Positions 1-64,000 of a DNA stretch of 64,000 nucleotides are shown piece after piece. This stretch comes from an uncultured Acidobacteriota bacterium. Lineage in GTDB: Bacteria > Acidobacteriota > Thermoanaerobaculia > Gp7-AA8. The notes below the pieces were generated by a model. That model made no database searches. It was not told the DNA's origin and saw nothing but the letters and a program-made list of their open reading frames with translations. Position numbers and translations under genes: made by a program. The stretch covers positions 32,001-96,000 of the forward strand of contig CAVUKB010000010.1 in the NCBI GenBank assembly GCA_963741955.1, read 5' to 3'. Position 1 is the first letter of the stretch. Every line of letters starts with the position of its first letter.

Positions 1-562
1 GCGGCGTCGACTGCGACTGGTGCAGCGAGTTCCACCACTTGACCGAGAAGTAGACGATCGGCACGTCGACGTAGGCGATGATCGTCGCGACCGCCGACCA
101 GACGGCCCGCCGGACCGGATCATCGACGAAATGCCGAAGGGCCATGATTCCGATGAACGCGAACAGCAGTACCGCCATCGTGGTCAGCCGCGGATCCCAG
201 TCCCACCAGACTCCCCAGGTCGGCTTGGCCCAGATCGATCCCTGCATGCAGAGGAGCCCGGCGAGGATGATTCCCACCTCGACTCCGGCTTCCAGGCGCG
301 AGTCCCACTTCCATTCCGACTTGAAGAGGAACATCAGTGCGCAGATGAACGACCAGGTGAACGCGAGCATCGCGTTCCACGCCGTCGGGACGTGGACGTA
401 CATGATCCTCTGTACGTTCCCCATGAACTCTTCCGGTGGAGCGACGAAGAGTCCGAGGTACGAACCGGTCAGGAGCAGAATGCCCCCGAACAGCATGATC
501 ACCGCCGGCCAGCGCACGTTCAGCGCCTTCGCCATTGGATTGCTTTTCATCGTTGACGTCAT
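1..562 (-). CDS. ccmC: Cytochrome c biogenesis heme exporter CcmC (3' end runs off the window)
   Basis: Manual translation from ATG at 562 gives MTSTMKSNPMAKALNVRWP...IMYVHVP...GSIWAKPTWGVWWDWDPRLTT...KWWNSLHQ. This contains the WWD motif and flanking His residues, and the gene follows ccmB directly. Confidence 0.93.
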   Translation of the reverse strand, partial: MTSTMKSNPMAKALNVRWPAVIMLFGGILLLTGSYLGLFVAPPEEFMGNVQRIMYVHVPTAWNAMLAFTWSFICALMFLFKSEWKWDSRLEAGVEVGIILAGLLCMQGSIWAKPTWGVWWDWDPRLTTMAVLLFAFIGIMALRHFVDDPVRRAVWSAVATIIAYVDVPIVYFSVKWWNSLHQSQSTP

Positions 563-1225
563 TTAGTCCTCCACCACTCGGCCGAAGAGGAGTCCACAAA
601 GGGACCAGTAAATCGCGTTGAATGCCACCAGCAACATCGTCCAGGAGCGGATCTGCCCCATCGGATCGCCCAGGATCAGCAGCGAAGTCGCCTTCACTGC
701 CGAGAGGAGAACCGGAACGACCAGAGGAAACAGCAGCAACGGGAGAAGCGTCTGCTTGGCCCTTGCCTGGGACGCCATCGCGGCGTAGATGGTTCCGGGG
801 GCCGAGAGCGCGGCCGTCCCGAGAGCGATGATGCCGATCAGCGCGAGCGCGCGCACCGTGCCGGCGTCGTACAGCACCACCATCACCGGGACGAGCGCCG
901 TCCCGAGAATCGTCAGCTGGATCCAGTTCGCGAGCGCCTTCCCGTAATAGATCGAACGAGGATCAGTGGGAAGCAGAAGCATTCCTTCCATTCCGCGATG
1001 CTCCATCTCGGTCTGAAAGCTCTCGGCGAGAGTCAGGGTCGAGGAGAGAAGGAGTCCCAGCCAGAGAAATCCCGCGGAGTACTGCCGCAGGGCCTCCGAG
1101 TTCGGACCGATCGCGAAACTGAACAGGAGGAGCGCGGTCGCACCGAACGCGAAGATCGCCATGACCTGCGCGCGGGTACGCCATTGGAGAAGCATTTCCT
1201 TGTGGAGGGAGGAGATGAACTGCAT
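563..1225 (-). CDS. ccmB: Heme exporter membrane protein CcmB
   Basis: Hydrophobic protein with KEMLLQWR, YYGKALANW and LLPLLLFPLVVPVLL motifs; start codon overlaps the ccmA stop. Confidence 0.92.
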   Translation of the reverse strand: MQFISSLHKEMLLQWRTRAQVMAIFAFGATALLLFSFAIGPNSEALRQYSAGFLWLGLLLSSTLTLAESFQTEMEHRGMEGMLLLPTDPRSIYYGKALANWIQLTILGTALVPVMVVLYDAGTVRALALIGIIALGTAALSAPGTIYAAMASQARAKQTLLPLLLFPLVVPVLLSAVKATSLLILGDPMGQIRSWTMLLVAFNAIYWSLCGLLFGRVVED

Positions 1226-2025
1226 CAGAAGCCTCCCTCGGAGAGTCCATCCGAGTCGAGTCCGCTCCGGCTCGGAAGATCGAGCGCGCTGCCGAACCAC
1301 GTTGCGCGACCGGCGTCGAGCACTAGCCCGTAATCGCAGAGAGCGGCGCCGCGCTCGATCTGGTGCGTCGCCATCAGAACCGTCGCCCCACGTTCCCGGA
1401 AATGCTGGAAGAGATGGTCGACGAAGCGGAAACCGGGAGGATCGAGCTGACCGTACGGTTCGTCGAGAAGCACGATGCTCGCATCCTGCAGGAGCGTGCG
1501 CGCGATGGAGAGCCGCTTGCGCATTCCTGCCGAGAACGTGCTCACGCCGTCGTCTGCGCGACCGTCGAGGTCGACCAGCTGCAGCAGTGGCATCAGAGCA
1601 TCGCGCTCCGCATCCTTGCCGATCAGCCGTGCCGCGACCTGAAGGTTCTGCAGCGCGGTGAGGGCCTCATAGGTATAGGCGTAGTGGCTGAGAAGAGCGA
1701 GACGTTTCCGCACCTCTGCGCGGTCGCGCCACAGATCGAATCCATCGATCTTCGCCTCGCCTCGATCCGCCCGGATTGCGGTCGAGAGAACGCGGAAGAG
1801 GGTCGATTTTCCGGAGCCGTTCCGCCCCGCGACCATCACTGCGGCGCCTCGCGGAATCTCCAGTGCAATGTTGACCAGGGCCCAGCGTCTGCCGTAACGA
1901 CGGCAGAGTCCGGATGCCTCGATCGCAGGGCCGCTCGTCGCGGCCGCAGCGGGAGACCCGCCGGGAGATCCGAGGGCGTGGTCCCTGGCATGGAATTCGG
2001 CTGAAAGGGGAGCTGAGGTTCGCAT
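1225..2025 (-). CDS. ccmA: Heme ABC exporter ATP-binding protein CcmA
   Basis: Walker A GRNGSGKST, signature FSAGMRKR, Walker B LLDEP; upstream of ccmB. Start uncertain. Confidence 0.9.
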   Translation of the reverse strand: MRTSAPLSAEFHARDHALGSPGGSPAAAATSGPAIEASGLCRRYGRRWALVNIALEIPRGAAVMVAGRNGSGKSTLFRVLSTAIRADRGEAKIDGFDLWRDRAEVRKRLALLSHYAYTYEALTALQNLQVAARLIGKDAERDALMPLLQLVDLDGRADDGVSTFSAGMRKRLSIARTLLQDASIVLLDEPYGQLDPPGFRFVDHLFQHFRERGATVLMATHQIERGAALCDYGLVLDAGRATWFGSALDLPSRSGLDSDGLSEGGF

Positions 2026-2446
2026 CTTTCTCCAGGGGCAGAAGGTCTGCGCCCGCGATCTCCGCGGCGTCCGGCCGCAGTGATTTCCAACGATGTCGCT
2101 AACGCCTTCCGCCGAGTGAAATTCCGTCCTGAAATTGCCGGCCCGGCCGCCCTTCCGGGTTCCGCCGGCTCGGATGAATCCGGATCGAGAGCTCTGATTC
2201 CTGCCGGGTCTGCGATCCGATCCGAGCCACCGTGCGCTCAGAGTAATTCGAAGCCGCCGGGGTCGCTGCACCCGAAGTCACTCGCGGTTGTGACTCGAAT
2301 CACAGGGGCTGCCCGAGCGATGCAGTCCGGCCCCGCCCGAGGGGTTTTCACGAAGCTTCACGGCCGTCGCCATGCCCCGGGACTTATCTTTCTTTCATGC
2401 AACCACGAACGCATCACATCCGTCCAAATGAAGGGAGGTAACCGTC

Positions 2447-2902
2447 ATGAGGGCCGTTGCCGTGCTGATGCTCGGAGCTCTGATGGGCACAGCAATCCCG
2501 GCGGTCGCGGCGGAGAGCGCAGAGACTCCCGCCGTTTCATCGCGCACGACTTCACCGCCGGACTATTCGCGTGAAGCACTCCTCCGGATACTCGCAGAAG
2601 CCCGGCAGCGGGCGGAAGCGGAACAGCAACCCTTCAGCGGTATCGTGGTTTACCAGAAGCACGGCATGCGGCTCCGGTGGCTTCCGCTCATGCTGCCGCT
2701 GAGTCTTCTTTACGGCACTCTCGGTGATGCTGGCGTGACGGTGAACCCGATGGTCGACCCGTTCGCGTTGACCAACACGGTTTTTCCTTCCACCGCAGAT
2801 AACAGCCACGATCGCTGGCGGGAGTGGCGATTCCGAAGCATGCTCCGGCGCAATGTCGAGGCCGCGAATCGCGGCGACAACGAAACCGGTCGATCGCAGT
2901 AG
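2447..2902 (+). CDS. Hypothetical exported protein
   Basis: Strong SD (AAGGGAGG) and a signal-peptide-like N-terminus ending AVA-AES; no recognised domain. Confidence 0.75.
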   Translation: MRAVAVLMLGALMGTAIPAVAAESAETPAVSSRTTSPPDYSREALLRILAEARQRAEAEQQPFSGIVVYQKHGMRLRWLPLMLPLSLLYGTLGDAGVTVNPMVDPFALTNTVFPSTADNSHDRWREWRFRSMLRRNVEAANRGDNETGRSQ

Positions 2903-3045
2903 CGCGAATCCTCTTCGCGATCAGACTTCGCTCTCGGAGCTGCCAACCTGCGACGAGGGAGTAAGATCAGGCCGATTCGAGCTGAAGGGTGGTGCGTCGA
3001 GATGCCTCCAACGTCGAGCGTCGCGCGTACTTCCTCTGGAAACTG

Positions 3046-3636
3046 ATGAAGCCGCGGAAGAACCTCACCGTCGCGGTCGCGGTGCTCGCGGCCGGCGGCT
3101 CGAGCAGGATGGGCACGTGCAAACAGCTGATCCTGCTGGATGGCGAGACGCTCGTGCATCGTGCGGCCCGCAGGGCACGCCGGAGCGCCGCGGCCCGCGT
3201 ACTGGTGGTCGTCGGCGCGGAAGCGGGAGGAGTCGTCGACGCCGTTTCCGATCTCCGGGTGGAGATCGTCGAGAATCGCGGGTGGGTAGAGGGAATCGGG
3301 AGCTCGATCGCCGCGGCTGCACGCGCGATCCGATCCGACGAATCGATCGATGCGATTCTTTTCACCCTCGCGGACCAGCCTTCCATCACTTCGTCGATGA
3401 TCGACCGTCTGATCGCCGAGGCGCAATCGTTTTCGATCGTCGCATCCGCCTATGCAGACGGTCCCGGCGTTCCTGCGCTCTTCCGGAAGGTCCACTTCGA
3501 CGCTCTTGCCGGGATGGGCGGCGATCGTGGCGCACGGTCGCTGATCGTGTCGGACGAGGAGGCGAAGATCCTCTCCTTCGATCGAGAGTTGGACGACATC
3601 GACCAACCGGAAGATCTCGACCGCTATCTTTCTTAG
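3046..3636 (+). CDS. Nucleotidyltransferase family protein (MocA-like molybdenum cofactor cytidylyltransferase)
   Basis: Motifs LAAGGSSRMG-K, GIGSSI, LADQP, GDRGARSL and DIDQPED. Confidence 0.88.
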   Translation: MKPRKNLTVAVAVLAAGGSSRMGTCKQLILLDGETLVHRAARRARRSAAARVLVVVGAEAGGVVDAVSDLRVEIVENRGWVEGIGSSIAAAARAIRSDESIDAILFTLADQPSITSSMIDRLIAEAQSFSIVASAYADGPGVPALFRKVHFDALAGMGGDRGARSLIVSDEEAKILSFDRELDDIDQPEDLDRYLS

Positions 3637-3690
3637 CGAGCGACGAGGGGAGAGCGGCGAGCGACGAGCGGCGGGCGGCGAGCGGCGAGG
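3636..3690 (+). repeat. Heptamer tandem repeat array (G[A/G]CGAGC type), about 7 units
   Basis: gcgagc gacgagg ggagagc ggcgagc gacgagc ggcgggc ggcgagc ggcgagg, beginning at the TAG stop of the upstream gene. Confidence 0.8.
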
Positions 3691-3847
3691 GAAGAGGGTG
3701 AGTTTCCGCCGAGGAGTGCGGATTCGTAATCCGCCGCGTATCGCGGCGAGGGGGCAACAGCAGCAGCCGCCGCAGCTTCGGCAGAAGCGGAGCTGCGCAG
3801 CCCCAGGGCACTGTCGACATCATCGCAAGACATCTCAGTGATCCGCT

Positions 3848-3964
3848 TAGCCCGCATTTCTCCCACCGTCTCGTCGCGAGGAGGCGGAGAGTAGCCTGGA
3901 TGCAACGTAGCAGACAGGCCGCTATCCGGCTCCGCAGCAGAGACGATGTGAGAAATGCGGGCTA
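3848..3964. mobile_element. MITE-like element family 1, internally deleted copy
   Basis: 25-bp terminal inverted repeats TAGCCCGCATTTCTC(C/A)CA(C/T)CGTCTC; homologous to 9965-10147. Confidence 0.8.
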
Positions 3965-4127
3965 GGAGTCGGCGCGATAGAAACGTCCGTAGCGAGAAAG
4001 CGGAGCAACGAGGCCAAATTCGTTCGGATTTGAGGTGCGTAGCGGTGGCTACTCGCCGAAAATCCGGGCGGATTTGGACCGTTGATCCGCTTTCGCAGTA
4101 GGACAGTTTCTACCGCGCAGACTCCTA
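3963..4127. mobile_element. MITE-like palindromic element family 2
   Basis: Ends TAGGAGTCGGCGCGATAGAAAC and GTTTCTACCGCGCAGACTCCTA form an inverted repeat with 2 mismatches; CTAG at both junctions; right arm repeated at 13214-13271. Confidence 0.78.
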
Positions 4128-4190
4128 GGTGCCTGGTCACAAGAATCGATTCATCCATCTGAAAACGCGGCGGTCGAGTATCATTTTTCG

Positions 4191-7100
4191 ATGACTTCCC
4201 GTTCCCGCCTCGGGCTTCTCTTCGGGATCCTCGTGCTTGCCGTCGCAGCGTCGTCCTTCGGCGCAGAGACGGCTGTCGTGGTCCGCGGTTCCATTTCGCA
4301 CGAATCTCCCGTCTTCTCGCATCCGATCCACCTCGGCGCGGGAGACTTTCTCCGGGTCGAAGCCGTCCAGAAAGATGCGAACCTGAAGCTCGCTTTCGTC
4401 GATGCGGCAGGGTCGGTTCTGCGGGAAGTCGATCGCACCGCACCGCCCGAGCCGGAGATCGCGGAACTGGTCAGCCCTGCGGAGGGGGAGTACCAGATCC
4501 GGGTCTCGACAACAGAGCCTCCGACCGAGAAGATCGGAATCGATCTTCGGATCGATCCCCTGCGTCCGGCGACCGACGTGGATCGTGCGCGACTGGCGGG
4601 CGAGGATCTGCTCCGGCGTGGCGACGCTCTGGTGAACGAGCAGAAGGTCGAGAGTCTCCGCGCGGCTCGCGAGGCGTATCAGGAGGCACTCGCCGATTTC
4701 GAGAAGGCATCCGACCTCCGGCAGGAGGGCACAGCTCTCGACAGTCTCGGGTGGGTCAGTGATCTGATGGGCGAAAAGAAGGAAGCGCTCGCGTTCTACG
4801 AGCGCGCGCTCCCTCTCCGCCGCGCGTCCGGCGACGTCAGGGGAGAGCTTCTCACGCTCCAGGGCATCGGCCTGGTGAATATCTACCTCGGCGATTACGA
4901 CGAGGCGATCCGCACGAACGAGAAGGTGCTCGAGCTGAGCCGCAAAGAGCACGACCGGAAGAGCGAAGCTTCGATTCTCCACAATCTCGGCGGCATCTAC
5001 TGGTCGATGGACGAGATGCAGAAGGCGCTCGGTCTGTACGGCAAAGCTCTGGTGATCTGGAAAGAACTGGGTGACCGGCGCGGCGAAGCGAGCACTCTCA
5101 ACAACATGGGGGACGTCTACCGGCGGCTCGGCGATTACGACCGAGCGCTGGCCGACTTCACTCGGGCGCTCGAGATCCGCAGCTCGCTCGATGACCGGCG
5201 CGGCGAAGCGCACTCGCTGCACACCATCGGTCTCGTCTACATGGCTCGGGACGAACCGCAGAAAGCGCTCGCGAAGTTCGAACAGGCGCTTGCTCTCCGC
5301 CGCGAGACAGGAGATGTTCGAGGAGAAGCCTACTCGCTCGGCGGACGCGGCGACGCGCTCCGGGAGCTCGGCAAGCCGGCCGAGGCGCGGGCGAGTCTGG
5401 AGAAGGCGCTCGCGATCTGGGAGAAGAACGGAGAGCGGAGAGCGGAGGCGGAAACGCTGCAGGATCTCGGGATGGGCTATCTCGACGAGCGCGATCCCGC
5501 CCGGGCGAAACACTCCTTCGAGAAGGCGCTCCCGATCTCGCGTTCGCTCGGCGACCGGACGTACGAGGCGAACGCGCTCTACGGTCTTGCGCGGGTCGCG
5601 CGGGACGGAAACGATCTCACCGGCGCGCGGAAACGGATCGAAGAGGCGATCGCGATCACGACTTCGCTCCGCGAGCGGATCACGAACGAGAATCTGAGGG
5701 CGTCGTATTCGAGCACCGTCAGCCGATTCTACGACTTCTACATCGACCTCCTGATGGAGATGCACGAGAAGACTCCCGGCGCGAGTCTCGACCGCGCGGC
5801 GTTCGATGCGAGTGAGCGGCTCCGCGCCCGGACTCTGGTCGAGATGCTCGCAGCGGCGGATGTCGATCCGCATCGCGATCTCGATCCTGCGCTGTGGGGG
5901 CGGCGGAACGAGTTGAGGGAGCGGATCGCGTCGCGGGAACGGAAGCGACTCAAACTTCTGCAGTCGAATCAGACTGACGACGTCGCGGCAGCGGTCGATT
6001 CGCTGGAACAGGAGATCTCGTCTCTGGTGGACGATTACCGGAAGGTCACGACCGAGCTGCTGGAGAAGAATCCACATTACGCGTCCCTGACGGCACCGAA
6101 GGCGCTCGGGGTGAATGAGATTCAGTCGAAGCTCCTCGACGATCAAACGGCTCTGGTCGAGATTCAGCTCGGGAGCGAGCGCTCCTGGCTCTGGGTGGTC
6201 ACGCGAGACGGATTCGAAACCCACAGGCTCGCTTCGCGGAAGGAGATCGAAGCGCGGGCCCGCCACCTGTACGAGCTCCTTCGCGAGCGGAACCGCTCGG
6301 TCCCGGGAGAGACGCTCGCCATGTTCCGCTCGCGGATCGCGCGCGCCGAAAAGGAATCGGGGAAGGAAGCCGAGGCCCTCGGCAGGCAAGTGATCGGTCC
6401 GGCCGCGGCATCCCTTCAGAAGCGAAGGCTTCTGGTGGTCGCGGACGGGACGCTGCAGTACATCCCGTTCGGAGTGCTGTCGCTTCCCGGACCAGATGGA
6501 AAACCGCAACCGCTGGTGCGGAGTCACGAGATCGTGAACCTCCCCTCGGCGACGGTGGGTGGCGTTCTGCTGGCGGAGGGGATGCGCCGTCCGGCGTCGA
6601 AGGCTACCGTCGCGGTGATCGCGGATCCGGTCTTCCGGCCCGACGATCCGCGGGTGGAGAAGATCAGCGGAGGGGCGGAGCATGACGCGGTCCTGCAGGC
6701 GAGCCGGGGGGGAGCTCTCGAATCGGGAAACGGAAGGGGAGTCGATCTGGCGCGCCTCCGCTTTTCACGAAGAGAAGCTGATGTGATCACTTCACTGGTG
6801 CCGGACGCGTCGCGGCGGATGGAAGCGCTCGATTTCGATGCGTCGCTCGAGACCGTGACCAGCGGGGATCTGTCTGGATATTCGATCGTTCACATTGCCA
6901 CGCATGGTCTGGTCGATTCCGCGCGTCCCGAACTGTCGGGGCTGGTCTTCTCGCTATACGACAGGAAAGGGCGGCCGCAGGAGGGATTTCTGGCGCTGCA
7001 CGGCATCTACGATCTGAAGCTCGACGCCGATCTGGTCGTCCTGAGCGCGTGCGATACGGCGCTCGGGAAGCTGGTCCGGGGAGAAGGGCTGATCGGGCTG

Positions 7101-7328
7101 ACCCGCGGGTTCATGTACGCCGGAGCGCCGCGGGTCGTGGCGAGTCTCTGGACGGTGGACGATCGTGCCACCGCGGTTCTCATGGAGCGTTTCTACAGGG
7201 GTATGCTTGAAAAGCACGAGACGCCGGCTGCAGCGCTGCGGAACGCGAAAATCTCGATGCTCGACGATCCCCGCTGGAGCTCGCCCTACTACTGGGCCGC
7301 CTTCATTCTGGAGGGAGACTGGCGCTGA
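4191..7328 (+). CDS. Secreted TPR-repeat CHAT-domain (caspase-like) protease
   Basis: Signal peptide, many TPRs (GEASTLNNMG...), and CHAT motifs ADGTLQYIPF, HIATHG (His), LVVLSACDT (Cys), SLWTVDD and PYYWAAF. Confidence 0.93.
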   Translation: MTSRSRLGLLFGILVLAVAASSFGAETAVVVRGSISHESPVFSHPIHLGAGDFLRVEAVQKDANLKLAFVDAAGSVLREVDRTAPPEPEIAELVSPAEGEYQIRVSTTEPPTEKIGIDLRIDPLRPATDVDRARLAGEDLLRRGDALVNEQKVESLRAAREAYQEALADFEKASDLRQEGTALDSLGWVSDLMGEKKEALAFYERALPLRRASGDVRGELLTLQGIGLVNIYLGDYDEAIRTNEKVLELSRKEHDRKSEASILHNLGGIYWSMDEMQKALGLYGKALVIWKELGDRRGEASTLNNMGDVYRRLGDYDRALADFTRALEIRSSLDDRRGEAHSLHTIGLVYMARDEPQKALAKFEQALALRRETGDVRGEAYSLGGRGDALRELGKPAEARASLEKALAIWEKNGERRAEAETLQDLGMGYLDERDPARAKHSFEKALPISRSLGDRTYEANALYGLARVARDGNDLTGARKRIEEAIAITTSLRERITNENLRASYSSTVSRFYDFYIDLLMEMHEKTPGASLDRAAFDASERLRARTLVEMLAAADVDPHRDLDPALWGRRNELRERIASRERKRLKLLQSNQTDDVAAAVDSLEQEISSLVDDYRKVTTELLEKNPHYASLTAPKALGVNEIQSKLLDDQTALVEIQLGSERSWLWVVTRDGFETHRLASRKEIEARARHLYELLRERNRSVPGETLAMFRSRIARAEKESGKEAEALGRQVIGPAAASLQKRRLLVVADGTLQYIPFGVLSLPGPDGKPQPLVRSHEIVNLPSATVGGVLLAEGMRRPASKATVAVIADPVFRPDDPRVEKISGGAEHDAVLQASRGGALESGNGRGVDLARLRFSRREADVITSLVPDASRRMEALDFDASLETVTSGDLSGYSIVHIATHGLVDSARPELSGLVFSLYDRKGRPQEGFLALHGIYDLKLDADLVVLSACDTALGKLVRGEGLIGLTRGFMYAGAPRVVASLWTVDDRATAVLMERFYRGMLEKHETPAAALRNAKISMLDDPRWSSPYYWAAFILEGDWR

Positions 7329-7442
7329 ACGGAGGATCCGGGATCAGAATGCGCAGATGCGCTGTCGTTGTTGCAGTGCGACAGAGGCGACAGAGGACGT
7401 ACCGAAGTGAGCGATGACGCGGACATCAGAGGGGCTGGAGTG

Positions 7443-8033
7443 ATGAAACGCGACGAGGGGCCGTCGCGCTCGCCGTTCGAAGCACTTCTCGCCCGGCTCG
7501 ACAGCGACCCCCGGCGGGCGGGCGAACGGTACGAGGAGATCCGCAGACGTCTGATCCGCCTTTTCGAATGGCGCGGCGCCCTCCGTCCCGACGAGCTTGC
7601 GGACGAAACGATGGATCGTGTCGCGAAAAAGCTCCACGAAGGGGTCGAGATCGAAGGGAAGGATCCCTCCGGATATTTCTACGGTGTCGCCAGGCTGGTC
7701 TACTTCGAGTCGCGCCGTGCCGAGGAAAAGAAGGGCACCGTTCCGCTCACAGACATCGCCAGCTCCGATTCCGATCCCGCCGATCTCCAGGAGAAGGAGC
7801 GGCGCTCGCGTTGTCTCGACCGTTGCCTCGAAGAGGTGGGGAAAGAGAGCCGTTCGCTGATCCTCGAGTACTACAGCGACTCGTCCGACTCCCGGATCAC
7901 GACCCGAAAACGACTCGCCGAAAGGATCGGCGTTCCCTCGTCGGCGCTTCGCCTGCGTGCCCACCGGATCCGCGCGAAACTGGAAAGCTGCATGTCGGTG
8001 TGTATCGGCGAGGAAACGAATCCGGCTCGTTGA
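7443..8033 (+). CDS. ECF-type RNA polymerase sigma factor
   Basis: YEEIRRRLIRLF...DELADETMDRV (region 2-like) and RCLDRCL...LILEYY...ALRLRAHRIRAKL (region 4-like). An alternative GTG start lies at 7407. Confidence 0.8.
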   Translation: MKRDEGPSRSPFEALLARLDSDPRRAGERYEEIRRRLIRLFEWRGALRPDELADETMDRVAKKLHEGVEIEGKDPSGYFYGVARLVYFESRRAEEKKGTVPLTDIASSDSDPADLQEKERRSRCLDRCLEEVGKESRSLILEYYSDSSDSRITTRKRLAERIGVPSSALRLRAHRIRAKLESCMSVCIGEETNPAR

Positions 8034-8039
8034 ACATTC

Positions 8040-8945
8040 ATGGCTGGAGATGAAGCAGCAATGATCAGCGCAGAAGAACGCCAGACGATGAAGCTCGGAA
8101 TTCTCCATGAACTGGAGGAGCCGGCCAGAGAAGATCTCGAACGGCGTCTGTTCGAGGACTCCTCCGCATTCGAAGAGTACGAGGTGCTGGAAGAGGAAAT
8201 GCTCGAGGCATACCTCCATGACGAGCTCCCGGCGGAGGAGGCGGAGCGGATCACGGAGCTCCGGTCGCTGTACCCCTACATGGAGCGAAAGATCGCGTTC
8301 ACGGCTGCGCTGATCGACCGTGCGCAACGCGACAACGTCGCGTCGATCTCGGCGGCACGGAGGGGCCTTTCCCCCCGCAGCCGCTCGCTTCTGACCGCCG
8401 TTGCGGCTGCAGTCGGACTGGTGGTCTTCGGGATGATCCTTCACGAGACGAAGACTCTTTCATCGAGACCCCGGATCGCGCGGACATCCGCACCCCTCCC
8501 GGCGGCCGGGCCGTCGACGACGGCTGAAGTTCCGAAGCCGGCCCAGGTCGCGAACGGCACCGAGCCGGTGGAGACTCCCTCCATCCAGCGGAAGAAGATT
8601 CCCCCTGCCGCTCACGTGATCGATCTCGTGCTCGCAACGGCGGTCACGCGGGGCGGTTCATCGGCGAACGAGCTGAAGATTCCGGAGGGGACGGACGCGG
8701 TCAGGATTCACGTTCCGGTCGATCCGGCCGAGGCCGCCGCCGTCTACCGAGCGACGGTGCGGCGAAGCGGCACCGAGGTTTGGAGCGGAACCGCCGAGCG
8801 ACACGATACGTCGGCGGGTCCGGACGTCACGTTCCAGCTTCCGGCGGACGACCTTCCGGACGGGCCGTACGAGATCGAGCTCGATGCCGGTGCGGATCCC
8901 GGCGGCGAGCCGATCGCATTCTTCGACCTCGACGTGCGGCGCTGA
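8040..8945 (+). CDS. Putative membrane-anchored anti-sigma factor
   Basis: Directly follows the sigma gene. Helical N-terminal domain (EEEMLEAYLHDEL), one TM helix, a Pro/Ala linker and a C-terminal beta-rich domain. Confidence 0.72.
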   Translation: MAGDEAAMISAEERQTMKLGILHELEEPAREDLERRLFEDSSAFEEYEVLEEEMLEAYLHDELPAEEAERITELRSLYPYMERKIAFTAALIDRAQRDNVASISAARRGLSPRSRSLLTAVAAAVGLVVFGMILHETKTLSSRPRIARTSAPLPAAGPSTTAEVPKPAQVANGTEPVETPSIQRKKIPPAAHVIDLVLATAVTRGGSSANELKIPEGTDAVRIHVPVDPAEAAAVYRATVRRSGTEVWSGTAERHDTSAGPDVTFQLPADDLPDGPYEIELDAGADPGGEPIAFFDLDVRR

Positions 8946-9040
8946 CGAGCGGTTTCGCATCACCAGGGCTGCGATTCCGGAAGCCCAGAAACCTCACCCC
9001 TTCTCATGGATCCGTACTACAATCGGGCACCGATGAGCTT

Positions 9041-9057
9041 CGTTGAATTATTCAACG
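9041..9057. promoter_or_regulatory. Palindromic operator candidate CGTTGAATTATTCAACG
   Basis: Perfect 8-bp inverted repeat lying downstream of a TACAAT -10-like hexamer (9018-9023) and upstream of the Crp/Fnr gene. Confidence 0.5.
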
Positions 9058-9094
9058 CAAGATCTCGGCGTCCCGATCTCGGATCGGAGGACTG

Positions 9095-9814
9095 ATGCGT
9101 TCTCCGTACGGCTTTGATCTCATTGATGACTGCTCGAAATGCGAGTGGAGAGCGGAACCGTTTTTCTGTGACCTCGCCACCGCGCTGCTCGAAAAGTTCG
9201 ACGCCCTGACCTATACGACCGCCTATCCCGCCGGTGCCGTTCTCTACGTGGAAGGACAGGTTCCGGGAGGCGTGTACGTTCTCTGCAAGGGGCGGGTGAA
9301 GCTGACCGCATCCTCTTCCGAAGGAAAGACGCTGGTGGTCCGGATCGCCGAGTCGGGCGAAGTGCTCGGATTGAGCGGATCGATCTCGGGACGTCCGTAT
9401 CGAGTCACCGCAGAGACGCTCGAGCCGTGCCAGGTGAAGTTCATCAAGCGGATGGAGTTCCTCGCGTTTCTTCACGAGCACGGCGAGATCTCGTTTCGCG
9501 TGGCTCGCCAGCTCAGCGCGGAACTGCACGATGCGTTCGATCAGGTCCGCTCCCTCGGACTCTCCAGTTCGGCCGCGGCCAAGCTCGGAAAGCTGATCCT
9601 CAACTGGTGTGAGGCGAACGGAAAACAGACCGATGGCGGCGTCCGGCTGAAGCTTCTGATGACCCATGAACAGATCGCGCAGATGATCGGCACGTCACGG
9701 GAGACCGTGACCCGCCTGCTGAGCGATTTCCGCCAGCGCCAGATCCTGGAGATCACCGGATCGAAGCTCGTAGTCCGGGACAAGGCGGCGCTCGAAGTGA
9801 TGGCGAATCCGTAG
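9095..9814 (+). CDS. Crp/Fnr family transcriptional regulator
   Basis: cNMP-binding fold (GRVKL...GEVLG), HTH THEQIAQMIGTSRETVTRLL, N-terminal CxxC-x8-C; SD GGAGG. Confidence 0.93.
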   Translation: MRSPYGFDLIDDCSKCEWRAEPFFCDLATALLEKFDALTYTTAYPAGAVLYVEGQVPGGVYVLCKGRVKLTASSSEGKTLVVRIAESGEVLGLSGSISGRPYRVTAETLEPCQVKFIKRMEFLAFLHEHGEISFRVARQLSAELHDAFDQVRSLGLSSSAAAKLGKLILNWCEANGKQTDGGVRLKLLMTHEQIAQMIGTSRETVTRLLSDFRQRQILEITGSKLVVRDKAALEVMANP

Positions 9815-9964
9815 GCTTACCGAAGAGCGCAGGCGATGCGCTCGCGATCCTGGCGTCACGCCGTGAGTCCTTTCGTCGATGCCGAAGGAGCGCCGCGGCT
9901 TCCGCCCGGCCGGCATGGCCGAAGCCAAACCGCTCCAGCGGTACACCGACAACCCACAGACTCC

Positions 9965-10147
9965 TGGCCCGCATTTCTCACACCGTCCCGTCGCGAGGAG
10001 GCGGAGAGTGGCCTGGATGCAAGGCGCGCCCGGCTTCGGCAACGAAGGCATAGTGGTGACTATGTCGAGGAGCCGAAGCCGGGCGCAACGCTGCAGACAG
10101 GCCGCTATCCGTCTCCCCAGCAGAGATGGTGTGAGAAATGCGGGCTA
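9965..10147. mobile_element. MITE-like element family 1, longer copy
   Basis: Ends GCCCGCATTTCTCACACC and GGTGTGAGAAATGCGGGC(TA); internal 15-bp perfect hairpin; right end overlaps the rnz stop codon. Confidence 0.8.
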
Positions 10148-11044
10148 GACCTCCAACTCCGCCAGATCCTCCGCAATCTCCGTCGCCGGGAAGAGCTCGC
10201 GCGCCTGCTGCAGCAATGGGGTCACGTCTTCATATCGAGGTGAGAAGTGGGTCAGCAGGAGCCGTTTCGCTCCCGCGTCTCTCGCAACTGCGGCGGCTTC
10301 GGATGCCGTCGAATGGAGGTATTCGCGGGCTTCGCTTTCGTGGTCGTCGCCATACGTCGCCTCGTGGATAAGAAGGTCGGCTCTGTGCGCGAGCTCCACG
10401 CTCGCGGCACAGGGGCGCGTATCGGTGCAGTAGGTCACGACTTTTCCGGGCCTCGACGCTGCGACCACGGCACTGCTCTCGATCACCCGTCCGTCGGGGA
10501 GCGAGACGCTCTCTCCACGTTGCAGCTTTCCGTAGAGCGGCCCCTCGGGAATCCCGAGATCACGCGCGCGAACCGGATCGAACCGTCCCGGGCGTTCGGC
10601 CTCCGCCAGGCGGAACCCGAACGAGGGGACGGAATGTTCGAGCTCGTGCGCTTCGATCCGGTAGCCCGGTGTGCGACGGATCTCTTCATCGCCGATCTCG
10701 TGGATCTCGATGGTGAAGCCGAGATGGACGGAAGCCGCACCGTGCACGGCGTGGAGAAGCTTTCCGAGCCCGGCCGGTCCGTAGATCGGCAGCGGCGCAC
10801 TCCTTCCGTTCAGACTCAATGATGCGAGGAGCCCGGGGAGGCCGTACACGTGGTCTCCGTGCAGATGACTGATCAGTACCGAATCGAGGCGGCCGGTACG
10901 TACCGGTGCGGCGAGGAGGCGGTACTGCGTTCCCTCGCCGCAGTCGATCAGGAGCCAGCCGCGCTCGAGACCGATGGCGAAGGACGCCACGTTCCGCCGG
11001 AGGGTCGGCGTTCCGGCGCTCGTTCCGAGTGGAATGATTCTCAT
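10145..11044 (-). CDS. rnz: Ribonuclease Z
   Basis: LGTSAG-P, DCGEGTQ, SHLHGDH, GP exosite (GIPEGPLYGKLQRG), DTRP, HEAT, HST and THFSPRY motifs. Confidence 0.95.
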   Translation of the reverse strand: MRIIPLGTSAGTPTLRRNVASFAIGLERGWLLIDCGEGTQYRLLAAPVRTGRLDSVLISHLHGDHVYGLPGLLASLSLNGRSAPLPIYGPAGLGKLLHAVHGAASVHLGFTIEIHEIGDEEIRRTPGYRIEAHELEHSVPSFGFRLAEAERPGRFDPVRARDLGIPEGPLYGKLQRGESVSLPDGRVIESSAVVAASRPGKVVTYCTDTRPCAASVELAHRADLLIHEATYGDDHESEAREYLHSTASEAAAVARDAGAKRLLLTHFSPRYEDVTPLLQQARELFPATEIAEDLAELEV

Positions 11045-11120
11045 GCTGTCCGGACAACCATACGACGCCGGGCTTCGAGAAATCGAGGATGATCTCACCG
11101 CACAGGTGCGGAGAGTCGCG

Positions 11121-13037
11121 ATGACTCCGGTTGGGCACGAGTTCGGCAATTCGTCGACTCTCATGTCGCATCGCCGATCTCGCCGGCATCGTTTCGGAGC
11201 CGAGCTTACCGCCGGAGGAGTGGAGTTCCGCGTCTGGGCGCCCGGTCACGACCGAATCGATCTGGTGATCGACCCGGAGATGGAACGGGTCGACTCCGGT
11301 CGAGCCATTCCGATGGAGCCGGCGGGGGCCGGCTGGTTCGAGCTGCACGTCGATCGAGCAGCTCCCGGCGATCTTTACGGATTCCGGCTCCCGCACTCCG
11401 GGCGGATCCTCCCCGATCCCGCATCGCGTTTCCAGCCGTCGGGTGTGCATGGGCCCTCCCAGGTGACCGATCCGGCCTCGTTCGACTGGCGCTCGCGCGA
11501 GTGGCGGGGGCCGGATCCGAACGGCAACGTCCTCTACGAGCTTCACATAGGAACATTCTCGCCGGAGGGAACGTGGGAGGGCGCGCGCGCCTTTCTTCCC
11601 GCTCTGCGGGAGCTCGGGATCACCGTGCTCGAGGTGATGCCGGTGGCGGAGTTCGCGGGCGGTTTCGGCTGGGGATACGACGGAGTGGATCTCTGGGCTC
11701 CCACCCATCTCTACGGCACGCCCGACGAGCTCCGCGGATTCGTCGACGACGCGCATCGGCTCGGGCTCGCAGTGATCCTCGATGTGGTCTACAACCACAT
11801 CGGGCCCGAAGGGAACTATCTCGAACACTTCACCCGATCGTGGTTCACCGATCGTTACCGGAACGAGTGGGGAGAGGCGATGAACTTCGACGGTCCGGGC
11901 TCGCGAGAAGTCCGGGAGTTCTTCGTCTCGAACGCCGTCCACTGGCTCGACGAATACCGCATCGACGGTCTCCGCTTCGATGCGACACATTCGATGTTCG
12001 ACCAGAGCCGGGAGCACATCGTGTCGGAGATGGAGAGAACACTGCGAGCGAGATTTGCCGGCCGTACGCTCCTTCTCATCGCGGAGAACGAGCCGCAGGA
12101 GAGCCGGATCGTGCGGCCTCGTGAGGAGGGTGGCTGGGGATTCGACGGGATCTGGAACGACGACTTCCATCATTCCGCGATCGTGGCCCTCACCGGTCGC
12201 AACGACGCGTACTACAGCGACTACTACGGCAAACCGCAGGAGCTGATCTCCGCGGCGAAGAGAGGCTTTCTCTATCAGGGCCAGCACTACAGCTGGCAGA
12301 AGAAGCGACGAGGGACGCCGACTTCCGGAGTTCCGGCGCACGCGTTCATCGGCTATCTGGAGAACCATGATCAGGTGGCGAACTCCGCGCGCGGATCACG
12401 TCTGGCGAGCCTCGCCGCGCCCGCGGAGCTGCGCGCGATGATGTCGCTCCTCCTGCTGGGACCCTGGACTCCGATGCTCTTCCAGGGAGAAGAGCTCGGG
12501 TCGGAGACGCCCTTTCTCTACTTCGCCGACCATGAACCGGAGCTCGCCCGCCGCGTCCGCGAGGGGCGGGGCGAGTTCCTGCAGCAGTTCCGCGCCGTCT
12601 CCGCTTCGGACGTGCAGCAGATCCTTCCCGATCCCGGCGACCGCACGACGTTCGAGCGTTGCCGCTTCGTCCGCAACGATGACGAATCGAGCCGACAGAC
12701 GTGGCAGCTCATCCGCGATCTGCTCCGTCTCCGCCGCGACGACCTCGCGTTCGCGTCACGGGAGCCCGGCCGGATCGACGGAGCCGTCCTGGCCGACGAA
12801 GCATTCGTGCTGCGCTTCTTCCAGCCCGACGGCCGGGACCGGCTGCTGATCGTCAATCTCGGCCGCGACCTCCGCTTCGACCCCGCTCCCGAGCCTCTCC
12901 TCGCCCCGGTCGAGGGAGGGCGATGGAGCCTCCTCTGGTCCAGCGAGCATCCCGACTACGGAGGCTCCGGTGTGGAAGCCCCCGATCCCGACGGGCCGTG
13001 GACGATTCCCGGGAACGCGGCCATGGTCCTGGCGTAG
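11121..13037 (+). CDS. treZ: Malto-oligosyltrehalose trehalohydrolase (copy 1)
   Basis: FRVWAP, PDPASRFQPSGVHG, YELHIGTF, WGYDGV, DVVYNH, RFDATH, NHDQVAN and PMLFQGEE motifs. Confidence 0.92.
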   Translation: MTPVGHEFGNSSTLMSHRRSRRHRFGAELTAGGVEFRVWAPGHDRIDLVIDPEMERVDSGRAIPMEPAGAGWFELHVDRAAPGDLYGFRLPHSGRILPDPASRFQPSGVHGPSQVTDPASFDWRSREWRGPDPNGNVLYELHIGTFSPEGTWEGARAFLPALRELGITVLEVMPVAEFAGGFGWGYDGVDLWAPTHLYGTPDELRGFVDDAHRLGLAVILDVVYNHIGPEGNYLEHFTRSWFTDRYRNEWGEAMNFDGPGSREVREFFVSNAVHWLDEYRIDGLRFDATHSMFDQSREHIVSEMERTLRARFAGRTLLLIAENEPQESRIVRPREEGGWGFDGIWNDDFHHSAIVALTGRNDAYYSDYYGKPQELISAAKRGFLYQGQHYSWQKKRRGTPTSGVPAHAFIGYLENHDQVANSARGSRLASLAAPAELRAMMSLLLLGPWTPMLFQGEELGSETPFLYFADHEPELARRVREGRGEFLQQFRAVSASDVQQILPDPGDRTTFERCRFVRNDDESSRQTWQLIRDLLRLRRDDLAFASREPGRIDGAVLADEAFVLRFFQPDGRDRLLIVNLGRDLRFDPAPEPLLAPVEGGRWSLLWSSEHPDYGGSGVEAPDPDGPWTIPGNAAMVLA

Positions 13038-13191
13038 AGCGGCGAGCGGCAGTGAGGGGACCCCGTACCTGCCACAGGCGAGATCATGAATTTTATTCTG
13101 CAATACATCGAGAACTGCGCATTATCGTCGCTGAACTAATCATTTCGGTGAATAATATTCGCATAGTTGCGGTCGTTACAGAACGAATGCG
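13037..13191. repeat. Heptamer repeats plus AT-rich cassette with 31-bp-phased GAAT-N3-ATTC-like boxes
   Basis: Boxes start at 13088, 13119, 13150 and 13181; ungapped similarity to the reverse complement of 61916-62047. Confidence 0.75.
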
Positions 13192-13213
13192 TCGGCTGCT
13201 CCCACCGGCAGCC

Positions 13214-13271
13214 CGGATTTGGACCGCTGATCCGCTTTCGCAGTAGGACAGTTTCTACCGCGCAGACTCCT
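13214..13271 (+). mobile_element. Remnant (right arm) of MITE family 2
   Basis: 57/58 identical to 4069-4126. Confidence 0.8.
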
Positions 13272-13341
13272 GGCAACCAGACGCTCTCAGAAATCCCATG
13301 CTGGCCCCTCCTTGCAGGGTCTGTGCATTCGTCAACGGGGC

Positions 13342-15462
13342 ATGAACAATTTCGACGCGAGAACGGATCGGGAGCCCGCGTCTTCAGCCGTGACCCTCTC
13401 CGCATGGACGCGCGGCCAGGATGCAGAAAAACTTCTCACCCGTGAATGGCTGGTGACGAATGGCCTTGGCGGATACGCCTCCGGAACGATCGCGGGCATC
13501 AACACCCGGCGCTATCACGGCTGGCTGATCGCCGCACTCGCCTCACCACTCGGCCGCAGCGTGATGCTCAACGCACTCCAGGAGACCGTCGTGCTCGGTG
13601 ATGGCCGGCGGCTCGAGCTCGGCGGACGCGACGACAGGAACGGAATCGTGACGTGGCCCGATCCCGACTTCCTCGACGAGTTTCGTCTCGAGGACGGCTT
13701 GCCGGTCTGGCGCTTTCGAAACGAGTCGGTGGAGCTCGAGAAACGCGTCGTGATGCCGCATCTGCAGAACACGACGTGTATCGGTTATCGCGTCCTCCGC
13801 AGCGACGCTCCTCTCGTGATCGAGATCCGCCCGGCGATCCACTTTCGCGGACACGAGGATCTGGTCTCGGGTCCCCTTCCCGACCACTGCGAGCTCGTTC
13901 CCGAAGAGGCGAGCTGGGAAGTGCGGACCACCGGAGACTTTCCGCCCCTCCGTCTCCACCTCTACGGCGAGAATCCGGGAGACCTCGAGGTCGTGGACGA
14001 GAGCCCTTCCGTCGCATACCGGGTCGAGCGGCGACGGGGATACGAGTACGAAGGATCTCTCTGGATCCCGGGCCGCTACCGTATCGAGATCGAGCCGGGA
14101 GAAGAGGCGGGGATCATCGCGTCGACCGAAGAGTGGAGCCGCATCCAGACGCTCCGTTGCAGCGACGCGGTTGCGGACGAGGTGCACCGCCGCCGTCGTC
14201 TGCTCGATCTCGCGGACGAGCGGGCACAGGTCCGTTTCGGTCCGCAACTGCTGCTCGCCGCAGACCAGTTCATCACCGTTCCGGAGACCCGGGCGGCGGA
14301 AGTGAGCAGGATCGAGGCGGTGGGCGAGCAGCCGCGGACCATCATCGCCGGCTACCACTGGTTCACGGACTGGGGACGGGACACGATGATCAGCCTCGAA
14401 GGGCTGGCGCTGGTGACCGGAAGAGCGCGCGAAGCGGCGAGCATCCTCCGGACGTTCGCCAGATACGTCGATCACGGACTGATCCCCAACATGTTTCCCG
14501 AGGGTGACCAGCGAGGTCTGTACAACACTGCGGATGCGACCCTCTGGTTCTTTCACGCCATCGATCGCTACGTCGAATACACGGACGATCGCGGGCTGCT
14601 GATCGAGCTTCTCCCTCGTCTCGCGGAGATCCTTCGATGCCATCGCGAGGGGACGCTCTTCGGAATCGGTGTCGATCCGGAGGACGGGCTGCTGCGTCAG
14701 GGAGCGGAGGGACTGCAGTTGACGTGGATGGATGCGAAGGTCGGTGATTGGGTGGTCACACCGAGACGGGGTAAGGCAGTCGAGATCAACGCGCTGTACT
14801 ACAACGCGCTGCGGCTGATGGAGCGCTGGCTCGAAGAGGAGAACTCTCCGGAGGAGTCTCGCCGATTCGGAGAGAGCGCCGCGAGGATGGCGGAGACATT
14901 CAACCGCCGCTTCTGGTATTCGGACGGAGGCTACCTCTACGACGTGCTGGATGGGGAGAATGGAGACGACCCGTCGCTCCGGCCGAATCAGCTGTTCGCG
15001 ATCTCTCTGCCGAATCCGGTGCTCGATCCTTCCCGCTGGGGAGCGGTGCTGGAAGTGACGGCCCGGGAGCTTCTCACTCCGGTCGGGCTTCGCTCGCTGG
15101 CGCGCGGCGAAGCAGGTTATCGGCAGCAGTACGTCGGAGATCTCCGGGCGCGCGACGAGGCGTACCACCAGGGAACGGTGTGGGCGTGGCTGATCGGGCC
15201 GTTCATCGACGCCTGGAGAAGGGAGCATCCGGACGACATCGCGGGGTTGCGTGGTTTTCTGGACGGATTCGAAGCGCATCTGAAGGAAGCCGGTATCGGT
15301 ACGATCAGCGAAGTCTTCGACGCGGAGGCGCCCTACGCGCCGCGCGGCTGCATCGCGCAGGCGTGGAGTGTTGCGGAAGTTCTGCGCGCCCTGGTCGGGA
15401 TCGAGTCAGCCCGGCGCGAGCTCGCGCGAGCGAGGGAGCGATCGCACGCTGCTGGTGCGTGA
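13342..15462 (+). CDS. Amylo-alpha-1,6-glucosidase (glycogen debranching enzyme, GDE_N + GDE_C)
   Basis: REWLVTNGLGGYASGT, IIAGYHWFTDWGRDTMISL, LTWMDAK, YHQGTVW and QAWSVAE motifs. Confidence 0.93.
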   Translation: MNNFDARTDREPASSAVTLSAWTRGQDAEKLLTREWLVTNGLGGYASGTIAGINTRRYHGWLIAALASPLGRSVMLNALQETVVLGDGRRLELGGRDDRNGIVTWPDPDFLDEFRLEDGLPVWRFRNESVELEKRVVMPHLQNTTCIGYRVLRSDAPLVIEIRPAIHFRGHEDLVSGPLPDHCELVPEEASWEVRTTGDFPPLRLHLYGENPGDLEVVDESPSVAYRVERRRGYEYEGSLWIPGRYRIEIEPGEEAGIIASTEEWSRIQTLRCSDAVADEVHRRRRLLDLADERAQVRFGPQLLLAADQFITVPETRAAEVSRIEAVGEQPRTIIAGYHWFTDWGRDTMISLEGLALVTGRAREAASILRTFARYVDHGLIPNMFPEGDQRGLYNTADATLWFFHAIDRYVEYTDDRGLLIELLPRLAEILRCHREGTLFGIGVDPEDGLLRQGAEGLQLTWMDAKVGDWVVTPRRGKAVEINALYYNALRLMERWLEEENSPEESRRFGESAARMAETFNRRFWYSDGGYLYDVLDGENGDDPSLRPNQLFAISLPNPVLDPSRWGAVLEVTARELLTPVGLRSLARGEAGYRQQYVGDLRARDEAYHQGTVWAWLIGPFIDAWRREHPDDIAGLRGFLDGFEAHLKEAGIGTISEVFDAEAPYAPRGCIAQAWSVAEVLRALVGIESARRELARARERSHAAGA

Positions 15463-15541
15463 GCTTCGAATCGTATCGCCGCGTGGTTCGTGCGTCTCCC
15501 TTGACGGAAAGCGGACAGAGGTCTAACTTCGCACATCCACC

Positions 15542-17491
15542 ATGCGCAGGGCTGCCTTCGTTCTCGTCTCCGCTCTTCTCGTTCTCTCCTGTCACGGTCG
15601 ATCCGACCACGGACGGGTCATGGTCCTCGGAATCGACGGAGCGGATCCGCACACCATCGATCTTCTGGTCTCGGAGGGAAAACTCCCTCACTTCGCGAAG
15701 ATGCGGAAGGAAGGTGCGTACGCTCCTCTGCTGAGCGCGAAGCCTCTGCTCAGCCCCGTGATCTGGACCACGATCGCGACCGGAAAGACGCCCGACCAGC
15801 ATCGGATCGGTCACTTCGTCGCGGTCAATCCCGTGACCGGAGAGCAGATCCCGGTGACCAGCCGGATGCGAAAGGTCAAGGCGCTCTGGAACATCCTTTC
15901 GGAGGCCGGGCGGAAGGTGGACGTCGTCGGCTGGTGGGCCACCTGGCCGCCGGAGACGGTGAACGGCTCGATCGTGAGCGACCATGTCGCGTACCACTTC
16001 CTCTTTCCGGAGGGGTTCGACCGGAACGCGCCGAAGACCGCGAATACGTACCCGCCCGAGCTCGAGCAGGAGATCGCACCTCTGGTCCGCCGTCCGCAGG
16101 ACGTGAGCTACGAAGAGGTCTCGCGGTTTCTGCACATCTCACCCGAGGAGTTCAATCGACCGTTCCGGTTCGAAGATCCGGTCGGCCATTTCAAGTGGGC
16201 GTACGCGACGGCGGAGAGCTATTCGGCGATCGGACTCGATCTGTGGAAGAAGGAGCGGCCGGACGTCCTGATGGTCTACATCGAAGGGGTCGACAGTGTC
16301 TCGCATCTGTTCGGCCATCTCTTCCGGGCGGAGAGTCTTTCCGGCGAGCTCGCCGCGCAGCAGAAGAAGTACGGTGACGCGGTCGAGCAGATGTACGTCG
16401 AGGCGGACCGGATCGTCGGACGCTACATGGACGCGATGGACGACGACACCACTCTGATCGTCATTTCCGATCACGGATTCGAGCTCGGGGCGCTTCAGGA
16501 CGATCCGAGCAAGACGCGCGACATGCGCCGGGTGAGCGAGCGGTTCCATCGCCTGCGCGGGATCTCGTACGCATACGGCGCTCACGTGAATCGGGGAGGA
16601 TCGCTGGGCGAGCCGACCATCCTCGACGTGGCGCCGACGGTTCTCGCACTGGAGAAGGTCCCGGCCGCGGCGGACATGCCGGGACGGGCGATGACCACCG
16701 GAATCGACGTCGCGCCTCTCGTGCGCGTGAAGACGTACGAGAGCGGGAAGGCCGTCCCCGAGGTCCGCACCACCGATTCGAACGTCGACCCCGAAGTGCT
16801 CGAGCACCTCCGCAGTCTCGGCTATCTCGGGGCGACCTCGCCGACCGGAGACGAGAACATCGCCGGTATTCTGTTCGAAGAAGGGAAGTACAAGGAAGCG
16901 GTGGAGGCATACCGCAAGCTGGTCGAGAAGAGTCCGGACGACGGACATCTTCGCGCGAGCTACGCCGGGGCCCTCGGGGCGCTCGGGAGATACGACGACG
17001 CGCTGAAGCAACTGGACGCTGCGATCCGGCTCGAGCCGCTCAACGTGGAGGCGTACCACAACCGCGCGGTGCTCCACGAGAGAAAGGGCGAGCGAGACGC
17101 CGCGATTCGCGATTACCAGACTGCGCTCCGTTACAATCCGCAGTACGAGCCGTCGCAGAAGGCGTTGACACGCCTCGGCGTCTCCACTGATCCGGATGCC
17201 CCGAAGAGTGCCGAGGAGAAGAAGGCGTGGGAGCTCGCGCGGGCCGCGGCGGATGATGCTCGCCGGGGCTCGTACGCCGACGCGATGTCGAAGCTCGACC
17301 AGGCGGAGAAGCTCGCGCCACGGTACGTGCTCGTCTACCAGTACCGCTCCAACGTCGCGTATCTGATGGGCGACCGCGAGGCCGCCGCCGCGGCGCTCCG
17401 CAAAGCGCTGGAGATCGAGCCGGACAACGCGCTGTTCAAGGCGAATCTCGAGGCGCTCACCCGGAAACAGACCGCTGCCCCCGGAAAGTGA
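15542..17491 (+). CDS. Alkaline phosphatase/nucleotide pyrophosphatase superfamily lipoprotein with C-terminal TPRs
   Basis: Lipobox-like VLSC, GIDGAD, SPVIWTTIATGK, SDHGF, LRSLGYL, then TPR repeats. Confidence 0.85.
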   Translation: MRRAAFVLVSALLVLSCHGRSDHGRVMVLGIDGADPHTIDLLVSEGKLPHFAKMRKEGAYAPLLSAKPLLSPVIWTTIATGKTPDQHRIGHFVAVNPVTGEQIPVTSRMRKVKALWNILSEAGRKVDVVGWWATWPPETVNGSIVSDHVAYHFLFPEGFDRNAPKTANTYPPELEQEIAPLVRRPQDVSYEEVSRFLHISPEEFNRPFRFEDPVGHFKWAYATAESYSAIGLDLWKKERPDVLMVYIEGVDSVSHLFGHLFRAESLSGELAAQQKKYGDAVEQMYVEADRIVGRYMDAMDDDTTLIVISDHGFELGALQDDPSKTRDMRRVSERFHRLRGISYAYGAHVNRGGSLGEPTILDVAPTVLALEKVPAAADMPGRAMTTGIDVAPLVRVKTYESGKAVPEVRTTDSNVDPEVLEHLRSLGYLGATSPTGDENIAGILFEEGKYKEAVEAYRKLVEKSPDDGHLRASYAGALGALGRYDDALKQLDAAIRLEPLNVEAYHNRAVLHERKGERDAAIRDYQTALRYNPQYEPSQKALTRLGVSTDPDAPKSAEEKKAWELARAAADDARRGSYADAMSKLDQAEKLAPRYVLVYQYRSNVAYLMGDREAAAAALRKALEIEPDNALFKANLEALTRKQTAAPGK

Positions 17492-17522
17492 GGCCGCGGT
17501 CTTCCGCGATGAAACTGAAGAC

Positions 17523-19532
17523 ATGACACCTCCGGAGCCACTGTCTTCCGTCGGAAAGAGGGTCCGGGACGGCATTTCCGGGCCGGACCGGCTCCTGGCT
17601 GCAGTCCTCGCCATCGCGACGTTCGCGGTCTACGTCTCCGGAGCCTGTCGCACGATCTTCGTGGGCGACAGCGGCGAGCTGGTCACGGCCGCGCACGTGC
17701 TGGGGATTCCTCATCCCTCCGGGTACCCGTTGTACGTCCTTCTCGGCAAGCTGTGGACGCTCGTTTTTCCTTTCGGGTCGATCGCATGGCGGATGAGCAT
17801 CTTCAGCGCGCTCTTCGCCGCGGCTGCAGTGGGAGTTCTCGCGCTCGCGGTGCGGGAGACGGGAGCCGGACGGATCGCAGCGGCATTTGCGGGGTTGCTT
17901 CTCGCATTCTCCGGAAGTTTCTGGGCCGAAGCGAACATCCAGCGCGTCTACTCGCTGAACGCGCTCGCCGTCGCGCTGGCGACACTCCTCGCGTTCCGGT
18001 GGTTCCGCACCCGCCGCACCTCGAGCCTCGTGCTTGCGTCGGTCGTCTGCGGGTTGGGTGCGGCGAACCACACCTTCATGGCCGTCTACGCCATCGCGCT
18101 CGCAATCGCGGTGGTCTGGTGCGAGCCGGCGGTTCTCCGGCAGTGGAAGTTGCTCGGTGCGTCGGCGGCCGCGTTTGTTGCCGGTCTTCTCCCGTATCTG
18201 TACCTCCCGATCCGCGCGAGGATGCATCCGGTCCTGAACTGGGACGATCCGGAGACGCTCCGCGGGACTCTGGACGTGATCCTGCGGCGCGAGTTCTGGG
18301 GTCGATCGTGGATCGAGACGCCGTTCGATTTCGTGCGCATCGGCGCCGATTTCGGAGCGAGCCTCCTGACCGAGCTCGTATGGGTCGGAGTGCCGCTCGC
18401 GATCGTAGGGATGGTGCTCTGGAGGCGGAAGCGGTGGCCGGTGATACTCCCGCTCGCGGTGATCACGCTGAACGTTCTCGTGGTCGGAATGCACGGATCG
18501 CAGCACGACATCTTCGTCTGGCATCGGTACTACATTCCTGCGTACGCGATGGCCGCGATTCTCGCCGCCCTCGGTCTCGACTCGATGACGCGGTTCGTTC
18601 CGCGGCCGCTCGCAGCTGCAGTCCTCATCATTCCGCTCGCGACGGCGCTGGTTGCGTATCCGAGATACGACCGCTCGAGGTTCCGGATCGCCGAAGATTT
18701 TTCCCGGCAGGTCCTGGAGTGCCTTCCTCCCGGCGCGACGCTCTTCGCGAACGACGACAACGTCCTTTTCGTGCTGATCTATCTCCACGACGTCGAACAC
18801 GTGAGGCCCGACGTGAAGCTTCTGATGGAAGGAGTCGGCGGGACACATTACCCGAACTTCACGTTCGATCCAGATGTCGATCCGGTCTTCTTCACGCACG
18901 ATCCCAACTGGAGAGTTCCCGGACTGGAGATCGTACCGGTCGGACCGCTGTTCCGGGCCTGGCGAAGTGGGCGCCCGGCGCCCCCTCGATGCATCGAGTC
19001 CCTGCATCTCGACGGCGAGCTCGATCCGGCGGTTCCGAAAGACTTCCTGACGCAGAATCTGATCGGGCACTTCCACTACATGCTCGGCCGGACGCTGAGC
19101 CTGGATGACTGGAATGCGGGGACGCGCCAGTACCGCGAGGCGGTCGCAGCAGCGCCGCAGAACGATGTCCTCTTCTACAATCTGGGCGTGATTTACTCGG
19201 GCGCGGGGCTATACGACGAAGCGATCGGGTTCTTTCGCCATTCCGCTGCGCTGACTCCGCGCGGAATTCCTTCGCAGGCGAGCACGAGCGGCCATGCGGA
19301 GGGGGGAAGAGCACAGGCTTCGAGCAAAGTGCCGCCACTCCTCGTCGAGCGCGAGCGTATCCGGCAGATCGAGTCTTCCCTGGTCGCGAGCCATTCGGAT
19401 CTCGCCGCTTTGCGGGCGGGGTCAGCTGCGTACCACGCCCGTCTGGCGGAGCTTCTTGCGGCGTTGGGTGAAACGACTGCCGCGCGGGGGGAGACGCTGT
19501 CGGCGCTGAACCAGGATTCCGATACTGAGTGA
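17523..19532 (+). CDS. DUF2723 (TMEM260-like) GT-C membrane glycosyltransferase with TPR
   Basis: GDSGELVTAA-LGIPHPSGYPLY, VYSLN, YLYLPIRA-LNW and DDNVLF motifs; multiple TM helices. Confidence 0.85.
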   Translation: MTPPEPLSSVGKRVRDGISGPDRLLAAVLAIATFAVYVSGACRTIFVGDSGELVTAAHVLGIPHPSGYPLYVLLGKLWTLVFPFGSIAWRMSIFSALFAAAAVGVLALAVRETGAGRIAAAFAGLLLAFSGSFWAEANIQRVYSLNALAVALATLLAFRWFRTRRTSSLVLASVVCGLGAANHTFMAVYAIALAIAVVWCEPAVLRQWKLLGASAAAFVAGLLPYLYLPIRARMHPVLNWDDPETLRGTLDVILRREFWGRSWIETPFDFVRIGADFGASLLTELVWVGVPLAIVGMVLWRRKRWPVILPLAVITLNVLVVGMHGSQHDIFVWHRYYIPAYAMAAILAALGLDSMTRFVPRPLAAAVLIIPLATALVAYPRYDRSRFRIAEDFSRQVLECLPPGATLFANDDNVLFVLIYLHDVEHVRPDVKLLMEGVGGTHYPNFTFDPDVDPVFFTHDPNWRVPGLEIVPVGPLFRAWRSGRPAPPRCIESLHLDGELDPAVPKDFLTQNLIGHFHYMLGRTLSLDDWNAGTRQYREAVAAAPQNDVLFYNLGVIYSGAGLYDEAIGFFRHSAALTPRGIPSQASTSGHAEGGRAQASSKVPPLLVERERIRQIESSLVASHSDLAALRAGSAAYHARLAELLAALGETTAARGETLSALNQDSDTE

Positions 19533-19640
19533 TCGACGCCGGAAACGGGGGAGATGCGCCTCGACCATGGCGGCTCACTCTCTCCCGCCATTCCCGTTGT
19601 GGTAGCATTTCCGTCTCGGTAAATTTCGAGGAGGTTGTTC

Positions 19641-22600
19641 ATGCGTCCGACGGCGGTGCTGCGTGTCCTGGTTCTTTCTCTCTTCATTCCGCTGGCGGTG
19701 GTCGCACAGACCCCGATCGGTTCAGAAACCCAGATCAACGCCGCGACGGCCGGCGACCAGATGTCACCCGGCGTGGCCGTGGACGGGGCCGGCAATTTCA
19801 CCGTGGTCTGGAACGATCTCCTGGCAGGGACGATCGCGGCCCATCAATTCGATTCGACTCCCGCCTCTCTCGGTGGAGACTTCCAGGTCAGCACGGCGAG
19901 CGCCTACAACAATACTCAGCCGAGCATCAGCATGAAACCGACCGGCGAGTTCGTGGTGGCCTGGGATCGATCGAGCGGGTATTACGCGGGCGAGCCGGTT
20001 GCCCGCGTCTTCTCGGCGAACGGGACTCCGGTGACCGGTGAGATCACGATCGCCAGTACGTACACCAGCTTCACCAGTTCGCAGCCTCGCGCCGCGATGG
20101 ACGGAAGTGGGAACTTCGTCGTCTCGTGGAATGATCCGTATGGTGGAATCAAGGCTGGCCGGTTCGACAGCGGAGGAAACACCCTCGTCACGCCGTTCGT
20201 CGTCTCCTCGTATGCATCGACCTCCTATCCTTCTGCGGTCGCGACCGATTCGACGGGAAATTTCGTCGTGGTGTGGGAAGAGTACACATCCGGATCGAGC
20301 GACGACGTCTGGGCCGCACGCTACGACCCCAACGGAGTGATTCAGCCGGGCTCTCCGTTCATGGTCAATACCTACACGACAGACAGGCAGCTTCTTCCTG
20401 CGGTGTCGATGGATGCGAGCGGGAACTTCGTCGTGGTGTGGGCGAGCAGGCAGTTCTACGGAGCGCAATACGACATCTTCGGACAGAGGTTCGACTCCAC
20501 CGGCGCGCAGGTCGGAGGAGAGTTCCAGGTCAATCAGGATACGAGTTACGACGAAAATCGGCCCGCGGTTGCACTCGATTCGGGTGGCCATTTCGTGGTG
20601 GTTTGGAACAGCAGTCCGTACGCCCTGATCGGGGCGAAATCCGGCGGCCGAGTCGTGAGCGAGACAGGGTCCCCGAGAACCTCTGCCACCGCGAACGGCG
20701 GAAAGCGTCGCGCCCAGATGCTCGATGGGAGCGGCAGCGGAATCGGAGGGATCGTCTTCGACGGCAGCAGTGTGACGCCAACGCCGATCGGCTCCGATTT
20801 CATGGTCAACACGTACACCACCAACGGCCAGGTGAATCCGTCGGTCTCCCTGAACGATCAGGGAAGATTCGTCGTGACCTGGCAGAGCTACGGTCAGGAC
20901 GGGTCGGGGAACGGAACTTTCGGTCAGGCCTTCGCGATCGCGATTCCATGCCCGGCGGCATTCACCAGCATCTTGCCGGCGAACGCCTCGACCGTTCCTT
21001 CGAGCGGAACGCTCTCGTGGGCGACGGACGTCGCCGCGGACACGTACGACGTGCTGCTGCAGGACAGTCTGGGCGGCACGATCACGCCGCCGACTCAGAC
21101 CGGACTGACCACCACCAGCGTGGCGTACTCCGGGCTCGCTCCCGGAACGTACAGTTGGACGGTTACGGCGAACAAGGTGGGATGTAATCCCATCTCGAGC
21201 ACGCAGAGCTTCACCGTGCCGACCTGTCCGACCTCGTTCACCAGCATCTCTCCGGCCGACACCTCGACCGTGCCGTCGAGCGGAACTCTCTCGTGGGCGA
21301 CGGATGCCCCGGCGGACACGTACGACCTGGTTCTGAAGGACAGCCTGAACAACGTCATCACGCCACCGTCGGCGACGGGTCTGACCGCGACCAGCGCCAA
21401 CTACTCCGGGCTCGCGCCCGGAACGTACAGCTGGACTGTGACGGCAAACAAGGCTTCCTGCACGCCCGTTTCCAGCACCCAGAGCTTCACAGTCCCGAGT
21501 TGCGTTACGCTCGGGGGCTTCGCGCCTTCAACCGGCAGCAGCGCTCCGGTGGACGGGACTCTCAATTTCACCGCCACGCCGGCCGCGGATCAGTATCTGA
21601 TCTACTTCGGGCCGGCCGGCTCCGGCTGCTCGATTCTCTACCAGACGATCAGCGGCACGGGCGGAAGCTCGCAATCCGTGAGCGTTCCGTACGCGAACCT
21701 CAACGAAAATCAGAGTTACGAGTGGAAAGTCGTCGCGAAGAAGGGCTCGTGTTCCGACACGATCAGCGCATGCATGACCTTCACCACGCAGGCGAGTTGT
21801 CCGTCTACCGGTCCCGCCCTCTTCCTCCCGGCACCGGGCTCCACCGTGCAGTCGCCGGTCGAGTTCTTCTGGTCGCCGGTCGGTGGCGCCACGAGTTACC
21901 GAGTCTGGGTGTCGGTCGACGGAGGGAGCCCGGTCGTTCTGGCCACCACGAATGATCTGAAGGCGATCGTGGCCGTACCTGCAGGGGATGTCACCTGGTG
22001 GGTCGAGGCACTCCTCGGTACCGGATGTCCTGCAGTCGAGTCGGCGCACACGAGGGTGATCGTTTCGGGAGCTCCACCGCCACCTCCACCGTGCGGCATC
22101 ACCGGACAGATCCCTTCGCCGGCCGTCGTCGGCACGATCACGTCCGGTGAACCCTACGATGCACAGTGGGACAGCCTCGAAGACGCAGCCTCGTACGTCA
22201 TTCAGGAGTCGACCACTCCGAACTTCGATGAGGCGTCGACGTCGACCTTCGAGGTGACTCTCCCCACGAAGAGGTTCATCCATTCAGTAACCGTGAACAC
22301 GCCGTTCTGGTACCGCGTCGCGGCACGCCCGAAGTGCGATCCGACTCAGCTCTCCGCGTACTCGGATATTCTTCGAATCGTGATCGAACCGCCGCCGCCA
22401 CCGAATACTCCTCCCGGCAGCGGAGGGCTCGGGCTGACCACGCAGAACGGCAACACGAACCCGGTGAACACGACTCTCTTCATTCCGGGCACCGGGGGAA
22501 GCGCGAAGAACGCGGACGATGGCGGCTCCACGTTCGGGATCACGACGTCCACCTCGTGGGTGACGGTCAATCCATCGAGCGGCGCTCTTCCTCCCACCGG

Positions 22601-24221
22601 TACGACCGTGACGGTGACGGCGAATCCGACCGGCGTTCAGGTGGGAACCAATACCTCGACGGTCGGCGTCACCACCACTACGTCGACCGGGCAGTCGACC
22701 ACCACCAACGTCCCGGTGTCTCTGACTCTGGTGACCCCCGCAAACGCCACTGCAAAACCAGGCTCGCCGCCCGCGAACGCGCTCCTGATTCCGGCCGTGG
22801 CTCACGTGGAGGGTGGAAACGACACGCAGTGGGTCTCGGACGTGAGAATCACCAACACGTCGATCAATCCGATCCAGTACCTTCTGTCGTACACGCGCTC
22901 GCGTGACGACGGAACGCTGGAAGGAAAACAGACGAAGCTCACCATCAACCCCGGACTGACCATCGCGTTCGACGACGTGGTGAAGACCTGGTACGGCGTC
23001 GGCGCTCTCAATGATGGTGCGAACGGAACTCTGGAGATCCGGCCCCTGAACGCTTCCGGCAAGAATGCGGCGGATGGGCTTTCACTCGCCACCGTAGCCA
23101 CCAGCCGGACTTACAACCGCTCGGCTGCCGGTACGTTCGGACAGTTCATCCCCGGTGTTCCGATCGCGAAACTGATCGGGAAGACCCTCGGCGATGGAGC
23201 GAAGGCGCTCCTGAGCATGCAGCAGATCTCTCAGGGTGGGCCCTTCCGCACCAACTTCGGCATCGTCGAAGGTTCCGGTCAGCCGGCTACGGCGATGTTG
23301 TCGGTCTTCGACAACGGCGGAGCGAAGCTCGGCGATTTCACCATTCCGCTCAAGCCGTTCGAGCACGTGCAGCTCAATTCCTACCTCGCCGAGCAGGGCA
23401 TTTCGGTGGCGGACGGGCGGGCCGAAGTCTCGCTTCTCTCCGATACCGGGAAGGTCATGTCCTACGCCTCGGTGGTCGACGGCCGTACCGGAGATCCGAT
23501 GTTCATCCCCGGGACGAACGTCGCCGCGAACAAGTCTGACCGTTACGTGCTGGCCGGTGTCGCCGACTTCAACACCGAGATCGTTCATTGGCGGTCCGAC
23601 GTCCGGCTGTTCAACGGGGGCACGTCCCCGGTCACCGCCACGATCACGTTCTATCCGCAGGACAGTACCGAGCCGGCCGGATCGGTGCAGGTCACCGTCG
23701 CACCGGGAGAGGTGAAGGCGCTGGACGACGTTCTCGGCAGCGTCTTCGGTGAGACCAACACCGGCGGGATGCTCCAGATCACGACCCCATCCCAGTCGTC
23801 GCTGGTGGTGACCGGACGGACGTACAACAAGGAAGATTCAGGCACCTACGGGCAATTCATCCAGGGAGTGACGCCGGCCGACGCCGTCGGAGCGGGCGAG
23901 CGTGCGCTCCAGATCACGCAGGTGGAACAGTCGGATCGCTTCCGGACCAACCTCGGAATCGCCGAGGTCTCCGGCTCGCCGGTGACGGTCGAGATTCAAG
24001 CGATCGTTCCGAATACGAAGGCCACCCCGAAGATCACGGTGCAGCTCGGCGCCAACGAATTCGAACAACTCAATGCCGTGCTCACTGACCGGTTCAACCT
24101 CAGCGACGTATACAACGCGCGGATCTCGGTGAAGGTCGTCGGAGGTTCCGGGCGGATCCTGGCCTACGGATCTGCGGTCGACAACAAGACTCAGGATCCG
24201 ACCTACATTCCCGCGCAGTAG
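19641..24221 (+). CDS. Large exported Ser/Thr-rich multidomain surface protein
   Basis: SD GAGGAGG and signal peptide. N-terminal repeats (VNTYTT-Q-PxVAxDxxGNFVVVW), FN3/Ig-like modules with paired Cys, a BACON-like module, and four C-terminal units (WxSDVR-N / FRTNxGI). Confidence 0.88.
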   Translation: MRPTAVLRVLVLSLFIPLAVVAQTPIGSETQINAATAGDQMSPGVAVDGAGNFTVVWNDLLAGTIAAHQFDSTPASLGGDFQVSTASAYNNTQPSISMKPTGEFVVAWDRSSGYYAGEPVARVFSANGTPVTGEITIASTYTSFTSSQPRAAMDGSGNFVVSWNDPYGGIKAGRFDSGGNTLVTPFVVSSYASTSYPSAVATDSTGNFVVVWEEYTSGSSDDVWAARYDPNGVIQPGSPFMVNTYTTDRQLLPAVSMDASGNFVVVWASRQFYGAQYDIFGQRFDSTGAQVGGEFQVNQDTSYDENRPAVALDSGGHFVVVWNSSPYALIGAKSGGRVVSETGSPRTSATANGGKRRAQMLDGSGSGIGGIVFDGSSVTPTPIGSDFMVNTYTTNGQVNPSVSLNDQGRFVVTWQSYGQDGSGNGTFGQAFAIAIPCPAAFTSILPANASTVPSSGTLSWATDVAADTYDVLLQDSLGGTITPPTQTGLTTTSVAYSGLAPGTYSWTVTANKVGCNPISSTQSFTVPTCPTSFTSISPADTSTVPSSGTLSWATDAPADTYDLVLKDSLNNVITPPSATGLTATSANYSGLAPGTYSWTVTANKASCTPVSSTQSFTVPSCVTLGGFAPSTGSSAPVDGTLNFTATPAADQYLIYFGPAGSGCSILYQTISGTGGSSQSVSVPYANLNENQSYEWKVVAKKGSCSDTISACMTFTTQASCPSTGPALFLPAPGSTVQSPVEFFWSPVGGATSYRVWVSVDGGSPVVLATTNDLKAIVAVPAGDVTWWVEALLGTGCPAVESAHTRVIVSGAPPPPPPCGITGQIPSPAVVGTITSGEPYDAQWDSLEDAASYVIQESTTPNFDEASTSTFEVTLPTKRFIHSVTVNTPFWYRVAARPKCDPTQLSAYSDILRIVIEPPPPPNTPPGSGGLGLTTQNGNTNPVNTTLFIPGTGGSAKNADDGGSTFGITTSTSWVTVNPSSGALPPTGTTVTVTANPTGVQVGTNTSTVGVTTTTSTGQSTTTNVPVSLTLVTPANATAKPGSPPANALLIPAVAHVEGGNDTQWVSDVRITNTSINPIQYLLSYTRSRDDGTLEGKQTKLTINPGLTIAFDDVVKTWYGVGALNDGANGTLEIRPLNASGKNAADGLSLATVATSRTYNRSAAGTFGQFIPGVPIAKLIGKTLGDGAKALLSMQQISQGGPFRTNFGIVEGSGQPATAMLSVFDNGGAKLGDFTIPLKPFEHVQLNSYLAEQGISVADGRAEVSLLSDTGKVMSYASVVDGRTGDPMFIPGTNVAANKSDRYVLAGVADFNTEIVHWRSDVRLFNGGTSPVTATITFYPQDSTEPAGSVQVTVAPGEVKALDDVLGSVFGETNTGGMLQITTPSQSSLVVTGRTYNKEDSGTYGQFIQGVTPADAVGAGERALQITQVEQSDRFRTNLGIAEVSGSPVTVEIQAIVPNTKATPKITVQLGANEFEQLNAVLTDRFNLSDVYNARISVKVVGGSGRILAYGSAVDNKTQDPTYIPAQ
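20949..21500 (+). repeat. In-frame tandem duplication, 2 x 276 bp (92-aa FN3-like module)
   Basis: CP..FTSI.PA..STVPSSGTLSWATD..ADTYD...YSGLAPGTYSWTVTANK..C.P.SSTQSFTVP occurs twice. Confidence 0.9.
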
Positions 24222-24243
24222 TCTCACTACCCACCGATTTCCC

Positions 24244-24277
24244 GGGGCACGGCGTTTTCGCCGTGCCCCTTCTCTTT
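24244..24277 (+). terminator. Intrinsic terminator
   Basis: 11-bp GC stem GGGGCACGGCG-TTTT-CGCCGTGCCCC followed by TTCTCTTT, downstream of the surface-protein gene. Confidence 0.8.
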
Positions 24278-24300
24278 CCGACCGTTGCAGACAACTGGCG

Positions 24301-24316
24301 CGGCGTGATTGTTGCT
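24301..24316 (+). promoter_or_regulatory. Possible sigma54 -24/-12 promoter for the glgX operon
   Basis: cGGCGTGATTGTTGCT has the correct GG-N10-GC spacing with TTGCT, 50 bp upstream of the glgX start. Confidence 0.33.
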
Positions 24317-24365
24317 TGAGCAGAGTTCGTTTCGCGCATCCGCGCGAAGGGGGAGATTCATCTTC

Positions 24366-26558
24366 ATGGCAACCGCGAGGAGACCGCAGACAGAGAGGAG
24401 GGGATCGCAGACGGAGAGGCGGAGCCGTTCACGCCTCCCGGCGAGACTTCGGGTATGGCCGGGCAGACCGTTTCCCCTCGGTGCAACGTACGACGGTGAA
24501 GGAACGAACTTTTCGATCTTTTCCGAAGTTGCGGAGCGCGTGGAGCTCTCGCTTTTCGACGAGGAGGGGGAGGAACGTCGCGTCGAACTGAAAGAGATGC
24601 TCGGCTTCTGCTGGTACGGCTATCTTCCGGACGTCGGTCCCGGACAGCGATACGGCTACCGGATTCACGGACCATGGGCGCCGGAGGAAGGAAATCGCTG
24701 CAATGCGAACAAGCTTCTGCTCGATCCCTACGCGAAAGCGATCGACGGCAAGATCGAGTGGAACGAAGCGGTGTTCGGGTATCACTTCGAAGACCCCGAA
24801 GGTTCGAAGAACGATCTCGACAGTGCCCCCTTCGTGCCGCGATCGATTGTGATCAATCCTTACTTCGACTGGGGCAACGACCATCACCCCCGCCGGCCAT
24901 GGCACGAGACGGTGATTTACGAGACTCACGTCAGGGGAATCACCATGGAGCACCCCGACGTCCCTCCGGAGCAGCGTGGAACGTATGCGGGAATGGCGCA
25001 TCCGGCGGTGATCCGGTATCTGCGGCGACTCGGAATCACGGCGGTCGAGCTGATGCCGATTCACCAGTTCGTCCAGGATGCCCATCTGCTCGAAAAGGGA
25101 CTGCGGAACTACTGGGGGTACAACTCGATCGGGTACTTCGCACCGCACAGCGAATACGCAGCAGCACTCCGGCTCGGACAGGAGGTTCACGAGTTCAAGC
25201 GGATGGTCCGCCGCCTTCACGAGAACGGAATCGAGGTGATTCTCGACGTCGTGTACAACCACACCGCCGAGGGGAATCACCTGGGCCCCACGATCTCGTT
25301 CCGCGGCATCGACAACGCGGCGTACTATCGGCTCGTCGCCGACGATCCCCGTTATTACATGGACTACACCGGGACCGGCAACAGCCTGAACATGCGGCAT
25401 CCGCACGTGTTGCAGTTGATCATGGATTCTCTCCGGTACTGGGTTCTCGAGATGCACGTCGACGGGTTCCGGTTCGATCTCGCGGCGACGCTCGCCCGCG
25501 AGCTCCACGACGTCGACCGCCTCTCGGCCTTCTTCGACATCATTCAGCAGGATCCGGTGATCAGCCAGGTCAAACTGATTGCCGAGCCGTGGGACGTCGG
25601 CGAAGGCGGTTACCAGGTGGGCAACTTTCCTCCTCTCTGGTCGGAGTGGAACGGGAAGTACCGGGACACCGTGCGCGACTACTGGCGCGGCATGGACCAG
25701 ACGCTCGGTGAGTTCGCCTCCCGTTTCACCGGCAGCTCGGATCTGTACGAGACCACCGGCCGGCGTCCTTACGCCAGCATCAACTTCGTCACTGCACACG
25801 ACGGATTCACTCTCGAAGACCTCGTCTCGTACAACGAGAAGCACAACGAGGCGAACGGCGAAGAGAATCGCGATGGCGAGAGCTACAACCGCTCGTGGAA
25901 TATGGGAGTGGAGGGGCCGTCGGACGATCCTGAAATCCGCTATCAGCGTGCCAGACAGAGACGCAACCTGATGTCCACGCTCCTGCTTTCTCAGGGAATC
26001 CCGATGATTCTCGGAGGAGACGAGATCGGAAGAACGCAACACGGAAACAACAACGCTTATGCGCAGGACAACGAGATCTCCTGGTACCACTGGGATCATG
26101 GCGATCGCGACTTTCTCTCGTTCGTTCGCGGAATGCTGGAGTTCAGGCGCGAACACCCGGTGTTCCGCCGCCGACAGTGGTTTCTCGGTCGCGGAATCCG
26201 AGGCGAGGAGGTCGGTGACATCGCCTGGTTCAAACCGGACGGCGAGCAGCTGGCGGAAGAGGACTGGAATGCGCATTTCGCGAAATCGCTGGGAGTCTTC
26301 CTCAACGGAAGAACCATTCCCACCCTCGACGTCCACGGCGAGCGGGTGATCGACGACAGTTACTATCTTCTGTTCAACGCCCATCACGAGCCGATCCGGT
26401 TTCGCATTCCGCCGCACATCGGTGGAGGGTGGAGGCGAATTCTGGATACGACCGTGCCGACCGGTTTCGTCACCGACCAGCAGCGCTACGGCGAGGACGA
26501 TTCGGTGGAGGTCGCCGGGAGGACGCTGGTCATGCTGGAGCGACTGGAACGAGGATGA
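24366..26558 (+). CDS. glgX: Glycogen debranching isoamylase GlgX
   Basis: [48 protein letters not shown] and [13 protein letters not shown] motifs. Confidence 0.96.
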
Positions 26559-26669
26559 CTTCAGCGCAGCCACGAATGCCTGAACCGGAAGAAGCGATGG
26601 GGGAGGATCCCGAGGCTGCTCTGCGGCAGTAGAAGCGGCGTCGACGATCCGGGTTAAGATTCGCTTCGA

Positions 26670-29093
26670 ATGAACCACTTCATCTGCATTCACGGACATT
26701 TCTACCAGCCGCCGCGCGAGAACCCGTGGCTCGAAGCGGTCGAACAGCAGGATTCTGCGTATCCCTACCACGACTGGAACGAGCGAATCACCGCCGAGTG
26801 CTACGCTCCGAATGCAGCTTCCCGGATCCTCGACGAAGAGGGGCGAATCGAGAAAATCGCCAACAACTACTCCCGGATCAGCTTCAACTTCGGCCCGACG
26901 CTTCTCGCCTGGATGGAAGCGAATGCGCCGGAGACCTACCATGCGGTGCTCGAAGCCGACAAGCAGAGCCAGAACCGCTTCGGCGGGCACGGATCGGCGA
27001 TCGCGCAGTGCTACAACCACGTGATCATGCCGCTGGCGAACACGCGCGACAAAGTCACTCAGGTGCTCTGGGGGGTTCGCGACTTCGAGCATCGTTTCCA
27101 GCGTGCCCCGGAGGGAATGTGGCTTCCCGAGACGGCGGTCGACCTCGAGACGCTCGACATACTCGCGCAGAACGGAATTCTATTCACCATCCTGGAGCCC
27201 GGTCAGGCGAAGCGAATGCGCAAGATCGGGTCATCGCAGTGGGTAGACGTGACCGGCGGCCGGGTCGACCCTACCCGACCGTACCGGGTGCAGCTCGCAT
27301 CCGGGAGGAGCCTCGCGGTCTTCTTCTACGACGGACCCATTTCGCGATCCGTCGCTTTCGATGGTCTTCTCGTCAACGGCGCCACATTCGCGAACCGTCT
27401 CGCGGGGGCGTTTTCCGAGGAGCGGAGCTGGGATCAGATCGTCAACGTGGCGACGGACGGCGAGACGTACGGTCACCATCACAAGTTCGGAGACATGGCG
27501 CTCGCATACGCCACTGCCCACATCGACGAGAATGGCCTGGGACACCTCGTGAACTACGGTGAATTCCTGGCCACCCATCCTCCGACCCACGAGGTTGAGA
27601 TCGCAGAGGAGACGTCCTGGAGCTGCGTCCACGGAATCGAGCGATGGCGCTCCGATTGCGGATGCCGCACCGGGGGACTTCCGGGATGGAACCAGGCCTG
27701 GCGCGGACCACTCCGCGAAGCGCTCGACTGGCTGCGCGACACACTCGAGCCGTGGTTCGAGCGCGAGGCCGGCAAGTTGCTGCGGAATCCGTGGGAGGCC
27801 CGGAATGACTACGTAGGTGTGATTCTCGAACGGGAGAACGGCAGGCTCGGCGACTTCCTGAGCTCACATCAGCTCCGGGAGCTCTCGGAAGAGGAGACGG
27901 TGCGGACGCTGGAGCTCATGGAGATTCAGCGGAACCTGATGCTGATGTACACCAGCTGCGGATGGTTCTTCAATGAGATCTCCGGAATCGAGACCATGCA
28001 GATCCTCCAGTACGCCGGACGGGCAGTCCAGCTCGCGGAGAAGCTGTCCGCTGACGCGGTCGAGCCGGAGTTCCTGGATCGACTCTCCCGTGCGCACAGC
28101 AACGTCCGCGAGCTCGGATCGGGCCGGGAGATCTACCGGAAGTCGATTCAGCCCGCGAAAGTCGATCTGCAGCGGGTGGGAGCCCACTACGCCGTTGCTT
28201 CTCTCTTCCACGCATACGAGCAGACGGAGCGCATCTACGCATACGAGGTGGAGCGGGAGGATTACGAGGTCGTGGAGGTCGGACGGGCGCGCGTGACGGT
28301 GGGACGAATTCGAGTCACGTCGAGGATCACCCGAGACAGCGCTCTTCTCAGTTTCGGTGTGCTGTACCTCGGCGACGTCCATCTGACCGGCGGGATCAAG
28401 ACGTGGCAGGCGGAAGAGCACGAGCGACTGAAGAATGAGTTGACCGACGCGTTCAACGTCACCGATTTCACCGCCGTGATGCGCCTTCTCGACCAGCATT
28501 TCGGAGGTCTGACCTTTTCCATCAAGTCACTTTTCCGGGACGATCAGCGGACGATTCTCGCCGAGATCTGCAACACCACGCTGCTGGAAGCGGAAGCCGC
28601 GATGCGCCGCCTCCACGATCGATACCTCCCACTGATGAAGTACCACCTCGACCTCGGTGTCCCTCTTCCGAAGGTGCTGAGCGCGGTCGCGGAATTCGAC
28701 CTGAACCTTCTCCTTCGTCGCGCGTTCGAGCGCGACGATCTCCCCGTCGAGACCATCCACGCCCTCCTCAAGCGTGTGAAGACCGAGAAGGCGACGGTCG
28801 ACGAGACGTCACTCGCATATGTGTTCCAGCAGACGCTCGAACGAATCGCAGACGAGTTTCTGAGGAAGCCGAATGACCTCGACGTCCTGCAACGTCTGAA
28901 CGAGGGCGTGGAACTGACGGAGATGCTGCCGTTCGGGGTTGACCTTCGTAAGCCACAGAACGTCTACTACAAGCTTCGAGGCGTGCTGCTCCCCGAATAC
29001 GTGCTTCGCGATTCCGAAGGGGATGAGGAAGCGAAAGAGTGGCTGACTCGATTCCGTGACCTGGGCGAGCGACTCTGGATGTCTGCCGGCTGA
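26670..29093 (+). CDS. Glycoside hydrolase family 57 protein with DUF3536
   Basis: HGHFYQPPRENPW, GMWLPETAVD, TDGETYGHH, SWSC-HG-ERW and MYTSCGWFF motifs. Confidence 0.92.
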   Translation: MNHFICIHGHFYQPPRENPWLEAVEQQDSAYPYHDWNERITAECYAPNAASRILDEEGRIEKIANNYSRISFNFGPTLLAWMEANAPETYHAVLEADKQSQNRFGGHGSAIAQCYNHVIMPLANTRDKVTQVLWGVRDFEHRFQRAPEGMWLPETAVDLETLDILAQNGILFTILEPGQAKRMRKIGSSQWVDVTGGRVDPTRPYRVQLASGRSLAVFFYDGPISRSVAFDGLLVNGATFANRLAGAFSEERSWDQIVNVATDGETYGHHHKFGDMALAYATAHIDENGLGHLVNYGEFLATHPPTHEVEIAEETSWSCVHGIERWRSDCGCRTGGLPGWNQAWRGPLREALDWLRDTLEPWFEREAGKLLRNPWEARNDYVGVILERENGRLGDFLSSHQLRELSEEETVRTLELMEIQRNLMLMYTSCGWFFNEISGIETMQILQYAGRAVQLAEKLSADAVEPEFLDRLSRAHSNVRELGSGREIYRKSIQPAKVDLQRVGAHYAVASLFHAYEQTERIYAYEVEREDYEVVEVGRARVTVGRIRVTSRITRDSALLSFGVLYLGDVHLTGGIKTWQAEEHERLKNELTDAFNVTDFTAVMRLLDQHFGGLTFSIKSLFRDDQRTILAEICNTTLLEAEAAMRRLHDRYLPLMKYHLDLGVPLPKVLSAVAEFDLNLLLRRAFERDDLPVETIHALLKRVKTEKATVDETSLAYVFQQTLERIADEFLRKPNDLDVLQRLNEGVELTEMLPFGVDLRKPQNVYYKLRGVLLPEYVLRDSEGDEEAKEWLTRFRDLGERLWMSAG

Positions 29094-29139
29094 AGAGTCG
29101 GGAGATCTGGCACGACGCTCGAAACGAGAGGATGAACAG

Positions 29140-30633
29140 ATGCGGGATCGTTCAGCCGGAATTCTTCTTCATCCGAGCTCGCTCCCCGGTCCGTACGGGA
29201 TCGGCGACCTGGGGCCGGAGGTGGACCGCTTTCTCGACTGGTGCGCCGAAGCGGGACAGCGGCTCTGGCAGATCCTGCCGCTGGGTCCGACCGGGGCGGG
29301 GAACTCGCCGTACGGGACACTCTCCGCCTTCGCCGGGAATCCTCTCCTGATCTCGCCGGAACAGCTCATCGCCGATCACCTGCTTCCAGGGGACGCGCTC
29401 TCCGACGCTCCGCCATTTCCCGGAGATCACGTCGATTTCGGCGCCGTGAGTCGATGGAAACAACAGCTGCTCCGCGACGCCTGGAGCCACTTCCGCAACG
29501 AGACCACGCACCCGCTCCGCTCCGGACTGGAGGCGTTCGTCCGGGATCCCCGCAATACCCGCTGGCTCGACGACTGGACACTCTTCGCCGCGATCAAGGG
29601 AGAGATGGAGGGCCGGCAGTGGCGCGACTGGCCGCCGCCGCTGGCGATGAGAACGGATCTCGACTCCGCTCGAAAAGATCTGTGGGAATCGATCGATTTT
29701 CACCGCTTCGTCCAGTTCGTCTTCTACCGGCAGTGGGAGCGCGTGCGACAGGAAGCCCACCGGCGAGGAATCCGGATCATGGGGGATGTTCCGATCTACG
29801 TGGCGCTCGACAGCGCCGACGTCTGGGCGAATTCCGACCGTTTCCTGCTCGACGAGAACGGCAACCCGATCGCGGTCGCAGGAGTCCCTCCCGATTACTT
29901 CAGTCCGACCGGTCAGCGATGGGGGAACCCGCTCTACCGATGGGATCGGATGCGCCAGCTCGACTACGAGTGGTGGGTCGCTCGTTTCGGCGCGAACTTC
30001 CGGATGACCGATCTGGTCCGGCTGGATCATTTTCGGGGTTTCGCGGCGTATTGGGAGATTCCCGCGGGGAATGAGACGGCTCAGGGCGGCAAATGGGTGG
30101 AGGGGCCGGGTCTGCAGTTTTTCGAGCAGATCCGATCCGAGCTCGGCGATCTTCCTTTCGTGGCAGAGGATCTCGGCGAGATCACGCCCGACGTCGAGCT
30201 TCTTCGCGATTCGGCAGGACTCCCCGGGATGAAGGTGCTGCAGTTCGCGTTCGGCGAGGACGACAGTCCACACCATCCGCACAACTACGTCCGCAACATG
30301 GTGGTGTATACCGGCACTCACGACAACGATACGACCCGAGGGTGGTGGGGTCATCTCGACGCACGCTCGAAACATCGGCTGCAGGAGTATCTCGGTCATT
30401 GCTCGGACAGCGTCGAACGTCAACTCATTCGTGCCGCCTATACCTCGGTCGCGGATCTCGTGGTCACTCCGCTGCAGGACGTCTTCGGCCTCGGAAGTGA
30501 GGGGAGGATGAATGTTCCCGGTCATCCCGACGACAACTGGACCTGGCGCGCCCGTCACGAGCAGTTCCGTCCCGAAGACGCGCACCGCCTGAGAGATCTG
30601 GCCCGCCTGACCGGACGCACTCCGGAGAAGTGA
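29140..30633 (+). CDS. malQ: 4-alpha-glucanotransferase (amylomaltase, short type)
   Basis: GILLHPSSLP, WQILPLGPT, AGVPPDYFS-TGQRWGNP, RLDHFRG, AEDLG and YTGTHDNDT motifs. Confidence 0.95.
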   Translation: MRDRSAGILLHPSSLPGPYGIGDLGPEVDRFLDWCAEAGQRLWQILPLGPTGAGNSPYGTLSAFAGNPLLISPEQLIADHLLPGDALSDAPPFPGDHVDFGAVSRWKQQLLRDAWSHFRNETTHPLRSGLEAFVRDPRNTRWLDDWTLFAAIKGEMEGRQWRDWPPPLAMRTDLDSARKDLWESIDFHRFVQFVFYRQWERVRQEAHRRGIRIMGDVPIYVALDSADVWANSDRFLLDENGNPIAVAGVPPDYFSPTGQRWGNPLYRWDRMRQLDYEWWVARFGANFRMTDLVRLDHFRGFAAYWEIPAGNETAQGGKWVEGPGLQFFEQIRSELGDLPFVAEDLGEITPDVELLRDSAGLPGMKVLQFAFGEDDSPHHPHNYVRNMVVYTGTHDNDTTRGWWGHLDARSKHRLQEYLGHCSDSVERQLIRAAYTSVADLVVTPLQDVFGLGSEGRMNVPGHPDDNWTWRARHEQFRPEDAHRLRDLARLTGRTPEK

Positions 30634-30638
30634 ATCGA

Positions 30639-33491
30639 TCAGCGGGAGTGCTGCACCGGCTCGGCGCGCAGAATCGCAACCGGAAAGGAGCGAAAGACGT
30701 CCGCCACTTTGAGGGAAGGGCTCGCCTCGATCGTCTCGTCGGTATAGACATTCCTCCACATTCCGGATGCGCCGGAAGGTAACTCGATCGTCTCCTCGCT
30801 CCAGACGTCCTCGCCGAGAGGGAAGGTTCCAGCTCGGACGAGAGCCGACACGAGGCGGGGTACGGCCACCACGACAGACGATCCATCACCTCGTCGCATG
30901 AATGTGCAGACGTGACCCTTAGCGCCCTCCGAAGTCGGTAGTGGCTCGTAGGAACCATCGAGAAAGAGGGGAGCGAGTTCCTTCCGAATCTCGAGCCCGC
31001 GCTGGGTGACGTACATCTTGATCGCGCCGTTCTTCCAGTTTCGCAGGAGCCTGCCAGCCAGTGCGGAACGGTCCTTCGACCCGCGCCGTATCGAACCGAG
31101 GATGCGCTTTCGTGCGGCGTAATCGACCGGACGCCGATTGTCCGGGTCGACCAGACTGAAATCCCACAGCTCCGTACCCTGATAGAAGTCGGGCGAGCCG
31201 GGTGAACCGATCTTGAGTGCCACCTGAGAAAGGCTGTTGAGGAACCCGAAGAACGCGACCTTTCGATGCAGGCTCGCGAGATCGCGACGGAAACGACTCC
31301 CTTCACGAAGGAGGCGATCGACGAATTCCTTCATCGCCATTTCGTAAGGGGTATTCGGTTGCAGCCAGCTGGAGTGAACTTTCGCTTCCCGTGCCGCCTT
31401 CTGGACGAACTGGTGAAGCCTCTCCTGCAAAGTCGGAATCTCCCTCCCGTCCAGCGGCCACACCCCCAGGATTGTCTGGTAGATCATCAATTCGTCGTTC
31501 CCGTCCGGAGCTGCGTGGCCCTCGACGATCTCTTTGGCATCCGCATTGATCCGTGCCCAGCGACGCGCGATCCGCGGCCACTCCTCGAGCTCGGAGAGAA
31601 CGTCGATTCGCGTGCGTACGTCTTCGCTCCGTTTCGTATCGTGAGTGTTCGTCGTGTTCAGAGTGTGTGGCCACTGTCGCGCGCGGTCCGAATTCTCACG
31701 GTGGAACGCCTCCACGGGATCCGCCGGAACATCTTCCGGATCGCCACCCACTTCGTTCATCGAGATCAGCCGGTTGTAGACGTAGAAGGACGTGTCCTCC
31801 ACCCCCTTCGCGACGACTCGACCGGTGTATTGCTGCCATCGCATTACGAAGTCGAGCCAGGAAGGGGCCTGATCGGACGCGTAGTGGGGAGGATCGACGA
31901 GAAGCACGCGCTGCACGAACCGGTAGACCTGGTCGTCGATCCGCGGCGCGCGGTGGCGTGCTTCGTGGACCGCCCTCTCGATCCATTGGCGATCGGATCG
32001 AGGAACCTCCCCCGGTTCGCGGATGTAGGTGCGATACACGTCGAGAGATGCGGTGATCTCGACCAGCGCGTCTTCGATCTCTTCCTGCGGGAAATCGCGG
32101 GCGGTCCGGTCCGCAGCGGCGAGTCCGGCGAGTCTCGCCGCGAGCGCGCGAGTCTCGCTGACGAAGAGACTTTCGATGACCAGCTTTTTTCGTTCGTACG
32201 CGATATCGTCGAACGGCTCACGAATCCCGCCCAGATCGGTGTAGAGAGCAGAGAGCCGGCCCAAACCATCAGGGCTGACGAACAGGTCATTCACCCGATT
32301 CAGGAAATCGTATCCGGTGGTTCCGCTCACCGCGAAATCGTTCGGCAACTGCTCATCGCGAGCGAGGATCTTTTCCACCACCACCCAGTAAGGGCGGTGA
32401 TTTTCAGCAGACGCTTCGACTCCGGCCAGCCGGATCTGCAGCTTACGCAGGTGCGCCACCGGATCGTAGAGGCCGTCGATGTGATCGATGCGCAACCCGG
32501 TCACCCGCCCCTCGTCCACGAGTTGCAGGATGAGCTTCTGGCGGGCCTCGAACACTTCGGGGTCTTCGATGCGCAGTCCCACCAGGTCGGTGATGTCGAA
32601 GAATCGTCGGTAGTTGATCTGTTCGGACGCGCGGCGCCAGTACGCCAGGCGATACCACTGGCGATCGAGAAGCGAATCGAGCTGTTCGAAACTCGTCGGG
32701 TCGTCCGGCGTGCCGTTCCACGAGTCGACCACCCGTTGCAGCGTCTCACCGAAATTTTGGTCGACCTGTTGGAGCCGCTCGAGAGTCTCCTTGAGGAAGC
32801 GGGTGTTCGTCATCCGTTCCGGATCCTGATTCTCCGTCCCGGCCACCGGCTCGAATCCCCGCAGGATCTCCTCCAGCTCGATTGCGGAAGGATTCGATCC
32901 GTGCCCCTCGGAGTGCATCCGGTCGAGAACGGCGCGCAGGAGCTCGAGATAGGAGTAGCCCGCGATCGGCATTTTGCGATCGTAGTAGGTGACGAACAGC
33001 CCTCGTTCACCCACCGCCAGACGGAGCTCGCCCTTCTCCAGAGCCTCGCCGTACGGGCGTCCGAGAATCGGGAGAAGAATTTTCCGTTCGAGTCCGCGGG
33101 GGAAATGAAAAGGGTGCCATTCGATATCGAAGTATTGAGCACGTCGCGAGTACGGGCCGTTCTCGAGGACGTCCATCCACCAGGAGTTCTCGGATGTCGC
33201 CGCCATGTGGTTCGGAACGATGTCGAGAATCAATCCCAACCCGTTCTCGCCGAGCCGGTCGCTGAGAGAAATGAACTCCTCCTCCCCGCCTGCCTCCGGG
33301 TTGACGTGATGCGGATCGACGACGTCGTAGCCGTGCTGACTGCCGGGGGTGGCCGTCAGGATCGGAGAACTGTAGAGGTCCGTGATCCCGAGTGATGCGA
33401 GATAAGGGACGATGGCCGTGGCATCGCCGAACCGGAACGAGCCGTTGAACTGGATACGATACGTCGCGGTCGGGACTCGGAATTGCGTCAT
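30639..33491 (-). CDS. treY: Malto-oligosyltrehalose synthase
   Basis: PTATYRIQF, HGYDVVD, DIVPNHM, INYRRFFDI, RIDHIDGL, THDTKRSED and LVDPDNRRPVDY motifs. Confidence 0.95.
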   Translation of the reverse strand: MTQFRVPTATYRIQFNGSFRFGDATAIVPYLASLGITDLYSSPILTATPGSQHGYDVVDPHHVNPEAGGEEEFISLSDRLGENGLGLILDIVPNHMAATSENSWWMDVLENGPYSRRAQYFDIEWHPFHFPRGLERKILLPILGRPYGEALEKGELRLAVGERGLFVTYYDRKMPIAGYSYLELLRAVLDRMHSEGHGSNPSAIELEEILRGFEPVAGTENQDPERMTNTRFLKETLERLQQVDQNFGETLQRVVDSWNGTPDDPTSFEQLDSLLDRQWYRLAYWRRASEQINYRRFFDITDLVGLRIEDPEVFEARQKLILQLVDEGRVTGLRIDHIDGLYDPVAHLRKLQIRLAGVEASAENHRPYWVVVEKILARDEQLPNDFAVSGTTGYDFLNRVNDLFVSPDGLGRLSALYTDLGGIREPFDDIAYERKKLVIESLFVSETRALAARLAGLAAADRTARDFPQEEIEDALVEITASLDVYRTYIREPGEVPRSDRQWIERAVHEARHRAPRIDDQVYRFVQRVLLVDPPHYASDQAPSWLDFVMRWQQYTGRVVAKGVEDTSFYVYNRLISMNEVGGDPEDVPADPVEAFHRENSDRARQWPHTLNTTNTHDTKRSEDVRTRIDVLSELEEWPRIARRWARINADAKEIVEGHAAPDGNDELMIYQTILGVWPLDGREIPTLQERLHQFVQKAAREAKVHSSWLQPNTPYEMAMKEFVDRLLREGSRFRRDLASLHRKVAFFGFLNSLSQVALKIGSPGSPDFYQGTELWDFSLVDPDNRRPVDYAARKRILGSIRRGSKDRSALAGRLLRNWKNGAIKMYVTQRGLEIRKELAPLFLDGSYEPLPTSEGAKGHVCTFMRRGDGSSVVVAVPRLVSALVRAGTFPLGEDVWSEETIELPSGASGMWRNVYTDETIEASPSLKVADVFRSFPVAILRAEPVQHSR

Positions 33492-33498
33492 CGTGTTC

Positions 33499-35379
33499 TC
33501 ATTCCTTCCCGTCGATTCGCGTCGAATGCGCATCCGGAGCCTTCCAGTAGACCACGACGCTCTCCGGAGCAAGAGTCAGGGTTCGGTTCGCGTCCCGGGC
33601 GACGTTCTCCTCTGCGGTCGCTCCGTCGCCGTTCCACCGTGGCTCCGAAGAATCGAGCAGCTTCGTCCAGTGGCCGCGCGACATGATCGCGTCGACGGTC
33701 TGCGGGGACTCGCTGAAGTTGAAGAGGAGGAGCGATTCGTCATAACGCACCGAGCGACGGACCTGAAGCACTCGCTTCTCCTCGAAGGGGACGGGATCGA
33801 TCGTTCCTTCGTCTCCCGCGCCGAGCGAAGGATACTTCGACCGGAGCGCCAGCAGCTCGCGGTAGAACTCGAGAAGAGTGCGATGCGGCTCCCCCGTCGC
33901 CTGGCCGGGGTCGAGCGTCGAGCGGTTGAATGTTCTTTCGTCCTGGGGATCGGGAGCCTCTCCTTTCCAGGCGAAGGATGCGAACTCCGCGCGCCGCCCG
34001 CTGCGGACGGCCTCGATCAGATCGGGATCCGAGTGGCTGGTGAAGTAGAGGAACGGCGCTGTTTCCCCGTATTCCTCCCCCATGAAGAGAAGCGGCAGGA
34101 AGGGCGAAAGAATCACGGCGGCGGCAGCGAGTTTCAATCGCACGAACGGCACCAGACTCGAGAGTCGCTCGCCGAGCATCCTGTTGCCGACCTGATCGTG
34201 ATTCTGCGAACAGACCACGAACCGTGACGGCGGCAGGCCTGCTGGTGATGCGCCGTAGCGCCGGCCCCGGTGAATCGCGTACTGGCCGGTGTAAACGAAT
34301 CCTTCGCGATAGACCCGAGCCAGATCGGAGAGGCGGCCGAAGCCGGCGTAGTACCCCTCTCCTTCGCGGGTGAGAATGGTGTGGAGCGAGTGGTGGAAGT
34401 CGTCACTCCATTGCGCATCGAGACCATATCCACCGACCGCCTTCGGCCGGATCAGACGAGGATCGTTCAGGTCACTCTCGGCGATGGCGAATACGTGCCG
34501 GTGCAGAGTACGCGAGAGGATGTGAACCTCGTCGGCGAGCTCTTCGAGGAACTTGCGCGCCGATTCGTCGACGATCGCATGAACCGCGTCGAGGCGGAGT
34601 GCGTCGATGTGGAACTCGTCGATCCACATCCGTGCGTTTTCGATGAAGTAGCGGCGTACCTCGTCGCTTTCCGGGCCGTCGAAGTTCAGCGCATCTCCCC
34701 ACGGTGTGTGATATCGATCAGTGAAGTAGGGAGCGAATTCGCCGAGGTAGTTTCCTTCCGGACCGAGGTGGTTGTAGACCACGTCGAGACAGACGGCGAG
34801 GCCACGCGCGTGCGCGCTGTCGACGAGGCGTTTGAGGCCGGTCACTCCCCCGTACGAGCTCTGCACCGCCCAGGGAAAGGCGCCGTCGTATCCCCAGTTC
34901 CGCGTACCGGGGAAGTGGGCGACGGGCATCAGTTCGACGAACGTGATTCCCATGCGCGCCAGGCGATCGAGGTGCGGAATCACAGCTTCGAATGTTCCTT
35001 CGGGCGTGAATGTACCGACGTGCAGCTCGTAGAAGACGGCGAGAGGGAGCGGAATGCCGCTCCAGGAGGAGTCGCTCCACTCGAAATCGCGGGCCACGAC
35101 GGAGGAGGCATGGTGAACGCCATCGGGTTGGGCTCGCGAAGCGGGGTCCGGCCGGTCGGACCGGCCGTCGAGGCGAAAGAGGTAGCGCGCTCCGGGTCCT
35201 GCTTCCGCGACTCTCTTCCAGTACCCGTCTGCTTCGCGGTCCATCGGCAGGAGCTGCTCGCGCGGCGAAAGGAGGTGAAGCTCGACCGAGGATGCCCTCG
35301 GTGCCCAGACGTGAAACAGCGTCAACCGCTCGTCGAGCGGAGTGGCGCCGAGCGGCGGTCTCTCTTCCAGGCGTGCCAT
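33499..35379 (-). CDS. treZ: Malto-oligosyltrehalose trehalohydrolase (copy 2)
   Basis: VWAP, PDPASRAQPDGVH, RNWGYDG, LRLDAVHAI, QNHDQVGNR and LFMGEEYGE motifs; adjacent to treY. Confidence 0.95.
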   Translation of the reverse strand: MARLEERPPLGATPLDERLTLFHVWAPRASSVELHLLSPREQLLPMDREADGYWKRVAEAGPGARYLFRLDGRSDRPDPASRAQPDGVHHASSVVARDFEWSDSSWSGIPLPLAVFYELHVGTFTPEGTFEAVIPHLDRLARMGITFVELMPVAHFPGTRNWGYDGAFPWAVQSSYGGVTGLKRLVDSAHARGLAVCLDVVYNHLGPEGNYLGEFAPYFTDRYHTPWGDALNFDGPESDEVRRYFIENARMWIDEFHIDALRLDAVHAIVDESARKFLEELADEVHILSRTLHRHVFAIAESDLNDPRLIRPKAVGGYGLDAQWSDDFHHSLHTILTREGEGYYAGFGRLSDLARVYREGFVYTGQYAIHRGRRYGASPAGLPPSRFVVCSQNHDQVGNRMLGERLSSLVPFVRLKLAAAAVILSPFLPLLFMGEEYGETAPFLYFTSHSDPDLIEAVRSGRRAEFASFAWKGEAPDPQDERTFNRSTLDPGQATGEPHRTLLEFYRELLALRSKYPSLGAGDEGTIDPVPFEEKRVLQVRRSVRYDESLLLFNFSESPQTVDAIMSRGHWTKLLDSSEPRWNGDGATAEENVARDANRTLTLAPESVVVYWKAPDAHSTRIDGKE

Positions 35380-35576
35380 TCGTCGTTCGTTCAGCTTCAG
35401 GGTCAGGTATTCGAAGTCGTGTCGTTCAGCCTGCGCGGATTTTCCGCCGCCCTCTTTCCCGGCGATGCACGGAAGAAGAACGGGATGGCGGCGCGTACGA
35501 GCGCGAGCTGCGAACCGGCGTCCGTGGAGCCGGTCCTTCGCTCGGATGACTCACGAAATGCCGTCGCGTACGTCTC

Positions 35577-37805
35577 CTATTCTCTCCCGAAGAAGACGGC
35601 GCCCAGGGGAGGAAGAGTAAGCGTCAGGGAATGGCTCTGGCCATGGAGTGAGAAAGGTGCCGCTTCGGCACCGCCGAGATTCCCCTGCCCGCTCCCCCCG
35701 TAGAGAGGCGCATCGCTGTTCAGGGCCTCTTTCCACCATCCTCTGCCCGGGGCCCCGACCATGTAATTGTGCCGAGGTACCGGAGTGAAATTGAACACGC
35801 AGAGGATCGCGTCGTCCTCGGATCGACCTCTCCGGATGAAGCTGATCACGCTGTTGTCCGTGTCGCAGCAGTCGACCCAGGAGAATCCGCGCGGGTCATA
35901 ATCGAGCTGGTGGAGTGCGGTCCTCTCGCGGTACGTGCGGTTCATGTCCGCGACCCATCGCTGGACTCCGGCATGTCCGGGGTCGTCGAGGAGGTGCCAG
36001 TCCAGACTCGATTCGTGATTCCACTCGTGCCACTGCCCGAGCTCTCCTCCCATGAAGAGAAGCTTCTTGCCGGGCTGGGCCCACATGTAGGCATAGAGGA
36101 GACGGAGGTTCGCCATCTTCTGCCACGCGTCCCCGGGCATCTTTCCGGCGAGCGATCCTTTTCCGTGCACCACTTCGTCATGCGAGAGCGGAAGCACGAA
36201 ATTTTCGGAGAAGGCGTAGATCATCCGGAAGGTCAGATCGTTGTGGTGATACTTCCGGTGAATCGGCTCATTCGACATGTAGCGGAGCGTGTCGTGCATC
36301 CACCCCATGTCCCACTTCATTCCGAATCCCAGGCCGCCGACATAAAGAGGGCGCGAGACCATCGGCCAGGCGGTCGACTCTTCCGCGATCGTCTGCACGT
36401 CGGGAGTGGTCTGGAAGACGTCCTGGTTCATCCGGCGAAGAAAGTCGATCGCCTCGAGATTCTCGCGGCCACCGTACTTGTTCGGGATCCACTCTCCCTC
36501 CTTTCTGGAGTAGTCGAGATAGAGCATCGAGGCGACGGCGTCGACGCGCAGGCCGTCCGCATGGAACTTCTCGAGCCAGAACATCGCGCTGGAGAGGAGA
36601 AACGCCCGAACCTCGTTTCGACCGTAATTGAAGATGTAGCTTCCCCAGTCGGGATGAAACCCCTGGCGCGGGTCTGCGTGTTCGAACAGGTGCGTCCCGT
36701 CGAAATACGCGAGCCCGTGCTCGTCAGTCGGGAAGTGCGACGGCACCCAGTCGAGGATCACACCGATGCCGCGCTGGTGCAGGTGGTCGATCATGTACAT
36801 CAGATCCTGGGGCGTTCCGTACCGGCTGGTCGGGGCGAAGAAGCCGGTGACCTGGTATCCCCACGACCCGAAAAAGGGATGTTCCATGATCGGGAGGAGC
36901 TCCACGTGCGTGAACCCGAGCTGATTGCAGTAGTCCGCCAGCAGAGGGGCCATCTCACGGTACGTGAGCGGACGGTTGTCCTCTTCGGGGACACGTCTCC
37001 ACGATCCGACATGCAGCTCGTAGATCGACATCGGTGAATCGAGTGAGTTCCGGCCACGCCGGGTCTGCATCCATTCGGCATCGCCCCACTGGTACTCGAC
37101 GTCCCACACGATGGACGCGGTCTTCGGGGGCGTCTCGTGCATGAAGGCGAACGGATCCGCCTTGTCCACGCGGAATCCGTCGTGCTTCGATTCGATGTGG
37201 TACTTGTACGCGTCGCCTCTCTTCAGGCCTGGGATATGGCCTTCCCAGATTCCGGAATGGCCGCGCGGCTGTAGCGGATTCTGCCCCTTTTGCCATCCAT
37301 TGAAGTCGCCGATGACCGATACCCGCTCCGCCGAAGGCGCCCAGACGGCGAAACTCACACCATTTGCGACCACGTGTGCGCCGAGCTTTTCGTACAGCTT
37401 GTGGTGAGTTCCCTCGTTGAACAGATAGATGTCGTCGTCGGAGAGGAGCGAGTGACCGCCGCCGGGATGCGGAGGAGCCGCGGGAGAGCCGCCACCGGAC
37501 ACTTTCGTGACGCTGGGCGCGGGCGCCGATTCGGAGTCGGATGTCACGGGAGCGGGATTTTTTCCGGCACGCGAGCGCGTGGCGCGAGGAGTGCCCGCTC
37601 GGGGGGTCCCTTCCTTCTTTGCGGAGCTCCGCTTCGGCCGCGGAGCAGATTCACCCTGCTGCGGCGAGTCGCCGGCGTCTTTTCCGACGTCGGCTCGCTT
37701 CGCGGGCGGACGTCCGGATCCGGACGGTTCAGCGTTCCGTTTCGTCTCCGGTCGTACTGCCTTCTCGCGGCTGTTCTCTGCTGAATCGTGTCGCTCGTCT
37801 GTCAT
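35577..37805 (-). CDS. glgB: 1,4-alpha-glucan branching enzyme
   Basis: [42 protein letters not shown] and [10 protein letters not shown] motifs; long low-complexity N-terminus. Confidence 0.95.
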
Positions 37806-39939
37806 TGTCGGCACCTTGTCGTCGGATTCGGTTGATCTCCGTGAGCTCTGAACCGGTGAGCTCGTCGCGCTGGATCTGCTCGAGCGTCAGACGAGTCCGA
37901 AAACGCCAGTTCGGGCGTTCGGAGGTCGTCGTCGGGATGTTCTGTGACTCCGTCTCGAGCCACAGATCCTCCAGATTGAGCAGTACGACTCCCGCACGGC
38001 TTCCGGCGAGGAAGCGGTGTGCAGCACGTGTGACCTCGAGGACATCCGTTGCCCCCGGGCGGAGTACCTGACGTTCATGCAAGATGCGGGTCAGAGTGGT
38101 CTGGATCGCTTCTCGCCGCTGGCGTAGCGACTCGGCTTTCGCTGACGTGATCATCCGAAGCTCGAGCCGCTCGTCGATGTCGTTTCCGTTCCAGAAGGCG
38201 GTGAACGGCGGCATGTCGTGATTGTTGAGGCTGGCGACCATGTTCGGCGTGATCTCCCCCGGAGGATCGTCGAGGACGTGAGTCATCTGACGCTGGAGGA
38301 CGAACAATCTCCGGAAGCCGCGGCGGTCCATCTTCGTCCGAACGTACGAGGGGACGGTGCCGAGGTCCTCGCCGATGACTTGCGCACGGGAGCGGTGCGA
38401 TTCGATGTTGAAGATCGCGTAAAGCTCCCGCGCGCGGTAGCGGACGTACGCGCCGGCCGATGGCGGCATCCCCTCCGGGATCCAGTACAGCCGGTGCAGA
38501 CCCATCACGTGATCGATCCTGAGCATTCCCGCGTGACGCATCTGATGTCGAACGCAATCGATGAGGTGAGAATAGCCGTCCTCCCGAATCGCGTCCGGGT
38601 CGAGAGGAGGAAATCCCCAGTTCTGGCCGGACGCATACGAGATGTCGGGGGGAGCTCCGACCGACGCGGTATCGGCGAAGAGCGACGGAAACCGCCACAC
38701 GTCGAACGCATCGGGGTGCGTTCCGAGTGGAAAATCGAGATAGAGACGGACCCCGTGCTCCGCCGCGGCTGACGCGGTGGCGGCCAGCTGCTCTGCGGCG
38801 ATCCATTGCACGAACAGATGCAGCCTTTCGACGGCCGGATCGAAGTCCGTCTCGCGCAAGTCGCCTCTCCGGAGCCGCTCCGGCCAGGCCCGCCACCCTT
38901 CGCCACGCCGCTCGACGACGGCGCGGAATCGGGCATAGTCGCGGAGGTAGGGCCGTGATGCGATGAAGCTTTCGTACGCCTCGCGTTCTGCGACGTCGTT
39001 CCCGAAAAACCAGGTTGCGAGCGCCTCGAGAACTTCGCGCTTTCGCTCGTACGTCGTCCGATAGTCGATCTCTCTCTCCTCATCGGACACCCGGGAAGTG
39101 CGACCTCCCGGTTGGAGCAGCCGGCGGGCGGGATCGCATGCTTCGATGAACGGGATCCGGTCGAGATCGATGTAGATCTCGTTCCAGAAGAGACGCGAAA
39201 CGGGCGAGTAAGGGCTCGGATCGAACGGCTCCTGAAGATATGCGGGGAGCAGCGGCAACGTTCCGACGAACGAAGCGCCGTGTCTGCCGGCGTATGCGGC
39301 CAATGTCTCTGCATCACCGAAGTCGCCGATTCCGAAGCCGTCCCGATGGTGGAGAGCGTAGATCGGAACGAAAACGCCCCACGCGCCACGATCGGAGCCG
39401 GGGTCAGGTGTCCACGCGCGGCGAGGAGCCGATAAGATCGCGGCACGAAATTCGTTTCCGCCGAGCTCGAGTCGGACCCGATGATAACCGGGAGGAAGAT
39501 CGCCCACCGGAACCGCTTTGATGACCTGCCTCGACGTCGGATCACGGTGCCGGCGGAGAGGCGCGAGCCGGCCGAGATCGAGATCCAGCGTCTGTCGCCC
39601 CCCATCTTCGAGTTGAATCTCGAGCGAAGCCTTCTTCCGTGACGTGCGCGGGTCCAGACGGAGGTTGAGCGAGCACTCGCGTCCCGTCCACGCCACGTTG
39701 ACCGGTTCGATCACGCGGCCCGAAGCGGCGGACCGGCGCAACGCGATGGCTTCCATCACATCGGTCTCGCTGCGAAGGGCGACGCCCCGCGCTCTGAGAA
39801 TGCCGAAGATCGTCTCGGCTCCCGCCTCGATCCGGTTCCCGAACACGTTCGTGTACACGGTCTGGATCGAATAGAGCGAAGCGAGCTCGCGGAGAGCCGG
39901 CGAGGGACGTCTCTCCGGAGTCCATGATCTCGTGCTCAT
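37729..39939 (-). CDS. malQ: 4-alpha-glucanotransferase (long type)
   Basis: [54 protein letters not shown] and NWR motifs. Confidence 0.92.
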
Positions 39940-40071
39940 GAGTCCCATGCAATCACACCGGAGGCGATCACGTCGAGGAGCGGAAGCAAACGCAACGCGG
40001 CAGAGAGGCCATCATCCGCCGACCCGGCAGCGACGGTGTGAGGAATCCGGGCTTGCGCCGTCCCTCATCGC

Positions 40072-43000
40072 TCATGGTTCCGTCCCGAGGAGCTGGAGAA
40101 TGCCCCGAAGCGGGATCTCCACCCATTCCGGCCGGTTGTTCAGCTCGTAGCCGAGCTCGTACATCGCCTTTTCGAGGAGGTACGAGTCGAGCAGAATTTC
40201 CAACTGCTCGGGCGCGCTCGGAATGATTCCGCTATCCGCCGTCGCTTCGATGTAGGACCGCAGGTAGATGGCGCTGACCCAGCGGTGCCAGAAGCGGGCG
40301 GAGGGTTCGACGATGGAAACGTCTTCGACGCGAAGGCTGACGCCCGGCGCGCGACCGAGGAGGACTGCATACGGCGCGTAGTGGAACGAGCGCAGCATCC
40401 CCGAGACGTCGCGAAGAGGACTCCGCTTGATGCGACGCTCGCCGATCGGCCGGCTCGGCTCTCCTTCGAAGTCGATGATGATGAAGTCCTTTCCGGTGTG
40501 GAGGACCTGACCGAGGTGGTAGTCGCCGTGGACGCGCGTTCGGAGGGCCTTGATCTTCTGGTCGGCGATCCTGCGGAAGCGGGCGAGAAGGTCCGATTCG
40601 TTCTCGAGCAGTGTCTCGGCGAGGATGCGGGCGGTCTCGGGGAGTGTACGAACGCACTTCCTGAGCATCTGAACGGCGCTGATGGCCTGTCCGCGCATGT
40701 GCTGGTAGATGGAGCGCTGGTAGAAGGGCGTGAACGGTTCAGGAGCGAAATCGGGATCATCATTGCGTGAGGCGAGCGCCGAATGCATCTCGCCGGTCCG
40801 CCGGCCGAGGAGCTCCGCATCGCTGGCGAATTGCGCCAGGGCCGAGACCACGTGCTCGGGCAGCGGCATCTCGGCGAGTTGCAGGAGCGGCTCGGTGGGT
40901 ATTCGCGTCGTGGGGATCCCGATCTCCTCCCGTTCGCTGAGGACGCGGTCGAAGAATCGTCCGAGCTCGTCGAGGGTGTACCGCCACGCATCGCCGCCGT
41001 TGGGGACGAACTGTTGCAGCATCGCCAGGGTTGCCGGTTCACCCTTCTTCTTCGGTACGTACTCCAGACCGCCGGCGAGAGGAGCGATGTGCCGGAAATT
41101 CGTCTTGTCCATCAGGAAGCGGGTCACTTCGAAATCGACGTTGATCCCTCGCTCGACCCGGCGGAAGAGTTTGAGGAAGAGACTGTCGCCGTAAATCAAG
41201 GCGGTGTTGCTCTGCTCGGCCCGCAGAAGCGTCGGCTCGAGGTTCTCGCCGGCGGCGTCGACGATCTTCTTCAGATTCGGCCGGCGGACGGCGCGTACTT
41301 CGCCGTGCAGTCCCTTGAGCTGGCGGCGGGATCGGATTGCGTTGAGGAGGGCGTGCTCGAAATCCTTCTCGGCGATCGGCTCGTAGAGAATTCCTTCCCG
41401 CCCACGTCCCTGCAGCCGTGCCACGATCAGATCCGGCATCTCGACCGAAATGCGATGCGACTCTTCGCCGGTGGCGATCGCGAGCGGAAGCACGTAGAAG
41501 TCGCTCGTCCCTTCCACGTAGTCGACGCGGACGATGGTGAGATCCGCCGCGGTTCCCGGAACGTCGATCGCTTCCACGATCTCGGCGCCCTTGAGCCCTC
41601 GTGCCTTTCCTCCGAACCAGCGACGTGACTGGAAATAGCCGATCAGCCCTTCGCGTAGTTCAGCCGCGTGAGGCACGAGAATCTCCTCCCAATTCTCGGC
41701 GGAGATGATCGGGATGGCTCTGGCCGCGCCGGGCATCAGTTCGGGCCGGGCTTCCAGGTTCCGCAGAGCGAACCAGTAGAAGCCGTGCGGGCCCAGGGTG
41801 AGGAAGTAGGGGAGGGTACCGATCTCCGGGAAGTGAGTCTGTCCGAAGAGCTCCACCGGAGTCATGCCCCGGTACCGGGACATGTCGAGCTCGATGTACT
41901 GAACGAAGCGGGAGAGGTTCGCAACCACGAGGATCGTCTCGTCTTCCCACGTGCGGACGAAGGTGAGGACCTTCCGGTTCTCGGGATGGAGAAACTCGAG
42001 CGCTCCGCGTCCGAATGCCTTGTACCGCTTTCTCAGGTCGATCAGCCGTTTCATCCACCAGAGAAGTGATTGCGGGTTGTTCTGCTGTGATTCGACGTTC
42101 ACTGCCTCGTAGTGGTACTCCGGATCGATGATCACCGGAAGAAAGAGTCGCTGCGGATTGGCTCTGGAGAATCCCGCATTGCGATCGGGGCTCCACTGCA
42201 TCGGAGTCCTGACCCCGTGCCGGTCGCCGAGATAGATGTTGTCCCCCATCCCGATCTCGTCGCCGTAGTAAATGATCGGTGTTCCGGGAAACGAGAAGAG
42301 GAGCGCGTTCATCAGCTCGATTCTCTTTCTCTGGTTTCCGAGGAGGGGTGCGAGGCGACGGCGGATGCCGAGATTGATCCGTGCCTGACGGTCCTCCGCA
42401 TACGCACGGTACATGTAGTCGCGATCTTCGTCGGTCACCATCTCGAGTGTGAGCTCGTCGTGATTGCGGAGAAAGACTGCCCACTGAGAGTTCTCCGGGA
42501 TGTCCGGTGTCTGCTGCATGATGTCGACGATGGGATAGCGGTCCTCCATCGCCACGCTCATGAAGAGGCGCGGCATCAACGGGAAGTGGAATGCGACGTG
42601 GCATTCGTCTCCTTCGCCGAAGTACTGCCTCGCATCGTCGGGCCACTGGTTCGCTTCGGCCAGAAGCATCCGGTTTTTGAATCTGTCGTCGACGTGTCGC
42701 CGGAGTCGTTTGAGGAATTCGTGGGTCTCAGGAAGATTTTCGCAGCTGGTTCCCTCGCGCTCATAGAGATACGGGATTGCATCCAGACGGAGCCCGTCGA
42801 CTCCCATCCCCATCCAGAGATCGAGCGTCTGCAGGACCGCCTTTGTCACTGCAGGGTTGTCGAAGTTGAGGTCCGGTTGATGGCCGTAGAAGCGGTGCCA
42901 GTAGTAGGCCTGTGCAACCGGATCCCAGGCCCAGTTCGACGTCTCGAAATCCTTGAAGATGATCCGTGCTTCGTTGTAGCGCTCGGGAGTGTCGCTCCAG

Positions 43001-43416
43001 ACGTAGAAGTTCCGCCATGCAGAGCCGGGTGCGGAACGGCGGGAACGCTGGAACCACGGATGCTGGTCCGAGGTGTGGTTGATGACGAGCTCGGTGACCA
43101 CGCGGAGACCGCGGCGATGCGCTTCGTTCAGGAACGTGCGGAAATCGCGCATCGAACCGTAGTTGGGGTGGATGCCACTGTAGGAAGCAATGTCGTACCC
43201 ATCGTCCTTCATCGGAGAGGGATAGAAGGGGAGGAGCCAGAGCGTGGTAACCCCGAGGTTTTCGAGGTAGTCGAGCTTTTCGGTCAGACCGACGAAGTCA
43301 CCGATGCCGTCTCCGTCGCTGTCGTAGAACGCCTTGATGTGGAGCTGATAGATGACCGCGTCTTTGTACCAGAGCGGATCGTCGGAGATTTGAGAGATCT
43401 TCTTCTTTGCGGCCAT
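40072..43416 (-). CDS. treS: Trehalose synthase / maltokinase fusion (TreS-Mak)
   Basis: WYKDAVIY, YWHRF-HQPDLN, RLDAIPYL and FLRNHDELTLEMV motifs; C-terminal kinase with AEQSNT, HGDYHLGQVL and DFEGEP. Confidence 0.96.
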   Translation of the reverse strand: MAAKKKISQISDDPLWYKDAVIYQLHIKAFYDSDGDGIGDFVGLTEKLDYLENLGVTTLWLLPFYPSPMKDDGYDIASYSGIHPNYGSMRDFRTFLNEAHRRGLRVVTELVINHTSDQHPWFQRSRRSAPGSAWRNFYVWSDTPERYNEARIIFKDFETSNWAWDPVAQAYYWHRFYGHQPDLNFDNPAVTKAVLQTLDLWMGMGVDGLRLDAIPYLYEREGTSCENLPETHEFLKRLRRHVDDRFKNRMLLAEANQWPDDARQYFGEGDECHVAFHFPLMPRLFMSVAMEDRYPIVDIMQQTPDIPENSQWAVFLRNHDELTLEMVTDEDRDYMYRAYAEDRQARINLGIRRRLAPLLGNQRKRIELMNALLFSFPGTPIIYYGDEIGMGDNIYLGDRHGVRTPMQWSPDRNAGFSRANPQRLFLPVIIDPEYHYEAVNVESQQNNPQSLLWWMKRLIDLRKRYKAFGRGALEFLHPENRKVLTFVRTWEDETILVVANLSRFVQYIELDMSRYRGMTPVELFGQTHFPEIGTLPYFLTLGPHGFYWFALRNLEARPELMPGAARAIPIISAENWEEILVPHAAELREGLIGYFQSRRWFGGKARGLKGAEIVEAIDVPGTAADLTIVRVDYVEGTSDFYVLPLAIATGEESHRISVEMPDLIVARLQGRGREGILYEPIAEKDFEHALLNAIRSRRQLKGLHGEVRAVRRPNLKKIVDAAGENLEPTLLRAEQSNTALIYGDSLFLKLFRRVERGINVDFEVTRFLMDKTNFRHIAPLAGGLEYVPKKKGEPATLAMLQQFVPNGGDAWRYTLDELGRFFDRVLSEREEIGIPTTRIPTEPLLQLAEMPLPEHVVSALAQFASDAELLGRRTGEMHSALASRNDDPDFAPEPFTPFYQRSIYQHMRGQAISAVQMLRKCVRTLPETARILAETLLENESDLLARFRRIADQKIKALRTRVHGDYHLGQVLHTGKDFIIIDFEGEPSRPIGERRIKRSPLRDVSGMLRSFHYAPYAVLLGRAPGVSLRVEDVSIVEPSARFWHRWVSAIYLRSYIEATADSGIIPSAPEQLEILLDSYLLEKAMYELGYELNNRPEWVEIPLRGILQLLGTEP

Positions 43417-43440
43417 CGACTTGTGAGTGCTCCTTGGTGA

Positions 43441-45444
43441 TCACATGTAATAGTCGAAATCGCGCTCGCTGCGGACGCGGCGCCGGATGCGGAAGATCCT
43501 TCCGGGGACCACCTGCGGATCGATGTTCAGGTGATGCCAGCCGGCAGGCCAGGTGAATCGCGCGTTGGTGAGGAGATCGTGGACCTGGATCGGCTCGGCC
43601 GAGCCCTCCTTCAGTTCTTCGAAGGAAAAGTCGATGTCACCCCCCTGAGTGTTCCACGGATCGAGATTGACCACGACGTAGATGACATTCGACCCGTCGT
43701 GGGACGACTTGCTGTAGCAGATGATGTGATCGTTCGACGTCTCGTGGAACCGCAGCGTCGCGTTCGAGTGAAGGGCCGGGTTTTCGCGCCTGATCCGGTT
43801 CACCAGCGCGATCAACTCCCGGAGCGACTGCGGCTGATCGAGATCCCAGTTCCGGATCTCGTACTTCTCTGAATCGAGGTACTCCTCGCTTCCCTGTTCG
43901 CGAGGCTGCGAGACGAGCAGCTCGAAGAGTGGTCCGTAGATGCCGTAGTTCGACGAAAGCGTCGCGGCGAGAATCAGCCGGCTCATGAACATCGGGCGAC
44001 CGCCCCACTGCAGCGGTTCCGGAAGAATGTCCGGCGTGTTGGGCCACGCGTTCGGCCGGAAGAACTCTCCCACTTCGGTGCGGGTCAGCTCGGTGAAATA
44101 GCGGGTGAGCTCCCACTTCGTGTTTCTCCACGTGAAGTAGGTGTAGGACTGAGAGAATCCTGCTTTGGCGAGGTGATACATCACGCGCGGCCGGGTGAAC
44201 GCCTCCGCCAGGAAGATCACCTCCGGATCACGCTTCCGGACCTCCGCGATCACCCATTCCCAGAAAGGGAGCGGCTTGGTGTGGGGATTGTCGACCCGGA
44301 AGATCCGCACCCCTTCTCCCAGCCAGTAGAGAAAGACGTCCCGAAGCTCTCCCCACAGTGTCTCCCACTGTTCGGATTCGAAGTCGAACGGGTAGATGTC
44401 CTGGTATTTCTTCGGCGGATTCTCGGCGTACTGCACGGTCTCGTCGGGGCGCCACCGGAACCATTCCGGGTGCTGCTCGACCCACGGATGATCGGGAGAG
44501 GCCTGGAAGGCGATGTCGAGCGCGATCTCGATCCCTTTCTCACCGGCGCTCCGGACCAGTGACCGGAAGTCCTCCAGAGTGCCGAGCTCCGGATGAATCG
44601 CGGTGTGACCCCCGCTCTCCGATCCGATCGCCCACGGACTCCCGGGATCGGCCGGCGCGGGGTCGAGGGAATTGTTTCTCCCTTTTCTCCACGATCTGCC
44701 GATCGGATGAATGGGAGGAAGGTAGAGGACGTCGAACCCCATTCCCGCAATGTAGGGAAGCCGGGCCTCCATGTCGCGGAACGTTCCATGCCGTCCCGTC
44801 TCGGGTGACGCCGAACGGGGGAACATCTCGTACCAGCTGCTGAACCCCGCCCTCGGGCGCTCGACGAGAACGTCGAGGCATCGCGCGTAGCGCGTTGCGA
44901 GGCGGCGATCGGGAACCTTCTTCATCAACGAGACGAGTTGCTCGTCGAACACCGCGGCGATCTTCCGTTCGCGTCCCGCATCGCTGCGGAGGAGCTCGAC
45001 GTATTCGCGCATCCGGTGCTGGTCGAACTCCTTCGAGCGGCGGGCCGCCGCGTCGATCATCCGTGCACCGATCTCGAAGTGGACCGTGAGGTCGGGCTCG
45101 TCCGCCTCGGACCGCTTCTGCAGATCGCGGTACCAGCCGAGGAAATGGTCGATCCAGGCCTCGAGGGTGTACTCCCAGATTCCGACTCGCGAAACGACGA
45201 AATCGGCTACCCAGCGATCCGGGACGGCAGGAGAACGCCGGGAGAGCGAAACCTCCTGCCAGGAAGACTCTCCCTTCGGCCGGTAGAGGAGGACACCTGA
45301 AACGATGTCGTGGCCGTCCGTGAAGACGTCCGCTTCCACCGTGACGCGCTCGCCGGTGACTCTTTTGACCGGAAAGCGGCCGCAGTCGATCTCCGGGGTC
45401 ACCGCTTCGATGATGACGCGCCTCCTGCCGTCGAAATCGACCAT
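43441..45444 (-). CDS. glgE: Alpha-1,4-glucan:maltose-1-phosphate maltosyltransferase
   Basis: WYEMFPRS, YLPPIHPIG, YAENPPKKYQDIY, FRVDNPHTKP, FLAEAFTRP and NTPDIL motifs. Confidence 0.96.
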   Translation of the reverse strand: MVDFDGRRRVIIEAVTPEIDCGRFPVKRVTGERVTVEADVFTDGHDIVSGVLLYRPKGESSWQEVSLSRRSPAVPDRWVADFVVSRVGIWEYTLEAWIDHFLGWYRDLQKRSEADEPDLTVHFEIGARMIDAAARRSKEFDQHRMREYVELLRSDAGRERKIAAVFDEQLVSLMKKVPDRRLATRYARCLDVLVERPRAGFSSWYEMFPRSASPETGRHGTFRDMEARLPYIAGMGFDVLYLPPIHPIGRSWRKGRNNSLDPAPADPGSPWAIGSESGGHTAIHPELGTLEDFRSLVRSAGEKGIEIALDIAFQASPDHPWVEQHPEWFRWRPDETVQYAENPPKKYQDIYPFDFESEQWETLWGELRDVFLYWLGEGVRIFRVDNPHTKPLPFWEWVIAEVRKRDPEVIFLAEAFTRPRVMYHLAKAGFSQSYTYFTWRNTKWELTRYFTELTRTEVGEFFRPNAWPNTPDILPEPLQWGGRPMFMSRLILAATLSSNYGIYGPLFELLVSQPREQGSEEYLDSEKYEIRNWDLDQPQSLRELIALVNRIRRENPALHSNATLRFHETSNDHIICYSKSSHDGSNVIYVVVNLDPWNTQGGDIDFSFEELKEGSAEPIQVHDLLTNARFTWPAGWHHLNIDPQVVPGRIFRIRRRVRSERDFDYYM

Positions 45445-45639
45445 CAGATACGGCTCCTCCTGACTGTTCGAGCTGAGATTGCGGGCCAGACGAGGTTACG
45501 ACGAGCCCGGCGGAATGCCAAAAGTGACGTGCGAGTCTCGTGCCGCCGAATTCGGCCGGATCGCTGTATTTCCGGAGCCATTGAATGGACAACCTCTCTG
45601 AAGGAGGCCGGTAGGCGGACCCGATACCGGCGCGTGACG

Positions 45640-46614
45640 ATGTTCGGAATCGAATCGAAACTTCTGCTCCATCCCCATCACCCGCGGTCCGTTGCGGCCG
45701 GAGAGGAGTCGCGAGAAATTCGCGACGTGCAACCTCCGGCGGACCCCGCGGCCGGCAGCCGCGATGCGAAGGATCGTCGTCGCGTTGCCGTCGGCCTTTT
45801 CATGCGCCGGGTCAGGCTATGGCGCCTGCTCGCAAGCGTTCTGTTCGCGAGCTCGACCATTTTTCTTGCGAACACGATCTTTCCGTGGCTCGCAGCCCGC
45901 CTGACCTGGTCTGTGGCCGTGGCGATCGAGGCGGGCCTGGTCGCACTCCTTCTGCACATTTCGTCTTTTCCCATCGTGCGCGCGGTGCGGCATCAGATCA
46001 TCGCCACGCATCAGCTGACCGAGAAGTTCCGCGACGAGGCGACCCGTGATGCGCTGACGGATCTGCACAACCGGAGGTTCTTCGACGACCACTTCGCGGG
46101 GGAGTTCCTTCGAGCGCGCAGATACAATCTCCGCCTCTCCATGATCCTGTTCGATCTCGATCACTTCAAGGAGCTCAACGACCGGTACGGACACCCGGTG
46201 GGAGACGCTGTCCTGCAGAGGTTTGCACGCCGGCTGGTCTTCGGGATCCGGAGGACCGACATCGTCGTGCGGCTCGGGGGAGAAGAGTTCGCGGTGATTC
46301 TGCCGGAGACGGGCATCCGCGGAGCGGCGGCGGTCGCCGAGGCATGTCGCCAGGCGTGTGCGATCACGCCGGTTCGGGTCGGGAGAATCCGTGCGCTCGA
46401 GATCCCGCTCACGGTGAGTGCGGGAGTCGCGGAGATCCGGAACGAGGATGCGAACGAGCAGCAGATCTACGCACGTGCGGACGAGTCGCTCTACATGGCG
46501 AAGAGAATCCGGAACAGGGTCTGCGCCATCGGCATACCCGGATACGACGACGACATACCGATGACCGGCGGCCAGTTCGCACCGTTGGACGACCTCGTCG
46601 CGCGGGCGGGGTGA
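45640..46614 (+). CDS. Membrane-anchored diguanylate cyclase (GGDEF)
   Basis: Two TM segments, DALTDLHNRR, DLDHFK-ND-YGH-GD, RxxD I-site (RRTD) and GGEEF active site. Start could be 45802. Confidence 0.9.
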   Translation: MFGIESKLLLHPHHPRSVAAGEESREIRDVQPPADPAAGSRDAKDRRRVAVGLFMRRVRLWRLLASVLFASSTIFLANTIFPWLAARLTWSVAVAIEAGLVALLLHISSFPIVRAVRHQIIATHQLTEKFRDEATRDALTDLHNRRFFDDHFAGEFLRARRYNLRLSMILFDLDHFKELNDRYGHPVGDAVLQRFARRLVFGIRRTDIVVRLGGEEFAVILPETGIRGAAAVAEACRQACAITPVRVGRIRALEIPLTVSAGVAEIRNEDANEQQIYARADESLYMAKRIRNRVCAIGIPGYDDDIPMTGGQFAPLDDLVARAG

Positions 46615-46724
46615 CGCGAGCGGCGGGATGTTTCTGCCGTGCAAACGGGTCCGGATCCTCGGTGCGGGAGCCTCCGTTCCGATCTCTGGTAGGATGTTCC
46701 ACTCATTCTATGCGGAGGTGGTCG

Positions 46725-46931
46725 ATGTCGGAGAAGGTCTACAAGATGGTCGAGATCGTCGGTACATCGAGCGATTCGTTCGAGGCCGCGATCGAAGCGG
46801 CAGTGGGACGCTCTTCGGAGTCGCTTCACAACCTCGATTGGTTCGAAGTCGCTGAGATGCGCGGCCGGATCGAGAACAGCAAGGTCGTGCAATACCAGGT
46901 GAAAGTGAAAGTCGGGTTCCGTCTCGACTGA
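46725..46931 (+). CDS. Dodecin (flavin-binding)
   Basis: MSEKVYKMVEIVGTS...LDWFEV.E.RG...YQVKVKVGFRLD; SD GGAGG. Confidence 0.93.
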   Translation: MSEKVYKMVEIVGTSSDSFEAAIEAAVGRSSESLHNLDWFEVAEMRGRIENSKVVQYQVKVKVGFRLD

Positions 46932-46934
46932 CGG

Positions 46935-47576
46935 TCAGAACAGCTCGAGATTGCGTGCCTGGGCCGTCGAGAGACGGTCCAGGAATTCCGCGCGCGAGAT
47001 CAGACGGGCGCCGAGGCTCTGCATGTGGGGAGTCATGACCTGAATATCGATCCAGTCGAGTCCTTTGGAGGCGAGGCGATCGACGAGGAAGAGGAGCGCG
47101 AGCTTCGACGCATTCGGGAGGCGGTGGAACATGCTTTCGCCCGCGAACGTGCCGTCGACCGACACGCCGTACATCCCACCCACCAGATCCTCTCCATTCC
47201 AGACTTCCACGCTGTGGGCCCAGCCCCGCTGGTGAAAGTCGCAGTAAGCGTCGATGACGTCGGGGAAAATCCACGTCCCGTCCTGGCCGGGGCGAGGTGC
47301 CTTGGCGCAGGCGCGGATCACGGCGGGAAAATCGCGGTCGACCGTGAAGCGGAACGTATTCCGCCGCCGCGCCTTTTCGAGGCTTCGTGGAATGTGGAGA
47401 CGGTCGAATTCGAGAATGGCCCGCTTCCACGGCGAGAACCAGGTGAGCGGCAGACCCTCGATCGGCCAGGGAAAGATCCCCTTCCGGTAGGCACCGATCA
47501 GATTGCGCCAGTCGAGATCACCGCCTATCGCGACGATGTCGTTGGGCGCCTTTCGGGGATTCGGAAAGTGGATCAT
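46935..47576 (-). CDS. aat: Leucyl/phenylalanyl-tRNA--protein transferase
   Basis: AIGGDL, AYRKGIFPW, AHSVEVW, LVGGMYGV, GESMF and NASK motifs. Confidence 0.95.
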   Translation of the reverse strand: MIHFPNPRKAPNDIVAIGGDLDWRNLIGAYRKGIFPWPIEGLPLTWFSPWKRAILEFDRLHIPRSLEKARRRNTFRFTVDRDFPAVIRACAKAPRPGQDGTWIFPDVIDAYCDFHQRGWAHSVEVWNGEDLVGGMYGVSVDGTFAGESMFHRLPNASKLALLFLVDRLASKGLDWIDIQVMTPHMQSLGARLISRAEFLDRLSTAQARNLELF

Positions 47577-47683
47577 CTCGATGAACGGGCGCCGGCAGCG
47601 ATCAGCCGCCGGCGACTCACATGTTTCGATTGTGAGCCCCGGACGCGCCGGTCGCAACGCTCAGCATCACAACGGACTGTGTC

Positions 47684-49903
<2,220 letters not shown>

Positions 49904-50051
49904 GTCTTTTCGGGTCCGGGGAAGTCGCCGATCGGGCGCGTACCGGGCATCGTCTCCACGATGAACAATCTACAGCAAAGCGGTTGCCGGCGCGTTCTGA
50001 GCGCGGGCTGCAAGCGATCTGTGGTTTCCATTATCAACAATCCCGCCCAGG

Positions 50052-50366
50052 CTACTCTTCCTCCAGCGTGCAGAGCAGCGGGAACTCGTGGGCCTGGGCG
50101 AGTGCCGTCACCTGGGCGACTTTCATCTCGGCGATCTCGTACGTGAAGACACCGGCGATTCCCACCCCGCGTCGATGGACGCTGAGCATCACCTGGATCG
50201 CCTCCGGCGTCGACCGGTGAAAGATCGATTCGAGGATCTGCACGACGAAGTCCATGGTCGTGTAGTCGTCGTTGTGAAGCAGCACTTTGTAAAGGGGGGG
50301 CTTTCGGACCTTCGTCCGCTCTTCCGTCGCGACGGATTCGTCCAGCTCGTAGTCGGGAGGGAGCAT
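50052..50366 (-). CDS. clpS: Clp protease adaptor ClpS
   Basis: YKVLLHNDDYTTMDFVV...MLSVH..G...EIAEMK...FPL. Confidence 0.96.
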   Translation of the reverse strand: MLPPDYELDESVATEERTKVRKPPLYKVLLHNDDYTTMDFVVQILESIFHRSTPEAIQVMLSVHRRGVGIAGVFTYEIAEMKVAQVTALAQAHEFPLLCTLEEE

Positions 50367-50502
50367 CGCAGCCAGTCTACCTGTGCGCTTCTACCAGCGA
50401 GAACAAATCGATATTCCCTTCTGAATCGGGAGGGGCCGGCCCTGCTCGGCTTTCTTTCGGGGTCGTTGGCGCGCCCCATCGTAATTCTGTAATCTTTCGC
50501 GA

Positions 50503-51831
50503 ATGCCGAACGACCAGATCGCCCGAGTGGTCCTCGGAATGGCGGTGACCATCGCGCTGGCTGTTCTCGCCGCGCATCCGAAGGTGCGCCAATTCGAGCG
50601 GCGGCTGGGGCTGACGGTACTGGTGGCGTCCGGCCTTCCCTTTCTCATCCTCGGAGCGGTTTTCCGGCTCGAGTCCGTCGGTATTCTCACCGACCGCGTT
50701 CTGCACGACCTGAAGCCTGCGTTCGATTTCGGACTCGGATGGGTCGGTTTCGTGGTGGGAGCACAGCTCGACATCCGACGACTGGAGAGGCTTCCTTCGC
50801 GGCTCGGTCCGGTGATCGCGCTTCTCGCCTTCACCCCGACGCTCCTGACCGTGATCGCCTGTTCCCTGATCCTTCTGTCCCTCGGCGTATTTCCCGGCGA
50901 CGGACTGGTGCGGGACACGATCGTCCTTGCGGCGTGTGCCGCCGCGAGCGCGCCGGGAAATCTGAAACTGCTGCTGCGTCATGCGCGTCCCGCCGCCGTG
51001 CAGCTGGTGATCGAGATCACCCGGATCGACCAGGTCGCCGCGCTCGGGATCTTCGCCTTCGTCGCGATCACTTTCCGCCCCGCTGCGGGTATCGCAACGT
51101 GGGTGCTTCCGCGAAGTGCATGGCTGCTGGTGACACTCGGTGTCGGTACGTTGCTCGGAGCGCTGACCTACATCCTGATATGGAGAGTCCGGGACGAGAT
51201 CGAACGGACCACGATTCTCATCGGCGGGGTGGCTCTCGCCGCGGGTACCGCGGGCTATCTGGCGGTCTCCGTTCCGGTGGTCTGCGCAATTGCCGGCGCG
51301 TTGATGATGAACCTCCCGCTGCCGGATGCCGAGCCGATGAGGAAGACGCTCGCTACGGTGGAGCGGCCACTCTATCTCCTGTTCCTCTTCATCCTCGGCG
51401 CCTCATGGCAACCAGGCCAGTGGGAGGGTTGGGTTCTTGCGCTCGGATTCGTCCTGGCCAGAAACTACGGGAAACTCGTCGCGTCGCGCTGGGCGGTGCG
51501 AGTCGGTCCGGAGGGACTTCCGTCGGCCCCGGCCATGGCCGTCGCGCTGATGCCGGAGAGCCCCATCGCGATCGTGGTGATCTTCAGTGCCGCGACTCTC
51601 TACTCCGGATATCCGTCGTCTGACGTTCTCTGGGTCATCCACGCCGTGATCATCGGAAGCATTCTCACCGACGTCACCGTACAGATCGTTCAGCGCCGTC
51701 AGGCGGCGAGGATCGGGATCGACGAGACCTATCCTGGCGCGAAGCGGAATGAGGAGACTCATCCGCGCCCACCTCGAGCGAGGCGAGGAGGAGGGGAGAA
51801 GGAACCGAAGTCGAAAGGAGTCGAAACGTGA
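50503..51831 (+). CDS. Cation:proton antiporter-like membrane protein (divergent)
   Basis: About 12 TM helices; LGWVGFVVGAQLD and VERPLY motifs; GTGA overlap with the next gene. Confidence 0.7.
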   Translation: MPNDQIARVVLGMAVTIALAVLAAHPKVRQFERRLGLTVLVASGLPFLILGAVFRLESVGILTDRVLHDLKPAFDFGLGWVGFVVGAQLDIRRLERLPSRLGPVIALLAFTPTLLTVIACSLILLSLGVFPGDGLVRDTIVLAACAAASAPGNLKLLLRHARPAAVQLVIEITRIDQVAALGIFAFVAITFRPAAGIATWVLPRSAWLLVTLGVGTLLGALTYILIWRVRDEIERTTILIGGVALAAGTAGYLAVSVPVVCAIAGALMMNLPLPDAEPMRKTLATVERPLYLLFLFILGASWQPGQWEGWVLALGFVLARNYGKLVASRWAVRVGPEGLPSAPAMAVALMPESPIAIVVIFSAATLYSGYPSSDVLWVIHAVIIGSILTDVTVQIVQRRQAARIGIDETYPGAKRNEETHPRPPRARRGGGEKEPKSKGVET

Positions 51832-53180
51832 CGCGATCGACGATCACCCTCCTTCTGGTAGCCGGGATCACATATGCGGCGCGCTCGTTCATTCCCGCCG
51901 GCGAAGCGGGAACGAGCTCCGGAACCACTCTCGCCTTCGGGTTTCTCCTCGTCGCGGCGATCCAGGCGGGTCACGTCTTTCACGGCCTGAAGCTTCCGCA
52001 CCTGACCGGATTCATTCTCTGCGGACTCGTGTTCGGTCCGGAGATCACGGGCCTCGTCTCCCACACCATGGTAGCGGATCTGACGCTGATCAAAGGGGTG
52101 GCCATCGGCTACATCGCACTTCTCGCCGGCTGTGAGCTGAACCTTCGAAAACAGAAGATGAGGCTGCGAAACATCCTCTCCTACTGGTTCTTCGGACTGA
52201 CCGCGGCGGCAGTGCTTCTCTTCATCGCCTTCTTCTTCATGACCGGCTGGCTGCCGCTGACTTCTTCGATGACATTGCTGGAGCGGGCCGCGGTTTCGCT
52301 GGTTTGTGCCAACGTACTCTGTGCCTTCTCCTCACCGGTGGTGATCGGAATCATCAACGAGGCGAAAGCGAGTGGTCCGTTCAGCGAGATCGCGATCTCG
52401 GTCGCGGTTCTCGCCGATCTCACGGTCGTGGTGACGTTCTCGCTGAGCAGCTTTCTCGCAAGGGCGGTCTTTCCGCAGCAGAACGCACCGGGCGGTCTTC
52501 GCGTGCTGATCCTCCACATCTTCGGATCGATGGTGGTGGGGTTCGTCGTGGGAACGGTTCTGTCGCTCTACATGCGGCTGATCGGAACCCGCACCGGCCT
52601 GTTCATCTTCGCGGTCCTTTTCGTGGTCGCCGAGGCTGGACGGGTGCTGTATCTCAATCCACTCCTGGTCGGTCTGAGCGCAGGCTTCTTCCTGGAGAAC
52701 TTCTCGTCCGTGCGAGGTCACGAAGTGGCGGAGCAGTCGAGACCTGCGATTCTTCCGACCTACGCAATCTTCTTCACCGTGATCGGCGCGGAACTTCACG
52801 TGAGAGCATTTCTCGCCGTCGCGCCGTTCGCACTCCTGGCCGCAACGACCCGGGCCGCGGGCATTTTTACCGGGTCGTGGCTGGGGACGAAGTTCGCTCG
52901 CCTCGAGCACGACGTCTCGCGTTACATGCCGTACGGCATGTTTCCGCAGGCTGGAATCGCGATCGCACTCGCCACGCTGGTCCTGAACGAGTTCGGAGAA
53001 TGGGGAGCGGTGGTCGGCACGGTGCTGTTCGGCAGCATCGTGGTGAACGAGATGATCGGCCCGATCCTTTTCCGCGGAGCGATCGGTCGGGCCGGCGAGG
53101 CAGGACGCACCGAAAGCCCCGAACCCGCAGGGGAGGCCAGACACGAGGCTCGAGGCTTGAGGCTAGAGGCTCGGGACTAG
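51828..53180 (+). CDS. Cation:proton antiporter (CPA2-like)
   Basis: LPHLTGFILCGLVFGP, IALLAGCEL, FFTVIGAEL, PQAGIAIALA and NEMIGP motifs. Confidence 0.82.
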   Translation: MTRSTITLLLVAGITYAARSFIPAGEAGTSSGTTLAFGFLLVAAIQAGHVFHGLKLPHLTGFILCGLVFGPEITGLVSHTMVADLTLIKGVAIGYIALLAGCELNLRKQKMRLRNILSYWFFGLTAAAVLLFIAFFFMTGWLPLTSSMTLLERAAVSLVCANVLCAFSSPVVIGIINEAKASGPFSEIAISVAVLADLTVVVTFSLSSFLARAVFPQQNAPGGLRVLILHIFGSMVVGFVVGTVLSLYMRLIGTRTGLFIFAVLFVVAEAGRVLYLNPLLVGLSAGFFLENFSSVRGHEVAEQSRPAILPTYAIFFTVIGAELHVRAFLAVAPFALLAATTRAAGIFTGSWLGTKFARLEHDVSRYMPYGMFPQAGIAIALATLVLNEFGEWGAVVGTVLFGSIVVNEMIGPILFRGAIGRAGEAGRTESPEPAGEARHEARGLRLEARD

Positions 53181-53346
53181 AGGCTCGAGGCTAGCGGACC
53201 GCGGCGGGAGAATAGAATTCGTATTTTCGGTCCTCGAACTGAATTTCTTTCTGAAAAGTGATGAATATGAAGAATAAAACCTTCACTCTTCACTTTCGAG
53301 GCTCGAGCCTCGGACCTCGAGCCTCGAGCCTCGAGCCTCGAGCCTC
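53145..53346. repeat. Inverted GAGGCTN heptamer arrays enclosing an AT-rich 31-bp-phased cassette
   Basis: 7 GAGGCTN-type units at 53145-53193; boxes at 53210, 53241 and 53272; 6 GAGCCTC-type units at 53305-53346. Confidence 0.85.
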
Positions 53347-54426
53347 GGATCCCGCGTCTCCCGGTTCTCCCGGGGCCAGCTCCTCCCCCGGGCGTCGCGG
53401 TTTTCCGAGATCCGCGAAGTCGCGCATGTGTACGGCGAGGCCGTAGTCGGGAAGGTTGCGCGTGAAGCCCGCGACGAGCTGATTGTTGTAGTGCGCCAGG
53501 AAGAAGTCGAACGGATCACTCGGATCGGTGTCGATGACCTCCATTTCGGCCCGCACCATGAAGAGCTTCCCCATCCTGAGAGTGCCGTTCTTGAAGAACA
53601 TGTAGTTTTTTGCTTCGACCGGGAGGGAGAGTTTCGCCATCTTTTCCGGTGAGCCGAAGATCTGGACCATCTCGTCGGGAGTGATCTCGATTCCGGTCAG
53701 CGTTCCCTCCATCGCCGGTGGAGGGAGGAGCTTCAGCGGATCGAGAAGGAGGTCGTTCTTTTCGGCACGAACGCCTTTCGCTTTGCTCAGATCCAGAAAC
53801 TTTTCCAGAGAGATCCCGACCGCCTTCATCAGACCTTTTCCGTTCAGGCCGCAGATCCGGATGCTGGTCGGATGAAGACGGATCTCTCCTCCGGGGGTGA
53901 CGCTCACGTCGGCGAGGAGGGAGAAGGGGATGTCGATGACCTTGTGGATGATCCCTTCCTGTTTCAGCTGTCCGTTCTGCATGGAGACGGTCAGGTCACG
54001 CAGCGGTGCCCCAGGGTAGTTGAACACGTAATGGTTCATCAGGTCGGTCAGGCTTCGTCCATCCACGCCCACTCTCGCGTACGCGATCTCGATCACGAAG
54101 GAGCTCGGGTCGTCGAAGTTGAGAGGCGTTCCGATCTCCTTGTCGTGCATCTCGGCGAGGAGCTCGTGCACGTGGAGGATGATCGTAGGGTCGATGCGGA
54201 AGAGGACGTTCCGCATCTCCGTCGCCGTCTTCTTCGCCGGGATCGCTTCCTTCGGAACGTCGAACGTGGCATAGCCGACAGACGATACCGGTGCGGGTCG
54301 CGGAATGCCGTCGTTCGCGGGGGGGCGCGGGACGCAGCAGCAGGCGGGAAACAGCAGGAGCGAGAGGATGACGAGAGCGGCGACCGTAAAGAGGATCGCA
54401 ACGGTCCCGCGTCTTTTCCATCTCAT
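53290..54426 (-). CDS. Hypothetical exported/membrane-anchored beta-rich protein
   Basis: Hydrophobic N-terminus ending FPACCC and a globular-looking composition; C-terminal tail encoded by heptamer repeats. Confidence 0.75.
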   Translation of the reverse strand: MRWKRRGTVAILFTVAALVILSLLLFPACCCVPRPPANDGIPRPAPVSSVGYATFDVPKEAIPAKKTATEMRNVLFRIDPTIILHVHELLAEMHDKEIGTPLNFDDPSSFVIEIAYARVGVDGRSLTDLMNHYVFNYPGAPLRDLTVSMQNGQLKQEGIIHKVIDIPFSLLADVSVTPGGEIRLHPTSIRICGLNGKGLMKAVGISLEKFLDLSKAKGVRAEKNDLLLDPLKLLPPPAMEGTLTGIEITPDEMVQIFGSPEKMAKLSLPVEAKNYMFFKNGTLRMGKLFMVRAEMEVIDTDPSDPFDFFLAHYNNQLVAGFTRNLPDYGLAVHMRDFADLGKPRRPGEELAPGEPGDAGSEARGSRLEARGPRLEPRK

Positions 54427-54513
54427 GCGGCGGGGTCATTCACGACGCTTGCCACCGCTGAAATCGCTACCCGGTCGAGGCCAGCCGTCCTCCGATCCGT
54501 CGCGTCGTGACGG

Positions 54514-55239
54514 TCAACTTTCGCCCTCCATGCTGGCCTCGGCGCATTTCCGAATCAGCTCGCGGCCGGCGACGTCGGATTTGACGTACGTCTTGCAGAG
54601 CAGATCGATCTGTTCGATCGGCTCGGTCGCCAGAACCGTGAACCCTTCGTCCGGTTGTTCCGGATTGAATGTCCATTTCCGGTCCCACCGGTTCTTCACC
54701 AGCCGGCATCGGATGAATCCGCGATGATGCGCGAGGCGTTTGTCGGGTATCAGATGCTTGTTTTTCGAAGCTTCGGCGGATTCGGGCTGGTCGAGCGCGA
54801 CCACTCCCGAGCGGAACGTCGGCATGTCCCGTTCGGTGACAGGACCCACGCCCCGCGCGTTCGCAACCTGCTCTGCGAGCCCTCGGGTCACCAGAACCCC
54901 GACCACTTTCTTGAGGACCGTCGCCGATTCACTTTCAAAATCGGTGAAGAGGAGACCGGACTGGTAGACGGTCAGCCCATCGTCACCGGGAGCGAACCGA
55001 TGGACCTTGCAGGAGACGACGATGCAGGTGGCGTGAATGGTTCCGTGCTCTGATTCCAGACGGAAGCGGGAGCTCTGGCCGGTCTTCAGACGGGTGTAGT
55101 GCTCGACCCGCGCTCCCGATTCGCTCACGTCGACCACGAGCACACCGAGGGTTCCAACGCGTCCCACCAGCGGTCGAGCAAGCTGTACGCGCTGTCGTTT
55201 CCGGCGCTCGCGCCGGGATTGAGCCATCGGTCCGCTCAT
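54514..55239 (-). CDS. PilZ domain protein with uncharacterised C-terminal domain
   Basis: RxxxR (RKRQR) and DxSxxG (DVSESG) c-di-GMP-binding motifs. Confidence 0.8.
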   Translation of the reverse strand: MSGPMAQSRRERRKRQRVQLARPLVGRVGTLGVLVVDVSESGARVEHYTRLKTGQSSRFRLESEHGTIHATCIVVSCKVHRFAPGDDGLTVYQSGLLFTDFESESATVLKKVVGVLVTRGLAEQVANARGVGPVTERDMPTFRSGVVALDQPESAEASKNKHLIPDKRLAHHRGFIRCRLVKNRWDRKWTFNPEQPDEGFTVLATEPIEQIDLLCKTYVKSDVAGRELIRKCAEASMEGES

Positions 55240-55636
55240 CATTATTGATGGACCCTTGCCATCCTCGGTTTGATGGATCGATTCATCGTAGCCCCGCTCT
55301 GAAACGTCGTCAACGGAATCCCCCGGCCGCCTCGTTCCGCCCGTGGCGAGACCACATGAATCCACGTGGTGTGGTCGAACACTCGACTGGTGTGAAGAAG
55401 ACGCGCCGAAGCCGAATTTCGACCCGGCCCGTTCGGTCGGCCATATTGGCAGTTTCGTGACAGATGAAACCGAACGATTGTTCGGTTCACGATGACGGAG
55501 AGTCCGATCCGTCTCCTGGTGCCCTTGTTCATTCCTTCACCTGCCCGGCCGTTTCAGCAGGCCAGTCCGGTCTCCACGCGAGACTTCATTCCGCCCGGAT
55601 CAGGATACCACCCCACGCTGCGGGAAGAAGATGGAT

Positions 55637-56707
55637 TCAGGAGGGAACCGCCCGCCCTTCGCCGAAGCCGAGAACCCAGAATCGGGGGCGGGAGATCCAC
55701 TTGCGCTGGAGGAGAGCCTGCAGTCGTTCCGCGGGCTCGAGCTGGCCGTCGTCACCGAGGTGGAACGTGCCGAAGTGAATCGCAACCGAGGTGGAGGCTC
55801 GGAGGGTGTCGTGCGCGCGGAGCGCATCATCCGGAGAGAGATGGACCTGCGACATGAACCACTCCGGCCGGAAAGCGCCGATCGGGAGGAGTGCGAGGCG
55901 GGGGCTTCCGAACCGCCGGCGGATCTCTTCGAAATGAGGACCGAATCCGGTATCGCCGGCGAAGTAGACCAATCCACTCCCGGTTTCGAGGACGAACCCG
56001 CACCATAACGTCGCGTCACGGTCACCGAATCCGCGTGAGGAGAAGTGCTGTGCCGGAACGGCGTGAATTCTCACCCCCGACCCGCGGTCCGTCGTCTCCC
56101 ACCAGTCGAGCTCCTCCACCGGTGAGATTCCGTTCCGTTCGAGAAGTTCCCGGTTTCCGAGACCGGTGACGAAGAGCGGAGCATGTTTCGTGGCCAGCCG
56201 TTCGAGAGTAGGGAGGTCGAGGTGATCGTAGTGGTTGTGGCTTATCAGAACGATGTCGATTGGAGGGAGCTGCTCGAACGGAACGCCCGGGGCGACGCGC
56301 CGCACCGGCCCTGCCCATGAGACGGGGCTGCACCGCTCGGACCAGACCGGATCCGTGAGGACGTTCAGGCCTCCGGTCTGAATCAGAACCGTCGCGTGGT
56401 TGACGAACGTCACCCGGAGGTCCGTGCCGCCGACACGCTCGGGGGGAGCCGGTTCCGGAGGAGTCTCGAGCCATTCGGACCACTCACCCGGATCTCGGGA
56501 GAGCATCCAGCGGATCATGTCGAACCCCCCGGCGTGGTGGAAATCGCCCGGATTGTAGAATCGCTCTCCGTCGAAGTGTGCGCTCCGCGGTCCGCGGTAG
56601 CGTGGCGCGGCAAAGCGCCGTCCCACGACGAAGAGAGCGCCCGCGCCGACCGCCGCGGCGCCGATGCCCCAGCCGAGAAAGCGTCGGAATGTCCTGGAAC
56701 GGCTCAT
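55637..56707 (-). CDS. MBL-fold metallo-hydrolase (NAPE-PLD/RomA-like)
   Basis: HATVLI, TDPVWSER, SHNHYDHLD, PAQHFS, FAGDTG, LPIGAF and IHFGTF motifs. Confidence 0.9.
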   Translation of the reverse strand: MSRSRTFRRFLGWGIGAAAVGAGALFVVGRRFAAPRYRGPRSAHFDGERFYNPGDFHHAGGFDMIRWMLSRDPGEWSEWLETPPEPAPPERVGGTDLRVTFVNHATVLIQTGGLNVLTDPVWSERCSPVSWAGPVRRVAPGVPFEQLPPIDIVLISHNHYDHLDLPTLERLATKHAPLFVTGLGNRELLERNGISPVEELDWWETTDRGSGVRIHAVPAQHFSSRGFGDRDATLWCGFVLETGSGLVYFAGDTGFGPHFEEIRRRFGSPRLALLPIGAFRPEWFMSQVHLSPDDALRAHDTLRASTSVAIHFGTFHLGDDGQLEPAERLQALLQRKWISRPRFWVLGFGEGRAVPS

Positions 56708-56822
56708 CCGGCGAGGATAGTGCTCCATCGATGCCAGGGGCAATCCGGCGCGCTCAGATCGGGTCAGAATCCTTCGCGGTCTCCCTTTCCCGGGAAGAGA
56801 GGGTGAGTTCAGGCGAGCCGGA

Positions 56823-58667
56823 TCACCTCCCGAGAAGCTCCCGGAGATGCTGTTGCTGTGCGTCGGTTGTATCGGGCCGTACCTCGAGCTTCCAGTTCTT
56901 CCCGGGCTCCTGTCCGAAAGTCACATCGATGCGCGAGAGTCTCTCCCTCCGGGCGACGAGCAGCGAGACCCGTTCTCCGGGGCGGTATTGCGCGAGCCGC
57001 GTCTCCAGGGCGTCCGGAGGAATCCGGAAGTCGTCGAACGCGAGCAACTCGTCTCCGACGGAGATGCCGGCATTCCAGGCGGGACTTCCGCGACGAATTG
57101 AAGAGACGACGAGCCGTCCGCCCGCCGAGGTGACTTCGGCGCCGAGCCATGCGGATGGGGCGCAGCGGCCGGGAGGTTCGGTGTCCGGTGCCTTCGCAGG
57201 TTCCGTGCATTCGGGCCGAGGCTTCTCCGCGGAGAACCGCAGCCCGTACCAGGAGAGCGCCGGGAGGTAATCGAGCTCCTCCGGCCGGTCCACTGCGTGG
57301 TGGAACCATTGCGAGAGATCCGACCCGGCGACTTCTGATGCGGTCTGCCGGAACTCCTGCGGCTGGTATCCTCGAGCTCCGGCATACCGCCGGAATGCGA
57401 GCCGCATCACGTCGTCGAGGGAACGGCGGCCGGCGGTCGTCTCCCGGATCTTCGCGTCGAGAAGCAGAGCGATCGCTTCTCCCTTCGGGTAGTAGCTCAC
57501 CGTGACGTTGGCGGTGTTCTCGTTCCGGCGGTAAAGTCCGATCCAGGCGTCGAAGGAAGCTTCTCCGACCGGTTCGACCAGACGTCCGGGAGTGTTCTGT
57601 ACCTGCTGCACCGCGCGTGAGAAGAGATCGAGGAGCTCCTCCCGGGTGATCAGCCCGGCCCGGGCGAGGGTCAGGTCTCCATAATAGCTGGTGAACCCTT
57701 CAGCGACCCAGAGATCCGGAGTGTAGACTTCGTGCTCGTAATCGAACGGCCCGAGAGCGACGGGGCGGAGGCGCTTCACATTCCAGGCGTGGAAGTATTC
57801 GTGGCTGACCAGGCCGAGCCACCGGATGTAGCCCTCGCGGGTCCGCATCTGGAACGGATGGGTCATCAGCAGGGTCGAAGATTTGTGCTCGAGACCTCCT
57901 CCCGCATCGACGATCATGTTGAAGAAGACGTAATGGTCGTAGGGGAGAAAGCCCCACATCCGGCGATTCTCGCGTACGATCGCTTCGACGTCGCGCGTCG
58001 CGCGCTCTCCGTCCCACAAACCTCCCTCGCCTTCGTTCACCAGGAGGTGCCGCTTGCCGTCGACCTCGAAGGGGTAGACCGCGGCGTTGCCGGCGTAGAT
58101 CGGTGAATCGACGAGCGTATCGTAGTCCGGCGCGGTGTAACGGTCCGGTGCGTCGCCGGCCGGATCGAGCGCGGTGATCGACTCCCTCCACTCCGGCGGA
58201 CGAACCACCGTCACCTCGTACGGCTGATGGAGATGGTCGACCGGAGTGATGAAGGTCGGAGCGCCGTTCAGCATTGCGAACGTACTCCCGACCCAGTTTC
58301 CCTGCACGCTCATCTGCCGGGCGTAAACGCGGTACGTGAGCGTGATCTCGCGTTTTCCCCTGGAGTCGATTCTCCAGCGGTTTTTCGATGTTTTCACGAT
58401 CGGGAGATCCTCACCATCTGCAGAGCGGGCTGCGATCCGTTCGACGTACTGCGAATATTCGCGGACGAGATACGAGCCCGGCGTCCAGATCGGCATCATC
58501 AGTTCGACCGCTCGCCCGGCAGCAGGCTGGATGGTCTCCTCGACGTCCACGTAGTGCGTGGCCCGGTCGGGAAACGTGAGGCGGTAGCGAACGGGAGAGG
58601 ACGCGCCGAACAACGAGGGAGCGACGATCGACGCGGCGAGGGTGATGAGGATTGCAAATCTGCGCAC
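56823..58667 (-). CDS. M61 family (glycyl aminopeptidase-like) metallopeptidase with PDZ domain
   Basis: WTPGSY, LVDSP, GGGLEH, SHEYFHAWNVKR, EGFTSYY and SYYPKG motifs; C-terminal PDZ (GSPA..AG). Confidence 0.92.
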   Translation of the reverse strand: MRRFAILITLAASIVAPSLFGASSPVRYRLTFPDRATHYVDVEETIQPAAGRAVELMMPIWTPGSYLVREYSQYVERIAARSADGEDLPIVKTSKNRWRIDSRGKREITLTYRVYARQMSVQGNWVGSTFAMLNGAPTFITPVDHLHQPYEVTVVRPPEWRESITALDPAGDAPDRYTAPDYDTLVDSPIYAGNAAVYPFEVDGKRHLLVNEGEGGLWDGERATRDVEAIVRENRRMWGFLPYDHYVFFNMIVDAGGGLEHKSSTLLMTHPFQMRTREGYIRWLGLVSHEYFHAWNVKRLRPVALGPFDYEHEVYTPDLWVAEGFTSYYGDLTLARAGLITREELLDLFSRAVQQVQNTPGRLVEPVGEASFDAWIGLYRRNENTANVTVSYYPKGEAIALLLDAKIRETTAGRRSLDDVMRLAFRRYAGARGYQPQEFRQTASEVAGSDLSQWFHHAVDRPEELDYLPALSWYGLRFSAEKPRPECTEPAKAPDTEPPGRCAPSAWLGAEVTSAGGRLVVSSIRRGSPAWNAGISVGDELLAFDDFRIPPDALETRLAQYRPGERVSLLVARRERLSRIDVTFGQEPGKNWKLEVRPDTTDAQQQHLRELLGR

Positions 58668-58853
58668 GAGACCTCCGAAAGTGGGAATGGGCGATCCATG
58701 GTAGCGCAACGGCCCCTTGCAGAGCGTGATCCGCGCTTCCATCTCGACAACGTTGCTTCGCGAGAATTCCGTGAACCTCGTCCGGGTTCTGCTTCTCCGG
58801 CGCGGGCGGAGCCTGTCTCTCCCCGCCGACTCTATTGCAGCGGTGATACATCG

Positions 58854-59945
58854 ATGAGTTTACGGTCCTTCTTCGCGGCATCATTCGCTCTTCTCTCCAT
58901 CCTGCTGATCGTTTCGTGCGATCGAATCGAAGAGAGCGACACGGCTCTCGCCAGCAGCAGTCGTTCCGTCTTCGGTACGATTCCCCAGGCGGAGCCTGGT
59001 GCGGAGCACGATTCGGCGGCGCTGGTGGCCCTCGGCCGCAAGCTCTATTTCGATTCGCGGCTCTCGATCAACGGCACCCAGTCCTGCAACAGTTGCCATC
59101 GGCTGGACGAAGGTCTCGCCGGCGTGGATCATCTCCGCACCTCCCTCGGCGCGGAAGGGAAGCCGGGAGCGCGGAACGCTCCGACCGTTCTCAATGCCGG
59201 CTTCAATTTCGTGCAGTTCTGGGACGGCCGGGCCGCGAATCTCGAAGAGCAGGCGAAGGGTCCGATGCTCAACCCGGTGGAGATGGCCATGCCGGATGAA
59301 GCAACCCTCGTCGCGCGGGTCCGCCAGGCCCCGGAGTATGCCCGGTCGTTCCGTGAGGCCTACGGACCGCGGAACGCGACGATCACGTTCGATCGGATCG
59401 TCGGTGCGATCGCCGCGTTCGAGCGTACGCTTCGGACTCACGATCGCTTCGACGACTTTCAGAATGGACAGCTGAATGCTCTCACCGCGAAGGAAAAGGC
59501 GGGACTACGGCTGTTCATGAAAGAAGGATGCGCGAGTTGTCATCGCGGTCCGCTGGTAGGGGGCAACATCTACCAGAAGATCGGTATGGTCCACCCGTAT
59601 CCGACCAGCGATCAGGGTCGTTACGAGGTGACTCACAGGAACCTGGACCGATTCGTCTTCAAGGTTCCTTCTCTACGCAACGTTGCGCTGACGGCGCCGT
59701 ACTTTCACGATGGAGCGATCCCGAATCTCGACACGGCCGTGGAGAAGATGGCCTGGCACCAGCTGGGAAAGAAGCTGACCGCAGCGCAGCGGGAGGAGAT
59801 CGTGGCGTTTCTCGGATCGCTTTCCGATGAGAGCCGCGATACTGCGAAATCGAAGAGGGGAAGCCTGAAAAGCAGAAACGCGCACGCATCCGACGCGTCG
59901 GCCCGCCGCGGACGTGACCGTTCGCCGGGCGATCACGCGTCGTGA
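58854..59945 (+). CDS. Di-heme cytochrome c peroxidase (CcP/MauG family)
   Basis: Two CxxCH motifs (CNSCH, CASCH), RNAPTVLNA, QFWDGRA and FKVPSLRNV-TAPYFHDG; lipobox-like VSC. Confidence 0.93.
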   Translation: MSLRSFFAASFALLSILLIVSCDRIEESDTALASSSRSVFGTIPQAEPGAEHDSAALVALGRKLYFDSRLSINGTQSCNSCHRLDEGLAGVDHLRTSLGAEGKPGARNAPTVLNAGFNFVQFWDGRAANLEEQAKGPMLNPVEMAMPDEATLVARVRQAPEYARSFREAYGPRNATITFDRIVGAIAAFERTLRTHDRFDDFQNGQLNALTAKEKAGLRLFMKEGCASCHRGPLVGGNIYQKIGMVHPYPTSDQGRYEVTHRNLDRFVFKVPSLRNVALTAPYFHDGAIPNLDTAVEKMAWHQLGKKLTAAQREEIVAFLGSLSDESRDTAKSKRGSLKSRNAHASDASARRGRDRSPGDHAS

Positions 59946-60063
59946 GACACGATCCTCGAGAGCGTCTGCAACCCGCGATCGCCGCCTCTTGACTCCGCGG
60001 TCGTGACCCTCTCTAATGGCCGCGCACGCGCGGTGCGGGACAAGCACCTCTCCGCGTCTTCCG

Positions 60064-61404
60064 ATGAAAGCCCGCCGCAAGCCAACTCATCCGAATACCG
60101 GCAAAACGCCTCTGCGCGAGCGGCCTTCCTGGATCCACCAGGGGCTCTGGATCACCGTCTTTCTGACTGCGCTTCTGGTCCCGCTCTGGGTGTCTCCGGC
60201 CGGAAAGGAGACGTTCCGGGTTCCGAAGGAGATCCTGTTCCGCTCATTCGGCATCGTTCTGATCACCCTCGCCTTGATCGGTGTGGCCCTCGGAAAGCTC
60301 GGTTCGAAGCGCATCAAACGGATCGGTCTACCGATCTCGGTGGCGGGGGCGATTCTTCTCTGGGCGATCGTCACGACGGTGACGTCGACCGTCGTCGCCG
60401 TCAGTGCGGAGTCGCTCATCACCACGGTTGCCGCGGTGGCGTTCTTCGTCGCTGCCTTCGTTCTGGTACGAGAGCGATCCGGCGCGGCTTTGCTGCCGAT
60501 CGCCGGAGTTGCAGTGATCAATGCTGCAGTCTATTACGCGCAGAAGTTCGGAATATGGCAGCCGTTCCGGATCGTCCGACTCTCCGACTCGTTTACTGCG
60601 CTGCTCGGAAACAGCAACGACATCGGGAGTGTGCTGATGCCGATCGCGTTGGCGGCGCTGGCCCTCTTCTTCGCTTCGCACAGGTCAGTTCGCACGGGAG
60701 CGGCCCTGCTGTTTCTGGTTTCGATCTCGATGTTGTTCGTCAGTCTGTCGGCGACCGCAGTGCTGGCATTCGTCGCCGGGTTCGCGGTCATGGTGTTTTT
60801 CGTTTCATGGCGCCGCACGGCGGTCGCCATCGCGATGCTGGCGATCGTCGCAGGGACCACGTTCTATGCATCCGCGCCGATTCATGACTGGGTGATGCGG
60901 GGATGGAGCAACGTTCACAGTCCCGCGAGTCTCGATCGAGCTGCCGGAGGAAGATTCTTCACCGACGTCGCGGGGCTCCGGATGGTGGCGAATCACCCGC
61001 TGTTCGGGGTCGGTCCGGGAACGTTCGGATACCACTTCTTCGATCTCTACCCGGCGCTGGCGGATGAATACCCTGCCTTGTACCGCAACCCTGCGCCATG
61101 GATCGATGCGCACGACGACCACGTCCAGGTGCTCGCGCAGGAGGGCGTTCCCGGCTATCTTCTGATGCTCGCTGCGATCGGATTGGTGGGGTCGGTTTCC
61201 TTTCGCCGGCGGACGGAGATCGCTCTTCGAAGGGAGAGTTTCGACCGCGGGCGATTCGCGGTTCTGCTGGGTCTTCCGCTCGCGCTTTCATTCTCGATCC
61301 TCGCACTCGCCCAATATCCGCTTCAACTCGCATCCTCTACGGTCGTCTTGCTCTATCTCGCCGCGCTCACGCTAGGATGGGGGATGAATGAACAGGCTGA
61401 TTAG
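60064..61404 (+). CDS. O-antigen ligase / PglL-like oligosaccharyltransferase family protein
   Basis: Multi-TM protein with LLGNSN, GR, HPLFGVGPGTF and AHDD-Q-EG motifs. Start could be 60016. Confidence 0.82.
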   Translation: MKARRKPTHPNTGKTPLRERPSWIHQGLWITVFLTALLVPLWVSPAGKETFRVPKEILFRSFGIVLITLALIGVALGKLGSKRIKRIGLPISVAGAILLWAIVTTVTSTVVAVSAESLITTVAAVAFFVAAFVLVRERSGAALLPIAGVAVINAAVYYAQKFGIWQPFRIVRLSDSFTALLGNSNDIGSVLMPIALAALALFFASHRSVRTGAALLFLVSISMLFVSLSATAVLAFVAGFAVMVFFVSWRRTAVAIAMLAIVAGTTFYASAPIHDWVMRGWSNVHSPASLDRAAGGRFFTDVAGLRMVANHPLFGVGPGTFGYHFFDLYPALADEYPALYRNPAPWIDAHDDHVQVLAQEGVPGYLLMLAAIGLVGSVSFRRRTEIALRRESFDRGRFAVLLGLPLALSFSILALAQYPLQLASSTVVLLYLAALTLGWGMNEQAD

Positions 61405-61873
61405 ACTCACTGCGGCGCTTCTGATCGCTGCGGCGGGTGTGATGGCCGTTTACCGGGTCGGCTATCTCCCTTACGAGTGCAACATCCTGAAGAAGGAGGT
61501 CGACGTCGAGACGCGGCGCGGCCTCGGATACGGCATGGCCGCAATTCTTCTCTCCCGGCAGAACCTTCCGCGGATCGAGGCGTGTCTCCGTTGCTCGCGA
61601 ACAGACGCAGGGCTGTGGGTCCTGAAGGGAGCGAACGAAGTGATGTCGGGCAATCGTGACGCCGCCATCGCCAGCTTCGAATCTGCGTTCCGCTACCGGC
61701 ATCAGCCGGAGATCCTGGTGAATCTAGGCAACCTGCATCTCCAGGAAGGGAAGCGGGAGCTCGCGATGGAGGAGTTCGTCCGAGCGGTCCGCTTCCAGCC
61801 ATCGTTATTGAATGACGTCCACCCTTCGGAGCGCGCCGAGGTCCGGAAGCGGGTCGAAGAACCCAGAGGCTAG
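61388..61873 (+). CDS. Membrane-anchored TPR protein
   Basis: N-terminal hydrophobic helix and TPR (PEILVNLG...AMEEFVRAVRFQP); overlaps the ligase stop. Confidence 0.75.
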   Translation: MNRLIRLTAALLIAAAGVMAVYRVGYLPYECNILKKEVDVETRRGLGYGMAAILLSRQNLPRIEACLRCSRTDAGLWVLKGANEVMSGNRDAAIASFESAFRYRHQPEILVNLGNLHLQEGKRELAMEEFVRAVRFQPSLLNDVHPSERAEVRKRVEEPRG

Positions 61874-62078
61874 AGGCTGGAGACTCGAGGCTCGAGGCTG
61901 GAGCGGCCGGAGATTATTCGTTCTGTTTCACCGGCCTTAATGCGAATATTATTCGGTAGACTTGCATCTTTACAGACAATAATTCTGTATTGATGGCTGG
62001 TCTCGGAATTTTCTTCAGCGATTCTCCTGCGGTCGGTACGGTCATTCGCTCGCCGCTCGCCGCCTGCCGCTCGCCTCT
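61866..62078. repeat. Heptamer arrays enclosing an AT-rich 31-bp-phased cassette
   Basis: 5 GAGGCTN-type units at 61866-61900; boxes at 61913, 61944, 61975, 62006 and 62037; CTCGCCG-type units from about 62049. Confidence 0.8.
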
Positions 62079-62168
62079 CCGTCCGGCCTGTATTTTCTTA
62101 TCCCCTTCGAGACACTTCCTGACATGCAGTTCGACGAGGGATCACTCGAGGAGAAAAGGAAGAGACCA

Positions 62169-62817
62169 ATGCCGGATCGCTACGTCGTGACCTGTCCCCA
62201 CTGCCACAATCCCTTCGATGCCGTAGCCGCCGACTGGTGCGACTGTCTCGCCAGCGAGCGGACACTTCGCTGTTCTTTCTGCAGTCATTGCCTCTGCACG
62301 GCCTCTCATGCATGGAGACAGCAGTTCTGGGTCGCCGCGCCTCCCGAGCTTTGGCCGCCGTCGCCGGGACGAACAGCAGACCGGGTTCAACGGTCTTCAG
62401 GTCTCGAATCCCGCGCTTCTCCGGAGGCCGCTGATCATGCTGGTCGATCCGAACCGGAACGTTCTCTGGACTGCGAATCGGGTGATCGGCTCGATGGGAA
62501 TCTCGTTGATTCTTTCCGACGATCCGAACACGGCGCTGGTTCTGGCGAGACTGTTCCGTCCGGAGCTGGTGATCACGGAAGCGGTACTGTCGAAGATCGA
62601 TGGGCGGGAGCTCTGTCGTGCGATGAAGGGCGATCCCCTCCTCACCGGAACGAAAGTGATCGTGATGAGCGACGTCTACCGGGGCGACCGTTACGCGAAG
62701 GAAGCGATCGAGGAGTTCGGAGCGGACGAGTTCCTGGAGAAGCCCGTTTCTTCGTTCTCGCTTCGCCGGAGTATCGACCACTTTGCGACGCTTCCCCGTC
62801 TTGCCGGAGTGATGTAG
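62169..62817 (+). pseudogene. Cys-cluster (zinc-finger-like) plus receiver-domain protein split by a +1 frameshift near 62355
   Basis: One frame gives MPDRYVVTCPHC...WCDC...CSFCSHCLC...PPELW. The +1 frame continues RRRRDE...PLIMLVD...RPELVITE...IDGRELC...VIVMS...FLEKP. Removing one base joins them into 215 aa. Confidence 0.75.
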
Positions 62818-62984
62818 ATCGGCAGGTCGTGCGTTCCAGGTTCCGCGACGTCTTTCCTTCAGCGCACATCTGAAGGACTGCACACCTCGATCGGGGAGAG
62901 TGCCGGCCGGACGGCGCCCCATCGCTGTGACGGCCGTCGCTTTTCGAGCTCCGGGAGTCGTGTATCGTTCCTCCGGAGGAATGG

Positions 62985-63797
62985 ATGCTCAGGCGCCTTC
63001 GCGAAGCTCTCCCCGACGCCTTCTGGGATGTCGATCTCAGCGATCTGGAGACTCACTGGATCCGTGAGCGGCTGGTCCGGCCGAGATTCGCCGTACCGCA
63101 GCAACTGCTCGACGCCGTGTCGGATCCGGGAAAGGCCGGGTCGGATCCCGCGCTCCCCCTGGTGTCGGGTCTTTCAGTTCAAGAGTCGAACCGCGGTGGT
63201 GGTCTCGAGATCGACCGTCTCGGCTTCTACCTTCCTTATCATGCCGCGCCGTCTCGGGAAGCCGGTATTCACCTCTCACTCTCCGGGCTCGGGCGGCTGG
63301 CAGGCTTTCTCTCGGAAGTGGAGCCGGAGCTGGGTCGCGACGAGTCGGCGATGGCCGCACAGTTGTTCGCGTTTCACCATTTCGAATACCACTACCGGCT
63401 CGAAGCATTCGCCATCCGGCTCGAGGTGCTTCTGAGGAAACCCGCGTACCGGACCATTCTCGAAGCGACGCGTTCCGAGCTTCGCCGCGATCTCGAGGCG
63501 CAGGCGACGGCATCCGCCGTCCGCGCCACCACCCGGCCTCTGCACGACCAGCCGGAAAAGGAAGGGCACGTCGAGCGCGCGATGCTCGCGTATCTCGAGC
63601 GTCACGACGCATCGGGAGCGGCCGATCTTCTCTCGCCGATGGATTGCCGCGACGCCCAGTACCGCCTCATGGAAGCCCTCCGGTCCCGGGTGATGGGAGA
63701 GCCCGCTGTCGATGACGCGTGGATCTGGCACCCGGTGTTCAACCTGTTCGCCCCGGTCCCCGGCGTCCACGCCTTCCTGATCTCTCCAGCGCGCTAG
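62985..63797 (+). CDS. Hypothetical protein (degenerate zincin-like motif)
   Basis: SD GGAGG; GFYLPYH...GIHL...FHHFEYHYRLE...LEAQATA. Confidence 0.7.
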   Translation: MLRRLREALPDAFWDVDLSDLETHWIRERLVRPRFAVPQQLLDAVSDPGKAGSDPALPLVSGLSVQESNRGGGLEIDRLGFYLPYHAAPSREAGIHLSLSGLGRLAGFLSEVEPELGRDESAMAAQLFAFHHFEYHYRLEAFAIRLEVLLRKPAYRTILEATRSELRRDLEAQATASAVRATTRPLHDQPEKEGHVERAMLAYLERHDASGAADLLSPMDCRDAQYRLMEALRSRVMGEPAVDDAWIWHPVFNLFAPVPGVHAFLISPAR

Positions 63798-63838
63798 AGG
63801 CCAGAGACTCTAGGCTCGAACCTCTCGCCTCGAACCTA
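63797..63838. repeat. Coreless inverted heptamer array filling a convergent intergenic gap
   Basis: gaggcca gagactc taggctc | gaacctc tcgcctc gaaccta, running from one TAG stop to the opposite TAG stop. Confidence 0.7.
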
Positions 63839-64000
63839 CCGATGTGCCGTCGCGTAGAGCCGCCGTGCCGCGTTCTCGAGCCAGTCGCGGTGGGCGAGGA
63901 CGCCGCGCCAGCGCACCGGAATTCCCTCGATCCCGTAGAACGCACCCGCGAGCTGTCCGTAAATCGCAGCGACCGTGTCGGCATCTCCGCCGAGGTTGGC
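63836..64000 (-). CDS. ADP-ribosylglycohydrolase family protein (3' end only)
   Basis: Manual translation: [31 protein letters not shown]...*. Confidence 0.88.

Follow-up and report, generated by a model that had tools for sequence, protein, structure and literature searches.

In the window (the whole stretch of DNA analysed here, 64,000 nucleotides in length), the cassette at 53209-53283 occupies a 109-bp gap between two convergent genes, so that only gene ends flank it and there is no gene start for it to regulate (Table 1). As described in the initial annotation, three 11-bp boxes (GAATAGAATTC at 53210, GAATTTCTTTC at 53241 and GAATAAAACCT at 53272) follow each other at exactly 31 bp within an AT-rich island (31.5% GC as computed for 53210-53282, vs. 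about 32% previously estimated), and this core is bracketed by inverted heptamer arrays, which TRF recovered on opposite strands. Scored as a 13-mer, the third box retains only its left half-site, as judged from its score of 9.3 bits against 16.8 and 10.7 for the other two. The stop codon of the + strand gene (53178-53180) falls inside the left array, which therefore encodes the C-terminal tail of this gene, and the right array lies entirely within the 3' end of the open frame on the - strand. The two arrays can pair in a stem of ~45 bp (z = -9.2 as RNA, -9.8 as DNA), and the sequence GAGGCTCGAGGCT (at most one mismatch) is found 12 times in the window where 0.33 occurrences are expected.

Few other signals were detected around this island. 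A promoter and terminator scan of 52800-53700 yielded 0 promoter-like sites and a single terminator-like site located outside the island, with neither a sigma-70-like promoter nor a terminator inside 53140-53350. Nothing in the window reached Rfam gathering thresholds (only far sub-threshold, hairpin-like matches were obtained at the island), and ARAGORN found no tRNA. A search for orthologous sites in relatives matched the right-hand gene only, in 5 other genera with a different synteny, and boxes near these matches did not exceed 10.3 bits.

Table 1. Coordinates of the cassettes, flanking features and Lrp/AsnC genes (window positions unless a contig is given; "." indicates no strand).
Feature	Position	Strand	Description
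Na+/H+ exchanger family protein gene	51828..53180	+	PF00999, 450 aa; upstream convergent gene
Left heptamer array	53144..53192	+	unit CGAGGCT, 7.0 copies (TRF)
Box 1	53209..53221	.	13-mer AGAATAGAATTCG; 16.8 bits, strongest site of this cassette
Box 2	53240..53252	.	13-mer TGAATTTCTTTCT; 10.7 bits, 31 bp from box 1
Box 3	53271..53283	.	13-mer AGAATAAAACCTT; 9.3 bits, 31 bp from box 2
378-aa protein gene	53290..54426	-	no Pfam/NCBIfam match; downstream convergent gene, stop codon 7 bp from box 3
Right heptamer array	53296..53347	-	unit CGAGGCT on the opposite strand, 7.4 copies (TRF)
Second window cassette	13087..13161	.	boxes at 13087 (20.6 bits) and 13149 (19.4 bits), weak middle position at 13118
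Third window cassette	61943..62017	.	boxes at 61943 (19.8 bits), 61974 (13.7 bits) and 62005 (11.6 bits)
152-aa Lrp-type gene	C1:120873-121331		candidate regulator
Second AsnC-family gene	contig C1, about 266.1-266.6 kb		

The same 31-bp lattice had been reported at two other places in the window. This holds for the third cassette, which has three boxes on the lattice (plus an extra weak box at 61908, i.e., 35 bp upstream and off lattice), whereas the second one consists of two strong boxes 62 bp apart around a weak middle position. The third cassette is also flanked by heptamer arrays, at 61865-61903 and 62047-62079. The suggestion that all three copies sit at gene 3' ends has to be amended, insofar as two of the three are also located upstream of a gene in a tandem context: the second cassette has an alpha-amylase-family gene on one side and a glycogen-debranching-enzyme gene on the other, both on one strand, and the third is likewise placed between two same-strand genes, coding for a TPR protein and a response regulator.

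Genome-wide, the boxes belong to a 13-bp palindrome, AGAATWWWATTCT, in which a GAATWWWATTC core is extended by its flanks. Exact matches to this core number 45 genome-wide vs. 0.7-1.6 (maximum 4) in 30 local-composition shuffles, and each of eight control palindromes is found 0-2 times. For scoring sites we kept the seed 13-mer matrix; iterative refinement of the matrix was dropped, having drifted to a codon-like GAA..TTC pattern with 1587 sites. Among the 761 sites scoring at least 8 bits, 53 pairs are separated by 31 bp and 26 by 62 bp, as compared to shuffle means of 0.3-0.5 (maximum 2) and 0.0-0.4, respectively. Of the distance peaks expected from the initial annotation at 31, 62 and 93 bp, the first two are thus present and the last is not: only 1 pair is found at 93 bp, hence the lattice stops at three sites. 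Overall, this confirms that the box pattern is real and far beyond chance.

These sites are organized in 47 cassettes, usually of three sites each, which stand out as AT-rich against a genomic GC content of 63% and are intergenic in all but one case (46/47). Strong sites are almost exclusively found inside the cassettes (44 of the 45 sites with at least 20 bits, 49 of the 52 with at least 18 bits). When counting positions with at least 6 bits, the offsets -62, -31, 0, +31 and +62 are occupied in 12, 21, 47, 23 and 13 of the 47 cassettes, and the offsets +/-93 in 0-1. The spacers are alike in composition rather than in sequence. Their AT fraction reaches 0.77 at 10-11 bp from the box centre and falls to 0.32-0.37 at 14-17 bp (58 units, permutation p = 2e-4), i.e., it follows the helical phase, a pattern expected of wrapped DNA. 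Cassettes are no more identical to each other in their spacers than column-permuted controls, with the exception of one local duplicate, two cassettes 870 bp apart in which 29 of 36 spacer positions are identical.

No Lrp gene lies in the window, as previously noted, and a PF01037 search of the genome identified two Lrp/AsnC genes, both on contig C1. The closest solved structure to the 152-aa protein encoded by the first one is that of E. coli Lrp (2gqq, E = 1.7e-27), and its gene carries a 22-bit box 36 bp before the ATG, with weaker lattice positions on both sides. This protein scores 111.7 bits where the NCBIfam Lrp equivalog cut-off is 233 bits, and is therefore considered a member of the Lrp family, not a proven ortholog. 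The palindrome AGAATWWWATTCT matches exactly the E. coli Lrp consensus cited in PMC5554404 (AGAATwwwATTCT / yAGhAwATTwTdCTr), and centre-to-centre spacings of two or three helical turns, plus wrapping, are given for the Lrp/AsnC family in PMC2995911.

An independent link comes from 80 metagenome loci picked solely for having two boxes 31 bp apart. A homolog of Lrp adjoins the box pair in 41 of these (E-values from 1e-13 to 3e-51, 38 of them at E <= 1e-30), and in 40 of the 41 the centre of the pair is located -42 to +100 bp from the 5' boundary of the homolog's open frame. Such pairs were found in at least 119 metagenome stretches, a count made with no control spacing and hence no evidence of enrichment, so that only the adjacency to Lrp homologs counts here. 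None of the 80 loci matched this genome (blastn, E <= 1e-10), and they thus provide no close relative in which the divergence of boxes and spacers could be compared. Across 123 other genomes of the family, the lattice pattern was detected in none, and no ortholog of the 152-aa protein was found (best matches 34-40% identical). A peptide-pattern scan of genome contigs for close orthologs of this protein returned only relatives 43-55% identical. The phyletic co-occurrence of the gene and the cassettes hence amounts to a single lineage (n = 1).

Taken together, the consensus match, the genome-wide lattice, the spacer phase, the lattice upstream of the genome's own Lrp-type gene and the metagenome adjacency point to boxes of Lrp/AsnC type arranged for cooperative binding and wrapping, in line with the initial annotation. 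We consider it quite probable that the 152-aa Lrp-type (feast/famine) regulator binds cooperatively to the island at 53209-53283, which would be an array of its sites. Judged on sequence, the layout of the island is that of an already known kind of operator, a putative Lrp-type cooperative binding array, in that a consensus palindrome, two- or three-turn phasing and a genomic regulator with its own upstream sites are all found. From these features we infer binding, oligomeric state and wrapping at the cassettes as follows. Each 13-bp palindrome would be bound by one dimer. With a centre-to-centre distance of 31 bp (three turns of 10.3 bp), three dimers belonging to one higher oligomer would line up along a single helix face, and the AT-rich positions 10-11 bp from the box centres would allow ~75-95 bp of DNA to bend around the protein. 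The effect of such a complex would depend on its location, and the cassettes facing a gene start (28/46 by crude gene calls) could be amino-acid-responsive operators, as at lrp itself. An Lrp octamer consists of four dimers. That four dimers are on offer for a lattice of three sites counts against the Lrp array reading.

A different DNA-binding protein might use the boxes, either a second AsnC-family protein or an unrelated dimeric regulator of an AT-rich palindrome, in which case the likeness to the Lrp consensus would be coincidental. The genome does encode a second Lrp/AsnC protein, and the 152-aa protein is below the equivalog cut-off, but neither the lattice upstream of the 152-aa gene nor the 41 cases, among 80 independent metagenome loci, in which a homolog of the 152-aa protein adjoins the box pair (38 with E <= 1e-30) fits with such a coincidence. 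Likewise, paralogs 34-40% identical to the 152-aa protein exist in 38 of the 123 other family genomes (E <= 1e-15), yet the lattice is found in none of the 123, an argument that applies to paralogs not established as orthologs of the second AsnC-family protein. Overall, binding by another protein appears very unlikely.

The heptamer arrays raise the question of a repeat origin for the cassettes. Period-7 arrays are abundant in this genome (782, the commonest period) and mostly intergenic or terminal (464 of the 630 with at least 2.5 copies), and the two arrays flanking the 53209-53283 cassette are head-to-tail period-7 arrays of this intergenic type. A known small-RNA motif is found elsewhere in the genome as five tandem copies with heptamer arrays in between. 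One could thus envision that the cassette is, or was, the cargo of a small mobile repeat (MITE or REP/BIME-like) with the inverted arrays as its ends, the boxes being sites for a transposase or a host factor. The ~45 bp stem of inverted arrays bracketing the 53209-53283 copy would fit this scenario, as would the location of arrays within 120 bp of 22 of the 47 cassettes (vs. 234 of the 2001 intergenic regions that reach 100 bp), the AT-richness of the cassettes, the one clear duplicate pair, and the presence of about 10 Y1-transposase domains encoded in the genome. However, outside this pair, cassette spacers show no similarity beyond that of column-permuted controls, few cassettes have complementary flanks (z <= -4 at 4/47 vs. 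3/120 control regions, z <= -3 at 7/47 vs. 5/120), and the array units differ between loci (GAGGCTC, GAGGATC, GAGAGGC, and many others). In addition, of 18 sampled genera of the same family, all without cassettes, 16 have such arrays, and a period-7 array is found within 1 kb of 3/10 Y1-transposase genes, no enrichment over random windows (19.5%). The initial proposal of repeat-borne cassettes is therefore not supported, and we give a mobile-repeat origin only a slight chance. Rather, these arrays constitute a distinct type of intergenic repeat found across the lineage, which forms an inverted repeat around the 53209-53283 cassette by happenstance.

Finally, an RNA (long hairpin transcript, processed repeat-spacer RNA or small RNA, with the boxes as RNA-level or promoter elements) is a very improbable functional unit: the 211-nt stretch folds far better than its shuffles (z = -9.2) and arrays do separate small-RNA motif copies elsewhere, but this fold is due to the heptamer arms and not to the cassette, most cassettes are without such arms, no Rfam family comes near threshold at the island, the scan gave no sigma-70-like promoter or terminator in 53140-53350, 13-bp palindromes with 18-bp spacers in at most four copies are unlike CRISPR arrays, and conserved palindromes with helical phasing are properties of double-stranded DNA.

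Several established element classes were also considered. The cassettes do not form an alignable family of the REP/BIME (RIB/RIP) type (spacers equal to permuted controls), and Y1 transposases are not tied to the arrays. Nor do they resemble MITEs, with no conserved terminal inverted repeats or body (array units differ, bodies are unrelated). CRISPR arrays are made of many direct repeats of 23-47 bp separated by unique spacers, when the repeats here are only 13-bp palindromes in two to four copies. A GATC/Dam-type switch, as known from pap, was also set aside, with GATC present in only 4 of 113 lattice boxes.

Coming back to the Lrp-type binding array, the gene context of the cassettes is mixed. 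While 28 of the 46 intergenic cassettes face a gene start, 18 (39%) are located between convergent genes vs. 22-24% expected (p = 0.007-0.023), a modest enrichment based on a crude GC3-based gene caller made for this analysis. A convergent location is unexpected for promoter operators, and counts against the Lrp array reading. Among the 21 cassettes in tandem context, the stronger outer site is proximal to the downstream gene in 8 and distal in 13, without consistent polarity (p = 0.38), and the genes facing cassettes display no strong amino-acid theme; both results likewise speak against this reading, as does the half-site at box 3.

An operator is expected in the control region of the gene it regulates, and the 53209-53283 copy, in its convergent gap, lies outside any such region. 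The enrichment of convergent regions thus leaves room for a non-promoter role of this copy. Our leading guess, which we would still put somewhat below an even chance, is a non-promoter site, e.g., a read-through roadblock, an insulator or a bridging anchor; we guess at slightly lower and equal chances that it controls an unannotated or antisense transcript, or that it is without selected effect. More broadly, the ~47 dedicated three-site cassettes and the Lrp-type protein might form genome-wide, amino-acid-responsive nucleoprotein knots acting as read-through blocks, supercoiling insulators or anchors of DNA bridges, i.e., an Lrp counterpart of IHF-BIME (RIB/RIP) built by selection on sites and not by repeat copying, although we see this as speculative and rather unlikely. 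In such a reading, convergent gene pairs would host about two-fifths of the knots, and hairpin-forming heptamer arrays would hold some of them in their loops.

Lrp is a widespread global regulator. With 47 strict 31-bp arrays, a sharp three-position limit and helical-phase spacers, this genome represents the opposite of the E. coli case, and such a layout could make binding geometry, cooperativity and wrapping readable from sequence and testable on defined DNA. The 18 convergent copies provide a defined set for studying Lrp-type roles away from promoters (roadblock, insulation, bridging), a question blurred in E. coli by weak motifs. As neither an ortholog of the regulator nor the cassettes were found elsewhere in the sampled family, this system also bears on the emergence of numerous multi-site arrays once a regulator has been gained.

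Comparable systems are known for both parts of the locus. For the flanking arrays only, intergenic heptamer repeats of other bacteria offer a parallel, such as the TAACTGA tandem repeats of Beggiatoaceae (PMC4679880) and the heptameric repeats noted in PMC4692102. These share with our arrays the period of 7 and the concentration in intergenic DNA; the units here differ in being GC-rich, often running into the 3' ends of open frames, and being common to most genera of this family. For the 53145-53346 copy as a whole, the closest functional analogue is the RIB/RIP (BIME-1) element of E. coli, which is found at the 3' ends of transcription units and has an IHF site enclosed by two inverted REP units (PMC3333891, referring to Boccard and Prentki, 1993). 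In both cases a site for a nucleoid protein, known or predicted, is found between inverted GC-rich repeats, extragenic and near gene 3' ends. However, BIME copies form an alignable family when the cassettes do not, only 4-7 of the 47 cassettes have inverted flanks, and the candidate bound protein is here of Lrp type instead of IHF.

Closer to the proposed binding mode are the Lrp-type regulators of archaea and E. coli. Ss-LrpB has three boxes including a weak middle one. A genome-wide study of this protein (PMC4046817) reports, in its title, binding events beyond direct transcription regulation. According to PMC2995911, Ss-LrpB and FL11 bind imperfect palindromes two or three helical turns apart as cooperative dimers, with wrapping inferred from geometry. 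The clustering of imperfect palindromes at two- or three-turn spacing is the same in our cassettes, but the archaeal examples are single control regions or ChIP peaks, as opposed to 47 arrays of the same layout across a bacterial genome. With E. coli Lrp, the cassettes share the 13-bp palindrome and its AT-rich centre, the multiple sites on one face of the helix, and a regulator gene carrying its own sites, 2gqq also being the best solved-structure match of the local protein. That protein is roughly 50% or less identical to any relative found, and stays below the Lrp equivalog cut-off. Finally, E. coli Lrp sites are degenerate and hard to predict according to 10.1101/276808, whereas the sites described here are unusually crisp, on a strict lattice of exactly 31 bp with usually three positions, and 39% of their arrays lie between convergent genes.

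The low-GC island between the two convergent ORFs of the locus (31.5% GC over 53210-53282, in an assembly of 5.44 Mb, 63% GC and 16 contigs) contains the three boxes listed in the initial annotation, at a spacing of exactly 31 bp. This cassette occupies the whole gap between the two gene ends, with no annotated start there to regulate, and is flanked by two heptamer arrays (period-7 tandem repeats) of complementary unit types, between which a stem of ~45 bp is possible (z = -9.2 as RNA, -9.8 as DNA). Both ORFs extend into these arrays, and both predicted proteins therefore have heptamer-encoded C-terminal tails (...HEARGLRLEARD and ...SEARGSRLEARGPRLEPRK); such an array falls in the final 60 nt of the frame in 53 predicted genes across the genome.

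Coordinates of the features discussed (bare numbers are positions in the window, G000:C10:32001-96000; C, contigs of the source genome G000; L, extracted loci)
Feature	Position	Strand	Remark
Na+/H+ exchanger family protein ORF	51828-53180	+	convergent partner
ORF without family match	53290-54426	-	convergent partner
Heptamer array	53144-53192		GAGGCTC-type units
Heptamer array	53296-53347		units complementary to GAGGCTC-type
Array-encoded tails	53144-53180 and 53290-53347
Cassette studied here	53209-53283
Further period-7 arrays	61865-61903 and 62047-62079
Lrp-type regulator gene	C1:120873-121331		152 aa
Acido-Lenti-1 RNA copies	C1:122811-123527		L182:212-928
Tandem ~120-bp units	C7:668379-669075		L183
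Inverted GGGGTCG-type arrays	C5:1238988-1239280		L184
Cassette at contig edge	C15:41-115
C5 cassette with the same site scores	C5:878978-879052
Duplicate cassettes	C5:761969-762043 and C5:762840-762914
Y1-transposase domains (examples)	C7:941635-941979, C10:469871-470206, C6:499864-500208		PF01797
Five-box array	L077:733-930		metagenome contig

Across the genome, exact GAAT-N3-ATTC occurs 114 times, with all three central bases A or T in 45 copies, compared with 0.7-1.6 A/T-centred cores (maximum 4) in shuffles keeping local composition, and eight control palindromes of equal composition have 0-2 copies each. With its flanks, the motif is AGAATWWWATTCT. A 13-mer matrix from GAAT-N3-ATTC seeds yielded 761 sites of at least 8 bits, and pairs of these within 200 bp fell at 31 bp (n = 53), 62 bp (n = 26), 3 bp (n = 26), 28 bp (n = 8) and 30 bp (n = 5), with at most 3 pairs at any other distance; the 3- and 28-bp pairs are read as a putative alternative register of the same AT-rich box. 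In 30 shuffles (blocks of 20, 40 or 100 bp, local composition kept), 31-bp pairs numbered 0.3-0.5 on average and 2 at most. The motif and lattice of the initial annotation are thus confirmed, as is the genome-wide excess of 31-bp spacing over shuffles that it had named as decisive.

Pairs at 31 or 62 bp were present in 48 site clusters, one of which, at the edge of the 12.8-kb contig C15, has the same three site scores as a C5 cassette and is probably an assembly duplicate or repeat copy, giving a count of 47 cassettes. Around the strongest site, positions of at least 6 bits were found at -62, -31, 0, +31 and +62 in 12, 21, 47, 23 and 13 of the 47, respectively, and at +/-93 in 0-1 (background rate 0.001), so that the unit comprises three positions as a rule, two in some cases and four in rare ones. 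In 13/47 cassettes the middle site is the weakest, and in 14/47 it is the strongest. Of the 45 sites scoring at least 20 bits, 44 are in lattices, as are 49 of the 52 scoring at least 18 bits. Different cassettes have unrelated spacers (vs. column-permuted controls) with a single exception, two C5 cassettes 870 bp apart with a predicted gene of ~280 aa between them, which share 29 of 36 spacer positions (null maximum 24) and constitute the only cassette duplication detectable in the genome. Over 58 units, spacer AT fraction is highest (0.77) 10-11 bp from the box center and drops to 0.32-0.37 at a distance of 14-17 bp (p = 2e-4, permutation test). AT maxima at 0, ~10.5, ~20.5 and 31 bp are expected if the minor groove meets a protein surface once per turn, as in bent or wrapped DNA.

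Two Lrp/AsnC genes were identified in the genome, each of them on contig C1. One encodes a 152-aa protein whose nearest solved structure is E. coli Lrp (2gqq, E = 1.7e-27) and whose best NCBIfam match is Lrp, under the equivalog cut-off (111.7 vs. 233 bits). Its gene has a 22-bit box 36 bp upstream of the ATG, an 8-bit box 31 bp further upstream, and a weak lattice position overlapping the ribosome-binding region. As an independent test, metagenome DNA was scanned for pairs of exact cores at 31-bp spacing, which gave at least 119 stretches, and in 41 of the 80 loci analysed an Lrp homolog (E 1e-13 to 3e-51 vs. the G000 protein) adjoins the box pair, the pair center being at -42 to +100 bp from the 5' boundary of the homolog's ORF in 40 of these 41. 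The other 39 loci lack a homolog, and in 15 of them the pair is within 500 bp of an end of the available DNA. This adjacency, together with the GC range of loci with a box pair (22-68%), indicates that the 31-bp pair is a widespread lrp autoregulatory operator. One 2.4-kb metagenome contig (L077, 60% GC), on which no Lrp homolog was found, carries five CGAAT...ATTCG-type boxes at ~31-bp intervals in the gap between two coding regions; other high-GC organisms thus also have multi-site lattices of this motif.

The pattern GAATWWWATTC-N20-GAAYNNNRTTC has 18 matches in G000 (both strands counted) and none in 123 other genomes of the family (39 other genera), where the nearest matches of the 152-aa protein are 34-40% identical, and hence paralogs. 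Two genomes from other families of the class encode homologs at 49-52% identity, and homologs at 43-55% are present in Desulfobacterota and Acidobacteriota records. Regulator and cassettes co-occur in one lineage only, a suggestive association that represents a single event. Some genomes in these counts are flagged as unpublished (G024 in a 30-genome sample and the homolog search, G055 and G104 in the 123-genome set); no conclusion rests on them.

Gene contexts, from our own crude GC3-based gene caller, place 46 of the 47 cassettes in intergenic regions (18 convergent, 21 tandem, 7 divergent). Convergent regions make up 21.6% by number and 23.9% by length of the intergenic regions of at least 100 bp; against this background, convergent cassettes are in excess, not depleted (p = 0.007 and 0.023, respectively; 19/47, p = 0.005 and 0.030 with a stricter gene caller). 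The tandem and divergent copies mean that 28/46 cassettes face a gene start, and these could be ordinary operators. The 33 flanking genes run against Pfam or NCBIfam (29 with the 5' end toward a cassette, and four window genes with the 3' end toward one) are a mixed set, including pheS, an Opp/Nik-type ABC permease, 4-hydroxyproline epimerase, an acrylyl-CoA reductase family protein, a zinc alcohol dehydrogenase, two short-chain dehydrogenases, RNase III, RmuC, CinA, a glycogen debranching enzyme, a response regulator and several without a match. In the 21 cassettes of tandem context, the stronger of the two outer sites is not biased toward the downstream gene (8 vs. 13, p = 0.38).

Among tandem periods in the genome, seven is the most frequent (782 arrays, 33 kb in total, many GC-rich unit types), and 464 of 630 arrays of at least 2.5 copies lie mostly in intergenic DNA or at the ends of genes, with a preference for 3' ends. 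Arrays are present in 72/433 convergent, 129/1087 tandem and 33/481 divergent regions of at least 100 bp, and lie within 120 bp of 22/47 cassettes (both sides of 14) vs. 234/2001 regions overall. Complementary flanks were detected at 4/47 cassettes at z <= -4 and 7/47 at z <= -3 (control regions, 3/120 and 5/120), the copy studied here being the second strongest. GAG-phased arrays are present in 16/18 sampled same-family genera, 3/3 genomes of the same order and 2/9 from other families of the class, and the lattice pattern in none of these 30 genomes. With so few complementary flanks, and arrays in genomes without the lattice, the inverted bracket that the initial annotation had included in the cassette is a local circumstance outside its definition, and the arrays are a separate feature. 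The cassette as a mobile repeat is poorly supported, since spacers are unrelated between cassettes, few flanks are complementary, and the ~ten Y1-transposase loci of G000 are not enriched for nearby heptamer arrays. Likewise poorly supported is RNA as its functional unit.

Heptamer arrays also accompany three other elements of the genome. Downstream of the Lrp-type gene, at a distance of ~1.5 kb, five tandem Acido-Lenti-1 RNA copies (RF01687; each scores 47.1 bits against a gathering score of 37) have arrays of varying length between them. On C7, five tandem units, each with a GAATATTC-containing box (9.4 bits), have GAGGCT arrays between them and then long CGTCTCT-type arrays; there is no Rfam match, and the 119-122 bp unit spacing is not the 31-bp lattice. 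On C5, inverted GGGGTCG-type arrays surround a core that includes AT-richer heptamers (GCAGAAT-type), also inverted, without Lrp boxes or an Rfam match.

From its sequence, the best reading of the cassette is that of an Lrp-type cooperative wrapping array, which makes it an element of known kind. What is unusual here is how strict and how numerous the arrays are, their confinement to one lineage along with the regulator gene, and the excess of copies between convergent genes. A non-promoter role of the copy studied here is plausible, if unproven. For the Lrp family, a review describes centers two or three helical turns apart, cooperative dimers and wrapping (PMC2995911), and of the E. coli Lrp consensus forms reported, yAGhAwATTwTdCTr and AGAATwwwATTCT (PMC5554404), the latter is the motif of the G000 cassettes. 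Many occupied E. coli Lrp sites are reported to be without regulatory effect, binding still being enriched in regulatory regions (preprint 10.1101/276808). The closest analog of the copy studied here is the E. coli BIME-1/RIB, described as an IHF site between inverted REP units at 3' ends of transcription units (PMC3333891).
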